Made by a program: the position numbers and the translations under genes. Under the pieces are notes generated by a model. The model saw nothing but the letters and a program-made list of their open reading frames with translations. It did not search any database and was not told the DNA's origin. From assembly GCF_001194135.2 (NCBI RefSeq), contig NC_068993.1:23753006-23817005 (forward strand): a stretch of 64,000 bases of DNA, read 5' to 3'. Shown here in pieces: positions 1 through 64,000 of this stretch. Numbering within the stretch: position 1 is the stretch's first letter; the number at the start of each line of letters is the position of its first letter. The DNA is from Octopus bimaculoides. Taxonomy: Eukaryota.

Positions 1-30
1 AAGCACGTTATAAAAATAAAACTACTGAAC

Positions 31-170
<140 letters not shown>

Positions 171-586
171 CTTTGTATATAAGATAGTATTAAAGTTATG
201 ATGCAGAAATAATCATGTCTAAACTTATTGGTAGTGAAAAAAAAAAATTAGATTAGAAAAAAAAAATTATTTACGCATCCAATTAACTGATTTTGACAGT
301 TATGTTTCTAAAGCGGAAGTGAATGAAAGTAAATATCGTTTCGTCTGTGTAAGCAACAAACAACAGATATTTAAGCATTGAACCAGACAAAATAAACATG
401 ACAGATTTATTTGTAGCTCAATTCAAACCTACGTTGTGTATATGTATTGTCCAGTCGTAACGAACTTGATTACGATCCGAAATCGTGATTAGGTAAGACA
501 GCGTTTTATACTAAACTAGGTGAGACACAACTATTACACCAGACACTTTTTTGCAAGGCAAACAAGTGAATACTCACACAGATACT

Positions 587-645
<59 letters not shown>
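587..645. repeat. Compound (CA)n(TA)n microsatellite
   Basis: Direct reading. Confidence 0.95.
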
Positions 646-648
<3 letters not shown>

Positions 649-1172
649 TGTTTGTGAATGGGGTCTTTCATAATAAACCTATGATGCTTTTGTCCTTTGA
701 TAAAGATTGATAATCGATTTCCTAGTTTTATTTTACTAGTTTAGTACTTGTTCTGTAATGCTTCCCATTGAATTTCTACTGCACAGAAAAATAGGTGTGA
801 CACAGTATTTACTACGAAATTTGCTCAAGATGAGCAACAATTTTGCATCCTCCTAGAGTAAGCACAAATTATGTCAAAATATTCTTATTGCAATTTGGTT
901 CTTTCTCGACTAATCTAAGCGCATGATGGTAGACAGCTGACCATGTTTCTTAGTTACGTTTTTTTAATGTAACAAAGAAATGAAGTTAAATGTGTACGGA
1001 AACCTCTAATGGACATTGAAAGAAAAAGTATGTCAAAACATTGTATCATGCATTTTGAAACGAAGAGCGTTGCGGCTGAAGGGCTTTCTTACCTACGAAA
1101 ATGATTAATGTCTAATTTCGTGTATTTGTAAGTTAATAAGTTTCAGGAACATAATTGGAACTGGAATGAACA

Positions 1173-2700
1173 TCAACGATAACGTTCTTTGTGGTTTTGT
1201 ACATTGAAGATGGATAAGCGTGCTATGTTATGCTTGTAGTACACATGTAACTCGTTCAGTTGGTCATAATTCACGTCCTTTTGATGTACTCTGAGATATT
1301 TATGCCTTTCAGGAATACTGACCCAAATATAGTAGCAATATTCAAGTGGTTGTTTAGGCATAGTAATTCTTTGCCGCTGCTCTTGAAGTGGAGTATTTCA
1401 GTGCAGTTGTATTTGGTTTATAATGCAAAGTTTTAGGAACATCGGATATAAAGCTTTGGAGGATACACTCCTTCTGTCTTTGCTCGAAGTTCTATACTAA
1501 ATGAGATCTACATTTTCATTCCGTATTTTGAGGTCAATAAATGCAGTATTAATATGGGTTTGTTTATTCTTTCTATTCTCTCTCTCTCTCTCTGGTTTGC
1601 ACCTATATTTCAACTCTCCGCAGTTATCAGAGATATTTGGTAGAGATTCTCTTAGGTTAATTTTGCCGTTACCGATACTGTTTATTTAAAAGGAAACGAT
1701 TGATATGTTTTTCGTTGACAGATGTTTACAATTTATCCCTTTACCGAGTTTGAATAAGATTTCAGTGATGTCTTGTGGTTGCATGTGGATGATGCTATTA
1801 TGCAAAAGATTATGGATTAATGTAATTATTATCGAAGGTATAGTCATTTTACTAGTGGAGAAAATAAAGGTGCTAATATACACAAAGATTATGTCGAGTT
1901 TTATTGAACTTCGTGGCATACCAGAAAGAAAGAACGAATGGAAAAGATTACTACGAGAGAAATATTAATAAACCTTCTGATAATGCTACTTGATACGGAA
2001 GTAGTCATGAAATGAGTAATGGAAGAAGACCATAGAATGATCTTGCGCTAAACATTTTCCCGACTATCAATGTCAACATGTTTACTGAAACCAAATACAA
2101 AGATATTAGTTTGCAATATAATTTCTCAATGTCAACGGATCATCTCTGAACGGGCAAAATCCCTGTATATCTAGCACTACTGAAGAAGAAAAGAAGTTAA
2201 AAAAAAAACGTGTATTTAAAGGCAACTTTCGAAGAAAATTTACATATTGAGAATTGGGTTGATATATCAGTCTAGAGGGAGAATATAGTGTTTGACGAAG
2301 ATAGCTGTTAAATATTTTGTGTAGTGTTTCGGGGTAATGGACGGACACATTAGATATTTTTTTAGAATTGTTAGGTTAAAGGTAAAAATACGTCTCTACA
2401 AATGTTGTGCACATTGTGGTGGTATTGCAATAGGTATATAAGAAGTGTATGGGATGAGTTCTGATATTTATGTGCTATACTGCATTTGATGCCATGTGGG
2501 ACATAATGTGCAAAGTTTTTCTGATTGGATAATATAATGGTGACAGAATGGTTGAAGAATTGTTGGTAAGAAATTTAGTGGTGGGGGTACATTGTGATGT
2601 TCCAAATTGGCTGTTGACCTTGAGTATGAGTTCATGAGATTCTGATTTGAGTGTGAAGTCAGTGGATATAATTACGAAAATAATGTTAGTGTTATTATCA
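1173..2700 (-). mobile_element. Highly decayed CR1-group (CR1/L2/Crack-like) LINE ORF2 reverse transcriptase relic
   Basis: Track ORFs 2106-2348, 1686-1919 and 1173-1361 share one minus-strand frame. By manual translation 2700-2106 has 2 internal stops and 1919-1173 has 3. Motif-like strings: SGMPRSSIKLDIIFVYIST (cf. SGVPQGSVLGPxLFLIYI) and PLEYCYYIW...IARLSIFNVQNHKERYR (cf. LEYC..W...L.L.SL.RRRERY, the CR1-group RT C-terminus). Confidence 0.55.
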
Positions 2701-3989
2701 ACAGGAAAGTTAGTGTACTTTCATATTTGTAACTCGCAACTAGAGGAGCTCTAAAATTCAGAAAGCATAGATTTTGACCGGTAATGCGGAAATATTCTGA
2801 CTAGACATGAATAGACACTGCCTGGATGATTTGAAATGTGCTAATTCTCCATGAGATTGAAAATGGAGATAAGAAAGAGATGAAGCATGTAGTTATGCAG
2901 TGACACTTATAATTCTTGAATAGAATTTATAGGTATAAGCCTTTCTGCTTCTACGCCTGACTTGTTGGTATAAGGAAAAACTGAAGAGGTGTTTTGAAAA
3001 CTTTCATCTTCAAGGAATTTGACTTCAAAATTAGATGAAGTGACATAGATGTCTTGCAGTACAGAGAGAATTGATAAAAACTGTTGATGTTCGGAGATGT
3101 CTTGAGAATGCTAAATATCAAATAAATTTCGACAAATACAGAACGGGGAATAACTGAATGTCTCTATTGCCGATATGTATGGAAAAGGAGTGAGGAAACT
3201 GCATTAAAAAACAGGCGGAAACAGAATTACATTATCACCAAAATGTTACTCAAGAAAATTTTTTCGAAGTTTTATAATCTTATTCCTAGGTTATTCTTAG
3301 CCTTAGTTGTACGTAGACTGAACTATAAGAAATAAAGTTATTTATATTGAAATCTTAAACTGAAATATTTCATTTAAATGAATTGTATAGTGTTCTGCAT
3401 TAACTATTAGGAATAACCTAAATGTCCATTGTAGGCTTCCACTTCCCTATCTGTAAATTTAATCTCTAAATTGCAAATCCATTGCCAAGTACTTCGGTAT
3501 GTCTACTATTTGAGTAAGCCTACAAATTCAATTCCAAAATAAATTAAATTTCTTGAAGAAAATAATTGAAAAAACTCAAATAATTTCTTGTTTAAAGCTT
3601 GAATGTACCTGCATAAATCTATTGCAAATTGTAATAAGTAAATATATTGTATAAAATCTGATTTAATTTACTTTCCATTTCCCTGTGCCTTATCTGTTTT
3701 GATACCAAACCGATTCTCGTATGCAACTTGTGTATTGTTGAAGAAATTTCTATGAATTAGAAATCAAGCCCAGAAGACCCAATCATGCAAAACTATCTCC
3801 ATGTTATGTCTATCCTTCACATACACGTGCGCGCGCACAGTAGGCTGAGTCCAAAGTGTTTTCGGAGTTTTGGCAACTTGAATCTCCATATCATATTATC
3901 GATTCGATACAACTTTTCCAATCGTAGCTGCATTTTTTATTCTTTATTTTCCTATGCAATATGTAAAAGATAATTGTTATTCTTTAGTT

Positions 3990-4880
3990 TGCAGCTTCGA
4001 TAAAAATGTGTGAAAACATTGCAATTAGTGACATTTTACAAAACCTGTGGCAAAAAAGTGTCAAAGTCCAAGGGCAATAGCGAAAGTGACTGCCAAGGAA
4101 CGTGTGACACAAAACTTGTTCAGACTTTTCAAGGAAAGTAACACCATTTTCGAGGAAAAACAAAGGCCACGGAGAAAGTTCTTAACGGAAGATGAGTTCT
4201 TGCTTGAAATTATTGCAGATTAGCCAAGCACAAGATCTTGTACTTTGTCAGCAAAACTTGGTCCCTTTCAAAGTACCATTAATAAACTCTTCCATAAGCA
4301 GGGCATTTTAAACAGATGCTGTCGAGAAGTTCCTCGTGAATTGAACAATGACCATGCTCAACCGTGTGTGAACATTTGCGAATTCCGCGACGAATCGTTA
4401 CTTGAGATGAAGAATGAATCTTTTTTCTACACCCAGTGAAAGAAATCTGTAGCTTAATTTTAACCCAGGCTTCAAAACCTGTTGGCAAACAAGGACAGTG
4501 TGAACAAAAGGTCATGTGTGTTTGGTAGAAATAAGCCAATAACATTTATGCTGAACTGCAGTAAGTATATGTTGCTTTGATAGCTTCCAACCCGGTAGAA
4601 TTCAAATTGAAGACACACACTCTTAGAAGATGACTATGCCCCATCACACATTAACAATGTGACCAAAATGCAAACTTAAAGGACATGTCGAGGCAGGAAG
4701 TACTGCCTCACACTCACTACAGTCCAAACCAGAATTTGCATCATCATACTACCACCTTTATTAAGCCAAAACTCATTTGTTACACGGAGAGATGTCCAAA
4801 ACTGCGGAACCGACGATACAGCAGTATATATCAAGTGCAGAGTGTACTGCATAACCAGCCGCAGGAAGCATCCTTCTGAG
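3990..4880 (+). mobile_element. Degenerate mariner (DD34D) transposase relic
   Basis: Fragments SAKLGPFQSTINKLFHKQG...EVPREL (HTH/WVPHEL), RIVT*DEE*IFFY (RIVTGDEKW), KVMCVW*, DDYAPSH (HDNARPH) and EVLPHTHYSP (HPPYSPDL). Many stops and frameshifts. Confidence 0.8.
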
Positions 4881-4934
4881 GTAAAAATAGCAATATTATC
4901 AGTTTCTAGGTGGTGGCATTAAGCACTTCTTATC

Positions 4935-6524
4935 TCCCTCGCACTCTATCAGCGAATTGGACGCACCCCTATTTTACAAGGATATTTTGCGGAGAAAAAC
5001 AAGTTTGATATGTTGTATCCTACATTTATTGAAAGATAATTTTAAGTGATCTTGTAGGGAAAACTGTATGATTCTATGTATGAAATACAATATTGTGACA
5101 GTATCCCGAAATGAACTTTGAAATCATATGTAGCTTTACAGTCACCTTTAAATGAAACAAAATTAAATTTTCTGTAGCAAAAGAAAAATATCCAATAGTA
5201 TCAATGGATCCTGGTATATGCAAACAAAAGGCAAATATACTGATAAAAACTGGTGCAAACCAATCAGTAAATTACAATAAATGTGATGAATTCCAATAGA
5301 TAATTACAGTTGCTCATTCTCATTGTTGCCATCCATATTACCAGTACTCTGTTCATCCCTGGAGTTCTCTGCAATAGGATCATGATCATCAATATTTTCT
5401 TCAAATAATAAATCGTTCTCAGTACCATCAAGAGCAATACTAATGTCATTTTTTTTAATGATTGCACAACTACTTCTTTTATAGCATTCCAAGAACTTTT
5501 TATCCACTCATTCACTTGTGTAATACTAGCCCTTTTCCTTTTTCCTGTTGGTGTCACTTTAAAATCGAAAGACTGCATCCACTTGCTCCACTCCTCCCGT
5601 AAGAATCCTCTAAATGGTTTATCGACTGAAACATCGAAAGGTTGCAACTGGCTGATTCGGCCTTCTGGAAATACAGCCAACTGGGTCTTCAGTTCTCCAA
5701 CAAGCTCGGTTCTATAATCCCGAAATGAGTCCCGAATTAATAAGGCAGGTTTCTTTAATAGCCCACCAGGACGACTGGACCACAGTTTACCAAGCTACAA
5801 TTTCATTCGTCTCTTATCCATCCAACCAACCTTTTCTATGGACATGAACATAAATGTCATTAGGTATCTTTTCTTTTGGTAAAGTCTTACTTTAAAAAGT
5901 AAAACAGGTGGATGTTTTGTGCCATCAGTGCATCATGCTATTACAACTATATAGTGTATCATTTCACGGCCACATGTTTTAACAGTCACAGATTTACCAT
6001 CATTGGATCCTATTATCTTGTTTGATGGCACATCAAATGTCAAAGAGACTTCGTCCATATTAGCTGTCTGTGAATGTTCGAAATTAGCATCTTCTCTTGA
6101 TTTAATGAAATTCCTGTAAAACTTTAGTATTTGGTATTCGTATTTAGGGACATTATTTGTGCTATTCTTTTCTTTGCCCTCATACATAGGTCATTTCTCC
6201 TCATAAATCTGGAGCACCATGATGTTGATCGTTTAAAATCATTCATATCCATGTCAATTGCTATAAGTATTGAATGGTATATAATCATTTTAGTGGATAC
6301 TGCGAAGCCTGATTTTCATTGGTCTATTCCCACGGAGGTAGTGTTTGCTACGTTTAGCAGCTTTCTGCTGCTTGCTGCTCTTCTTGTTTCCTCCAAGTCC
6401 TTACCCTTTCCTCGGTTGGTGGTGGACTAAAATACTGAGCAGCTGCTCTATTACTGTGTTCTTTTGCATATAGTACGACATCAAGTTTAGATTTGATGTT
6501 ATAACCGTTTATTTTATCAGCCAT
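4935..6524 (-). mobile_element. Degenerate pogo-superfamily transposon, POGK-like (Brinker-type DBD, CENP-B HTH, DDE_1)
   Basis: ATG at 6524 gives MADKINGYNIKSKLDVVLYAKEHSNRAAAQYFSPP (Brinker DBD-like). ORF 5933-6187 has ANMDEVSLTFDVPSN; ORF 5264-5680 has PEGRISQLQPFDVSVDKPFR...TPTGKRKRAS. A terminal-like sequence CTCTAT...GACGCACCCCTATTTT lies near 4945-4980. The ORF is disrupted. Confidence 0.85.
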
Positions 6525-6579
6525 GGGTTTGGACTCTATACAAAATTTACTGTAAATGAACTTACGGGTACATTATTGG

Positions 6580-7100
6580 AAACCGTACCCCAACTCTTGC
6601 ATCCTCTCAGATCACCTGTTGTTTACATTCTGGGGAGGAGAATTGCTATACAAGAGGAGAAACTGGTATTTCTGGATGTTATGTTTTGTACAACCGTGAC
6701 AGGCCACGATGTGGAAAATAAGGGAAAAAAGCTACAAGAAACAAACGAAAATAAATGACCAACAAAGTAATACAACAGGAATGAGACCCTGTAATAAAAG
6801 CGAAGCCTCCGACACATCATCTCGTCTGGCTATTGCAAATGACTGCCAGGAGGATGACAGTTTATTAACATTATTTTCAAATTTCTACGATCATTTTTCA
6901 TTTGGATGATGATCAAATATTTCTTAAAGGTAACCCAGTCGTTAAGTAGCGTAAAACAAATATAAAGTTTGGGTTATGTATGCTGGAGTAGGACGTGAGT
7001 GAGATGATGTCACCTTCCCTCATAACTGCCAACTTATCGTAAGCAATTGTTTGTAAGTTGGTGATAATAAACTGTGATAATTCGGCTTCTTTTCAATATT
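6580..7100 (+). mobile_element. Possible piggyBac transposase relic
   Basis: Weak motif strings: IANDCQEDDSLLTLFSNFYDHFS, then LDDDQIFLKGNPVVK* and YKVWVMYAG (cf. IDE.MIPFKGR..LKQY....KWGYKVWV), then CDNS. Heavily decayed. Confidence 0.4.
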
Positions 7101-7283
7101 TTATTATTAGTAACACAACTTACTGTAAAGATTTGGCTTCTTTTCCTTATTCTATTATTCGCAACAATCTTTGTGCCTAGGGAACTTACCCAATATGCTC
7201 GTACGGCTACCTAGCCTACAGTACTTCGTCTTCCGTCCTTATTTAGACGCAGAGCAATACGAAAAGCGCACCCAATCACCTGG

Positions 7284-7290
7284 TAAAGAC

Positions 7291-7332
<42 letters not shown>

Positions 7333-7432
7333 GCGGGTATATAGATATATATGTATGTATGTATGTGTGTGTGTATATACATATATACATACATGCATAT
7401 ATATATGCATGTATATGTGTGCATCTGTGTGT
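7284..7432. repeat. (TA)n plus degenerate TATG/TG microsatellite (internal tract of the adjacent SINE)
   Basis: Direct reading. Confidence 0.85.
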
Positions 7433-7434
7433 GT

Positions 7435-7592
7435 GTTTACGTCCCCGTAACTTCGCAGGTGGGGAAAAGATAACAATAGAATAAGTACCAGAATTTTTTT
7501 AAAAAGTACTTGTATCAATTCATTCGATTTAAAATTATTTAAGGTGGTGCCCCAGCTTGGCCGCAGTCGAATGACTGGAACAAGTAAATGAT
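7435..7592 (+). mobile_element. SINE family B, 3' half
   Basis: GTTTACGTCCCCGTAACTT...ATAGAATAAGTACC...GGTGCCCCAGCTTGGCCGCAGTCGAATGACTGGAACAAGTAAA matches the copies at 31037-31198 (reverse complement) and 56112-56518. Confidence 0.75.
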
Positions 7593-7599
7593 TAACGGA

Positions 7600-7915
7600 T
7601 ATAACTGGCATTCCGTCGATTCCGACGACTTGGGATCCATTTGATCCGATTGACAGAACAGTTTCCCTATGAGTTTAATGTGCAAGTGGCTGAGCATTCC
7701 ATAGATATGCATATATATAGCATAATTTTCAGGGAGATTCAGCGTGACAAAGAATGCGTCAACGCTGGCCCTTTGAAACGCGGGTGCTGTTCCTTTGTAC
7801 CAGCTGCTTGGACTGGAGCAGCCTAAATACAAATCGTCCTGCTCAAGGCCACATCACGCCTCTGGGAATCGAACGCGCGGTCTTACGATCATAAGCCAAA
7901 CATTGCAACCACTAA
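7600..7915 (-). mobile_element. SINE family C (tRNA-like head, V-SINE-like core)
   Basis: Reverse complement begins CTTAGTGGTTGCAATG...GCGTTCGATTCCC (A/B-box-like), followed by GTGGCCTTGAGCAGGAC...GCTCCAGTCCAAGCAGCTG. Related copies lie at 44.9 and 45.2 kb. Confidence 0.6.
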
Positions 7916-7919
7916 GATG

Positions 7920-8640
7920 GGGAAATCGTCACCATTTTATATTTTAAATTTCGCGCATTGTTTGTTTTTGATTTTGTCGACTACATAGTATAGTAAGTTT
8001 AGTTAGGTTTAGTAAAACAGTATAATGACGCAATTTACTCTACCAGAAATTTGGAAACGATATGCTGTACTGTTTGACATTCGTACCGAAAGCTCCAATA
8101 GGAACCGTTTACAGTGTTTGGATGTCAATCGGAGGACAGTGCAATCTGAGGACATGTACTGAGATTGATAAAAATCAAACAACCGTCAACATCATGGTGT
8201 TTGGAGTGATCACTAGTGATGGCGACGTTATGCCTCCATTCATCTTTCTACGCAGCCTCAGACTCAACTCGGAGGCCTGCATCAATTGCCTGAGGAAGAT
8301 GGTGTTGCCATGGATCAAGAGGGTGGCTGCTGGAAGACATTCTCTCGGACAAAAGGACTCTGCACCTTGCAACACAAACAGAATACAGTCATGTACGACC
8401 ACATCACCCCTAACATCTGGACCCTTACTTCTCTGACTGCAACCCACTTTATTATTATGGGTGGGGTGCAGTTGAGCGAGAGACCAACAAGTTTCTGTAA
8501 AACTGACGGCAAGGATTATTGCAGCCGTCACTTAACTTAAACGAGAAGACCGTCCAGAAGAGGTGCAGGAGATTTTGAAGTCGTCTGGAGGCCGTGGGTG
8601 AAACCAATGGCGATTTTATTGAATAAATTTACTCTTTAGT
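7920..8640 (+). mobile_element. Tc1/mariner DD37D (maT-type) transposase relic, internally deleted
   Basis: VNIMVFGVITSDGDVMPPFIF...VLPWIKRVAAG...QKDSAPC, then frameshifted DHITPNIW...DCNPL.YY..G (cf. WPPNSPDLNPLDY), ending ...EAVGETNGDFIE*. Confidence 0.85.
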
Positions 8641-8829
8641 ATTTCAAGATATCTTTATGTAACTTTGGTAGATATATCTGTTAAAATGAGATGTCTGTGT
8701 CATTTTCATTTTTGCGTAAGGTTTGGTATGATTGTGGTGCTTCTGAATCTAATTTCAAATTTAAAGCAACCGGAAAATAAAAAAAATATATTAAAACAGT
8801 TTTTATAACATATTTATTTATAAACGTAG

Positions 8830-9220
8830 GTTTGGCTGTGTTGTAAGAAGTTTGCTTCCGAACGATATAGTTTTGTGTTTAGTCGCACTGTGTGGCTCGT
8901 GGGACAGGTGTCTTCGCTTGTAGTCCCAGGTTTTCCAATGTCTTTTGAGTTGAATTTGATAGATGGAGAATGCCAAATGCTTGAGGGATATATGTATATC
9001 GCTGTGTGTGTACGTGCGGCTCTGTGATTGTTCTCCAGCGCTGTTCGAAAACCGTTGTTGGTGGGTTTACGTCTCTGTAATTTAATGTCTAAGGAAAAGA
9101 GATTTATAGAATAAGTTCCAGGCTTTAAGAAAATAAGTTCTGTTGTCGACTCGTTTGACTTTTTTTTTTTCAAATTAATGTCCCAGCATGGTTGCAGTCC
9201 AATGACTGGAAGAAGTATAT
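8830..9220 (+). mobile_element. SINE family B, near complete and diverged
   Basis: tRNA-like head GGCTGTGTTGTAAGAAGTTTGCTTCC..., short internal TA/TG tract, GTTTACGTCTCTGTAA...ATAGAATAAGT, and 3' CCCAGCATGGTTGCAGTCCAATGACTGGAAGAAGTA. Confidence 0.7.
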
Positions 9221-11780
9221 AACGTGATATATAACAATTTAGAACGTAATGTGAAAGGTGTGGAAACCAATAAATGGCATAATTGTATGGTTCTATGCAG
9301 TGTTCTGTAATAAATAGTGATTCATATTCAAGTCAGATAGAAATACTTTAACTAAACATAAACTCTTTCCAGTGGAGTAAAGCATGTTTTGAGAGAGATC
9401 TTGAGCGACCATGTAGAGTTTATCTCTTTGAATCGGAGTCGAAATAGCCAAAATTAATTTGTATTATATATATCAGACTAGGTTTTAATGTGATCTAACA
9501 AAGAAAAATTTAAACTGCAAAAAATGAGAATGTTTAAATCTAATATACATTGTACACACACACACAAGTAATGCAAGGTAGTTTAAAAGGAAAAATTTTT
9601 AATTTAAGATATTCTGTAATCATATCATGATTACATTTCCCATCGCCAATGTAAAATTACTACTTAAATATCTCTTAGGTTTGCAACATCACGTATTAGT
9701 GGTATTAATTTCAGATCATCAAGTTGCAATTTATACAACATTAATTTTTAAGTAACAGCGTAATATCCGTTGGGCATTTTCTGTTATAGAAATAATGGAT
9801 AAAATGTGATGACACCGGCAGCAGGTGAATCTGGTAATAAAACACAAGTTTGAATGACATTTCAGGAAATGTTCTAAACTGTGTGTTTTAAAAGGAAAAA
9901 AAATACATTGCAGCATAATAACCTGCTTTGAATTATCTCCTTTGCAGTTTAGATCCTACTCTGTACTGCATTGTAAAGCTTTAGAATATTACCAGAATCT
10001 CTCGGTTTATGTTCTTTTCCTCGTGTATTGCTGCTTGAATCAGTTCTTAAGGAATTTCCTAAAGGTCATACGATTTACATTTATGAATTTTATCAGACAT
10101 TTCTGGAGGTGTTACAAAATCAATTACATAAAGTCATATAGCAACAATAGATTGTTCAATTGATTCGCAAGTGAAATCATATTAAATTTGTACTTGATGA
10201 TAATGAATAAGCTCTTGAAGTTTTAAACGAGCAAATTTTCGGTCAGGTGGCTTACTTCAGGGCAATCGAAGGCAGGAAAATTACGACATAATTCAATAAT
10301 GATAAATGCTTGGTCGATCTCAGTATGTACCCTAGCATGAAAGGGAATTAATACGTAAAGCTCCCTCTACGGAAAGCGACCGAGAGATGTCTTTAATTTT
10401 ATTCCATTTGGTAGAGTATATATATAAGTATGCTCTTTGGAACGTTGAAATACTTAAGAGTAATTAGATAGTTCATTCCCTGCTCAAAAATGTGACATAT
10501 ACTGTCTATAATCTAACATATATTACAACTAAATACCAATAATACACGTGTTGGATAAAATCTTGAATCTCTGTCAACCCCACTGTAAGTAATTAGAAAA
10601 TTTGACCAAGTAACTTAAGAACATGCAGCACAAAATAAAATATATTTTTTTGTATTTTTTGCGTATGCGTTGGGACATAAGTACACACAACGATGTGACT
10701 GTTGGTGTGCGATGATATAATTGAATATTTGGCTGAAATCGCAAAAAAGCGAAATTAAATAGTTTAGTAATACATGGTATATTGCAGGCGGTACTCAAAT
10801 ACTGAGAGGAGATATGAAATATTTTTTGTCTGCAGTGTCGTATATTTAAAACTTGCATAAGAGTAAACACAAGAGGATTTTCAGAATAGTCGCCAAGGAC
10901 ACTACTTTGAAACCAATAACATGATTACAGTTACTTCAGCGAAATATTGAATATTCAATTATCACTGTGACGTCAGTGAAATATTGAACCTGTGGTTATA
11001 GAGATTTATATTATCTGAAGTTAATAAAACGATGCAAAACTACTTGAAAAGAGAATCAATTACTGTTTGAAGATTTTTTAAAACTATTATTCTACAAATA
11101 TCATTACTATAAAATTGTGAGTGAAACTACCACAAAATATGGGGTAAGAAATTATATTTAACTTCTTTTAACTTCTCTTAAGCTCCTTTGCTTTACTCAC
11201 TCACAGTATTCATCATTCCTAATTTCTCCTACTAACAGCGTTACCCTATTGTCTTATAAGTGCCTTCAAGAATAGGTATTCTCAATCCGGATAATAGGCT
11301 CGACTTCTTCCGATTTTGAGGAATCCAATAAAAACACTCAAGTTGAAATGTTTGGTAATAAACTAGGTAGCTGAGGCCAGGAAGGAGCCAAATGTATATA
11401 TATATANNNNNNNNNNNNNNNNNNNNNNNNNNNNNNNNNNNNNNNNNNNNNNNNNNNNNNNNNNNNNNNNNNNNNNNNNNNNNNNNNNNNNNNNNNNNNN
11501 NNNNNNNNNNNNNNNNNNNNNNNNNNNNNNNNNNNNNNNNNNNNNNNNNNNNNNNNNNNNNNNNNNNNNNNNNNNNNNNNNNTATATATATCAGCAAAGT
11601 AGCAAGTTCTAAAATCTTTGTATTAGATGTAAGTAGTAGCTGTACTGTAAAGTAATGTTTGTTGCCACTTCAACATAACAGTTCCGTGCGGAACACCGTT
11701 CGTACTCTTTTTTAACCCAAGGAGAAGACCTCCTCCAGTTGGTATTCTCTCTGTCTCTGTCTATATGTGTGTCTCTTTCT

Positions 11781-11815
<35 letters not shown>

Positions 11816-12029
11816 CACACACGCACCCCCCCACACACACACATACACACATATATATATATATATATATAGGTGTGAGAAAGTTGGTATGTGAAAGCAC
11901 GTGGTTGAATGTCTAAAAGATAATATGAGTGAAAAAACTACAGAAGTCTTTTGTTACATGGTTAAAGTGTATATTTAAATTGTCAGAAAAATGTTATAAA
12001 ATTTTTTTGGTATATAAACATTGTATTTG

Positions 12030-13620
12030 GAGAAATAACCGGTTTCGTGTTGTCTTTTCAAATTTCACTACTTCATCGTAACATGTGTTCCCTCCCGTGT
12101 GGAAGGAAGAGTTCTAGATAGGGGGAGGTAATTAGGGATTTCTTCCGGTATAAGGGAGATAATCGAAATGTAGGAGGTGGTAGATTTTGATTAATTTACC
12201 ATGGTTTTGTTCTATATCTTTTTCCCCTCTCAGTGGGGTGATGAATTTCCTTATTAAATGTGTTAGCAATGATTAAGTTTGGGTTTGTATTTGTGAATGA
12301 AGAAGGTTTCTTTATTTAATCTAATTTGTGTTGGTGTTCTAATGGCACATTGATAGAATGGAAAGATTATAAATTGTGGTAGCATTTGTTTTGTACATTT
12401 CTCAATATGCTCACTAAATGGTATCATTCAGTATTCTGGGCATGCAATCTGCTGTCGATGCAGAGTGCATCTGCGTCTGAGCGATGATCCTGTGGACCCT
12501 ATGTAGTTTTCGTGGCAGCCCGAGCATCTTATTACATAAATAAGGTTTTCTGATGCACAAGTAAAGTCAGATTTAACTTTGAATTTTTGTCCCTCTTTGA
12601 AGAGGCACTCTGAACCTTCTAGAATGTTTGGGCATGTTGCGTAATTTGGGCAACCACATTTTTTTACTTTTGCATCTGTTATTTGGAAAATAATTTTGCC
12701 TTTGTGAGGATCTTTTTCAGTGATTTAGGTTTTTTGTACCTTTTAATGATTTTGTGTGTGTGTAAAATCTCCTTCAATTTGGGGTCCTTATGTAGCATTG
12801 GTATGTTTTGGGTGATGATGGTGAAGGCTTCTTTGTTTCTGGGGTTGTATGTGGATATGTACGGTAGTATTTTCGGGGAATGTGTGTTGCTGTGTTTAAC
12901 TTTTCTTAAGTTTTCTATGTTAATTTGTGATGCACGTCTGATTCCTTCCTCTATGAGTTGAACTGGGTAGTGTCTGTCAATTAGTGTGTTTTTGAGTTCT
13001 TGTAGTCTGTAGTATCTAGTATTTTCTTCTGACACTATTGTGCATATTCTTCTTGCAAGGTTGAAGGGGATGTTTGTCTTGGTGTGAATCNNNNNNNNNN
13101 NNNNNNNNNNNNNNNNNNNNNNNNNNNNNNNNNNNNNNNNNNNNNNNNNNNNNNNNNNNNNNNNNNNNNNNNNNNNNNNNNNNNNNNNNNNNNNNNNNNN
13201 NNNNNNATGAATTCAACCGATTTAGTAATGAATTCTTTACTGATCCTGTTTGGGATTTCTTTCGGGAATTGATCCAGCCAGAATTGAATTGCCTGAAGTC
13301 CATAATTATGAGGTATACTGGTGTATAAATTAATCACGTCAAATGAAACCATGATTGTTTCTTCCTTGACTTTCTTTGGGAGGTGATTTAACATATCCAA
13401 GTCATCTCTGATATAGCTATTGATGTGTTTAAGGAAGGGTTTTAGGAGGATGTCCATAAATAGACTTAGTCTGTGTGTTTCACAGGCTGGGCCAGCTATG
13501 ATGGGTCGCAGTTTTAGGTCCCCCGGGTTTGGTGTATGTATGTATGTCTTTGGTGATTTTTTAATATGGGGTAGAACCGCCTTTGGCAGTAATTACAGCT
13601 TAATTTCTATGAGGTATGGA
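12030..13620 (-). mobile_element. Penelope-like element: RT (split by an N gap), linker and GIY-YIG endonuclease, with 3' pLTR-like end
   Basis: LRPIIAGPACETHRLS.FMDILLKP and SFDVINLYTSIP (PLE RT motifs). After the gap: HTKTNIPFNLARRICTIVSEENTR, YKKPKSLKKILTKAK, and DFTCASENLIYVIRCSGCHENYIGSTG (GIY-YIG, about 12490-12560). A few frameshifts and stops. Confidence 0.92.
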
Positions 13621-13624
13621 CTCG

Positions 13625-14232
13625 TACAAAGTTCTTGGAGTCATGATGGTGGAGGATATCGAATCCTTACTTGTTTTTCTAAAGTGCACCATAAATGTTC
13701 AGTAATATTAAGATCTGGGGACTGTGGTAGCCAGATAAAAATGTTCAACTAGAATGTTCCTTGTGCCATTCAGGAGTCGATATCCTGAATGGCACAAGCT
13801 GTAGTTTTTTCAGCTGAGTTCCTGAACTCTCTACAACCATCAGGGTTGCTACCTAACCACTTAACACTTACAAAGGAGGTCCAATCATGCTGCTCAGGAT
13901 AATAGTGCACCAATTCGTACAGCTAAACTTTAGCTGTACGAATTAGTGCACTATCATCCTGAAAGATTGCATTTGCCACCGGAAACAGTTCTGCAAACAG
14001 GATGAATTCGATCAGATAAAATGTTTAGTGTTCATTATAAATCTGCCATGAAGGGATACGATTGGGCTGGCAGATTTCCACCCCCAGAACATTGCAGATC
14101 CTCCTCCATGTTTAACAGTTGGAAGAAGGCAGTCTGAGTCAAATGCTTCTTTTGTTTGTCTCCGCATGTATACTCGGCCGGTGGTCGGAAATAAGGCAAA
14201 GGATGACTCGTCCGAGAAAATAACATTTTTCC
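13625..14232 (-). mobile_element. Tc1 (DD34E) transposase fragment interrupted by a templated insertion
   Basis: VIFSDES at 14205-14224, PTVKHGGGS, FQDDSALIRTAK ending at 13929, then after the insertion PEWHKEHSS...IWLPQSPDLNITEHLW (13690-13735). Confidence 0.88.
13799..13893 (+). repeat. Local copy of about 95 bp of the Helitron helicase sequence at 14428-14523
   Basis: CTGTAGTTTT.TCAGCTGAGTTCCTGAACTCTCTACA.CCATCAGGGTTGCTAC.TAACC...CCAATCATGCTGCT is present at both positions with only a few mismatches. Confidence 0.9.
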
Positions 14233-14239
14233 ACTGTTC

Positions 14240-15248
14240 TAGAGACCAATTCTGTAGGTTTTTACTTCAATCTAAATGCTTGGTAACAATCAATGGCTCT
14301 GTGAGTGAGCCATCTTAGATCCACGTAATGATGCTATCCACAAAAGCAACTGGGATCCCTTGCAGCTGTTGCCCGGACAAGAACAGTCATTCAAATCCCT
14401 CGACACTGTCATTGATCAGGACCAGACTGTAGTTTTGTCAGCTGAGTTCCTGAACTCTCTACAGCCATCAGGGTTGCTACTTAACCGCTTCACACTTACA
14501 AAGAGAGCCCAATCATGCTGCTGAGGAATTTGGATCCTCCTCATCTGTACAATTGAACCAGACTGGTGGTGAAAGCCATGCGACCCCATGTCCTAGAGGC
14601 AACAATTATGAGTGGGAACTATAAGGGTGTCGATGTCTTCATTCATCGAATCCCGTTGATCCCATATGACCTCTTCTTTGAATTTAAACGGTTCCAGTTC
14701 TCAGTGAAAGTACGTTTCGCACTGTCAATAAGCAAGCCTCAAGGACAGACTCTCAAGGTTAATGGACTTCACCTTTGTTTCTCTCATGGGCGATTACATG
14801 TAGAATCTTCGCGAGTTGGAAGTCCCCAATATCATTTCGTTTATGCAACAATTAAAGGACACACTCAAATCACCGTATATTTAGAAGCTCTAAATAATTT
14901 AACTGTGATTGATTTTCGGATTTGTTTCAACACATATGTTTATACTCACGCCATCTGATAGATTTTTTGTTAAATGTACTTATTAACAGGAGGGGAGCGC
15001 CCGCAGGCTGTTCTTCTCAAGTTTATGTATTTTCAGGTTTAACGTGTTTCAAATACTGACAATTGAAAGTGATTGCAGACAAAGAACAACCTAGTTTTTA
15101 ACAATTTTAACAGTGAGAATATCGGATAAAGCATGTTATTGGCATTAATAGTTTGTGCCTCAACTAATTAGTGTTGAGAACTGCATAATCCATGTAAGTT
15201 TCATTATTTTCAATAACCAGCGAAACATAAAGTTGGTATCTCAGCTAG
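14240..15248 (+). mobile_element. Helitron 3' portion (PIF1-type helicase C-terminus, subterminal hairpin, CTAG)
   Basis: EFLNSLQPSG...PIMLLRNLDPPHL..TRL; ORF 14566-14958 RIPLIPYDLFFEFKRFQFSVKVRFALSISKPQGQTL...CFSHGRLHVESSRVG. Hairpin ACCAGC/GTTGGT at 15216-15237 is followed by CTAG at 15245-15248 and then T. Confidence 0.88.
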
Positions 15249-15344
15249 TCTATGTTTAGAGATCTAAAAGACATTTTAAAATATCATTATTTTCTTTAAC
15301 CTGGGCAACGCTGGGTATTTCTACCATTATATAAATAAAATCAT

Positions 15345-15575
15345 TAAAAGAATCAATTTATTAGACGGAGACCAATATATGTTATCAAATAAATGGAACA
15401 GGATATGATGCTAATATACATTATTTATTTAATTTAACCAGACATCTCTGTCGCAAAAGATCGTATTTCGGGTATACAATTGAAGAATAGGTATTTCAAC
15501 ACAACTAATACACTTCATTATATTATGTCATTTGGAACTCATCAGTGAATAATAATTAAATATCTAAATATTTAA
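15345..15575 (-). repeat. Unnamed AT-rich interspersed repeat (possibly Penelope pLTR-related)
   Basis: Shares long strings with 23590-24020 (TTTGGAACTCATCAGT, ATTTCGGGTATACAATTGAAGAA, AATTTAACCAGACA, GGAACAGG..TGATGC.AATAT). The PLE link is an inference from the CTGATGAG...CGAAATA order on the minus strand. Confidence 0.55.
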
Positions 15576-18088
15576 AATTAGTGCTTTCACTTTTCTTCTT
15601 TATGATCATGTTATATTAATTTAATTTTCTAAGTCATTGATATTTTATTCTATTCTTTTCACTCACCGAAACAAATTCAGAACTGAAGCTTGCAAACGTA
15701 ACTTTGTTAATATTCAGTTCCTTTCGTTCGTATGATTATCTACTCAATACTCCCTCCTTGTATTTCTAAGTAAACATCGCCCTCGATTCTCCCTTATTTG
15801 CTGGTCAAAAAAAGCACCAATATGTGCATTTTGAAATAGCATATAAGGGGTTATATATTTTTAAAAAATCAATATCCTATTTAACATTTTAATAACTGCC
15901 ATCTATCATATCACATATACATTTGGAAACCCATGGTTAGTTAGAATCAACAATAAAAGATCAATCAATAGTTTTTCCTGTTCTTTACATGTAATAAATT
16001 CAATTAATTCGTAATACAATTATTTAATTACATTAATTATCTTTAAATCAATAGCTTGAAATATTTTTGTAACTATATCGTCCATTTAGTCGTTGTATTT
16101 ACGTAAATATATATTTTTTATTCTATGATTCTAAGCTCACTTTTCGGATAAGTTAATTCCTTTCGTATCTGACATGAGCCTAATATACCTATTTACCTTG
16201 TCGTTATTATATACACTTCAATAAAATGTATTTCATCATTTTTTTATTAATTATATTAATGCCCCAGTACTATCAGTATGGATTATTTTTTTTAAATAAT
16301 GTTTTAAACCAATATATTAATCATGTCTCTTAAATTATTACTTTTGAATAATAGGGGAGATAACATTTCCTACTTATATTCGAATACAATACATTGTTAA
16401 TTTCAGTTATCATTTGTTTATCTCCGCCACGAAGAGGAAATAATAGGGGATTGTTATAGTAAAATGATTTAACAACTAATTATCATGTTATTATAGTTCA
16501 AAATATTACGCTTTTAAATCTAAATAAAGTTACTAGTTTTATCATTATATACATATGTAAATATACACACACACACATATTTTTTTTAAACATACATATA
16601 TATATATATATATATATTCATATATATATATATTCATATATATATATATATTATGTATTCTCATACATACATATTTATTCATATACAGATCCATACATAC
16701 TTATTCATATATAGGTACATATGTGCCTATTGACCAGGATTAAATTTTTAATATATAAACATACTAGTATATGCAGTGATATATTCCATCTCACACTCGG
16801 TAATTCGTATACATCATATTGCACCAGTAATACGCACCTATACGTATCAAATACACATATATATATATAAGAAATAAATGTATATCATCAACGTAATGTA
16901 AATTTGTATGCCACATAGCCCAAAAATTATAATATAGTAGAGTGGATTTCTTTTTCAATTACATTTATCAATATTAATTATTATGATCCTATACGATGGG
17001 TTATTTCTTCATTCTTCAATTTTATCTCTATACATTTGCATATATTATTTGCCCCAGAAATATTAATATTCATATACTTATAATATACTGAAATCATATA
17101 GATATTTTCTGTTATACTTTATACTTTCTACATAAAAGCACATTTTATGCTTATTATATATACCCATATTCACACTTATTCACATACACAGAAAATATAC
17201 ATATATAACCAATATGTTCACATACACACACGCATACAAACAAATCCACATATATACACATAGGTGTATATACCTGCATGCATATTATGTATATTGACAT
17301 GCCCATACATACACATATACACATACCCTCTCATATTCAATATATTCATATATATATATATATATATANNNNNNNNNNNNNNNNNNNNNNNNNNNNNNNN
17401 NNNNNNNNNNNNNNNNNNNNNNNNNNNNNNNNNNNNNNNNNNNNNNNNNNNNNNNNNNNNNNNNNNNNNNNNNNNNNNNNNNNNNNNNNNNNNNNNNNNN
17501 NNNNNNNNNNNNNNNNNNNNNNNNNNNNNNNNNNNNNNNNNNNNNNNNNNNNNNNNNNNNNNNNNNNNNNNNNNNNNNNNNNNNNNNNNNNNNNNNNNNN
17601 NNNNNNNNNNNNNNNNNNNNNNNNNNNNNNNNNNNNNNNNNNNNNNNNNNNNNNNNNNNNNNNNNNNNNNNNNNNNNNNNNNNNNNNNNNNNNNNNNNNN
17701 NNNNNNNNNNNNNNNNNNNNNNNNNNNNNNNNNNNNNNNNNNNNNNNNNNNNNNNNNNNNNNNNNNNNNNNNNNNNNNNNNNNNNNNNNNNNNNNNNNNN
17801 NNNNNNNNNNNNNNNNNNNNNNNNNNNNNNNNNNNNNNNNNNNNNNNNNNNNNNNNNNNNNNNNNNNNNNNNNNNNNNNNNNNNNNNNNNNNNNNNNNNN
17901 NNNNNNNNNNNNNNNNNNNNNNNNNNNNNNNNNNNNNNNNNNNNNNNNNNNNNNNNNNNNNNNNNNNNNNNNNNNNNNNNNNNNNNNNNNNNNNNNNNNN
18001 NNNNNNNNNNNNNNNNNNNNNNNNNNNNNNNNNNNNNNNNNNNNNNNNNNNNNNNNNNNNNNNNNNNNNNNNNNNNNNNNNNNNNNNN

Positions 18089-18310
18089 CGTCGCTCTGAC
18101 CGCATCTCGGGCAGGTCGGTCGGGTGGTTTTCGAACCGTGTCTGTAGATCTTCTCTCGAACTGGTAGTGCGTCTCGATAGCATTGTCAAGCCAGGGATCT
18201 CTGGAAATTATCCATAGGCCCCGGCCCGAACGTCGTCTTGAAAAGGCGGGTTAAGAATTTCTCGTCGACACCCAGGTTTGCCCCGAGAGTGTCGTCAGAC
18301 CTCCCCTCCA
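18089..18310 (-). mobile_element. L1/Tx1-clade LINE ORF2 C-terminal (zf-RVT) fragment
   Basis: Reverse complement translates ...FQRSLA*QCYRDALPVREKIYRHGSKTTRPTCPRCGQSD, matching W....ALP.RE.L.RHG....CPRCG. GC- and CpG-rich relative to the window; runs into a gap. Confidence 0.75.
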
Positions 18311-18311
18311 C

Positions 18312-18383
<72 letters not shown>

Positions 18384-18384
18384 C

Positions 18385-18446
<62 letters not shown>
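18312..18446. repeat. (GATA)n microsatellite
   Basis: Direct reading. Confidence 0.98.
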
Positions 18447-18774
18447 TTAGAATCAGTTTTAGTTGAGTATAATTTCTATTACATTTTTCTGACTATATAA
18501 CCTCAAAAATATTCTTGTTACTTAATATACTTCTATTATAATGCCTAATTTCAGCTATTTATTTAATATATTCATATATAGCTATAGTTTTAAAATTGGA
18601 TTTTAATTTTTAACTGACATCAAATCCCATAGTTTTACTTCACTTAAGTTTAATAAAGAGATATTTGTTTATGTTTTTACATGAGTTTATTTTTCATTTC
18701 CCATGTTAATAAGGTTTCCTTTTCTTTTCATTATTTTATAGCTCTCTTCTAAGCGTAATCTACAGAATCTAAGG

Positions 18775-19035
18775 ACATAAGGACACAGGAAATGTGCTTA
18801 AGTCTCTCTGTGAGATTTAGAAATGGATCATTTCTAATTTTTTTAATCAATGAATGTGTTTCACTGGAAATATATACGTTTACAAGAGCTTGACAAGCAT
18901 CTTCAGCCAGCTAGATATGCTACTTCAGGCTGATGACGAGGAAAAACTCAGAAATATGTCCCTGAATGCAGGCTAGGCTGGGTGGATGTGCTTGCCTCCC
19001 CCTTGTAAACATAAGGACACAGGAAATGTGTTAAG
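18775..19035 (+). repeat. 234-bp unit bounded by a 22-bp direct repeat and carrying a hammerhead motif (retrozyme or PLE-LTR-like)
   Basis: ACATAAGGACACAGGAAATGTG occurs at 18775-18796 and 19009-19030, each followed by (C)TTAAG. Confidence 0.75.
18894..18994 (+). ncRNA. Candidate type I hammerhead ribozyme with extended stem I
   Basis: Stem I TTCAGG (18924-29) pairs with CCTGAA (18961-66). Core CTGATGA at 18930-36; stem II GAG-GAAAAA-CTC; GAAA at 18951-54; minimal stem III ATATGT; GTC cleavage triplet ending at 18960. Stem I extends via TGC/GCA, CTAG/CTAG, CCAG/CTGG and CAAGCA/TGCTTG. One deviation: a C-A mismatch at the base of stem II. Confidence 0.68.
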
Positions 19036-19160
19036 GCCGACAAGAAGCGGTCCAACTTCCTAGGGCTAAATAGCAGTAGTATGGTTCCCTTATTGGGACT
19101 TTCACGTTAATGTCCTAGGCATATCAAATTGCCTTGCCTTGTTATCTTATCTTATTTAAC

Positions 19161-19194
<34 letters not shown>

Positions 19195-19203
19195 ACATAT
19201 ATA

Positions 19204-19242
<39 letters not shown>

Positions 19243-19876
19243 ACAAATGGGGACCGTAGTGCTGTTGGCAAATGTAAGTAGGAAAGCAGGTCCACATATG
19301 TATAATTTTGATAGTTAACATAAAAGAGACATAATAATCTTGCAAGTCTTCACAGTGTCGGAATTAATGTAAAAAAATTCCGAAAATATATCTAAACAAT
19401 TATTTACATTCATACTTAGTTTATAACATTATTTTCAATTCTTGTCTCTCTCACACCTTCGTTTTTTTTCATCATTTTTGCTTAGATATCGAAACAAATG
19501 CAAATTTTTCATACCTCCCACTAGCAACGCTCTTATCACCTTTACTTTATTCTCAATCCTCTTCCCCATGATATTTAGTATAAACCAGCTGGGAGTAAGC
19601 AGCACTTCCTAGTATATCCAAGAATGAGGAAACTGTTATTTCATAACTTTTGGCGGTAACATTTCATAACTTTTGGCGGTGACATTTCAAAATTTGCCTG
19701 ACAGCACTGATTCAGCCTTGCTAGAGTTATAAAAAGTAATAGTAATGTGATTTAAATATAATTATGGAAATGCGTACAGAAAGGTTTATCAAAGGCACAA
19801 TTTCTCTAACTTGATGTAGATCAGCCACCTTCAGTATTATTTTTTTTATTCTTCTTTAAATAATAATCTTTATATG

Positions 19877-20092
19877 CAAGGTCGTAGTCACGGGTGTGTG
19901 GTAATAATTTTGCATCCCAGTTACTTGGTTTCGGGTTGTGTCACTGCGCCGCTTTATGGCAAGTGCCTTCTGCTATAACCTAGTGCCGACTAGAGCCATG
20001 ACAAAGGTTTTGGTAGACAGAAGCTGAAAGAAACATATCAGTGTTATGTGTGTGCGTGTGTGTGTGCGTGTGTGTGTGCGTGTGTGTGTGCG

Positions 20093-20125
<33 letters not shown>

Positions 20126-20322
20126 ACGTGTTTGAAATGTACCACTTCTTGTCAACAGGTGTTGATTTTACGTCTCCATAAATTAGTGGTCAGAAAAAAA
20201 TACACAGATGCAATAATGCCAGGTTTAGAAATAGGCACGGGGTCGGTTTGATCCACTAAACCCTTCACGCAAGGACCGAGGCATGGCTGTATTTCAATGA
20301 CTGAAAGATGTAAATGATAATA
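19877..20322 (+). mobile_element. SINE family B, full length with internal (TG)n tract
   Basis: Head GGTGTGTGGTAA...GGCAAGTGCCTTCTGCTATAACC, microsatellite at 20047-20125, and 3' GCATGGCTGTATTTCAATGACTGAAAGATGTAAATGATAA. Confidence 0.7.
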
Positions 20323-20724
20323 GGTAAAAGTGTATATAGCAGAAATGTCACTGCCTGACAGAGTAACGTGCATAATTTTTTAATTACCCTTTAAGTTCTA
20401 AGTGAAAATATCGTCTTCATATGCTCACTGTCTTTGTCTGTACAATTCATACGTTGTCTTTCCAATATTAGAAGTAATTATTTCTGTTCAATTTTCACAC
20501 ATATTTTATTTCTGTTTTGAAACTGACTTTATATTTGTGTACTTGGTTTTAATTTCTTAATACATGTTCTACTTCACTAAGATTTAATTACCTCGTTATT
20601 AGTAGAACTGTTAACCAAACAATAGGAAGGTTATTAAGTATTTCAAATTATTAATCTATTTTGAGTTAATAACTAACAAAGTAGAAGTAATGAATATCAT
20701 GTGACTTTAATAGGTGTTTTGCAC

Positions 20725-21590
20725 AAGGTTGTATTAAAATGCACCCGGACTACTTTTGTAGCGCGCCAACAGATGACACCACAACAGATGATTGCGTGCA
20801 CAATGAGAGCTAGTGATCTTCCCAAGACTGTGCCGAGTGACATCGCTGTGCTTACTTCGCAAATTGTTAAATTTGTGTTTTTGTGATTATATCTATGCTG
20901 TAGTCGGCGATTTTATCATGAACAGGAACAAACAGACAACGTAAAATTTTGCGTGAAACAAGGGAAGTCTGATATAAACACATTGAGAATGCTTTGGCAA
21001 GTTTACTGCGACGAGGTAATGGGTCATATGCAAGGTTTCGAGTGGCGCGGGCGCTTCAGAAGCGGAAGAATGTCCCTGGAAGATGCAGAGTTATCTGGAA
21101 GAACTACCACGAACGTCATGTATTGTGCACCAAGAACTCGTCCCTCAGAGCCAGGTCGTCACTTGAGAGTTCTACTGCGACACTTTGAAGCGTTTGGTGG
21201 AGGACATTCGGAGAAAGTGCCTGGGGCTTAGGAGCGCGAAGAATAGGATTCTTCACGACGACATTGAACCCTGTCACCGAGCTCTCCTCACACGCAAGTT
21301 TCTCGCCAAAACAACATGGTGTCTCTTCCGCACCCGCCCTATTCGTCAGATTTTGCACCAGGGGACTTCCATCTTTTCCCCAAGATCAAAATACAGTTCA
21401 AAGGTCACCGATTTAACAACGTTGTCGAGATCTAGAGTGAATCGCAGACGGTCCCGGAATGCTTACGGAAAACGGCATCCAGGGCGGTTTCCAAAGGTGA
21501 CCGGGACGCTGGGACCGGTGTATTGCTGAACAAGGTGATTAATTCGAAGGAGATGATATAAAAACGTAGGTAAATAGGTTTTTTGGTTTT
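20725..21590 (+). mobile_element. Internally deleted mariner element
   Basis: NVKFCVKQGKS..NTLRML.QVY.DE...FEWRGRFRSGRMSLEDAELSGR (HTH) joins directly to EFYCDTLKRLVEDIRRK...ILHDDIEPCH...LPHPPYSSDFAPGDFHLFPKIK...RWDRCIAEQGD. The first catalytic D region is deleted. Confidence 0.88.
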
Positions 21591-21625
21591 GCATTAAACA
21601 TGATAAGAATTAGAACCTTTTGATA

Positions 21626-21700
21626 CCACTCCTATCATTGATTTATTCATATACATATATGAACGAAACGCCTGTGTTAGAATGGTGGCAGCTGATGAAG
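21626..21700 (+). ncRNA. Decayed type I hammerhead-like motif
   Basis: CTATCA/TGTTAG stem I, TTGATTTA in place of CTGATGAG, a perfect TTCATAT/ATATGAA stem II, and CGAAAC GCCTG in place of CGAAAC GCGTC. Core mutated, so probably inactive. Confidence 0.35.
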
Positions 21701-21741
21701 GAAAATGTTCTCTATGTGGCCTGTGTGTTTTCTGTACTCTG

Positions 21742-21742
<1 letters not shown>

Positions 21743-21792
<50 letters not shown>

Positions 21793-21819
21793 GTTATTAT
21801 TATTATTATTATTATTATT
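21743..21819. repeat. (ATT)n microsatellite
   Basis: Direct reading. Confidence 0.97.
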
Positions 21820-22319
21820 TTGTCTACGTTTTGTTTGCAAAGTCCTGTACCGAGATATGCACCTATATATACAGGTAGATGTAGGTATACACATACTTGT
21901 ACGTATATATGCATATACTCATTTATTATTTGTTATATATATATATATATATATNNNNNNNNNNNNNNNNNNNNNNNNNNNNNNNNNNNNNNNNNNNNNN
22001 NNNNNNNNNNNNNNNNNNNNNNNNNNNNNNNNNNNNNNNNNNNNNNNNNNNNNNNNNNNNNNNNNNNNNNNNNNNNNNNNNNNNNNNNNNNNNNNNNNNN
22101 NNNNNNNNNNNNNNNNNNNNNNNNNNNNNNNNNNNNNNNNNNNNNNNNNNNNNNNNNNNNNNNNNNNNNNNNNNNNNNNNNNNNNNNNNNNNNNNNNNNN
22201 NNNNNNNNNNNNNNNNNNNNNNNNNNNNNNNNNNNNNNNNNNNNNNNNNNNNNNNNNNNNNNNNNNNNNNNNNNNNNNNNNNNNNNNNNNNNNNNNNNNN
22301 NNNNNNNNNNNNNNNNNNN

Positions 22320-22383
22320 AGAAGAAGAAGAAGAAGAAGAAGAAGAAGAAGAAGAAGAAGAAGAAGAAGAAGAAGAAGAAGAA

Positions 22384-22414
<31 letters not shown>

Positions 22415-22426
22415 AAGAAGAAGAAG
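22320..22426. repeat. (GAA)n microsatellite flanking a gap
   Basis: Direct reading. Confidence 0.97.
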
Positions 22427-23175
22427 ACCATAAAATCCCGATTTGGGATTTGAAGTGTGAATCACAGAACAGAGACTAAAACATCCTTAACTTCTTCATA
22501 AGAGCAAAGCCATCTCACAAGAAACCACAGTAGCATGCAGTTAAGCAGAATAGCAGAAGTAACCTCAGAAATATGTCGTGATGGGGTAGAATAAATAAAT
22601 TATATTCTCGCCGGCAGCCTAGTCTTGGCCAAGCAAAACTTATATCCACAGAGACAAGAGCGCTGAAACTCACATATACTGAATGCGAACAGAAACAAAA
22701 AGTAGATTGTTCAGGCTTATCCCTGAAAAGGTATCAGAAAAGGACAAAACAACGATCGTTAGGATGTATTAACGAAAAAAACATTGGGAGTTCAATATAA
22801 TCAACCATATTGTTGAAGACGTTCACCTCGAGAAAGTAAATATACCTTCTAATTGATATATCACTTACTACAATATACCTTCAACAGAATTAAAGGAGGT
22901 GTCGAAATACAAATATTTGATATAAGAGACCATCCGTGTGAACCGAGAAGCCAGAAGCAATTTCTATAGAATACCAGATGCTTTAGGTAGCGTCAATAAT
23001 ATGCAGACAAATACTGACAATAATATGCAGACAAATAATGAACATTCAATAACGTAGAGAACATTCAATACAGTAACAGCAAAACACTGAACCAAAACTG
23101 AGTATATACCCATGGAATATACCCACGACGCTGCCCTCGAAATTATAGTGAATGTCCACAGTGAGAATGACACTG

Positions 23176-23520
<345 letters not shown>

Positions 23521-23589
23521 TGAATGTCTCTGTGTATCTCTCTCTCCCTCTAGCTCTCACTATATATATATATGTCATAGAATAAATGT

Positions 23590-24020
23590 AACAGGTTTTG
23601 ATGCCAATATGGATTATATATTTAATTTAACCAGACAGCTGTTTCTGCGGCAAAGTACCATATTTCGGGTATACAATTGAAGAAAAGATATTTCAACAAA
23701 AGTAATGCAGAAAATTATATTATGTAATTTGGAACTCATCAGTAGGTAATAAATACTTAAAATATCTAATTATTATTTAAAATATCTAAACTATTTAATT
23801 ATTCTCCACTGATGAGTTCCAAATCACATAATATGATATTGTGTATTGCTTTTGTTTAAAATATTTAATTATTATCCACTGATTAGTTCCAAATTACATA
23901 ATATAATAATGTCTATTACTATTGTAATAGATTAAATAAATAATCCATATTAGCATCAAAACCTGTTCCATTTCATTGATGACATTTATTGGACTCCGTC
24001 TCATAAATTGATTCTTCTAA
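23590..24020. repeat. Inverted arrangement of the unnamed AT-rich repeat also seen at 15345-15575
   Basis: TTATGTAATTTGGAACTCATCAGT (to 23743) opposes ACTGATGAGTTCCAAATCACATAA (23808) and ACTGATTAGTTCCAAATTACATAA (23878). ACAGGTTTTGATGCCAATATGGATTA (23592) opposes TAATCCATATTAGCATCAAAACCTGT (23941). Confidence 0.85.
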
Positions 24021-24143
24021 TGACTTTTATTTATTTATATATGCATACGGAACTGAAAGGAATCCTTTAAATAAAGTATGATAAAAAAAAACCATGGATA
24101 CCTTGAGATTAAAGCCCTAAACGGGAGAAGTAGTTTCATCCGA

Positions 24144-24191
<48 letters not shown>

Positions 24192-25097
24192 CACGGATTT
24201 CCATATATTTTCCATTTGCAAATTTTACTCAAACTTCATTGTTGGCCCCAGGTCTACAACAGAGGGTATCTAGACAAGTTGTCTCGCGTTGGCACTGGAT
24301 TTAAAATATGATACATGACATTTGGATTTTTGTGTGTGCGTGCGTGTGCATGTTGTTTGTGTGTGTGTATGTGTGTATGTACATGTGCAAGCTAAAGATG
24401 TATACAGCAGAGGCTACCTGCCCAAGTTTTCTTGCGGTTGATTGAATCCGATATATAATCCCTTGATTTAATATATGTGTGTGTGCTAGTGAGTGTTTGT
24501 ATGTGTGTATGTGTGCTCTTGCACGTGTGTGTGTGAGAGAGTGTTTTCGTGCATATGTGTGTGTGCGTGAAAGGTGTATGTAGTCCAAGATAAAGGTATA
24601 TACATTCTGTAATCTCTTGCTTGTGATTTCACGAGTGACATCGTTCGAAGCTTTTGCTTTGGTTGTATTTATTGCTGCGACGTACGCTCCCCTGGGATTC
24701 CAAGCATGTTCAGTCGCTTTCAGATCGAATCTGAATCCATAGCATGTATTTCTTACAAGTATCTCAGGCGGATACTGTAATCAGTGTATCTTTGTAACCT
24801 AAAATATTTCAAGTAATTGGTCCTTCATCGGGAAAGCGAGTATTAGGCACTTCACACAATTCAGCTGTGCTTTGGGTGTGGATTAATTCGCTTGAAGTTC
24901 TTTTGGGTACTTCTATACACATATTAATGCATATATTTACAAGTTTCATGTGAACATCGTACAGACTAATAATGTTAGCTTTTCTTAGTACCTGATCAGT
25001 CGTATCTGTTGCATTAAGGCAGTGTTCTTCGTGTTGCAGCGTCAGATTACTTCAGGTTACGCCATTAGATTTGCACTATGTTGCTATCATCACTCTG

Positions 25098-25154
<57 letters not shown>

Positions 25155-27070
25155 GGGGGGGTGCGCGCATTTATATATCATATTTTTGTATGTGTGAGCG
25201 AAACCTGTCTCAATGTAAGACAATACTGGACGTGATTTGTAAGTTGTAACACGGTATTCTATCTCCTTCTCTACCTAGTTTATTGGTGTACATGAAATTG
25301 TCTAGACATTTGCTGTCTGTAAAGTGATAATCTTCTTGACTATTTATCAAATATATGTACACAATAAATGTCTGTAATATACCACACTGTAATAGATGAC
25401 CAGCACTAAATTCATATATATTGTGACATATTTCCATCATTTCAAAACACAGACAAAACAATTCCATTAAATAAAAAATGAAATATATAGCTATTATAAA
25501 ATATTGAATTAAAATTTAACAATTACTATCTTTGCAGAAAAATTACACAGATTTTTTTTTTTTTTTCATAAATCTAATATATGACTCGATGATATTTTCA
25601 TCATCAATAATAATGAATGATTTAAATAGAACAGAATTACAAAGAGTTAAATATTTCTAATTCATTTCATTTTTTTAATATGTTTTAGAAATGAAATATC
25701 TCCGTAATGCAATATCGTTCCATATGAATATATTCTGGTGGTTATCACGAGAAACTCGTCATGCAGCAAACTTAGTGTTATTTTATAGTTGGAATGTTTG
25801 ACGGCAAGTATTCTATTAGTGCATCACAATGTTCAGGTTTATTTTTAAAATAGCTCTCACAATCCCCGGATCGCAATACATAACGGAAGTGCTGTAACCA
25901 TATCCAGTATTCTGTATTTCAACATATAAAGTGAGGAGTTTTCGTAACTGACGTAAATCAATAGGTATATACTATCAGTAGCTTAGTCTGGTTTACCATC
26001 AAAACTATGGTTTGAACAGCAGCTGAAATTGTAATGTTCAGGCTGCCTATCAGAGGCGGCTAGGAAGTAGTTTCTTATTGTGCAGGTCGATGCAGATTAA
26101 AATAAAAAGGAAAGAGCAAAACGTTTAGCATCACTTGATAAAATCATTTAATTTAGATGGAGAATATAATCCTGGAGACTTTCTATATTTTAACATATAT
26201 TTAGAGACTCGTTCTCTACCTGTGATTTCTGGCAAACATTGTTATTTTTTAAATATCAGTTTATTGCAAATGTTTATCAAATTTCCTTATGGTGGGGGGG
26301 GGGGCATAATAATATTTTAAGTAGATGCTGGTGTAATAGACTCCAAACTGTGACTGCAGTATAAAACTTACTGATGGGGTTGCTGATTATGTAATTGAAA
26401 ATATGCATCATTATCATCCTTCACCCAACGTGCATTATCATCTACATCAAAACTGTTTTGAACATTTGTCCAATATTTAATGCTGCTTTTTGAATACGCG
26501 AACACATCTAAATAATCTATGGAGGTTATGAGATTCAAATGCGAACACCACCCTTCTTGCACTTTTGACTGTTCTCTTGCTTGTTAATTTATTTGACATA
26601 TTTTGTCACAATTGGATTTTCATCCCATCTTTCTTTTCTTCCAATTTATAGAAAATATAATGAAAAACTTACTATCACGTCATTCTGCTCGTGTAAACCG
26701 TTCGTCAGTTTACGAAACATTATCGTATAGACTTTAGAGAAACCGAAACATATCCATGGTTTGCACTTTCATTCACACAAATATGCAAATGAACTTTGAT
26801 TGGAAATTTTACAAAAATATTTAAATTACAATTTCCTGTACATCTTTCTTTATTTTTTTTTTGGCGAAAATAAATACCATATGCCCTTGAATTAAAATTA
26901 TGACTTTTAAAAGTACGACATTCAGTGCATCGCATCTTAAATCTAGAATGATAATATGTGTGTTTGTCTGTTAGTGCGGGCGTGTTTGCTCGTGTGTGTA
27001 TACATGTGCACACGTGCCTATGTATGTATGTATTTGTGTGCAGGTATGTTTTTGAATTTGAGTGTGTGTG

Positions 27071-27112
<42 letters not shown>

Positions 27113-28129
27113 NNNNNNNNNNNNNNNNNNNNNNNNNNNNNNNNNNNNNNNNNNNNNNNNNNNNNNNNNNNNNNNNNNNNNNNNNNNNNNNNNNNNNNNN
27201 NNNNNNNNNNNNNNNNNNNNNNNNNNNNNNNNNNNNNNNNNNNNNNNNNNNNNNNNNNNNNNNNNNNNNNNNNNNNNNNNNNNNNNNNNNNNNNNNNNNN
27301 NNNNNNNNNNNNNNNNNNNNNNNNNNNNNNNNNNNNNNNNNNNNNNNNNNNNNNNNNNNNNNNNNNNNNNNNNNNNNNNNNNNNNNNNNNNNNNNNNNNN
27401 NNNNNNNNNNNNNNNNNNNNNNNNNNNNNNNNNNNNNNNNNNNNNNNNNNNNNNNNNNNNNNNNNNNNNNNNNNNNNNNNNNNNNNNNNNNNNNNNNNNN
27501 NNNNNNNNNNNNNNNNNNNNNNNNNNNNNNNNNNNNNNNNNNNNNNNNNNNNNNNNNNNNNNNNNNNNNNNNNNNNNNNNNNNNNNNNNNNNNNNNNNNN
27601 NNNNNNNNNNNNNNNNNNNNNNNNNNNNNNNNNNNNNNNNNNNNNNNNNNNNNNNNNNNNNNNNNNNNNNNNNNNNNNNNNNNNNNNNNNNNNNNNNNNN
27701 NNNNNNNNNNNNNNNNNNNNNNNNNNNNNNNNNNNNNNNNNNNNNNNNNNNNNNNNNNNNNNNNNNNNNNNNNNNNNNNNNNNNNNNNNNNNNNNNNNNN
27801 NNNNNNNNNNNNNNNNNNNNNNNNNNNNNNNNNNNNNNNNNNNNNNNNNNNNNNNNNNNNNNNNGTGTGTGTGTGTGCGCGCACGCGCATGAGTGTGTGT
27901 ATCTGTGTGTGCGTAAATGTGCTTACGCGCGTGTGTCGCTTTAGATTCCAACATCAATTCCTGGGAATGTATGTCTATTGTGCATATTATGCAAATAACC
28001 TATAACAACATTACATCTTAAATTCATCATGCTTTATTATATGGCAAGGAGGATGAGGATGTCAAGCTTGAAATTTCGTTCTTAAAAATTGTTGCTTGCT
28101 CAATGATTTCCTCCCATATATTCAAGACA

Positions 28130-28660
28130 TTGTTATGTTTTATTTTGTATGGTAGTAATGGTACGGACCTTTTCTGCCACCTCCATTATATACGCTGGCC
28201 TTAACTATGATGATTCAGTTTACTAGGGATTTTATTAGGGGGTTTCTATCATCCTGTATTTAAGTTTGCATTCCATATCAGATAAATATGTATTCTGTTC
28301 TTTGTTCTCTAAACGAAAATTTGTTGCCTTTATCTTTACTTGAAGGTATTTTCAATCAGTCAGTGATATTGTAAACCACTTCTTTTTCTTGCACATATGG
28401 TTCAATGAGCAGTTGTCGGTTCATGCAATTACAAGGTCTATGTGAATGTATGGGATGGTCTTAAAGCTATTTTTATTATTGCGATAGGATGAAACGTGAC
28501 TCCATCAACAGGGTAGAGAAAAACTTACATTTTCATCTTCGAACTACTCTGCTTAGGATTTGAAATGTAAGATCTTCTTTATCCTGATGATGTAGGCTCA
28601 TTTCATTCTATTTTAAATGCATCCATAGGGTCACATATTGTGATGAACTAAATCTACCAA
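28130..28660 (-). mobile_element. Decayed CR1-group LINE RT C-terminal relic
   Basis: Reverse-complement strings SFREQRTEYIFI*YG (cf. SLERRRERYIIIY.W), DNCSLN (cf. DYCS.LW) and SFKT in the expected order; very degraded. Confidence 0.42.
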
Positions 28661-28879
28661 CATTATAATGGATCGCCGAGCTCCCGGAAACAACTGTTGG
28701 ACTCCTAACACCTTTCGTCCACGCCTAGATGCGCATTTCTGACATTTTTGGCGTTGTCTTTATGTACCCACAGATAAATGCAGGCTGAGACAAAAACCAT
28801 CGCTACGTATATTGAAAAACAGTGATTGAAAACCACTGCTATTAAGAGTAGCTATTCCACGTGCAAGCATATTGCATTG

Positions 28880-29680
28880 AAGGAGATACAACTGTCCCAT
28901 GTATCTCAAAGTATACAGATGTATCACTTGACTAAAAGGAGGTTGGACTGGCACACCTTAATAGAGGCTAGGAAGAGAAACAAGCAACATACCAACAAAA
29001 AAACTAAAATGCAACAACATTGACTGGAAGACTAGCCTGTCCTGGACATGTAATATATACATCGCATCTCACTGAGAAATGCCTTCACTATTCAGGAATA
29101 GGAGTTAGCTACTAAACACCCGAAAAATATGTGGGACAAGGATACAGCCAAACCTAAACGTTGTGATGAATGTCAGTAGGGTAGATTGTTCCCCACATCA
29201 GTAGAAGCTGCTCCAAAATGTTTCCTGCCTCTGAGGAATGATACAATTGTAAAGATTATTTGCAATGCTATCCGCTGGAAGAATTACCCTGATTTATACA
29301 GCATGTAAGAACCAGCATGTCTTCACACCTTTAAAATGCAAAGAATACTGGTCGAACACTATTAAAAAGAGCAATTCGGAGCAAACATAACAGACTTGAT
29401 ATTATTTTGTGGGACAGGGAACAAAAGCCATGAACTGTAGTAGAGATCGGCTGCCCAACGGATGTGAATGTACAATCAGAAGTGCAGGAATTAATGCAGA
29501 ACTTACATAGCTTTTACCTTGAGTATAAATTCTAATATTTACCTATCATCATAGGTGCATTAGTTTATGTAACTACAAATTTACACAAAATAATCTACTA
29601 ATACTAAGTTATCCGAAGAAAGTTCATAAGAAACTGATATAGATTCTCTAAATCACAGTAAAGTTTGCAAGGCTTTCCAA
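28880..29680 (+). mobile_element. R4/Dong-like RLE non-LTR retrotransposon 3' relic
   Basis: IQE*ELATK, a CCHC-like C..C...HI...CSK..LPLRND segment, and KHN..DIILWDREQK...VEIGCPTDVNV (PD..D..E restriction-like endonuclease). Confidence 0.7.
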
Positions 29681-29848
29681 AGATTCTCTATTTGAGATTC
29701 TTTACGTGAGCAGATAGGTGAGATTCTTTATGTGACAGCTCAACCAACGCACTAACGCAACCACATATTTTCAAACGCCGGGAACTCTCTCGACCCCAAA
29801 AGTCTTGCAATCTCTAAAGAGCTTGATTGAAAAACATATATACAGACA

Positions 29849-29879
<31 letters not shown>

Positions 29880-30351
29880 GCGCGCACACATATATATATA
29901 TGCACACTTATACATATATACTTATACACACACACAAATACGCACACATACGCACACACACAAAGAAGGTTGTTTCCGAAAGGTCATGTGTATACAAACA
30001 TTGAAAATATTTGAAACGATAAAAAAGCGAGTAACGGTAAGTACAAGAACAGAACTATAAAGAAATAACTTTTCAATACAATAAAACTGTCAAAAAGAGG
30101 TATATGCTTAAAGAAAGAAAACCCTTTTGTCAGTAAGATCTAACGTGTCTTAAATTTTCAGTATGACAGTCTGTCATTTAATAACTCTTCCAAAATTCTT
30201 ACAACAAAAGGGCTCCTATTAGTCACTCGCCAAACAAATGAGAGCGCTTATGTGTGCATGTGTGTGCATGTTTGCGCGTGCCTTTGCCTGTAAGCGTGTT
30301 TTCCTGTATTCTATTGTATGTATAAGAAAGAAAGAGTACATGTGAAGTTGA

Positions 30352-30480
30352 AGGTATAGTTGTGTGCATAAGAAATTCGCTTCGAAACCATATGGCTCCG
30401 GTCTCAAACGTGATGCGCGGAAACGATGAAAGCAAGTTTCTCGTATCCTATACAAGACACGGCCTGACCTATGATCTTAA
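30352..30480 (+). mobile_element. SINE family B, 5' tRNA-like head only
   Basis: GGTATAGTTGTGTGCATAAGAAATTCGCTTCGAAACCATATGGCTCCGG...AAGCAAGTTTCTCGTA resembles the heads at 8830 and 19877. Confidence 0.5.
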
Positions 30481-31036
30481 TATTTCGCGTAGGCATTGCG
30501 ATGCTAATAACCTGATGTTATGCACAGGATTCATTACCAAGGATCAGTCGAATACAGAGCGTCAATAACAAATTGTTATGACAAAGAAATAAACAATTAT
30601 CATATGAACTTCATTAGCTTATAGATATTTCTGCTATAAGGCGCAATGCACTCAGAGTTGATTGCTTGAGTATCAACTAATAACTTCATCAGAGCTTCAA
30701 ACATGAAATGCAATTTATTTGGGAAGAGTATTTACATTTATGTATATACATAGAAAAACATTACCAATGAAAAAGGATACATACATGTAGGAGATGATAT
30801 TCAGGGGGTGAAGGGGAAGACCATTCCAGATTTAGGATAAGAATTTTTTAAGTATTTAAGGATAGATATATGATGAATTGCTATAAGATGTCAAAATACA
30901 GCAAATAAAACTATCGGTAAATGTATCGTAGGGAAAAGAAATAGAATGAAATTTGTAGAATACAAGACAATGAGAAAAATAGAAAAGAATACATATTCGA
31001 GTTATACATCTGACTGGTTTGTGCGTATATTATCTC

Positions 31037-31198
31037 TTTTACTCTTTTACTCTTTTACTTGTTTCAGTCATTTGACTGTGGCCATGCTGGAGCACCACCT
31101 TTAGTCGAGCAAATCGACCCCAGGACTTATTCTTTGTAAGCCTAGTACTTATTCTATCGGTCTCTTTTGCCGAACCGCTAAGTTACGGGGACGTAAAC
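31037..31198 (-). mobile_element. SINE family B, 3' half, well preserved, truncated by a gap
   Basis: Reverse complement reads GTTTACGTCCCCGTAACTTAGCGGTTCGGCAAAAGAGACCGATAGAATAAGTACTAGG...CCAGCATGGCCACAGTCAAATGACTGAAACAAGT(AAAAGAGT)n. Confidence 0.88.
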
Positions 31199-32024
31199 NN
31201 NNNNNNNNNNNNNNNNNNNNNNNNNNNNNNNNNNNNNNNNNNNNNNNNNNNNNNNNNNNNNNNNNNNNNNNNNNNNNNNNNNNNNNNNNNNNNNNNNNNN
31301 NNNNNNNNNNNNNNNNNNNNNNNNNNNNNNNNNNNNNNNNNNNNNNNNNNNNNNNNNNNNNNNNNNNNNNNNNNNNNNNNNNNNNNNNNNNNNNNNNNNN
31401 NNNNNNNNNNNNNNNNNNNNNNNNNNNNNNNNNNNNNNNNNNNNNNNNNNNNNNNNNNNNNNNNNNNNNNNNNNNNNNNNNNNNNNNNNNNNNNNNNNNN
31501 NNNNNNNNNNNNNNNNNNNNNNNNNNNNNNNNNNNNNNNNNNNNNNNNNNNNNNNNNNNNNNNNNNNNNNNNNNNNNNNNNNNNNNNNNNNNNNNNNNNN
31601 NNNNNNNNNNNNNNNNNNNNNNNNNNNNNNNNNNNNNNNNNNNNNNNNNNNNNNNNNNNNNNNNNNNNNNNNNNNNNNNNNNNNNNNNNNNNNNNNNNNN
31701 NNNNNNNNNNNNNNNNNNNNNNNNNNNNNNNNNNNNNNNNNNNNNNNNNNNNNNNNNNNNNNNNNNNNNNNNNNNNNNNNNNNNNNNNNNNNNNNNNNNN
31801 NNNNNNNNNNNNNNNNNNNNNNNNNNNNNNNNNNNNNNNNNNNNNNNNNNNNNNNNNNNNNNNNNNNNNNNNNNNNNNNNNNNNNNNNNNNNNNNNNNNN
31901 NNNNNNNNNNNGGTACATTGTTAAATATTGGAAGGCTGACTATCTTCTTGAAAGTCACTAAAATCAAATTCCATTTTAGAAAAATACATTTTTGATTCAA
32001 ATAATAGTATTCAAATAATAGTAT

Positions 32025-32197
32025 TTCGGTGGAGGCATAAGTCGGTTATACCGATCATCAGGTAATCGTTTCATTGACCACGAAAGGGATGAAAAGAAAA
32101 GTCAACCTCGGCAGAACTGGAGCACAGAACGTTAAGCCGGACGAAATGCCTCTTCAGCCTTTTTCCCAGCGTACTAATGATTCTGCCAGCTCACCTA
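32025..32197 (-). mobile_element. SINE family A (tRNA-derived), diverged
   Basis: Reverse complement GGTGAGCTGGCAGAATCATTAGTACGCTGG...TTCTGCCGAGGTTGACTT matches the copy at 63509-63722. Confidence 0.75.
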
Positions 32198-32223
32198 CTT
32201 GATATAGCTCTTTATATTACTAG

Positions 32224-32415
32224 TACGGTTAACGTGGTGAACTGAGAAAAATGCTTACTTCCCTGATCACGTTCGGAGTTCCAATTCTGCCGAGGTCGAC
32301 TTTGCCCTTCGTCCTTTCTGGGTCGGTAAATAAGTACCAATTGGGCACTGGTGTTGATGTAATCGACTGACACCCACAACTGAAATAACTGGATTTCTGC
32401 CAGAATTTGAAATCA
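32224..32415 (+). mobile_element. SINE family A, diverged
   Basis: GTTCGGAGTTCCAATTCTGCCGAGGTCGACTTTGCCCTTCGTCCTTTCTGGGTCGGTAAATAAGTACCA matches the copy at 63509-63722. Confidence 0.8.
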
Positions 32416-32667
32416 AGATTACTATTCAAGTTTAAAATCCTTAACACTCGTATACAGTCGTATAACTAGTATATTAGCTGCGATGTCAATGGCATCAGAC
32501 AATTCAATATTTGCTAATTATAAATATTATTTCGGTTTGGAAGGTGAATGAAGAAGTAACAAATAATTTAGGCGACATATTGTGTCAGTAACGTATTGTA
32601 TTTGAAAGCATTTAACTCGGAGGGTATATTTTGATGGCTTTTATTTTTTACGTTTATTCATTTATTT

Positions 32668-32892
32668 AGAAGAAGAAGAAGAAGAAGAAGAAGAAGAAGA
32701 AGAAGAAGAAGAAGAAGAAGAAGAAGAAGAAGAAGAAGAAGAAGAAGAAGAAGAAGAAGATGAAGAAGAAGAAGAAGAAGAAGAAGAAGGAGGNNNNNNN
32801 NNNNNNNNNNNNNNNNNNNNNNNNNNNNAGAAGAAGAAGAAGAAGAAGAAGAAGAAGAAGAAGAAGAAGAAGAAGAAGAAGAAGAAGAAGAA
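32668..32892. repeat. (GAA)n microsatellite with internal gap
   Basis: Direct reading. Confidence 0.97.
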
Positions 32893-33137
32893 AAGATTTA
32901 AAGTTAAATACAGATTCATAACGGCAATCTCAATGGTTTTCGTCCTCCCTGCCAAAAGTGAATTCATGCTTGATCCATTTATGGCTGTTGAAATTTATGC
33001 TGTTTATATGTGCGTGTATCTGTATGTGTGTTGTAATGTACGTGCATACATTTATATACACATACAAACAAACTCACATTTATACATATGTATCATTGAA
33101 ATTCATATTTCGATTGTCACACAAGCGGGAGAGAGAG

Positions 33138-33196
<59 letters not shown>

Positions 33197-33679
33197 GAGG
33201 ATGAAAGAAAGAGAGAGAGGATGAAAGTAAGATAGTGGCATATATTTTATGACAACATATTATATCCTATTTTCGGTTGAATTTCACCATGATTTTATCA
33301 TATCAAATATTGATTACCAAAATAGGTTTTAGGAAACCTTTTTAAATCATCAAATCTAATAATATATGATTTGTCATATTGGTGTTTGGATATAAAAGTT
33401 TCTTTCTACCAACTTTCTTTTATCAATTTGTCCTAATTTCCTTTCATTTCCCTTTTGTTAATCTATACATTTCTATTTCGCATCTGTTTCATATAATGTT
33501 GGTATATTTTTGACATTTTACTTTCCAATATAAGTCCTCAAATATTAGCAGAGAATATTAATAATACAATCAATAAACTAATATATTGGATAATACTAAT
33601 TGAATAAAGAGCCGATACCCTCTCTGATTTTTTATACTCAATATATAAATTTCAACTATATTTTATTTTGTATAATAAA

Positions 33680-34290
33680 TCTCATCTATGTCGTCCAATA
33701 GGACGCCCCAAAATTATTTCCACACGTCTTCTCCATTCATCTTGATCTTCAGTAAAGGTCCTCAGCTCCTGTGCCCCATTCATAACAGTACCCTCCAGCA
33801 TGTTGTCGATATAGGTGGTCTTTCTCCTTCCCACCCTTGGTTCTTCCTTCTGTTGGTTGTCAGAGCACTAGCCTGTTAGCAATTTCATCGAAGTGTCTAA
33901 TGCAGTGACCAGCTAACCTCATCCTTCAATGCTGTGTTTTCAATGTTACTTTTGGTAGGCCCTGGTATAAGTCGGCGCTTGTATGACTCTTCCGGGAGAC
34001 ATTGAGTTCCATTCTAAGCATCCTCACATAACAACTGTCCAACTGCTTCTTCAATGTTTTGGTGAGCGTCCATGTTTCAACCCCGAATAGAATAATAGAT
34101 TCCACTGTTGCCAGAAACTAACTCACTTTCAATTTCCTTGCTAACTTTGAACACCATACCTTTCTCAATTTATGCCTTGCGCTCCAGGCAAGAGCTTTCC
34201 TTGCTACGATGTCTCTTTCAGAACTTTGTCTCCACGCACCAAGGTATTTGAAATGTTCAACTCCTTGAGCGACTTACCGAAGCATTTCGT
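33680..34290 (-). mobile_element. RTE-clade LINE 3' segment (thumb to C-terminus) of a 5'-inverted insertion
   Basis: Reverse complement: GKSLKE..HFKYLGAWRQSSERDIVARKALAWSA...FLATVESIILFGVETWTLTKTLKKQLDSCYVRMLRM...RMRLAGHCIRH...GRPIGRHR*. Confidence 0.9.
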
Positions 34291-34304
34291 GGTTGAATAC
34301 TTGC

Positions 34305-34869
34305 AGTTCTGTTTTAACCGAATAAAACATAAGATCGACAAACAATTGCAACCAAATCAAAATGGATTCAGATCAGGATGGTCAACATCTCACATTGTTG
34401 CACTTAGAAGACTGATAGAGGGAGTTAAGAGCCATAACAGGAAAACTATCATTATCTATGTAGACTTTAAAAAGGCGTTTTATTCAGTACATAGAGAAAT
34501 GATGATAAAGATACTTAAAGCATATGATATTCCACCAAGAATTTTGAGAGCAAAAAGTAAGCTGTATAATAACAATAGAACGAAAGTGATCACTCCTGAT
34601 GGAGAGACGGAATACTTTGAAGTCAAAGCCGGAGTATTACAATGCGATACTCTAGCAGCCTATCTCTTCGCCATCGTTCTGGACTATGTAATGTGTAGAA
34701 GTACGAGGGCAAGGAAGAACTGGGATGCAAACTGCATAGGCAAAGAAATAAACCGCATCAAGCAGTAAATTACCTACACTATGCTGATGACCTGGCATTA
34801 CTAACAGAGCAGACAGATCAGGCACAGGAGGTGCTGAGCAGATTAGAGCAGCAATCGGGGAAGGTAGGA
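34305..34869 (+). mobile_element. Inverted upstream RT-core segment of the same RTE insertion
   Basis: NRIKHKIDKQLQPNQNGFRSG, YVDFKKAFYSVHR, AGVLQCDTLAAYLF, YADD at 34780-34791, ending ...QSGKVG. The whole insertion is flanked by TTGTATAATAAA at 33668-33679 and 34870-34881. Confidence 0.9.
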
Positions 34870-35074
34870 TTGTATAATAAAGCTAGTAGTAAAATGATAC
34901 GAGGAACAAGAAAACGAATCCCTTTTCTTTCTAAAAGTGATATAGTTTAATAATATAATTCAATTTTTCTAAAACACAATGCTACAGAACCTTTATATGA
35001 GGACCAGCCCCTTTAGTTAATGCATCAGTTCTGCTATGGTGTGGGGTTTCCACATCCACTCTTTCTAGATAATA

Positions 35075-36710
35075 ATCCTCCTTAGCATCGCTTTGCTGAC
35101 GAAGATTAGGAAGGCTGTTCTCCACGTCGTCTACACACACGCTCGTGGCTGATAAGGCCGATGTAGGATCAACATATACGATTACATTGATGACAGGGGT
35201 AGGGTTGTCAGGGTCTGATGATGCAGCTGCATTATGTTTTCATATCTGACATTTTTCTTCAGGAGAGGCACTGCGACAAATCTCAAAGGAGGAAACAACA
35301 TCGCTGATGGTATGGTGCCAAACGATGCGGTCTGCTGTAGAGTGGATCACTCACGATAATCAATGTATGTCACAAACTCTGTCGCGGTGGCCAATGGTGA
35401 GCTCACCGTACATGATGATCTTGGATAGGCGGTGGTCTTTCATCCTATCAACGTGCCCTGCCCAATGTAAAATAGCCCTGATGTAAAATAGCTTCCAGAC
35501 TGATGACCTTTGCTCGCTGGAGGACCTCAGTATTACTGATGTAATCGCTCCAGTAAATGTTAAGGATGGTATGGAGCAGCGTTGGTGTAAAACCTTCAAG
35601 GAGCCTGAAATGACAGGACATAGAGCCATATATGAGCGTCGTGAGAACGACCACACTGTAGGCGCTAACTTTTGTGCTGATCTAAATGCTGCTAATTGTT
35701 CCACACACGCTTGTACAGTGTGCCAAATAATTTGTTTGCCATTGCAAGTCTGTTGTCAATTTCTTTGCTGATACTGGCTTCTAATGAGATGTTACATCCA
35801 AGATAAGTGAACTGCTCTACCGACTTCCGTTCTGTCTCAACAATGGTGATGTGGGTCGGGCTGTGCTCTTCCTGAGGAGCTGGTTGTTGTAGGACTTAAG
35901 TCTTTTTCAAGCTTACTTCCAGCCTGAAGAGCTGGGCGGCCTCTGCGACAAGTGAAGCATTATCTGAAAAGAATAATTCCTGGATCAGTTGCTCTTGAGT
36001 TTTTGTGTGGGCTTGTAGGCGTCGGGTTTGAAAAGGCTGCCATCTAGACGGTACCTGATGTAGACACCGTCTGCAGCGTTGAATTTTGCAGTGGCCTGCT
36101 TGAGCATCATGCTGAAAAAGATGCTTAAGAGAGTTGGTGGCATCCTGCTTCACGCCGTTTTTGATGGGGAATGGCTCAGATATGTTGCTATTCAGGCGGA
36201 CTTGTCTTTGTTGGTCTTCATGAAGCTGGATGATTATCGTTAGGAATTTTGGGGGACAGTTTAGGATCTTCCACAGACCTTTCCTGCTCACAGTTTTGAG
36301 CGCTTTTGCCAGATCGACAAATGTTACATAAAGTGGTTTGATTTGCTTCTAGCACTTTTCTTGGAGCTGCTTGAGAACGAAAATCATATCTGCTGTGCCC
36401 CTGATACTACATTGGCTTTCTGAAAGATGATTTTCGGCGATGGACAGAACAAGTCTGTTAAGGAGTAATCTTGTTAGAACTTGTCCTGCAGTAGAAAGCC
36501 GGGTGGAATCCCAGGTAATTTGAGCAGTCTGACTGTCTCCTTTATATTTTCTTTTCCTACAGTGTAATGATGACAGCATCCCGGAGATCTTGTGGCAGCT
36601 TCTCTGTTCCCAGCACACGAGGAACTCGTGGGGTTTAACACGCAGGACAGGACCCCCATGCTTCCATATCTCATGTGGCATTCCATCGACTCTTGCTGCC
36701 TTTCTATACT
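35075..36710 (-). mobile_element. 5'-truncated RTE (BovB-like) LINE, decayed
   Basis: LLLNRLV..IAENHLSESQC, ADMIFVLKQLQEKC, FVDLAKA..TVSRKGLWKIL, NGVKQ, LHWAGHVDRMKDHRLSK, and a C-terminal IGLISHERVC followed by a short 3' UTR TCTTCGTCAGCAAAGCGATGC. Confidence 0.88.
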
Positions 36711-36789
36711 AATGCCACTCACTAAATAAGCTTCGATCTTGGAGGATCCGTTTTTCTGATCTGCTAATGTTCTTGTTATTATCTAAGTT

Positions 36790-37140
36790 CCCTTTCCTTG
36801 TTTTGTAACTACTGCTTAACAAAGATTTATATTCTGTAGGGTTAAGGACTATGTAACCAGCAACAATGTGGTCAATACTCTCAGGTTTATCATTGCAACG
36901 TCTACACTTTGTGTCTACCTCATTATGTGTGACATTAGCTTGATAGTTCCTGGTGAGGAAACTCTGATCTTGAGCTGCCGGAATATATCCTTCTGTTTCG
37001 GTTTTCAAAGCAACACTTTGCAGCCACTGATGTGTTCGTGTTATATCTACATCAGCCTCCCCATATTTTTATTGATTATTTTGGAGTTTGCTTTATTTGG
37101 TGTTTGTCTTAAGGTGCTAGGGTTGATTTCTTGGTTCTGA
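36790..37140 (-). mobile_element. R4/Dong-like RLE non-LTR fragment (CCHC region)
   Basis: RTHQWLQSVALKTETEGYIPAAQDQSFLTRNYQAN...KCRRCNDKPESIDHIVAG..VLNPTEYK. Confidence 0.82.
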
Positions 37141-38004
37141 TTTCCCTCAAGATCCAATTTTCAACTTTTCGACCTCAGTTTACTACTTTGCTGGGGGATG
37201 TGTCCCTTAATGACCTGCGTGACTAATGATAAGCAGTATAATCTATTTCTAGTTTGCATTTTGTATAAAGAATCTATTTTAACCTTACTGGCAAGCAGTG
37301 ATTCTCTTCACTACTCTAGACAGATTTGTTTCATCAAACTGGAAGGGGTCTGTCTGTTCTCATTTGGATGAGTTATACTGCGCTGGTCATCAATACAGTA
37401 CTCACGACCCAGCAGCAATGAGTTAAATATTGTTTTCTTTTTTTTTTATTGCTTGGGAGGTAAAAACACTTCCTTTATCGTATTGTATCAGTACGTTCTC
37501 TTACGAGACTTGTGCTTGAGTCTTTTTTCTATCAAATATTTCTATTGTGATTTGTGTCTGTGTTGTGAATTGTGTTCTTTTGTTGTGCGTCAGCAGTTAC
37601 TATAAGAGATGGGTCCGTGTGTTCGCTCTGAACTTTTCGACAGAATACCGATTCTGCTCGTATACTGCGGCGTCTTTCAGATAATAATTGCTGAAATCTC
37701 AGAAGACTAAATTCACCACTTTCTTGAAAGATTTATACATGAGCACAGCTGTTTCTTTCCACAGTCTAAAAAGAAACTAAAGAAAGGTGTTGCAGCTTAA
37801 AGACATTTAAATACCGTGCACTCGATGCTTGTTTGTTCTTAGTACGTATGGAGATTATAACATGTCAGTGTGTGATTTGTATTAAGAATTATTATACTAG
37901 TTGATGTATACCCGAGAGATAGTAATGTGTATATGTGTACTAATAAGAATGCATATATATGATTAGTTCTAGTACTCACAATTCCAAAGGAAATAGTTGC
38001 TATA

Positions 38005-38005
<1 letters not shown>

Positions 38006-38049
<44 letters not shown>

Positions 38050-38149
38050 NNNNNNNNNNNNNNNNNNNNNNNNNNNNNNNNNNNNNNNNNNNNNNNNNNN
38101 NNNNNNNNNNNNNNNNNNNNNNNNNNNNNNNNNNNNNNNNNNNNNNNNN

Positions 38150-38193
<44 letters not shown>
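38006..38193. repeat. (ATT)n microsatellite with internal gap
   Basis: Direct reading. Confidence 0.97.
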
Positions 38194-38194
<1 letters not shown>

Positions 38195-39859
38195 CGTTAG
38201 AGTCGTGAGTTTCTGGTGTCTGTAGAGACATGCTAACGTTCGAAGCGGTTTTTATTCCGAATTTTTAGTCTCTGAGTCCAAATTCTTGTGACTCAAGCTT
38301 TAGTTGTAGCGTTTGATTCACTATTCTTTGACTTCTTTAAATTATTTTACTGTGGCAAACAGTGCCGCAGCCATCAATATTGTTTCGAAGAAATCATTAA
38401 CAGTTGTCATGTTTTACAGTATAGTGTTTAACTCGCACTTAATGCTGAACAGTTAGGTTACATGAGTCAAACAAAGCAAAAGTGCATGTTTGGTGGTGAG
38501 GAGATGAAATGAACCACAGGTATGCACAAGAGAACACCTTCACGAACGAACACACACACACTCACACTCTACGCAATTACATCATTACTAATTAGTCCGA
38601 ATGTGGTTAATTGCCCACTGTGACGCGCGGTAAAACCGTACCCCTCTGGTTGAATCGTCATACTTACGCTTTAAAGTAAAATAGTTGTTATTTAGTAAGT
38701 AGGTTCGACTAATTCCGTCACATTAAATTGCGTTGTGTCTGAATTAGACAGAATTATTATTGAAACTTTATTGTTTTTATTATCGTTTTGCTTGTTCTTG
38801 TTTCATTCATTTGTACATGAAATATATTCAACCAATATTGAGATTTAGACATATTTTTCTCCCAGTTGTTATAAAAAGCCTAGATTCTGACAGTAAAAGA
38901 TTACCAATTATCAATTTATGAAAAGAATGTCCAATATTGGTATATTTCTGCTGGAGATTCATTATCAGAAATATCTTTTGATTGATGCAAAGAAGTGAAA
39001 ACTAGAACATTTCATATAACCATAATAAAAGGTGCAATTCAGCTAGAGATAATTTTGTTTAATTTTATATCTCTTAAAATCTCTTTGAAGTGCGAGGGAA
39101 GAAATTCTGAACAATCTAAATCATACACTAACTTTTTTATAATATATAGGTGTCTACATACTCGTATGTTCATACACATTTATATCCAGACATAATTATG
39201 CAAGCATATATAAATATATTGTTAATTTTGTTTAGCACATTTCCAGATGCAATACAGTCTGGAATATATACATATATATATATATATGAATGTAAACATG
39301 TCTGTATTCATGTATATCGGCATGCATGTATGGATGGATGTGTATATGAAAGGATATGAATATGTAAGTATGTTATATCTGTATTTAAGTTTGTTTTCAT
39401 CTGCAAAATTTAAGACAGTTTGTAACAAAGCGGCAAGACTTTGTTTACACCATCATGTTCTTGAGATACGTATTGGAGTATGTATGTACGTGCGCGCGAC
39501 GATAAATAATAATGGGAACTTTATTATTTTTTCTGCATATGTGCGTGTTTTTAGTATCGTATTTTCGCATGCGATTGTGAGCATGTTTTTTTTTTAGACA
39601 GGGCATCTCAAATGGAAAATCTCTGAAATGATTTAGAAATTTTAACTGCATAATTAATCAACTGTATTTGCTGAATACGACTAGAGTATTTTGCCTTTTC
39701 TTAGAGAGTTCCAAAATTTCTGGGCCTTTATGCATGTAATATAAATCAGTGTGTCTATGATAATAGCTACAAATGAAAATGCATGATGTGGTTATAAAGA
39801 CTGTGAAGTTCACATTTGTTCTCTACAGTTGTTTCTTGCTATCCACTGTTCGATATAAT

Positions 39860-40075
39860 ATTAGTTTGAGATTTTGGCACAAGGCCAGCAAATTCAGAGT
39901 AGGGGAAAATCGATTTCATTGTTCCTAGTAATCAACCGGTACTTATTTGATCGACACTGGAAGGAAGAAAAACAATGTCGACCGCGGTGGAATTTGAACA
40001 CAGAACGGGTAAATGTACGAGATGCTGCTGTGCACTTTGCTCCGCGTGCACACGTTTCTGCTAGCTCGCTGCTTA
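39860..40075 (-). mobile_element. SINE family A
   Basis: Reverse complement GCAGCGAGCTAGCAGAAACG...GTTCTGTGTTCAAATTCCACCGCGGTCGAC...AAATAAGTACC...GGCCTTGTGCC. Confidence 0.78.
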
Positions 40076-42659
40076 ATGTACGAAATAATACTGATATATG
40101 ACGAAATTTCGATTTCTACAACACTTGAAGTTTGTTCCATATTCTCTTAAGCAATATCTGACTTAGTAATGTTCCACCGATATTTGATTTAAAGTAATGC
40201 TACACCTGAATTGTTTTCCTTTTTTAAACTTCGGATTTATTATGTCTTTTATGTTTCTTTGATATAACGATCAGGACAAAACTTCCTGCGGATGGTATTA
40301 CAGATCCTTTTAGTATTAATTTCACGTCTCAGCAGGAAGTTTTGTTTAGGGGACATTTCTACGCATCTGTTTATGAATGTAGATGATATCTCTCACTCAA
40401 ATACGCCATAACGTGAAAGGTTGAAAGGTATCCACATCTCTGCTGTTGAGTAGTTATTCAGTGGCTGTCTTTTCTTGTATAGCAAAAGTGTGATCTATAT
40501 GAGATGTTATATAGATCTATTACAGCTAAAATACATGCTACTATTGCTGTTATGATGATGATATTATGTAGCTTGTAAGATATGCATCCGGGCATCAATT
40601 TATGTTGGTCTTATAAGTGTCTATCTAAGTAGGTCAGTCCAGCCAACCTAGGTTTTCGTGAACCTCTTGTAAATGAGAATATTCATTCATAAGTTCATTT
40701 TATTTCATGGTGTTATAATTTTCGCTTTTCACCACACGGGAGATGTACCATCCTATTTAGCAGGTGTTGCTGATGTGATACGATAGAGTAATCAAAAAGT
40801 AACTGGGGAAACTTTATGACCCTGTTACTGTAGCTGTGTAAATTACTTATAGATTTTAATATCTTCCTGGTAATGATCTCTAAGTCGCGAAGTTTTTCGA
40901 TTGTTCACTGTAGTAGTTTCGTATTCCAAATGTTTCCAGCAGAATTATTAACAAAACGAAGAGATTGCGAGTCATGGAACTGTTGAATGTAGACAGATCT
41001 GATATTTATTCCTTCCAAGGTCTGCTGCCGTAGTCTCTTGTCATTCTAGATTACTCACAGTATGCAATATTCCCATCAGTTCGAAGGTATTTCCATCATT
41101 CATCACCGAAAATAGATTAGATAAACAATTTTTCTTTCTTTGAGTATCAAATATGAATACATATAATTAAACAAACTTCATTTCTAAGTTTCACGGGAAG
41201 TTTGGCCCCAATTTTGATACTGGCTGTTGTGAATATTTCTTGGAATAGCTTAAATACATGAACGAAATAGGCGTAATTCGCATTAATTCTTTCTCTTCTA
41301 GAGATCAAATAGGATAACCTTTGCATATAATTAGCAGTGCTAACAAGGATTTCAGCAGAGAGGCAATGAACACTTGTTTATGAGTGTGTGTTTGATTGTG
41401 TGTGTGTGCGTGTGATGTGTGGTCTGTGGGTGTGGGTGTGTGTATGTGTGTGTGTTGTCAATATCAGAGACATTTTGCCTTTGTACATGTTCCCTATGTT
41501 TCCTGTTGTATCTATATACACTCTCTTTCTTACCAAAGACATGGCATTTCCAGGAATATTTTGCCTTTCCCACTGGCTCTCCCTGTCGCTATATATTTCT
41601 GTTCCTCTTTCTTTCCCGCCATCGTATTTTCTCTCTATTTTTTTCTTTTTCTTCGTTTCATTCATTTTATATTTGTCCCATAGTTTTCCTTTGTTCCCTT
41701 GTACATTTACATTCTGGAGTCAATAGAAAAAGAGATGGATTTTATAGAATCTGTGATTAATGTATATCTGTTAATGCTAATGATTATGACTTAATAGTAA
41801 ATTTTAATTCAGGAGTAGGTAAACCTCGCGGAAATGTGCTCAAAGTGTGCCCATAGACAAATATAGCTTTTTTATTTCAGTCTCAAGAAAATGGATACGG
41901 TTTATATTTCCATCAATAATATCCCCAGAAAAAAACTACTTGCTAGATGAACACAATCTTCTTAGCATGACTCTATTGTACTGAGCCATGAGCTCTTCTA
42001 TATTATAAAAAAAATGGTCGTCCATGAAGCCTTCAGCAAAAAGTCCCTGTGCATTGGACCAAATAGATATACTATAATTTTAGAGATCTTTTCCCAAATA
42101 GACCGAATAAGTAGACATAGGCTTGTGTCTTACAGAAGGGCGCAATAAAATGGAGATTTCCAGCACTCGGTTGGATAGCAGAACTTAACAACTGAAAGAT
42201 TACAATTGCCCACTTCTGACTGAAATATTTAATGAACACATCAATTTTGGAGATATGTAGTTGAATAAAATCTATCAGTTACATCTGGAAATATGACATT
42301 TAGGGATTTTACGCTTCGGGATTTATTTCAACGGCAAAACTGGCGCAATGATTTTATGAATTCCAGCGTTTATCTCCGCCGCTCGTGAAGATAACCCACT
42401 GTTTAATAACTTGCTGTCTACACGGAAATTGTTAATGTGTTTTTCTACCGATAGCTACCCAGTAAATTGCATAAGTTGTTGAAATCATTTTTTTCATCCC
42501 ATCTTTAAAATATGACTTCTCTCATAATTTATTTTAAACTCAACTTTAAATTCTGTATATACGAGGATCTGTATGAATCGAAACATTTGTAGCGATTAAA
42601 AAGGTGCCTAACCGTACTTGCTCTTCCCTTTGACTCTTTTACTTTTTACTTTTTATTTT

Positions 42660-43170
42660 GACACACGGAGAATACCTAAGACTAGAATTGGTAACATACC
42701 ATAAGAATACTACCGGCTATTTGGGAATTCTAAAGGCGAACGAGCTCTATTTGTACTCTTGGGTAACAAGCATTGAATCCATGTCACCGAAGGCTAGTTA
42801 AACATTCAGAAAGAATGACAACCACGTACCAAGGCAGCTGTTATGCAGCGGGCTCACGTAGAGTTCATGTAAACAGAGGTACGAAGACTCTAGGAAAAGT
42901 AACGTCAAATGGATCGGCATTAGCCCACGCAATAGGTCAGCATGAATGTGTTACCCTTTCCAGGCCTGTTACCTCACGAGCAGCAGCTGTCTTTGAAGAA
43001 GACCGGCGACAGTGTCTGGATGCTGCAGCAGAAAGTGCTCACAGGGCAGAATCTATCTCAGTCCAAATACCAAAATATCGCTGTGACATCTATGGGTCCC
43101 TGTGTGCTTCCAGCCTGCGGAAGCACACAGCCTGCGGAGTAACATGCGCTCACATAGCCGAGAATACATA
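42660..43170 (+). mobile_element. RTE (BovB-like) LINE 3' end
   Basis: ...AAAVFEEDRRQCLDAAAE..HRA.S.SVQ..KYRCDIYGSLCASS..LRSNMRSH*, the typical RTE C-terminal C2H2-like tail, with a local duplication of CAGCCTGCGGA. Confidence 0.75.
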
Positions 43171-43210
43171 CTTTGACACCATCAAACACCATGGGAATAC
43201 CTATTACATA

Positions 43211-43293
<83 letters not shown>

Positions 43294-43787
43294 GTAGAGG
43301 TAGATATGTATGCATATGTATATGCATGTGTATATCTATGCATTTGTATATGCATATCTGAGTATATNNNNNNNNNNNNNNNNNNNNNNNNNNNNNNNNN
43401 NNNNNNNNNNNNNNNNNNNNNNNNNNNNNNNNNNNNNNNNNNNNNNNNNNNNNNNNNNNNNNNNNNNNNNNNNNNNNNNNNNNNNNNNNNNNNNNNNNNN
43501 NNNNNNNNNNNNNNNNNNNNNNNNNNNNNNNNNNNNNNNNNNNNNNNNNNNNNNNNNNNNNNNNNNNNNNNNNNNNNNNNNNNNNNNNNNNNNNNNNNNN
43601 NNNNNNNNNNNNNNNNNNNNNNNNNNNNNNNNNNNNNNNNNNNNNNNNNNNNNNNNNNNNNNNNNNNNNNNNNNNNNNNNNNNNNNNNNNNNNNNNNNNN
43701 NNNNNNNNNNNNNNNNNNNNNNNNNNNNNNNNNNNNNNNNNNNNNNNNNNNNNNNNNNNNNNNNNNNNNNNNNNNNNNNNNNNNNNN

Positions 43788-43933
43788 GTATAAAAATACC
43801 ATAAACAATTATAAAAAAAAAATAGAGGAGAAAAAGATGCTGAATCAAAATTAGATTTAATAAAATCTAATTTTAATTTTGATTCAACATCTTTTTCTCT
43901 ATTTTTCTATAATTGTTTATGGTATTTTTATAC
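43788..43933. repeat. AT-rich palindrome of about 146 bp starting at a gap edge
   Basis: Perfect 26-bp outer arms (43788-43813 and 43908-43933), with imperfect inner arms including AAAATTAGATTT/AAATCTAATTTT. Confidence 0.9.
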
Positions 43934-44582
43934 CTATAACGATATTTCTCAACTACTATTTTGATTTTCTTATTACTTGCGCTGGCTGTTTTTTTTTTAT
44001 GAATATAATCAATCTTTATCAGAAATCAACCTTTCTCTTTTTTTGAACCTCTCAAGAAGTTTGAATTTTTCTTTTATTGTACTTATTTTGAAAGGGGTTT
44101 AAGAATCATTATGAATAAAATGTTATAACTAAAAAAATAAATAAATTTGGAAAGTCGCAGAAGAATATATTTTAGAAAATTTGTGGTATTTTTGTTGGAT
44201 TGAGCGATTCAAAATAAAAAGTCTCGATGTGTCGATCTAATTAAATATAAAAAAAAAATTGGCGGGAAAATAAATTAGGGGTTAATAGTTTGCAATTATG
44301 TTCTTAGTGAAATTTTACTTTAGAGATATATATATTTTGTCTATGTATGTTTGTGGTGACGTTTAAGAGTTTATGTTTCAGGAATTCTATTGAATCCCAC
44401 CCCAAACGTGCATAGATAACACATATATAAGAATATAAGAGAAATATTCCAAAGTAAATTTTCACTAAAACATGGGTAAAAACAGTTAACTCCCATTCTC
44501 TTAAATTACTCCCAAAAATATTCAACATTCTCTAAAATGTTCTTCTGTTCCTTTTCCAAATTTATTTACTTTTTCAACTATA

Positions 44583-44633
<51 letters not shown>

Positions 44634-44879
44634 ATAAACCAAGGAATAGAATTCCTTCAAAGAGGTCTGTAAATCTTCACTGGTACATCAGCTGAATCCC
44701 ATATAGACAGGGGTATAATGCAAATTAGAAACAAGTGGCTATTCTGTATCTATTAGATACATACGAACGACCTGGACAAATGATTTGCTTTATAGTGATC
44801 AAATGTTCGTTCCGCACATTAGCTCACTCTCTCCATCAAATCGACGTTTTCTGAACACGTGCACTGTGTATCAAGCACC

Positions 44880-45010
44880 AGGTGCCGAAGTGATCAGATA
44901 TCAATACGAGTCGAAGTGTTTGGCTTAGAAACACAACGCACCACCTAATCTTGGAATTGATCTCTAGTTCACGAGTACAGCACCCTAAGCACCAGGCCAT
45001 GCACCTTCGT
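44880..45010 (-). mobile_element. SINE family C head, diverged
   Basis: Reverse complement GAAGGTGCATGGCCTGGTGCTTAGGGTG...GCGTTGTGTTTCTAAGCCAAACACTT. Confidence 0.5.
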
Positions 45011-45139
45011 AGCGATTGCACCTAGAAAGTCCTCTTCTGAAGTTCAAGTCCGGTTGAGGCTGTTTATGGAAGATTGGCAGTCGCCCATGCATAACAGCCT
45101 ACCTTCTACACGCCACGGATGTTAACAAAGGGAAAAACA

Positions 45140-45320
45140 AAGGCCGTTACAGCTAGACCCCCAGTGACGTTGCAAACCTCTTCTACAGCTGAGTGAACTT
45201 CATCAACATAAAATGAAGCGTCTTGCTCAAGAATAAAATACAGCCCGCACCGAGTATTGAATTCACTACTTTGTGATAGTGTGCGCAATGCTCTAAGCCC
45301 CGAGTGATGCGCCTTCACTA
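45140..45320 (-). mobile_element. SINE family C, diverged
   Basis: Reverse complement GAAGGCGCATCACTC...TTCTTGAGCAAGACGCTTCATTTTATGTT...TTCACTCAGCTGTAGAAG. Confidence 0.5.
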
Positions 45321-45362
<42 letters not shown>

Positions 45363-47079
45363 CACACACATATTAGAGAGAGAGACAGTTAGAGAGACAG
45401 AGCAAGAGAAAGAGGGTGGAGGAGAACATGTAATACAGACGAAGAATTTCAATTTCCACTTTTCAAAAGCAAGCAATGAATTTAGATAGTGCTATTGAAA
45501 GAGAATGTAGAGTAAACATCTATGTTGCCATGTTTATTTTTCTCATTAATTATACCATTATACGAGTGATGAGCGATGAAATTTAAACTTCCTATTGTGA
45601 GACACACATGTTAATCCGATTGCAGGACAATGATATCTTGTAGGTCATAGTAAATTCAGAAGCTTCAGTACCTAAAGAACCAAGGTATTTCAGATACTTT
45701 TCTTCGTGCCGCTAAAATTGTGGCAACAATCTATTCTGCTTCATGTTTGTCACAAATATTGCGATGAACTTACTCTATATTTAAAACTTTAAAGTCAACG
45801 GAGGTTCCCTATCAAGGATACAAATACGAAATCAAACATGCATCTCTCATCGCTATGTCGAAGAATATTAATTAATATGCTACCTTTCTGAACTGAACTG
45901 CACTGAATAATCTAATGAACAAAAGTTTGAAACAACCATCGTATGTCAATAGACTTTACGAATGACAACAGTTGCAAAATCACTTCAGACAGCCAACAGA
46001 TAGTTAATACATTTCTGATGTCAACTGCCATGTTTTTTTCTCAAAATCTCGAGAGTGGAGATTTCTTCCGACTGCAATTCCGCCATTGTGCTAGCTACTC
46101 TAAACACAGAAGATAAAATAACAGACGAATTCATGGTAATGTTTTTTCTCGAAACCGACGCAAATGCCACTAGAATCTTCAAGTTTACCACCACTAAGAC
46201 TTTGGGTAAAGAAAACTTCGGATAAAGAATAAATCTTGATCGTGGCAGCTATGCAGTGACAAAAGACTAAAGTTTTATCGCACTCCTTATGCACAATAAA
46301 AGAGAGAATGAAATTATGACTAATGTTTCACCCATGCAAATAGGAGCATACTTTTGGTATGTAACATTCCGGCTTTCGGAATATATAAGCTTCGCAATGT
46401 TAATCAATAAATCCCAAAGCAAATATTGACAGTTCCTTGGCTACATCTAGAGCAATACTGCTTTGCTAACGGCTAATTTTGTCAGAAGCTCAACAGTTAC
46501 AAGACACCGTAATCTGGTTATGCTCTTTCTGGTAAAATGTTATCATTCTCTATCTAGAGGTACAAACATGTCAATATGCAGATTTTGATGCAGAATACTT
46601 TGATGGGTGCATTTTTAAGCCCTCTAAGCAGGGGCCACGAAATCTCAGCATATTATTATTATGAACAAGTATTAAAATTGCAATATTGTGACGGGGAAAT
46701 TCTCTGGAAAATTTGATTTATACACTCTAAAATATTTTCTTTTCAATCCACATTGTGTTTCTATTATATATAAATGTTTTTCAAAGAAATTAAGGAGATC
46801 AACTATAGAATATTAATTAAATTATGAAATAGTTTATTAAGCAAGAGGCTACTCTGTATATACCAGATAACAATACATACATACATGATGGTGGTTGTCG
46901 ATATGTTAATCAAGTATAACTCAACAGCAGCACTGGGCAGAGTAATATACACATAGCCAACAAATGTGTTGAAAACCAGCAACATACAAATTCGCTGTTA
47001 AAATGGAGCTAAATATTTACAGTCTAAAACTACTAGAAGATGGATAGAGATTGTCTACGTGATGCGTGACCCGAAATGA

Positions 47080-47570
47080 CTTTTTTAGTCCATCAAGAAA
47101 TTTACAGATTCTCCAAAACAGTCGATTTGAAAATGCTTGAGTTTGCTGGAAATAGATTTTACTAAGATACCCTTGTGCCTTGGCATCATAGATTTACTTC
47201 TGCATACCTTATTTGTAAACAGAGTAAAGAAGGGATGGAAGCACACAAGCCCTGTACGCTGGAACATTTTTGTTTCTTTTTATATCTCCCTTACACTAAA
47301 CTCACCCTTTAAAGTTTTGAGATGCTTTCTGAACACCGTTCACTTCTTTAACGGAAGAACCAACATGATTTAGAACCAGTCCAAGATATGTAGATTTCTC
47401 AAAAACATTCCGTTTTGTGTTTTGAAGAAAATCATATGTTCATAATAGATTATTATTAGTCCAAATACTATACAGGATTCATCAAATTTAAGCTTTAGAT
47501 ATTGTATAGGTCTTTAAATGGGTTGCCCTGTCACAGTCATCTGCACACAATCAATCTCTACAAACGTAAA
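47080..47570 (-). mobile_element. Old RTE LINE fragment
   Basis: Reverse complement CADDCD near 47535 and YRACVLPSLLYS...FQQ near 47200-47270. Confidence 0.5.
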
Positions 47571-47716
47571 TCTTTTTGTTTTCGTTGACAACCTTCTCAA
47601 ATTAAATAATTTACCGATGCTTCGACAATGAACATATTGGTGATATAGAACATCACAATAACTGCCCATATGAATGTTAAAAATGTTCTGCCCGATTACA
47701 TTAATTTATGTGCGTA

Positions 47717-50700
47717 TACATACATGATGGCTGTCCACTCGTGACCGAGGAAGTCTATTGCTGACATTTAAGAACATTGTGCCTACTAGGACGAACTTAT
47801 ATTTTGAATCTGAGGCTCCGTTGGTGGCTAAAGTGCCCTGCTCTTGAAAAGAATACACGACTGCAAACATTGCAAGCCAAGATTTTCCCATTCACTACGC
47901 TAGTAGTGTGCTTTCAAGTAACACGCTTAAATGTTTCATGAAGAATACGTACTTTTTCAAAGGTGTTGCCCCCACTCCTTAACCTGCTTCCTCCTTCTGT
48001 GACGGTGATAGGTATTGCTCTCCCAATCGGTCTCCTGCATATCACAGGCCTTTAATGAGGACTTGACACTTTCCTTAAATCGCGGCCTTACCTTAGTTTC
48101 CTGCCGGGGTCTCTATCCACTAACAAGTTCCCCTATAGCATCTGTTTAGGGATCCTGCTATCCTTCACGTAACTGGTGTTTGTGCACCATCGCCTCATTA
48201 CGCCAGATATCAGCTTTCCTCAAGACTTGTGTGTCTGGAGTTTTTACGGTCTAGCCAACATTCAGAATGTGTCTCAGACATCTCTGATGGAAGAGTTCAG
48301 TGTCCTTTACATGAGTAAGCGAGCGATGTCAGTACGCATGCATAGTGCACAGCAATTTTTGTTTGCCATGTAATGCCATTGTGGGACCAGACACGAGACT
48401 CAAGAGACCGGAAGGAATCGATTGCACTCTGCAGCCTGAAAGATATTTCATCATCCAGGAAGCAAGAACGGCTGAGTGTGCTTCCCAGGTAGACAAACTT
48501 GTCTACCACTTGCAGTGTTGTTCCTTCAACCAAGGTAGCTGGTTCAACATATGGATATCCTGGTACAGACTGGAACATTACAACAGTCTTATCCAGGCTA
48601 ATGCTGAGTCCAAATGCCTTCCAAGAAGCAGAAATACGATTCATAACTATTTGCATTTTATCCATCATATGAGTGACTAAGTCACAGTCATCTGCATAAA
48701 GGAGGTCAAGAATAATAAGAGACTCGAAAACTTTTGAATTGGCAGCAAATCGGCGGAGATTAAAGAGGCGCCCAGCAGATCGATACTTGACATTTTCTCA
48801 GAGAGCTAACATTAGCAAAAGCATGAGTAAAAGCAGTAGCAAAGTACAAAGAAAAGAAAGTTGGGGCAAGTATGTCACCCTGATTGAGACCATTCTCTTT
48901 AGGAATGGGTCCCGCCATGCCACTACCAACAGTGACCTAAGCCTCCATTCCGTCATGAAATGATTTAATTATAGATACAAGATGATCCGGACATCCAAGT
49001 TTACCAAGTATTTTCCGTAGCAAGGCCCTATTCGCAGTATCAAAGGCCTTGGTTAGCTCAATGAATACCTGGATAAGATCTATATTCTGCTCATAGGATT
49101 TCCTCTGCATCTGTTTTGCTGTGAAAATCATATCTATTGTCCTTCTTCCAAATCGGAAGCTACATTGAGATTCAGATAGGACATCATTTACGAGACACCC
49201 ATTCAGACGGGTAAGAAGAATATTTGCCAGAACCTTGCCAGCAGTAGATAGTAGAGCAATACCTCTGTAGTTAACACACATTATTCTGGTTCCTTTTCCT
49301 TTATAGAGAGGAAGGATAATTGTATCCTTCCAGCCCTTAGGGCATTGCGCCAGACTACACTGATAAGTTCCTGAAGGGACTGTATGATGTAATAACCACC
49401 AAATCGCAAAACCACAGCACAAATTCTATCCTTTCCAGGTGCCCTACCAATATTCAATTTACTTATTGCTATCGTTACCTAAGGAATCAATGATAGGTCT
49501 TTGTTGCATAGTATCAATCACTGTTTCATCCACAATTGACTCGTAGTTTAGGTGTTCAAAGAAGTAGTGCATCCAGTGACTTGTGATTTCTTTTGAATTG
49601 GTAAGTACAGTAGAAGATTCATTGGAAAGCAAAGGAGGTGATACATAGATTTTAGGCCCATAGACATACTTCATAAGATGGTAAACATTCTTGCTGTCAT
49701 ATCCATCAACAGCAGCCTGAACATCACGCGCAAGATCCTCCCACCAAGTGTTCTGCATCTTCATAAGAGATCACTGCAGTAGTGATTTTACACTGCTATA
49801 GTGAGCAAGTGCTAGATTTTACTGCACAGCTGAAAGTCCTCTATGCAGCAATACATTGTGGGCATATGCGCTTCACAACTAATAGTCGCTGAACGTCAGC
49901 ATCATTTTCATCAAACCTCTCTCTGTGTCAAGCAGTAGCATATCCCAGTGTTTCAGCAGCACATTGAAGAACCACATTGAAGATTTCGAAAATTTTCCCA
50001 TATTGTAGTATTTGCAATGCTGCACAGGCGAGTCTAAAGCTGTTTCCTCAACACAGCATCATACATCTTGTGGACATTCAGACGCCGAGGAATGTCAACT
50101 GGCCCTCTTCTTTTTCACTCTAATCCGGAACTTTGCTCGCACCAGACTGTGGTCTGTCCAGCATTCCGATACATGAAAGGACTTGACGTTATAAATGTCA
50201 TAGCTCTCACGCTTGCGGATGATGACATAATCCAGCAAGTGACGAACTTTAGACCTTGGATGCATCGATGTTGTTGTGGGATCACTTTTGTCCATAAAAT
50301 GACTGCTTGCAACGTAGAGTCCATGTTCATCGCAAAGCTCAAGCAGCATAATAGCATTGCTATTAATTTTCCCTACAGAATTGCTAGAGAATTCCATGTT
50401 TCTTCGTTTGTTCCAACCCTATCATTGAAATCCAGGTAGAATGACTTTATCAGAACTGGGTATTGTCTTAAATATGGCTCTCAGATGGGTATAAAATATT
50501 GTTTTATCTTCATCACAACTATTCAAAGTAGGTGCGTATGCACTTATTAGAGTAGCAAATCTCCCACCTTTCAGGTGCAGTCGTAATCATTAGACGTTCA
50601 TTTAGAGGAACAGAAAACTGCTCAAACTTCTTAAGGATATCAGATCAAACTGCAAGCCAACACTAGACTCTATTCGCTCCTCATTCAGTTTCCTCTTTCA

Positions 50701-51856
50701 AAAAGAGGTGTATCCACCTCCTACTTCCTCAAGCTGACCATCACCTTCTATACGCGTCTCTGAAAGTGCAGCTATATCAATGTCATAACGGTTCAGCTTG
50801 TGAGCAACACTTGCAGTGCATTTTGAGGCCTACAATCACTCTTGTTATCCAAAAAGAGTGCGCATATTCCAACGTGAAATGTTCAAGTTCCATCCAGATT
50901 TTGTAAAAAAAACAAGTCTCTGTTTTTCGAGCGCAAGGTGGACATCTGTCAGTCGCGCTAAACTGACCAGATATAGAAAGACAGGCAATTTTTTATTCAC
51001 CTTTTCTAAAACCTCCGACTGAGCAGTACCCTCTCCAGATGGAGCTGCACAGACATCCATGCAGCAACCGAATCTTATCGCGACAAGGTGACGATTTTAT
51101 ATCTAGCATGGGCCGCCTAAGTGCAGGTCACTGACTACATACTTCGAACCTATCAGGTCTGCATGCCTCCCCACCTTCCCATCACCGCAAGACTCTCGAA
51201 TAAAAATAAAATAAATATATGGTAAAGATAAATAAATATATGCTAAAAATAAAGATGTACTGAAAATAAAATGAATATATATAGGGGGAAAAGTGGCACA
51301 TATCGAGCAGAGGTCAGCAATGCCAGTGCAGAGTTTTAGATCCAGTAAGGCTTCCACACCTCATAGTCCCTCTCCACTCTATCGACATTATCCAGAGACA
51401 AGGCAGAGTGACATGCCCGGTGCCAATATGAATCACAGGCCAAGAGACATGGGAGCGCCATGATATCTAGCTCAAACCAAAATCTTCGAAATATCCGATG
51501 CTATTCCCTACATATCTGGTTTTATATCAGAGTGACCTTCTCCTAGAGACATGCTTCAACAGAAGCTGAGGGGTGCTTCACTCTCAGTGGTCTTCTAGCA
51601 CGCCGGACACTATCCCGGAATTCCTGCCTACCCGTGCTATTCCTAGATAGACGTTGAACCTGCACTAGTTTCATTCGACCTTTCAATAGGTCTTGTTTTT
51701 TTTTCTGCCACCCTCCTCCCCAGGGTAGCCTGGTGGGGGTGCCAGTTTAGTCACCGACAACCCGACCATGTAACAGGCTGTACTGGATTCCATGTTACAA
51801 GTAGCACTTATGAGAGCCTCATAAGTGATGTGACATACATACATACATACATACAT
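47717..51856 (-). mobile_element. Near full-length RTE (BovB-like) LINE: 5' UTR, APE endonuclease, RT and 3' end; inactivated
   Basis: APE: LNISRWNMRTLLDN..., DIDIAALSETR, TLISAYAPTL, GDFND, LLDYVIIR..., CWTDHSLV. RT: NYRGIALLSTAGKVLA, ESQCSFRFGRRTIDMIF, ELTKAFDT, QGDILAP, YADD (reverse complement of 48687-48698), FVYLGSTL. Many stops and frameshifts. Flanked by TACATACAT (47717-47725) and (ACAT)6 (51833-51856). Confidence 0.92.
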
Positions 51857-52189
51857 AAATGGATATGATCGAGCGGAAAATGTATTACATCCATATAGAC
51901 AGTTTTTGTGAGGCTCTTTATTAAGATATATGTAATTCTTTATGAATTTAAAGTCTACAGTCCTCCAGAAAATGAATAATACTACAGCTTACAATATTAA
52001 TCATATAGGCGTGAAATTACGCGGCAGTATTTCATAGTTGTATTAGGTTATCACACATGAAATGTTGCATTTTTATTTAATTATTTGTTATTTCAGTCAT
52101 TTGAAATCTCAATTATGTATACCCTTGCTTTTAATTTTGACTCTTTCTCTTTTTAAACAATATTGGTATACAAAATTGATACCCCCGAC

Positions 52190-53130
52190 CCTAATGAAAA
52201 TGGTAACAACCAACCAATGTTGAGGGGTTTTCTTGTACAAACTGGGTCACTCTGCCGCAGAAGCTCCACATAATATTAAGCATGCTTTGGTAATGGTTTT
52301 ATTGGCATCAGAACTGTTCAGAGATCTCGTTCAGATGATAGCCTTGATAATGAACCAAGGGGGAGGCCAAAATAAATTACCCGGCGCGGTGGATTAAATG
52401 CTTCGGTTGAACAAAATACAGAAACAACAGTGCGAAAACTTTCATCAAACTCCAAACATCTCGCACAACTGTTTATCGACACCTGAAAAAACTGGATAGG
52501 TCACTTCCACATCAACCGGGCGAGATTAAAAAAAAAACAGGTGCCTTGATGAGTATTCCATATTGCTTTCTCGACTGGAGAAAAAAACATTTTTGCGTCG
52601 AGTCACTACAATGATTAGATGCACGAGAGTCACCTAAACACTACCGAAAACCACCATTGCACTCTAAAAATTAGTGGTAATTGTATGGTGGTCCGCAAAG
52701 GTTATTAATTATTCATTTTTGCAACAGGGATAAATGGTAACAGTAATATCGTATTGCTAGGAAACTGATGGTATGCATAAGAATTTGAAAAAGAAGCAAC
52801 CCGGACGAGTGAATAGAAATGGCCCAATCTTGCTCCACTGCAATTCACGTCCTCACACTTCTCAAGCTTCAGTCCAAAAGTTGTAAAGCCTGAACTATGA
52901 GATTTGGCAACATCCTCTCTATTACCCTGATATTTCTCCTACTTATTATCATTTATTTAAGCATTTTCAGCTTTTCATTCGCAAGAAAACATTCTTAAAT
53001 AGAGAAGAGGTAACTGAAGTAATCGGACGGTTTTTCACAGCAAATGATGACATTTTTTTTAAAGATGAAAAATATAACTTAGAGAAACGTTGGGTAATGG
53101 TTATAAATGAACATGGATCATATTTTGGTT
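52190..53130 (+). mobile_element. Degenerate mariner transposase relic
   Basis: VIVWWSAKG..NYSFLQQG, KKKQPGRVNRNGPILLHCNSRPHT, HPLYYPDISPTYYHLFK...LEKRWVMVINEHGSYF. Confidence 0.85.
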
Positions 53131-54058
53131 AAATAAATCAGTTCTTTAACACTTCTGAAATATTTTATTGTTACCTTTCTTGCATGACAACATAATATTT
53201 GCAAATACAACCGACACATGTACAATAAAAAGTGCACATGCAATACTTACTTAAGTTCTATAAATTCATACTAGCTGGGAGATAGTCGATGTTTTAAGCA
53301 TTCAATGGTGTAAATTGGAATAGTTGTACTAGACTTTTTATGGGGCCCAACTTGGTCCCACTGCTCTATTAGATGTTCTTCATACTATTTCTTCTATTTT
53401 TTTTAAGGCAAAGCTCCTCGACGTTGAATGGTATGGCTGATTAAAGTGATATTATAAGTACCGAATGTGAGTCTAGCGGAAGGTCTCTCCTGTTGCTGCT
53501 CTAAAGTCTTAAGACGTTTTCATTAATAGTGCCCTTAGAACATGTCAATTGACCAGTCGTCTTTTAAGGAAAATATTATCAACAATATATAGATATTTGC
53601 TAGGGATGCATCTGTATTACTTTTCCTATCCCTTTCTCCTTCTATCTCTCTCCGGTCTCATCAGTGTCTGGAATTCCTTTCCTTTCGCGTGACACATTTC
53701 TATATATTACTTCTCTATTTTAATACTTCAAAGAATTCCACTGATTCAGGTTGTACACGTCATGTTTTCTTCCAGGTTGCCACTGAGCATGTCGACATAT
53801 AAACTCGTTTCCCTATTTTTTCTGTCACATTATTTGTTATATTTGAAGGGAGTAAATCATTTACTGTGGGTGATGTGGCAAATATTTCTACTGTTATTTT
53901 GCAGCGGCACGTAAATTTTCTACATTTTTATGACATATATTGATTTATATGCGTATTGAATGGAAACACCAGAAGGAACGTTTGCTTGTAAAAAGTTTTG
54001 CTGGATTTTCCATTCACATGAGCAGTATTCCTATACAGTTTATATAAGTGTATATGTG

Positions 54059-54107
<49 letters not shown>

Positions 54108-55181
54108 TCTGTGGTTGCTTATTACAGTTTCTCTTACGTTTTGAACTAATCTGTTCAAGCAATCCAAAATTACGTTTGTATATTTTTTCGCAAATCTTTC
54201 AGAATTTTTTCCTGCATAAGTTCAATGAAACGGAAAGAGAACTATCATAGATTAAAGGCCGGTATATTTCATGTGCTTTGATATGTTTCACTAAGAGCGC
54301 ATTGTCCGTTCATGTCATTTAATTTCCTAATGTCTTCAGAAAGTTATAATTCCAAGATAATTTCGAATGAAAATGTCCTGACCTTAGAAAGAACTAAACC
54401 ATATATTGATCGCATGAATCTAATGTATCTTTGTTTCTGCAGTTACTTTGTCATTATATTGCTTTCTAACAGATGAAGGAAGGAGTACAAAGTTCTAATG
54501 TTATTTAAGTAGCTTAAACAGCATTTAAAAATATAATCAGCTAAGGTGCTTTAATTACCGAACGTACCATTCAATTAGAATTTGCTAGAATGTTGTAGCA
54601 TTTATTCTCAAACCAATTCAATATGAGGAAACTAATCATACAAAAACGTGCGGTATTGAATATTAATCAACTAAATGTAAAAAGACAATTTGATGGGTTC
54701 TTGGTTTACACAATAACAAACAATTCACTACATTATAGATAGAAATAGGATGCAAAGTGGATAATCAAAATGTGTGGAGCGTCATATATTTCAAATTCAT
54801 TTGATGAATATCTTTTATATTTAGGTAAGGATGATTTGCGAAACTCAGTTCAGCAATTTTTGCTCGATGGGCTCGACAATTAATTTAATGGTATTCTATG
54901 TCAGATGTCGATATTTTTTAGTTATTTAATGGCGGGAGGTAGCTTAATTATCTCCTTATTTCCATAAAAATAGCTCTGTCCAATACATCAATATGCAACT
55001 CTTTTACCACGCTGATATTTATCTACGACATCCTCATAGTTTAGATAAAGTTATCATATGGCCTTAAAAAAAGGTGGTTCCTTTGCCTTGTCTTCAGTCT
55101 GAAAATTAGTATCACTCATGTGTTGAAGAACCAGTAATGGTATTCTATCTGTCAAATCCTGGATGATTATCTGGTTACATG

Positions 55182-55225
<44 letters not shown>

Positions 55226-56111
55226 AAAGATAGAGAGGGAGAAAGAGAGAGAGAGAAGAAATTTGCAGGAAAAGAGAGAGAGAGCAAAGATATTTTACAT
55301 GCTGCCTGCGCGTGCATGAGTTAAAGAAATGATGTTGTAAGCTAATACTCTATACTTATTTGCAACTGACGGCTCTGGTAGTATTTGACTGGCTTAGATT
55401 GTTTTAAAAACATATTACAGAATATACCACAATAAAAATATTTCCGATTCTACAGTTTAACGGACAGATGTTAGATACAAATCTTTTCTAGGGTTATTTG
55501 CTTATGGTACAGTTATAGAACTTTGTAAAACTCCCAATGAACAGGTGAGATGGTGCAAATATCTATCAAATAAGTATTACATGTAATTTGATAATTACCG
55601 TCATATAATATTTCGTATACTAGATGATTTATTTAAGCAAGTCATGTGGTACAATCTAAATATATATATTTGTGTGTGTGAGTGTGTTTTTTAGTGTGTA
55701 TGTCTACGTATATGTGTATGCCCATACCCATACACACATACATACACACGCGCGCACAAACACATCAATTTTAGGGTAACTATCTCAAATTTTATCAGAA
55801 ATTTGAATGTGCACATGTTTTAATAGCAAGTAATGAAATAGAATTTTGCTGGAAGAAATTTTGTTGTGATAAACCATATTTGCATTAATTATTTCCAAAT
55901 TATGGTGCCATTATAGTTTGTAAAGCAATCTACTGAAACCCCTAGAGAATTTGAAAATTACTGCAAGAAAATCCAAAATCTGTATCACATTAAAAGCTTT
56001 TCTTCATAGTCTGTTTAAATTAAACATAAATTAGATAATAATGAACTGTCAATCAATTTTATATTCTAATATTTAAAAATATTTTTTTAATTTGGGCGTA
56101 CGAATATTTTG

Positions 56112-56212
56112 GAGGCACAGGCGTGTCTATGTGGCACCTTGGGCAAGTGTCTTTTGCTATAGCCTTCAGCTGATCAAAGACTTGTGATTGAAATTGATAC
56201 ATGGAAACCGTC

Positions 56213-56259
<47 letters not shown>

Positions 56260-56518
56260 NNNNNNNNNNGTGTGTGTGTGTGTGTGTGTGTGCGTGTGTG
56301 TGTGTGTGTGTTTGTATGTGTGTGTTTGTGTGTGTTTGTGTTTGCTGCTTCACAACCTCTGTCAGTGTGTTTAAATATCTGTAACTTAGCGGTTCGGGAA
56401 ACCGAACTGATAGAATAAGTATCAGGCTTCAAAAATTAAGTAGTAAATTTCTTCAAGGTGATGCCCCGACACGGCATTAATCTAATGACTGAAACAAGTA
56501 AAAGATAAAAGATAAATA
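56112..56518 (+). mobile_element. SINE family B with internal (TA)n/(TG)n tract and small gap
   Basis: GTGGCACCTTGGGCAAGTGTCTTTTGCTATAGCC, then microsatellite, then CTGTAACTTAGCGGTTCGG...ATAGAATAAGTA...AATGACTGAAACAAGTAAAAGATAAAAGATA. Confidence 0.85.
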
Positions 56519-57041
56519 CTATCAATATTTAGGCTGGACTAAAAGGAGCATGAAGTATAAAACAGTTGAATCATTTCTGCAATATGACTGCTTACTATGG
56601 GTGGTAGTTAATACGCATTCATTATAGTAGCGTCATATAAAATCGTTGTATTTACATATAATAATAATTAAATATTTCGTTAAGAATGGAGTTTTGATGT
56701 TGTTATAAAGGAATTTCTAATTTAAATAAAGTAATAAATATGTATGCCATTGAAATAAATATTTGGAAACACACAATTAGGCACATAAATGTCTGGAAAA
56801 TGCTCACATTTTAGCCATTATTTTCGGTTATTTGCTCTATAGCAATTGTGTAATATTACTAAGAAAACAACTTTTATTGAATTTTTACAGACAAAATTGA
56901 AAGATGTGAAACTAAGGTAACTATAGGAAATGACATTATTACATAATAAATAATTTATTGTTATATTGTTATATATGCTTTAAAGTAGATGATAAAAGAG
57001 TTTCACTATCACAAACCGAAACCAATGAAAACATTCTAATT

Positions 57042-57109
<68 letters not shown>
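57042..57109. repeat. (GTA)n microsatellite
   Basis: Direct reading. Confidence 0.97.
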
Positions 57110-57311
57110 TACTATTGCTGTTGTCTCATTTTTACCAATAGATCCTATTCATACATAAAATGTATATAACTGTTACCTTATATAAAAAGAGGGTGATTGC
57201 ACAAAGAATTGGTTGATTATGGAAAGCCCAGCTATATTTGGAAAATATATTTGAAGGAAGTATGAAAACAAATGAGGTGTTACACATAATCAGACACACA
57301 TTCAGACACAG

Positions 57312-57342
<31 letters not shown>

Positions 57343-58329
57343 TTTGCACCCGCTATAAGGGTAGTAAAATAGCCAGGCCGATACAGAGTCGGAAAACAAC
57401 AAATATACATAGATACTACTCAACTTACGGAAATTTTTTTCACAAAACAATGGTCATCCTGTGGTACTATAGAACATGGATGTAATTTTTAATAATATGT
57501 TTTCATTTCAATGTCTCCAGCTCAAATTTCTCATATTCAAATAAAACAATGATATATTTCAGGACGCACATTCAGGGTCAGATAGATTTTTCGCAGGATC
57601 CTGAATTTCAGATCCTTCGACGTGGAAGTATGCCTCATTGATTGTAAAATGCATCTGATTAAATTTCATGTTTAGCATCTTTTACCATTTTTCAGCTTTT
57701 GAAATTATTGTAACAGTCCTCAATTCCAGTACTACCCCAGCCAAAGTTACCTGTGGCTTTCTCCGCCAAAGGTGTTACTCTACTCCATAGCTAATTCTCT
57801 TTAGATTACTAAGGCAGAATTTCCGTTGATGGCATTGACCCTCAGAAGGTAATGAACAGTTGTCAGTAGTACGAATATCAATCGACCATTTTTATATTTA
57901 TTTCACCCACCTCCCACAAAGAAACAAATCTTACAAAGGCGATGGAACTCGCTCATTGCGAAAGTACATTTTCTGAAGTGCTGCAACAAACGCATGTCAG
58001 CACATTATTATCTACATTATACTAACCCTTCTTTATAGAGAAGTCCAACATCAGTTGAACTGTCTAAGCAGTAGAATGCTTTGCTTTTTAAAACAAACAC
58101 AAAACAAAAATGAAGAACAGGGTCTCTTAACTGGTCAACTCTAAATAGAACTAAATGAAGACTGGTAAAATTATAAGATTAGATTGGAAATAAAATCCTT
58201 TCACACTTTTCACATGCTCACTTTTGTGGGTATTTTTCCATGTTTCCCATATAATAAGCATTAATTTTTCTATACTCTGAAGTGTTTTTTTTTTTCTTTG
58301 ACGCAGATAATGTTGAATTTATCCTTTTA

Positions 58330-59280
58330 AAATGAGTTCAAACTCGATCTTTATCAGAACCTGCATGCCATTTGAATTCAAAATGAGCACTTCTACAATG
58401 GAATCGGTACGATATTTTCGTTATGTCTATGAAAATGAATCTTTATGTATCCGGGCATACCAACGATGGTTTGACCTTTTCTCCTCAGAAAATGCTTATC
58501 CCGCACATTCCCTTCGATCGGAACAGGCAAGTTCTGTCAATATTTATCTTCTAAAACATGTAGTTCAAGAAAACCCCAGAACGGCACGAGAATTAACAAA
58601 ACGATGCAATTCAAGTCAGGCATCATAAAACATGAAATATCTATGTGAACTGTGAAAAGTGCCTAAACTTGGCCTGTGAGTTTCACATCATCTGATTGCT
58701 TCTCAGCTTAATCGAAGTGTTGTACTGAAATCTTCATTACAAAATGAACATCGTACAGATATCTTCTTGGGTAGCCACTTCACAGGTGAAAAACGAATTC
58801 CGTTTATTCATTTTCAACGAAGCAACAATGGTTAGCACCCAATGAGAAAGGACGGTCCATGCCAAAACAGTGACTACAACTGAAAAAATACTGCACTGTA
58901 TTTGTTTGAATATTAAAGGTGTCGTCTTTCGTGAAGTGTGAAACCAAACGAAACAATGCTGTCAATTGGAAACATTCTATAATTATTAGCACAAAAAAAA
59001 CGTATTTATTATTTGTCACTCCTAAACGGACTTTGCTGAAGTATGATAAAGCAAAACCATATTTTGCCTATATCGCTCATGCAAAGATTATGGCACTATA
59101 TATGAAAGTTACTCATACCCCTTATACCCATTATCTTACTTCCGCCATCATTTCATTTTTCCACACCATTGCAGCAATATTTAGAGGTAAACTATTTTAT
59201 TAACTGTGAAAATATTGTGCAGTTATTTCTTTATTTGTTTTCAAATCTGAAGAATTTTACGCTCACGTGTGTTGTCAAAT
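58330..59280 (+). mobile_element. Old mariner transposase relic
   Basis: YQRWFDLFSSEN...RSEQ, VVQENPRTARELTKR, TGEKRI (cf. TGDEKWI), LLKYDKAKPY (cf. LLHDNARPH), HTPYT (cf. HPPYS). Confidence 0.65.
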
Positions 59281-59316
59281 AGATGGCATTATATTACCAA
59301 TAATATAGTCATGATG

Positions 59317-59428
59317 AACCTTTCGGAGTCGATAAATTTTGTACCAGTTGCGTACTGAGGTCGATCTAATCGACTGAGCTCCTCCCCAAAAAAATTTTCG
59401 GCTTTGTGTCTAGAGTAGAAAAGAATAT
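59317..59428 (+). mobile_element. SINE family A, 3' part
   Basis: CTTTCGGAGTCGATAAATTTTGTACCAGTTGCGTACTGAGGTCGATCTAATCGACTG...CTAGAGTAGAAAAGAATA. Confidence 0.8.
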
Positions 59429-62217
59429 ACTCTTGTTAAACGATGACTACAACTTTGTTTTCTAAGGAAAATGACATTAAACAGAGTTTATCAGCGTATG
59501 CAGACACAGCTTTCCTGCTTCCAATGTCCAACCAAATTGTGCAAGTATAGATTCTACAGAAGTAACTGGAGAACCAATGACGCAGACAGAGTGATCGGGA
59601 AAAAATTTCCCCGAGAAATTGAAAACCTGTTAAGAAGCGATCCCAGTAGATGGTTACTTAGTATCATTAGAGTTGTACATTCTCTCTGAAAACTCCCTAC
59701 AATTAACATATTTGAATACAATCGGCAGCTTTTAGGTCAGTATCCCAGTAGCAGCAACTGACATAATCGAAAATTATCAATTAATTCTAATTGATTAGAG
59801 CTACATCAAAGCCAGGTTGTTACCCAAACTCTGATAAAAGGCATGGGGTAGAGATTATCAGGAATAAATTTGCATGAAATCTTACATGTCTGAAAATTTC
59901 CGACTACAATACTGACGACTGGTGCCGATGGTTTTGCTAATTCTTCGACTAAAATCTTAATCTCAGCATGTACTAATCAATGCCCATCCACATCTACATA
60001 CCATCACCTATATTTTAACAGCTGTTATCAGAAGTTTTTAGTACAATGTTTCTACTGTAGTGGAGGGAGCAACCAAGTTAGTAACTGAAGGACAATACCA
60101 TTTCTAGCTCGTCATTTGGCCAAACCTTCCAAAATTCTAGTTCTTGCACATAACTATCTATCAAAAATCTATTTCTGACATGTTTTCAGGACGGACATGC
60201 ACCATCTAGGCGTATGGAATGGTTTTCGTCAGTATGTGTTTTAGATAATGCTCTATAGTTCTAACAATTTAAACGCCATCTTTCGCTTTGGAGAAATAGT
60301 TCAATCACTCCATTCTTTGCATAAAGTCTACCTCTATTAGTTGACTTCGAATTTACTCCTTGGCCCTACTTCTAATCTATTTTTCTGTATCATTATCATT
60401 AGCTCAAAGCTACGAATTCTATTCTAATCATCTCTTCAGAGGATGATTGTTTTTGAGTCTTTTAATAATAATTGGGACAGTACAGACATAATAAAATGGA
60501 TTAAAAATATATGGAAGTCGTTATATAAATGTACAAATACATACACCAGTGTAAAATGCCACAACCTAGAAAGGTTGGGTCGTTCTTTTGCGTCGACCAA
60601 ATCTAATGTTAATCATCTCATGCAAACTTGTATAATTTGCAAAATAACTCCAGTGAAATCATGGCTTGTCCTTTGCGAGCACTGTGGTGTGTGTTATTTG
60701 ACTTATAATCTCTATTTTCCTCTAAATGAACAGATTATTTTTCCTTCTTTCTTTCCTGCCATTCACTATTTCGAGTTTCCTTTGTTTAAATATACATATT
60801 TGCACATCGTACACAACAGTTCCTTCGGCGAGTATTATTAAGTTTCTTTCAACCTTCTACAGCCTTCATTTTTTCTTTTACTCTTTTCTTTATTAATCTC
60901 CCGTTGTGCACTCACATGCTCGCTACTTCCCATTTTATCTGCTACGTCACAGAAAATTTGGAATATACCTTGCTGGGACAAATCCTCTTCTGAAAGTCGT
61001 GAGCTGGATGTATACTTCAGTGTCATCTTGGTGTCTACCTCGTCGATACCTGGTAATGATTCTCCGTCTACCAATGGTGCTGCTGAAAGATAAGTAACTG
61101 CTGTGGGGTATGACCTTAATTTAAAAATGTCTTGTTCTGAACAGGTTTGCTAGTGATTACCTTTCCTCTCAATCTGATCTGAAGATTCTCAGAAAGAACT
61201 TACAGCTGGAATGCAAAAAACGCCTTCTGCCTTGCACTACATCGCTGGTTGAACTCAATAACAAAATAGTCCAAAAATATTGTTGATCTATCATCATCCA
61301 TAGATCCATTCAGGCTGCACACGATTATAAATATTTGCATGTCAAACTCGTCGTGCACTAACTCTCAATAATGTACCATAGTGTTGCTAACAAGTCACTA
61401 GTCAACATTAGTAACAATATCTCGTCAACACGGATAAAGGGCAATAGTTTCATTACAAGTTTTTCTGTAAAACTGAAACTCTTAAATTTATAAACAATAG
61501 ATATATCCAGCTTACCTTCCCACACACTCTTGGGAAATGCAACGAACAAGATACAAAATCTGTTTCAGGACAAGCTTCAGAAATATTTATTGAATGGCGA
61601 GCTACCGCATTCAAGGTACATTCTTGAATCCACTATTCTTGCCAAATATGGATTTTCTTTTTCCAAAATGCTTCCGAAAGATGATATTTATTTTGCAAAA
61701 TACTTCAAAAAGATAAAATATTTGTTTCCAAAACATTTATAACATATGAAACTGATGTTGCCAATGCGGTTCACTCACATTTTTCTTAATGAACGATTTT
61801 TGCGCAATTCATAGTTGTATGATTCATTTTGCTATTATAAACTGTTTATTTCTTCAATACACACACTGTCTATTTTTTCTTTATTATTTAGTCTCCTGTT
61901 TCAAAAAATGTTTCCGGTGATTAGTTTCTTTACATGAACTACAGCAAGCATCGCGATAACATGTTAGCCTATCTGTATACAATTTGCAATACAAACACCG
62001 ATGTCAAAAATACCTAGACAGGTAAAACCTAAGGATGAACATTTCTTCTACCACAATTAATGAGATTGATATCCAAACATTCTGCAAACCTATAGCCAAT
62101 AAAAACAGGAACCAACATTTTTTTACCCTCGAGTGATCTGTTAATTAAGTACATTGTTCGTGGGGTTCTTACTTAAAGATTCATTAATTCTAATTGTGTT
62201 GATAATGATGATGAGAT

Positions 62218-62323
62218 TAATAATGATAATAATAATAATAACAACAACAACAACAACAACAACAACAATAATAATAATAATAATAATGATAATAATAATA
62301 ATAATTATTATTATTATTATTAT
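62218..62323. repeat. Compound (AAT)n(AAC)n(AAT)n(ATT)n microsatellite
   Basis: Direct reading. Confidence 0.95.
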
Positions 62324-62921
62324 AAATGCCCAGACGCATAATAATAAATGCCCGGATGTAGTACGAGGCAGTGGCTCTCATGGCTTCTGATCTTAATTGA
62401 TTGGAAGTGTTATCATGTACATTTTTTTGTCTTGGTATAAAAGATGGGCTACAGCAAATATTCTGCTTAACATCACAGATTTGCTTGTCAGTTGTTTGAC
62501 CTTAAACAGTTGAGCATGTCCCTTGGTGGCTGACGATATGAGCATCTCTTATCACGAGCAGAAGTAGTGGGGGAGCATCGTAGCCATATGTTGAGAGGAA
62601 TTCTTTGGGGTTTGAATAATTCACCTTTGGAAACATGGGTGTTTTGCTCAAAATCCTTAAACAAACATTATTCAGGGACCCTTTGAGCGGGATGGGCTAC
62701 TCGACCTGAAGAAAATTCTAACTGGGTCCCACGTGCAAGGTCATGCGCTGTATATCTTGATATGAGATTACCCTGTCGCGCAAATTTTGTTGTGATGCAT
62801 GCGCCTGGTGTACTCTTATCAGACGGGTAGTCATGGTGGGTATACTGGGCTTCGTATATCTTACCACAGTGTAACTTTGATGGCATGCACTGCTCTCTCA
62901 CTCAGTAATAATAATAATAAT
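62324..62921 (+). repeat. Unclassified non-coding interspersed repeat of about 600 bp ending in an (AAT)n tail
   Basis: Higher GC than its flanks, no convincing ORF, bounded by AAT microsatellites. It resembles an abundant octopus repeat from my memory; this is not verified here. Confidence 0.55.
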
Positions 62922-63054
62922 TACACAATCCATCCGACAATAGAATCAATTTGTGATATTTTCACAACAGGCTGCTACCCGCTCTTACAGAATAAATACG
63001 AGCAAGTAAGATCGAAAGCTACGAGAAGTAAAATGTGAATAATAATAATAATGA

Positions 63055-63157
63055 GAAGAGGAAGAAGAAGAAGAAGAAGAAGAAGAAGAAGAAGAAGAAG
63101 AAGAAGAAGAAGAAGAAGAAGAAGAAGAAGAAGAAGAAGAAGAAGAAGAAGAAGAAG

Positions 63158-63187
<30 letters not shown>
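63055..63187. repeat. (GAA)n microsatellite
   Basis: Direct reading. Confidence 0.98.
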
Positions 63188-63188
<1 letters not shown>

Positions 63189-63508
63189 GCTAAGCATTTT
63201 ATCCGACGAGGAGCCTGTTAATTTAAACAGAATATACTGCAAAAAATGGTTTTATTGTACGTAGGGATATGTACAAATACTTAATTATGAAAAGACTAGC
63301 ACATGGGAAAAATCATACCCTATCGATGAGGTTTTATAATGACCATTGTCTATTGTCACAAAAATGTAAAAGCATGATGGGGTAAAAGAAGATTTGATGG
63401 GTTTAAATAGATATAATAAATTAGATAAACCCTACCCACATAAAAAAACACACGGTCACCCGCACAAACATACACAAGTAGTATTGCTTCTATCGTTTTT
63501 AATGATAC

Positions 63509-63722
63509 AGCGGCGAGCTGGCAGAATCGATTGCACGCCGGGCAAAATGCTTAGCAGCATTTCATCCGTCTTTAAGTTCTGAGTTCAAATTCCGTCGACT
63601 TTGCTTTCATCATTTCGTGGTCGATAAATTGAGTACCAGTCACGCACTGGGGTCGGTGTAATTGACTAGTTCTCTCCCCACCCAAATTTCAGGTCCTGTG
63701 CCCTTTGAAGAAAGGACTATTA
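63509..63722 (+). mobile_element. SINE family A, near complete (tRNA-derived, octopus OK/OR-like)
   Basis: A-box-like GGCGAGCTGGCAGAATCG, B-box-like GAGTTCAAATTCC, central GGTCGATAAATTGAGTACCAG, and tail TGTGCCCTTTGAAGAAAGG. At least five copies occur in the window. Confidence 0.85.
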
Positions 63723-64000
63723 ACTAATGAAGCACAAATATTATGTCACACTATAAACGATTTTGTTAAAATTTTGCAAATTACGTAGGCCATAAATATG
63801 TCTTGCTTTTTTATTTTTGTTGTTCCTACAGATTAGGTAGACATGTGTCCACGTTTATACTCTTATCTAGAGACATTACCCTTGTCCTTCTAATGCATGC
63901 CAAATTCACGGATTGCTGATATGGATCTGGTGTTAGTATTTCACCTAGACGCAGTAATAATCTTCATAAAATAAGAATTTAAGTTGTATGCGATTTGATA

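What the first reader, a model, noticed from the sequence alone, without database searches (positions are those of the whole stretch)
13760..13962. Fossil multi-template-switch repair scar: two fold-backs bracketing a copied Helitron segment inside a Tc1
The Tc1 frame (...FQDDSALIRTAK / PEWHKEHSS...) is split by about 150 bp built entirely from local sequence. First, a 34-bp inverted copy of the Tc1 flank forms a palindrome at 13894-13962 (2 mismatches, centred on 13928). Second, about 95 bp is copied from the Helitron at 14428-14523. Third, an inverted copy of the other flank forms a perfect 16-bp-stem hairpin at 13760-13798. Junctions show microhomology (GCTGCT-C/G-AGGA; CTG). This matches templated insertion by polymerase theta end joining or FoSTeS/MMBIR, and it implies the Helitron was already adjacent when the break was repaired.
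Basis: partly seen in the sequence, partly recalled or inferred. Interest (0 to 1): 0.7.

Follow-up and report, generated by a model that had tools for sequence, protein, structure and literature searches.

The report
Fossil templated-insertion repair scar in transposon debris
A dead Tc1/mariner transposon carries a 145-base patch stitched from two inverted copies of its own flanks and a copy of a neighbouring Helitron: a clear but functionless old example of a known kind of error-prone break repair.

Summary
In a decayed Tc1/mariner transposase remnant (minus strand), the reading frame FQDDSALIRTAK | (V)STPEWHKEHSS is split by 145 nt (13783-13927). Every base of that patch has a local template:
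- A' (13783-13798) is a perfect inverted copy of 13760-13775.
- X (13799-13899) is a 90% direct copy of Helitron helicase codons at 14427-14527.
- B' (13894-13927) is a 32/34 inverted copy of 13929-13962.

Cutting out the 145 nt restores the frame. The copies are old: each palindrome arm has one derived change, and X and its source differ at 10 sites. That rules out an assembly or library artefact. X and the adjacent Helitron share 7 substitutions and a 1-nt deletion that three Octopus bimaculoides copies lack, which supports copying in cis.

The best reading is one germline break repaired by serial, microhomology-primed template switches, of the SD-MMEJ / polymerase-theta type. A replication-based template switch cannot be excluded. 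This mechanism class is well documented, and the locus is neutral transposon debris in a gap-rich draft assembly, probably from an octopod. It is a good specimen of low novelty. Read support and population or ortholog data could not be checked.

The parts
13561..13782 (-). Tc1/mariner (DD36E-type) transposase remnant, C-terminal part (about aa 266-343 of 343-aa homologues), with frameshifts and stops
   Evidence: tblastn of P0004; alignment A1; translations
13653..13667 (+). Candidate template for the hairpin spacer: AGGATATCGAATCCT, whose reverse complement matches 13772-13786 at 14/15 positions (10 nt exact: 13777-13786 vs 13653-13662). Tentative.
   Evidence: the repeat finder I7; exact-match decomposition
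13760..13775 (+). Arm A: original Tc1 flank (codes EWHK on the minus strand) and template of fold-back 1
13776..13782 (+). 7-nt spacer GTCGATA. It is either original Tc1 sequence (codons V-S-T on the minus strand) or a short tract copied in inverted orientation from 13653-13663.
   Evidence: homologues have one codon fewer here
13783..13798 (+). A': perfect 16-nt inverted copy of 13760-13775 (fold-back 1). Its last 4 nt, CAAG, overlap the Helitron-derived tract.
13799..13899 (+). X: 101-nt direct copy (90%) of Helitron helicase codons at 14427-14527 (Pif1 2B domain, ...VVFSAEFLNSLQPSGLLPNHLTL..GGPIMLLR). The match to the family consensus starts at 13795.
13894..13927 (+). B': 34-nt inverted copy of 13929-13962 (fold-back 2; 32/34). 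Its first 6 nt, TCAGGA, overlap the end of X. It keeps the ancestral CCA (Pro) codon that arm B has since lost.
13928..13928 (+). Single central base (C) of the palindrome. It may be the first base of the original Val codon (GTN on the minus strand).
13929..13962 (+). Arm B: original Tc1 flank (codes FQDDSALIRTAK on the minus strand) and template of fold-back 2
13929..14288 (-). Tc1/mariner transposase remnant, middle part (about aa 125-265). The 5' third of the element is missing.
14281..14288 (.). Abrupt Tc1|Helitron junction lying on a 6-nt microhomology (GCAACA in family representatives of both elements)
   Evidence: alignment A4; blastn end points
14285..15141 (+). 5'-truncated Helitron fragment: Pif1-like helicase C-terminal ~200 codons plus 3' non-coding sequence; 76-80% DNA identity to three O. 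bimaculoides Helitron copies
14427..14527 (+). H: inferred template of X, 628 nt downstream in the same orientation

Best explanation
This is a neutral, fossil scar of one germline double-strand break inside an already dead Tc1/mariner copy. The break was repaired by synthesis-dependent microhomology-mediated end joining, the SD-MMEJ / polymerase-theta (TMEJ) type. The break lay between the codons for ...RTAK and (V)STPEW, that is between 13782 and 13928/13929.

Inferred order of events:
1. The left 3' tail snapped back on itself and copied 13775->13760, making A'. It was primed by AGGA/TCCT if the 7-nt spacer was first copied from 13653-13663.
2. The new 3' end ...GGCACAAG annealed through CAAG to the resected right-hand tail about 500 nt inside it. 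There it copied about 100 nt of the adjacent Helitron (X), then dissociated.
3. The right 3' tail snapped back and copied its own last 34 nt (B').
4. The two nascent ends annealed through the 6-nt microhomology TCAGGA/TCCTGA that synthesis had created. Fill-in and ligation followed.

The net result is +145 nt with at most about 4 nt lost. The patch has since decayed by about 4% per copy.

Shown: the anatomy, the templates, the overlaps, the age and the sister relation of X and H. Inferred: a single event, the order of steps, a two-ended break, and the polymerase. The broader claim is one event of serial, microhomology-primed template switching by whatever polymerase; I rate that at about 0.85. 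The specific DSB/SD-MMEJ version I rate at 0.6.
For: - Every base of 13783-13927 has a local template.
- Two tracts are reverse complements of the immediately adjoining flanks. This is the configuration defined as snap-back synthesis (PMC5068794 S7 legend; PMC5728401).
- Tract boundaries overlap by 4 nt (CAAG; 6 of 8 with GGACCAAG) and 6 nt (TCAGGA) once the Helitron consensus is used for the ancestral state. The chance of >=4 nt is 0.016 and of >=6 nt is 0.0013 per junction.
- Flank loss is nil to about 4 nt, and excision restores the frame.
- The two fold-backs are two of only three such hairpins in 64 kb, and they sit exactly at the two edges of X.
- Divergence of the three tracts is compatible with one age: 2/50 vs 10/101, Fisher p = 0.34.
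- X and H share 7 substitutions and a 1-nt deletion against three outgroup copies.
- Germline TMEJ with templated inserts at transposon- and nuclease-induced breaks, and the same signature in natural variation, are documented in C. elegans (PMC4490562; PMC4032859).
Against: - The 101-nt tract and the 145-nt total are long compared with the templated inserts described for TMEJ. About half of those are under 5 bp and the deletions are about 7-13 bp.
- The right-hand palindrome has a 1-nt centre. An intramolecular hairpin cannot prime it unless a few bases (GTT) were already present or were added first.
- The left-hand hairpin has no primer pairing unless the tentative spacer template is accepted (10-nt exact match, roughly p 0.01-0.1).
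- X retains more ancestral states than H (6 H-derived vs 3 X-derived; not significant, p = 0.5). Only three outgroup copies were available, so copying from another member of the same Helitron subfamily is not excluded.
- There are no reads, no second individual and no orthologous empty site.
Confidence: 0.6

Rival explanations
1. Replication-based serial template switching (FoSTeS/MMBIR, or a multi-step version of the short template-switch mutations of the four-point model). A stalled or collapsed fork's nascent strand switched to the complementary strand twice and to a site 628 nt ahead once, with no two-ended break.
For: It predicts the same anatomy: microhomology at each switch, inverted copies adjoining their templates, and all templates within about 630 nt. 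Template switching in replication is documented to create perfect hairpins in one event (PMC5453318, PMC8794818, PMC7954356). An intermolecular template (complementary or sister strand) explains the 1-nt palindrome centre more easily than an intramolecular hairpin does. The 101-nt tract is less unusual for a replicative polymerase.
Against: The short-range four-point model covers reverse-complement replacement only, so it does not cover the direct copy X. Two fold-backs of opposite flanks meeting in the middle mirror the symmetry of two broken ends. The final TCAGGA overlap looks like annealing of two separately extended ends. No copy-number gain of a larger segment is seen.
Confidence: 0.25
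2. Several independent mutations at different times: first an insertion of a Helitron-derived filler, then later separate template-switch events that created each hairpin.
For: The inverted-repeat arms look slightly younger (2/50 differences) than X/H (10/101). Inverted repeats can also be homogenised by later template switching or conversion.
Against: The difference is not significant (Fisher p = 0.34). Two later events would have had to land exactly on the two edges of X and share 4- and 6-nt overlaps with it. Hairpins of this size are otherwise almost absent from the window.
Confidence: 0.07
3. Assembly or library artefact: a chimeric join in a gap-rich short-read assembly, or a fold-back read artefact.
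For: The window is a draft scaffold with 10 N gaps, the nearest at 13091-13206. No read data could be consulted. Exact look-ups of four ORFs of the locus found no independent assembly.
Against: Artefacts copy present-day sequence exactly, whereas every copy here has diverged from its template. B' keeps the ancestral Pro codon CCA where B now has CTA, and B keeps GAT where B' has AAT. X keeps 6 ancestral states that H has lost, and H keeps 3 that X has lost. The longest exact matches between copies are 26 nt (X/H) and 16 nt (both inverted repeats). That is short for a de Bruijn mis-join (inference; the assembler's k is unknown).
Confidence: 0.03
4. The patch is a small mobile element (MITE or foldback-like), or the remnant of a second Helitron that inserted into the Tc1.
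For: It contains transposon-derived sequence and hairpins.
Against: Its two ends are copies of the local target flanks, not of each other, so it has no TIRs. There is no target-site duplication (left GTCGATA, right CTTTAGC). There is no other copy in the window, in L001-L003 or in the metagenome scan. X is an internal 101-nt piece of a helicase ORF without Helitron termini.
Confidence: 0.02

Closest known systems
Templated insertions ('delins') of polymerase-theta-mediated end joining / SD-MMEJ: snap-back, loop-out and trans synthesis (C. elegans, Drosophila, mammalian cells; PMC4490562, PMC5068794, PMC5728401, PMC2943611, PMC4912351)
   Same: The inserted DNA is copied from sequence next to the break. 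Reverse-complement copies of the break's own flank match snap-back synthesis. A direct copy from the other end matches trans synthesis. It also shows several rounds of abortive synthesis, short microhomology at each re-annealing, a final join through a microhomology created by the synthesis, and little flank loss.
   Different: It is much longer than usual (tracts of 16, 34 and about 100 nt; 145 nt in all). It has fold-backs at both ends of one break. The template lies about 500 nt from the break. It is a natural scar, roughly 8% diverged between copies, not an experimental product. POLQ dependence is untestable here.
FoSTeS / MMBIR complex rearrangement junctions
   Same: Serial microhomology-mediated template switches produce a mosaic of direct and inverted copies of nearby sequence.
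   Different: The scale is tens of nucleotides rather than kilobases. There is no larger duplication or triplication. The symmetry of the two fold-backs suggests two ends rather than one invading end.
Short template-switch mutations, four-point model (PMC5453318, PMC7954356); hairpin birth by template switching (PMC8794818)
   Same: One-step creation of perfect or near-perfect inverted repeats next to their template, found as fossils by comparing sequences.
   Different: Those events replace or insert one reverse-complement tract. Here two such tracts are coupled to a 101-nt direct copy from 628 nt away.
Filler DNA / long P-nucleotide-like palindromes at transposon excision sites and hairpin-opened ends (recalled from general knowledge, not tested)
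   Same: Palindromic duplication of flanking sequence at a repaired break, sometimes with filler copied from nearby.
   Different: There is no TSD or terminal remnant of an excised element. The left inverted repeat has a 7-nt spacer and the right one has an odd (1-nt) centre, unlike exact hairpin-opening products.

Membership tests
TMEJ / SD-MMEJ templated-insertion scar | Inserted sequence matches sequence close to the junction | tested here: met
   All of 13783-13927 is covered by templates 8-628 nt away
TMEJ / SD-MMEJ templated-insertion scar | Snap-back tracts: reverse complement of the same-side flank | tested here: met
   A' (16/16) and B' (32/34) adjoin their templates; definition in PMC5068794 and PMC5728401
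TMEJ / SD-MMEJ templated-insertion scar | Microhomology (>=1 nt) at each priming or re-annealing step | tested here: inconclusive
   CAAG and TCAGGA at the two X junctions, using the family consensus for the ancestral Helitron state. The primer pairing of the two fold-backs is unclear: AGGA/TCCT applies only if the spacer is templated, and the palindrome centre is 1 nt.
TMEJ / SD-MMEJ templated-insertion scar | Small flank deletion | tested here: met
   Excision restores frame; the site is one codon longer than in homologues, so 0 to about 4 nt were lost
TMEJ / SD-MMEJ templated-insertion scar | Typical insert size (mostly a few to tens of nt) | tested here: not met
   145 nt with a 101-nt tract, against mostly small inserts in C. 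elegans data. It is atypically long, so membership is by mechanism-likeness only.
TMEJ / SD-MMEJ templated-insertion scar | Dependence on POLQ | not testable with these tools
   Needs genetics in the source organism
FoSTeS / MMBIR | Several template switches with microhomology, mixing direct and inverted copies | tested here: met
FoSTeS / MMBIR | Replication-fork origin (one-ended break) | not testable with these tools
   Sequence alone does not discriminate
Short template-switch mutation (four-point model) | Single reverse-complement tract copied from nearby sequence | tested here: not met
   It holds for A' and B' individually, but X is a direct copy 628 nt away and there are three tracts
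Tc1/mariner transposon | DDE_3-type transposase homology | tested here: met
   478 homologues; best E 5.5e-73 at 60% identity to 343-aa PF01498+PF13358 proteins. The Pfam DDE_3 hit on the decayed translation is below cut-off (19.4 vs 28.6 bits).
Tc1/mariner transposon | Catalytic D, D, E and their spacing | tested here: met
   SDES, FQDD and DLNITE motifs are present. Homologues are DD36E; the repaired window copy gives 37. So it belongs to the Tc1/mariner superfamily, not to DD34E Tc1 in the strict sense.
Tc1/mariner transposon | Terminal inverted repeats and TA target duplication | not tested
   The 5' third is missing (the junction with the Helitron is at 14285-14288) and the 3' end was not delimited
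Helitron | Pif1-family helicase | tested here: met
   Pif1_2B_dom hit is just below cut-off (22.6 vs 23.9 bits). 175 homologues, best E 1e-67, including O. bimaculoides PIF1-like proteins.
Helitron | Rep / Helitron_like_N domain | tested here: inconclusive
   Absent from the window (5'-truncated). Present in the related copy L002 just upstream of the homologous helicase part (PF14214, E 3.2e-27).
Helitron | 5'-TC ... CTRR-3' termini with a 3' hairpin | not tested
   Homology to L002 ends at 15141 and to L001/L003 at 14974; the termini were not examined
microRNA precursor (Rfam families) | Score at or above the family gathering threshold | tested here: not met
   Best 41.7 bits vs 83. Unrelated plant and animal miRNA models hit on both strands, which is a generic hairpin effect.
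MITE / foldback mobile element | TIRs related to each other, a TSD, and multiple copies | tested here: not met

The most novel reading that the evidence does not exclude
The one-step birth of a 34-bp near-perfect hairpin (13894-13962) and a 16-bp hairpin (13760-13798), both made of transposase coding sequence, created a hairpin-RNA locus. If transcribed, it would yield small RNAs antisense to this DD36E Tc1/mariner family. That would be a de novo transposon-silencing or miRNA-like gene born from break repair, in a lineage (probably octopods) where, from my own recollection and not checked here, many new miRNAs have been reported. Nothing here shows transcription or processing. The tiny loop is unlike canonical pre-miRNAs, and Rfam gives only generic sub-threshold hits.
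Probability: 0.03. Interest if true: 0.55.

Novelty: new member of a known kind. Interest (0 to 1): 0.25.

Why it matters
It is an unusually legible natural specimen. Every base of a 145-nt patch can be traced to a template, and the patch contains two opposed fold-backs and a long trans copy. Because the copies froze ancestral states of both transposons, they date the event relative to the Tc1 and Helitron insertions.

If such multi-round, long-tract templated insertions turned out to be frequent in this genome, they would bear on how cephalopod germlines repair breaks and on how hairpins arise de novo. On its own it is a single neutral scar in transposon debris. It confirms known mechanisms rather than extending them.

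Tried and rejected
- Independent assemblies of the locus. Exact-product look-ups of four ORFs (47, 130, 37 and 31 aa; three of them span patch junctions) found nothing on record. The Helitron protein search found no near-identical protein either (best 62% over the full query). I therefore did not spend the third protein search on a junction query.
- Metagenome scan for the A'/X junction 22-mer: 0 hits. The public DNA collections on hand hold no animal genomes, so 'unique in the genome' could not be tested.
- An uninterrupted same-family Tc1 to read the original break-site nucleotides. The only same-family copy found (L001, 82% DNA identity) stops at aa ~218, short of the break. The closest proteins are only 60-65% identical, so only the codon count (3 vs 4) could be compared.
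- The idea that the Tc1 protein homology runs to 14311. Rejected: DNA homology to the L001 Tc1 stops at 14288 and Helitron homology starts at 14285.
- A 14-nt exact inverted match of the start of X at 11930-11943. Its flanks are unrelated and it contains a T-run, so it is chance.
- The GATATC palindrome in the spacer as a strand-switch point. It is out of register with the observed hairpin by 5 nt (reasoned).
- Rfam: only generic sub-threshold miRNA-like hits.
- Hairpin-opening (P-nucleotide) origin. The 7-nt spacer and the odd centre do not fit, and there is no TSD of an excised element.

Full report
**1. What is in the sequence**

The window is a gap-rich draft scaffold with 10 runs of N; the nearest to the locus is 13091-13206. 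It has about 35% G+C and is packed with transposon debris.

On the minus strand, 13561-14288 encodes a decayed Tc1/mariner transposase with several frameshifts and stops. A search with its conceptual translation found 478 homologues. The best are 343-aa proteins with PF01498 + PF13358 at 60-65% identity.

On the plus strand, 14285-15141 encodes the C-terminal ~200 codons of a Pif1-like helicase. Several of its closest named relatives are Octopus bimaculoides proteins. Three O. bimaculoides loci (L001-L003, assembly GCA_001194135.2) are 76-80% identical to it at the DNA level. One of them, L002, has a Helitron_like_N Rep domain just upstream (PF14214, E 3.2e-27). The family is therefore a true Helitron, of which the window keeps only a 5'-truncated piece. 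The source is probably an octopod; the species was not established.

**2.

The repeat finder and blastn give the following:
- A direct repeat 13799-13899 / 14427-14527: 101 nt, 90.1%, E 3e-34.
- A palindrome 13894-13927 / 13929-13962: 34-nt arms, 2 mismatches, one central base.
- A perfect 16-nt hairpin 13760-13775 / 13783-13798 with a 7-nt spacer.

A window-wide scan found only three tight hairpins with arms of 16 nt or more in 64 kb. Two are these and they sit at the two edges of the Helitron-derived tract. The region folds at z = -11 relative to shuffles.

Homologous transposases read FQDDNAPIHTA[KR]-[IVF]-V-[KTS]-EWHEEHS without interruption. The window reads FQDDSALIRTAK, then the patch, then (V)STPEWHKEHSS. 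Deleting exactly 13783-13927 (145 nt) restores one frame. An exact-match decomposition shows that every base of the 145 nt has a local template:
- A' (16 nt) is the inverse of 13760-13775.
- X (about 101 nt) is a direct copy of 14427-14527.
- B' (34 nt) is the inverse of 13929-13962.
- X and B' overlap by 6 nt.

**3. It is old, so it is not an artefact**

The two palindrome mismatches are one derived change on each arm. B' keeps CCA (Pro, the family consensus APIHTA) where B now has CTA. B keeps GAT (Asp) where B' has AAT.

Over the 95-nt core (13799-13893), X and H differ at 9 sites. Polarised against the three O. bimaculoides copies, 6 are changes in H and 3 are changes in X. The tenth difference of the full 101-nt repeat lies in the junction overlap at 13895.

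Library or assembly artefacts would copy present-day sequence exactly. The longest exact matches between copies are only 26 nt and 16 nt.

The three tracts are compatible with one age: 2/50 vs 10/101 differences, Fisher p = 0.34. The pooled Jukes-Cantor distance is 0.084, about 4% per copy. With an assumed neutral rate of about 1-3e-9 per site per year, that is on the order of 10^7 years. This date is an inference because the rate is not known.

**4. Where X came from**

X and H share 7 substitutions and a 1-nt deletion that all three outgroup copies lack, and they are each other's closest relatives (90.5% vs 80-86%). H lies 628 nt away in the same orientation. This supports copying in cis from the already adjacent Helitron. 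With only three outgroups, another member of the same subfamily cannot be excluded as the template.

**5. Junctions**

Compared with the Helitron consensus (GACCAAGCTGTAG), similarity of the patch begins at 13795. The end of A' (...GGCACAAG) and the start of the Helitron tract therefore share CAAG, or 6 of 8 with GGACCAAG. Present-day H has mutated here to CAGA.

At the other edge, the end of X and the start of B' share TCAGGA. The ancestral Helitron state is inferred as CTCAGGAA, and H now reads TGAGGA. Under a random-junction model, overlaps of >=4 and >=6 nt have probabilities of 0.016 and 0.0013.

The 7-nt spacer is ambiguous:
- If it is original Tc1 sequence, the site is one codon longer than in all homologues (DD37E vs DD36E).
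- Alternatively, 13777-13786 is a 10-nt exact inverted match of 13653-13662 (14/15 over 13772-13786). That would be a further short snap-back tract flanked by the AGGA/TCCT primer pair. This is suggestive only.

**6. Mechanism**

The anatomy matches the SD-MMEJ / TMEJ scheme described in the literature. In that scheme, 3' tails at a break undergo rounds of short synthesis. Synthesis can run in cis by snap-back, which gives reverse-complement inserts of the tail's own flank. It can also run in trans on the other end, which gives direct inserts. The ends finally anneal through a microhomology that synthesis created (PMC5728401, PMC5068794, PMC4912351, PMC2943611). Germline use of this pathway at transposon- and nuclease-induced breaks, and the same signature in natural indels, are documented for C. 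elegans (PMC4490562, PMC4032859).

My model is as follows:
1. The left tail snaps back and makes A'.
2. It anneals via CAAG to the resected right tail about 500 nt inside it, copies about 100 nt (X), and dissociates.
3. The right tail snaps back and makes B'.
4. The two ends anneal through TCAGGA/TCCTGA.

All steps are inferred from the product.

The model has three weak points. The tracts are long for TMEJ. The 1-nt palindrome centre cannot be primed by a simple intramolecular hairpin. What caused the break is unknown: there is no TSD or terminal remnant of an excised element.

A replication-based template switch (FoSTeS/MMBIR, or multi-step template-switch mutation; PMC5453318, PMC7954356, PMC8794818) explains the same product. 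It handles the palindrome centre and the tract length rather better, but it handles the two-ended symmetry less well.

My ratings:
- Single-event serial template switching of any kind: about 0.85.
- DSB / SD-MMEJ version: 0.6.
- Replication version: 0.25.
- Several separate events: 0.07.
- Artefact: 0.03.
- Mobile unit: 0.02.

**7. Surroundings**

The Tc1 and the Helitron meet abruptly at 14281-14288, and both are truncated there. Family representatives of both elements read GCAACA at that point (CTTTGCAACA vs CTTTAGCAACA). This junction is therefore also of the microhomology type, probably an earlier MMEJ deletion or join. It must predate the patch if X was copied in cis. To the left, the Tc1 3' end abuts a retroelement remnant (an RT-like ORF at 13035-13457 that spans an N gap).

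**8. Comparison, novelty and verdict**

The patch works like a TMEJ/SD-MMEJ templated insertion, and most defining features are met. The typical size is not met and POLQ dependence is untestable. I therefore file it as a new, unusually elaborate natural instance of a known mutational class, not as a proven POLQ product.

It is not a mobile element and not a known RNA family; Rfam gives only generic sub-threshold hairpin hits. No function is indicated. It is a neutral scar in dead transposons.

The interest, however, is modest (0.25). What could not be done is read-level validation, a genome-wide uniqueness test, the Helitron subfamily phylogeny, and ortholog or population comparison. These are listed as next steps.

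Noticed in passing
window 14281-14288: The Tc1|Helitron junction, with both elements truncated, sits on a 6-nt microhomology. GCAACA is present at that position in family representatives of both elements (L001 Tc1: CTTTGCAACATTTG; Helitron copies: CTTTAGCAACAGTCAATGG). This is a second microhomology-type junction 360 nt from the scar.
   Followed up: partly
window 13653-13667 vs 13772-13786: A 14/15 inverted match (10 nt exact) between a Tc1 segment 105 nt upstream and the hairpin spacer plus its AGGA/TCCT shoulders. It is a possible fourth templated tract; significance is marginal.
   Followed up: partly
window 43788-43933: A 146-nt palindrome (arms about 82% complementary; core 32-nt arms with an 8-nt loop) directly abutting the N gap 43368-43787. 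It is single-copy in the window and its origin is unknown.
   Followed up: partly
L002 2569-2931 (O. bimaculoides CM046601.1): A Helitron_like_N Rep domain (PF14214, E 3e-27) lies immediately upstream of the helicase C-terminal part. That copy therefore seems to have lost most of the helicase N-terminal region by internal deletion.
   Followed up: no
L001 265-902: A copy of the same Tc1/mariner family (82% DNA identity to window 14038-14288) lies about 2 kb from a Helitron copy in O. bimaculoides as well. Its orientation relative to the Helitron is the opposite of the window's, and it is truncated next to an N gap. This is not the same arrangement.
   Followed up: partly
window 12679-13457 (minus strand): Reverse-transcriptase-like ORFs (…FDVINLYTSIPH…) span the N gap 13091-13206 and abut the Tc1 3' end. 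There was no Pfam hit at E <= 0.01 for the 83-aa piece tested.
   Followed up: no
window, whole: The window is a transposon mosaic: a pogo-like DDE ORF at 5264-5680, a mariner-like ORF at 21185-21529, and LINE-type RT ORFs at 34172-34768, 35360-36681 and 48297-49422. These labels are from reading the ORF translations, not from a domain search. (TA)n/(CA)n-type microsatellites sit at most N-gap edges.
   Followed up: no
window 13894-13962: Rfam E-value mode reports sub-threshold matches to about ten unrelated miRNA-precursor models on both strands (best 41.7 bits vs a gathering score of 83). This is a generic effect of a long perfect hairpin.
   Followed up: yes

What the first reader, a model, noticed from the sequence alone, without database searches (positions are those of the whole stretch)
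18775..19035. Hammerhead ribozyme in a 234-bp direct-repeat-bounded unit: candidate cephalopod retrozyme or circRNA element
Seen directly: a complete type I hammerhead topology (TTCAGG-CTGATGA-C-GAG[GAAAAA]CTC-A-GAAA-TATGTC-CCTGAA). Stem I extends about 35 bp with internal loops (18894-18994), and the motif lies between two copies of ACATAAGGACACAGGAAATGTG 234 bp apart. Established: minimal type I hammerheads with palindromic stem III occur in Penelope pLTRs and in small non-autonomous metazoan retrozymes that yield circular RNAs. Inference: this is a roughly 1.1-mer copy of such an element, probably mobilised by a PLE like the one at 12-13.6 kb. The consensus likely has a U-A pair closing stem II (TGAG/CTCA), with this copy carrying a T>C change. 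I do not know whether this family has been described.
Basis: partly seen in the sequence, partly recalled or inferred. Interest (0 to 1): 0.85.

Follow-up and report, generated by a model that had tools for sequence, protein, structure and literature searches.

The report
Lone hammerhead ribozyme retroelement copy
A genuine-looking self-cleaving hammerhead ribozyme sits in a single 234-base unit of a small parasitic element in a cephalopod genome; this kind of element is already known in other animals, and this copy is probably inert.

Summary
At 18924-18966 (+) every invariant hammerhead core base is present: a 6-bp helix I, a 4-position helix II (3 pairs plus a C.A mismatch) and a 1-2 bp quasi-palindromic helix III. 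The predicted cut is after C18960. A 27/28-nt direct repeat lies 234 nt apart. Chance is unlikely: a fixed-geometry descriptor gave 0 hits in 60 Mb of random sequence. The motif also carries the UAC bulge and A-rich loop 2 of the Rfam HH9 consensus. No Rfam hammerhead model reaches its threshold (best 16.6 bits against 52). Helix I extends to 39 bp, and the 234-nt unit folded as a circle is unusually stable (z = -3.9). This is the canonical metazoan type I architecture linked to non-LTR retrozymes, not the minimal Penelope type. The retrozyme reading remains unproven. There is only one ribozyme and about 1.1 units here, and I found no second copy in the window or any reachable collection. Copy number, tandem arrays, covariation and circles could not be tested. 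The Penelope element at 12.3-13.5 kb is real but broken, on the other strand, and unrelated in sequence. Verdict: a solitary, probably inactive copy; a new member of a known kind.

The parts
18775..19008 (+). One 234-nt unit of the element, taking the repeat as part of the unit. If the repeat is instead a target-site duplication, the insert is 18803-19008 (206 nt).
   Evidence: Direct-repeat spacing is 234. Folded as a circle it gives -67.4 kcal/mol, z = -3.86, with 0 of 300 shuffles as stable, placing it in the lowest 1.6% of 234-nt windows of this sequence. GC is 40%.
18775..18802 (+). Left copy of the direct repeat (ACATAAGGACACAGGAAATGTGCTTAAG).
19009..19035 (+). Right copy of the direct repeat (ACATAAGGACACAGGAAATGTG-TTAAG), with one indel relative to the left copy.
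18878..19010 (+). Long imperfect hairpin, which is the extended helix I (39 pairs with small internal loops) carrying the ribozyme at its tip.
   Evidence: MFE fold and pair list. Inverted repeat I1, 37-nt arms, 73% complementary.
18921..18923 (+). UAC internal-loop bases immediately 5' of the 6-bp helix I. This is the 'loop 1' side of the loop-loop contact in canonical type I hammerheads.
   Evidence: Aligned to the unpaired UAC of the Rfam HH9 consensus.
18924..18966 (+). Hammerhead domain: helix I 18924-18929/18961-18966; core CUGAUGA 18930-18936; helix II plus loop 2 18937-18950 (C.A, then GAG/CUC, loop GAAAAA); GAAA 18951-18954; helix III A18954-U18959 with UAUG between; predicted cleavage after C18960.
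   Evidence: The ribozyme-competent fold is only 1 kcal/mol above the MFE.
18817..18837 (+). Small perfect hairpin (TTAGAAAT-GGATC-ATTTCTAA) in the non-ribozyme half of the unit, followed by a T7 run at 18839-18846.

Best explanation
The region is a solitary genomic copy, about 1.1 units, of a small non-coding, non-autonomous retroelement that carries a canonical metazoan type I hammerhead ribozyme. That places it among the elements described as non-LTR retrozymes. The following life cycle is inferred from the published model, not shown here. Master loci with head-to-tail units are transcribed. [quoted passage not shown] A host tRNA ligase (RtcB type) closes it into a rod-like or branched circle. 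A reverse transcriptase from an autonomous element, most likely a Penelope-like element, copies the circle past one full turn, and the cDNA integrates. Copying past one turn would leave exactly what is seen here: one unit plus a 27-nt terminal overlap. With one ribozyme, a 1-2 bp helix III and a C.A mismatch at 10.1/11.1, this locus can at most nick a read-through transcript weakly. It is most likely an inert, dead-end copy.
For: All invariant core bases are present: C3 U4 G5 A6 N7 G8 A9, G12 A13 A14, A15.1-U16.1, C17. The architecture equals the published definition of canonical metazoan type I hammerheads (PMC4209133): helix I 6 bp, helix II 4 bp, helix III 1-2 bp with a small palindromic loop, acting as dimers in tandem repeats. 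The alignment to Rfam HH9 shows a shared UAC bulge, 6-bp helix I, 4-position helix II and NAAAAA loop 2. Chance is excluded in practice: 0.023 per window for a loose descriptor, and 0 hits in 60 Mb of random sequence for the fixed geometry, before counting the UAC and loop matches. Helix I continues for 39 pairs, and the competent fold is within 1 kcal/mol of the MFE. The 234-nt circle is unusually stable (z = -3.86, 0/300 shuffles). Unit size of 234 nt and GC of 40% fall in the published ranges of 150-450 bp and <45-50% (PMC7229834). The published model predicts cDNAs longer than one unit (PMC7761336). Dispersed monomer derivatives of retrozyme families are reported in other animals (bioRxiv 10.64898/2026.07.22.740005). 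A mismatch at the base of helix II is tolerated in axolotl HHR_Amex2 (PMC7229834) and occurs as U.U in cephalopod PLE motifs. A GIY-YIG Penelope-like element in the same window shows such elements colonised this genome.
Against: No second copy of the unit was found anywhere I could search, so the multi-copy, tandem and covariation criteria are unmet or untested. The locus is not a tandem. No Rfam hammerhead model reaches its gathering score. The 10.1/11.1 pair, usually G-C, is C.A, and helix II has only three Watson-Crick pairs. The repeat could be a target-site duplication, since PLE endonuclease gives variable-length duplications (PMC8557442). There is no evidence of transcription or circles.
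Confidence: 0.55

Rival explanations
1. It is a short insertion (18803-19008, 206 nt) flanked by a 27-nt target-site duplication. The insert would be either the 3' end or pseudo-LTR of a severely 5'-truncated Penelope-like element, or a fixed-end SINE-like derivative of one (Schistosoma Sm-alpha style). No circular intermediate would be involved.
For: PLE insertions are often strongly 5'-truncated, give target-site duplications of variable length, and carry hammerheads in their terminal repeats (PMC8557442, PMC4209133). The long hairpin ends within two bases of the boundary of the right repeat. Cephalopod PLE 3' ends in the fetched loci carry hammerhead-like motifs 85-170 nt before a (TA)n tract, and a (TA)n tract lies 200 nt downstream here.
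Against: The ribozyme architecture is canonical, not the PLE minimal type, which has a short helix I, a long helix II and no loop contacts (PMC4209133). There is no similarity to the PLE in the window or to any of seven fetched PLE loci. No PLE coding remnant adjoins it. No tRNA-like or Pol III box was found.
Confidence: 0.25
2. It is a host-retained (domesticated) hammerhead acting in cis on a host transcript, like the intronic HH9/HH10 ribozymes of amniotes.
For: The best Rfam match is to HH9, the conserved intronic family. The core is intact.
Against: The score is far below the family threshold (16.6 against 52 bits). The flanking direct repeat marks an insertion. The surroundings are transposon debris and microsatellites, with no recognisable exon. 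The weak helix III and the C.A mismatch argue against a selected single-copy ribozyme.
Confidence: 0.07
3. It is a chance resemblance with no ribozyme ancestry.
For: It is the only copy seen. Rfam is silent at normal settings. The 121-nt hairpin alone has only z = -2.15.
Against: The fixed-geometry descriptor gave 0 hits in 60 Mb of random sequence. My analytic estimate is about 2e-9 per position, roughly a dozen per 2.7-Gb genome, falling well below one once the UAC bulge and A5 loop are required (own arithmetic). Independent features also coincide: the 39-bp helix I, the bounded 234-nt unit and circle stability at z = -3.9.
Confidence: 0.04

Closest known systems
Metazoan non-LTR retrozymes (coral Acropora 220-240 bp, mussel about 350 bp, axolotl 330-350 bp units; Cervera and de la Pena 2020, PMC7229834)
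   Same: It has a type I hammerhead with a 6-bp helix I, 4-position helix II and loop 1/loop 2 bases. The unit is a few hundred non-coding nt with low GC, and the predicted circle is highly self-paired. Helix III is weak and palindrome-like, implying cleavage as a dimer, as in amphibian HHR_Amex1. There is a mismatch at the base of helix II, as in HHR_Amex2.
   Different: Only about 1.1 units and one ribozyme are present here, not a tandem. No family members, expression or circles have been shown. The host is a cephalopod, and I found no published cephalopod retrozyme in the searchable literature.
Rfam Hammerhead_HH9 (RF02275), canonical type I hammerheads conserved in amniote introns
   Same: It shares the UAC bulge, 6-bp helix I, CUGAUGA, 4-position helix II with an xAAAAA loop, GAAA and UC, aligned column for column.
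   Different: The score is 16.6 bits against a gathering score of 52. Five helix III positions are deleted, the helix II sequence differs, and 10.1/11.1 is unpaired. The taxon and genomic setting differ.
Minimal hammerheads of Penelope-like elements (Cervera and de la Pena 2014, PMC4209133)
   Same: Type I topology; helix III of one pair with a short self-complementary loop; expected to act as dimers; the same genome holds PLEs.
   Different: PLE minimal motifs have a short helix I (4-5 bp), a long helix II (7-8 bp) and no loop contacts, and they sit in the terminal repeats of a PLE. The cephalopod PLE motifs I recovered read ...GAAA-CCGG/CUAG-UU with short helix I. The candidate has none of these traits and no PLE sequence next to it.
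Schistosoma Sm-alpha and newt satellite 2 hammerhead repeats
   Same: Small non-coding repeats carrying canonical type I hammerheads. From my memory of the crystallised Schistosoma construct (not checked here), it also has UAC 5' of a 6-bp helix I.
   Different: Those are abundant multi-copy or tandem families with demonstrated cleavage. Here there is a single copy with no biochemical data.

Membership tests
Hammerhead ribozyme, canonical metazoan type I | Invariant core: C3 U4 G5 A6 N7 G8 A9, G12 A13 A14, A15.1-U16.1, H17 | tested here: met
   CUGAUGA ... GAAA ... U C at 18930-18960
Hammerhead ribozyme, canonical metazoan type I | Helix I open-ended, 6 bp up to an internal loop 1; helix II 4 bp with loop 2; conserved loop bases for the loop-loop contact (PMC4209133) | tested here: met
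   UUCAGG/CCUGAA; UAC bulge; C.A+GAG/CUC; loop GAAAAA. These align to the HH9 consensus UAC / 6 bp / 4 bp / CAAAAA. One of the four helix II positions is a mismatch.
Hammerhead ribozyme, canonical metazoan type I | G10.1-C11.1 pair at the base of helix II | tested here: not met
   C18937 opposite A18950. Mismatches at this position exist in active axolotl HHR_Amex2 (PMC7229834).
Hammerhead ribozyme, canonical metazoan type I | Helix III 1-2 bp capped by a small palindromic loop (dimer-forming) | tested here: met
   A-UAUG-U. AUAUGU pairs with itself through 4 A-U and 2 G.U pairs; duplex energy is only -2.2 kcal/mol.
Hammerhead ribozyme, canonical metazoan type I | Score at or above the gathering threshold of an Rfam hammerhead model | tested here: not met
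   No hit at gathering. Best is HH9 at 16.6 against 52 bits. A PLE hammerhead from Argonauta is also invisible to Rfam, so Rfam is insensitive to short-helix-III forms.
Hammerhead ribozyme, canonical metazoan type I | Site-specific self-cleavage | not testable with these tools
   Needs in vitro transcription of monomer and dimer constructs.
Non-LTR retrozyme | Head-to-tail tandem of at least two units, each with a hammerhead | tested here: not met
   One ribozyme and 1.1 units at this locus. There is no other hammerhead of this kind in 64 kb. Monomer derivatives of such families are described elsewhere (bioRxiv 10.64898/2026.07.22.740005).
Non-LTR retrozyme | Unit of about 150-450 nt, non-coding, GC below 45-50% | tested here: met
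   234 nt; longest ORF 40 aa; GC 40%.
Non-LTR retrozyme | Multi-copy family in the genome with compensatory changes in the helices | not testable with these tools
   The source genome cannot be searched by DNA here. There were no copies in the window, metagenome, viral or prokaryote collections, or in protein-space searches.
Non-LTR retrozyme | Unit RNA predicted to fold into a stable, highly self-paired circle | tested here: met
   -67.4 kcal/mol, 65% of bases paired, z = -3.86.
Non-LTR retrozyme | Expressed as linear and circular RNA of unit length | not testable with these tools
   Needs RNA-seq junction reads, an RNase R northern or divergent-primer RT-PCR.
Penelope-like element terminal repeat (minimal hammerhead) | Motif lies in the terminal repeat of an element encoding RT plus GIY-YIG endonuclease | tested here: not met
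   The only PLE coding remnant is at 12269-13540 on the minus strand. It has no sequence similarity to the unit.
Penelope-like element terminal repeat (minimal hammerhead) | Short helix I (4-5 bp), long helix II (7-8 bp), no loop-loop bases (PMC4209133) | tested here: not met
   The candidate has helix I of 6 bp extended to 39 bp, helix II of 4 positions, and HH9-like loops.

The most novel reading that the evidence does not exclude
This is the first sighting of a cephalopod non-LTR retrozyme family. Elsewhere in the octopus genome there would be tandem arrays of this 234-nt unit that are transcribed, self-cleave as dimers and accumulate as small circular RNAs, possibly in neural tissue. They would be mobilised by the Penelope-like elements that expanded in octopods.
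Probability: 0.3. Interest if true: 0.5.

Novelty: new member of a known kind. Interest (0 to 1): 0.32.

Why it matters
If the family exists in multiple copies, it would extend ribozyme-processed circular RNA retroelements to cephalopods. Their genomes are dominated by SINE, LINE and Penelope expansions, and hundreds of small 'unclassified SINE' families remain uncharacterised there (PMC13282606). It would also give a concrete 234-nt sequence to probe for circles in octopus RNA. As it stands, this single locus adds an example rather than a principle. Type I hammerheads in small repeats and their link to Penelope-like elements are established in corals, mussels, flatworms, insects and amphibians.

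Tried and rejected
1. The Rfam scan of the whole window at gathering thresholds gave nothing. A 401-nt scan at E<=10 gave only a spurious RT-9 match.

2. BLASTN of the 261-nt unit and of 18601-19200 against the window gave only self hits and microsatellites.

3. A pattern scan of JGI metagenome contigs gave 7 hits. All had unrelated flanks, about the number expected by chance. Viral contigs and GTDB genomes gave 0 hits.

4. A six-frame pseudo-protein of the unit, searched against 5.8 billion proteins to catch ORFs called on other copies or tandem arrays, gave no hit at E<=0.1.

5. An exhaustive HMMER search with the 40-aa ORF over the ribozyme gave two hits. Both are unrelated repetitive proteins whose scores come from summed repeats.

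6. I fetched seven loci around homologues of the window's PLE (Logan, ENA, Argonauta hians) to look for the unit or a similar ribozyme in PLE ends. There was no similarity, and only different minimal motifs were present.

7. An exact look-up of ten window ORFs, meant to locate the source contig or orthologous loci, found none on record. An empty-site test was therefore impossible.

8. A tRNA or SINE-head search of 18000-19500 found none.

9. I rejected the idea that the PLE at 12-13.6 kb is specifically tied to this unit, and I rejected the label 'minimal' for helices I and II.

Full report
**What is there**

The plus strand at 18924-18966 reads UUCAGG-CUGAUGA-C-GAG-GAAAAA-CUC-A-GAAA-UAUG-UC-CCUGAA.
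- Every invariant hammerhead position is present: C3 U4 G5 A6 U7 G8 A9, G12 A13 A14, A15.1, U16.1, C17.
- Helix I is a perfect 6 bp.
- Helix II has four positions: a C.A mismatch at 10.1/11.1, then GAG/CUC, closed by a 6-nt loop GAAAAA.
- Helix III is one A-U pair over UAUG, or A-U plus U.G over AU.
- The direct repeat is real and slightly longer than reported: 18775-18802 against 19009-19035, 27/28 nt with one indel, start-to-start spacing 234.

**Is it more than chance?**

- A loose descriptor (helix I >=6, helix II >=3, mismatch allowed at 10.1/11.1) finds only this site on either strand. It expects 0.023 sites per window from 300 dinucleotide-preserving shuffles.
- A descriptor with the observed fixed geometry gave no hit in 60 Mb of first-order Markov sequence trained on the window.
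- My arithmetic from base composition gives about 2e-9 per position. That is roughly a dozen sites in a 2.7-Gb genome before any loop feature is required.
- Two loop features were not chosen by me. They come from the Rfam HH9 consensus: an unpaired UAC directly 5' of the 6-bp helix I, and an xAAAAA loop 2. Both are present, which pushes the genome-wide chance expectation well below one.
- Helix I also continues for 39 pairs out to 18878/19010. The ribozyme-competent fold is only 1 kcal/mol above the MFE.
- The 234-nt unit folded as a circle has -67.4 kcal/mol, z = -3.86, and 0 of 300 shuffles are as stable.
- I therefore treat the motif as a real hammerhead by descent.

**Database recognition is weak, and this must be stated**

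- Rfam gives nothing at gathering thresholds in 64 kb, and no hammerhead at E<=10 in 401 nt.
- Only a 67-nt search brings up Hammerhead_HH9, at 16.6 bits against a gathering score of 52.
- Rescaled by me to one family and the whole window, this corresponds to E of about 0.01.
- The loss of score comes from the deleted helix III and the unpaired 10.1/11.1.
- As a control of sorts, a canonical-core hammerhead in the end of an Argonauta hians Penelope-like element is not reported by any Rfam hammerhead model, even in a 67-nt search. Rfam is therefore insensitive to forms with a one-pair helix III.

**What kind of hammerhead**

Cervera and de la Pena (PMC4209133) define canonical metazoan type I hammerheads by three features:
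- helix I of 6 bp and helix II of 4 bp, interacting through loop bases;
- helix III of 1-2 bp capped by a small palindromic loop;
- activity only as dimers when copies are adjacent.

They contrast these with the minimal Penelope motifs, which have helix I of 4-5 bp, helix II of 7-8 bp and no loop contacts. The candidate fits the canonical definition. Its helix III (AUAUGU) is self-complementary through four A-U and two G.U pairs, but weak at -2.2 kcal/mol. In corals, mussels and amphibians, canonical motifs are the ones found in small tandem repeats called non-LTR retrozymes (PMC7229834). The axolotl HHR_Amex2 has a U.U mismatch at the base of helix II and still cleaves as a dimer (PMC7229834). 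The C.A mismatch is therefore a handicap, not a disqualification.

**The Penelope element**

The region 12269-13540 (minus strand) does encode a PLE.
- It has a GIY-YIG endonuclease segment (Pfam E = 5e-4, 20.7 bits, just under the cut-off), the linker region and an RT N-terminal piece.
- Its homologues carry RVT_1, HTH_animal and GIY-YIG domains. They are 81% identical in a Logan contig and 50% identical in Argonauta hians. This also places the window in an octopod-like cephalopod.
- The copy is dead. The three segments lie in three different frames, there is an in-frame stop in the endonuclease part, and a scaffold gap sits at 13091-13206. The RT is cut off near 13540, where Tc1-like sequence begins.
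- It lies 5.4 kb from the unit on the other strand and shares no sequence with it.
- Its own 3' region holds a different hammerhead-like motif, described under 'Noticed in passing'.
- The presence of PLEs in the genome is consistent with the retrozyme model. No specific link is shown.

**The missing evidence**

The octopus genome is not searchable by DNA with these tools. Negative results:
- No other copy in the window.
- Seven chance-level, unrelated hits in 241 M metagenome records.
- None in viral or prokaryotic contigs.
- No predicted protein anywhere that overlaps a copy in any of six frames.
- Two spurious repeat-protein hits in the exhaustive search.
- No similarity in seven fetched PLE loci.

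The protein-space negatives are weak evidence against a very abundant or highly expressed family, because short ORFs on cephalopod-like contigs are present in that collection. They are not decisive.

**Repeat: overlap or target duplication?**

- The published retrozyme model has a reverse transcriptase running more than once around a circular template (PMC7761336). That would leave one unit plus a terminal overlap, as seen here.
- However, PLE endonuclease produces target-site duplications of variable length, and PLE insertions often carry 30-40 bp 'tails' (PMC8557442). A 206-nt insert flanked by a 27-nt duplication is therefore a live alternative.
- The long hairpin closes within two bases of the right repeat, which fits either reading.
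- Only other copies or an empty orthologous site can decide.

**Mechanism and state of this copy**

- Shown here: the sequence, its fold propensity, its bounded unit, and its architecture.
- Inferred from the family model: transcription of tandem masters, dimer-mediated cleavage after GUC, ligation by a tRNA ligase, reverse transcription by a PLE, and integration.
- With a single ribozyme the locus cannot release a unit RNA. With a one-pair helix III and an unpaired 10.1/11.1, it would cleave poorly as a monomer. It is most likely an inert relic.
An equally simple history is G>A at an ancestral CpG (CUCG to CUCA), which would restore a C-G pair and a fully paired CGAG/CUCG helix. Neither history can be tested without relatives.

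**Literature**

Searches for hammerhead or retrozyme together with octopus, cephalopod or squid found no description of such an element in cephalopods. A 2026 repeat annotation of Octopus vulgaris lists Penelope-like elements and about 900 unclassified SINE families but does not mention ribozymes. The element class itself is well described in other phyla.

**Verdict**

The motif is a real hammerhead with canonical type I architecture, in a retrozyme-sized, highly structured unit. It is a lone and probably dead copy whose family could not be demonstrated.
- It is a new member of a known kind, of modest interest.

Noticed in passing
window 12032-12066 (minus strand); L008 1132-1171; L012 about 1740-1790; L013 about 1710-1760; L009 12480-12525 (+) and its inverted copy near 6182 (-): The 3' regions of cephalopod Penelope-like elements carry hammerhead-like motifs with helix III of one pair plus a CCGG or CUAG loop. 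Core positions 3 and 8, which pair as C3-G8 in the active fold, read C/G (Argonauta), U/A (window PLE and L008), A/U (L013) and A/G (L012). This may be covariation of the 3-8 tertiary pair. Helix I co-varies between the window PLE and L008. Position 10.1/11.1 is U.U in three of them. Helix II is very short in some, so these may be decayed.
   Followed up: partly
window 12269-13540 (minus strand): A degenerate Penelope-like element. RT N-terminal piece: 13209-13540. Linker/HTH segment: 12682-13086. GIY-YIG endonuclease: 12269-12703. The three pieces lie in three different frames, with one in-frame stop in the endonuclease part and a scaffold gap at 13091-13206. The closest protein is 81% identical (Logan SRR9105617); Argonauta hians is 50% identical.
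   Followed up: yes
window 13550-14600 (minus strand), 5264-5680 (-), 8062-8436 (+): Remnants of DNA transposons. A DDE_1 domain lies at 5264-5680 (Pfam). Tc1/mariner-like reading frames, judged by eye, abut the truncated 5' side of the PLE.
   Followed up: no
window 34172-34768 (+), 48297-49764 (-), 35360-36681 (-): LINE-type reverse transcriptase fragments (RVT_1). The window is largely transposon debris with ten N-gaps totalling 3407 nt.
   Followed up: no
window 18305-18450 and 19159-19245: An (AGAT)n microsatellite lies upstream of the unit and a (TA)n(TG)n tract lies downstream. PLE 3' ends in the window (near 11870) and in Argonauta (L009 near 12600) also abut (TA)n tracts, matching the reported microsatellite insertion bias.
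   Followed up: partly
L010 6977-8218: A tandem array of seven near-identical tRNA genes spaced 195 nt apart lies about 2 kb upstream of a PLE ORF. It is in a 521-kb ENA contig of unknown organism.
   Followed up: no
window 18839-18846: A T7 run lies inside the unit on the ribozyme strand. It would act as a Pol III terminator, which argues against Pol III transcription of this unit.
   Followed up: no
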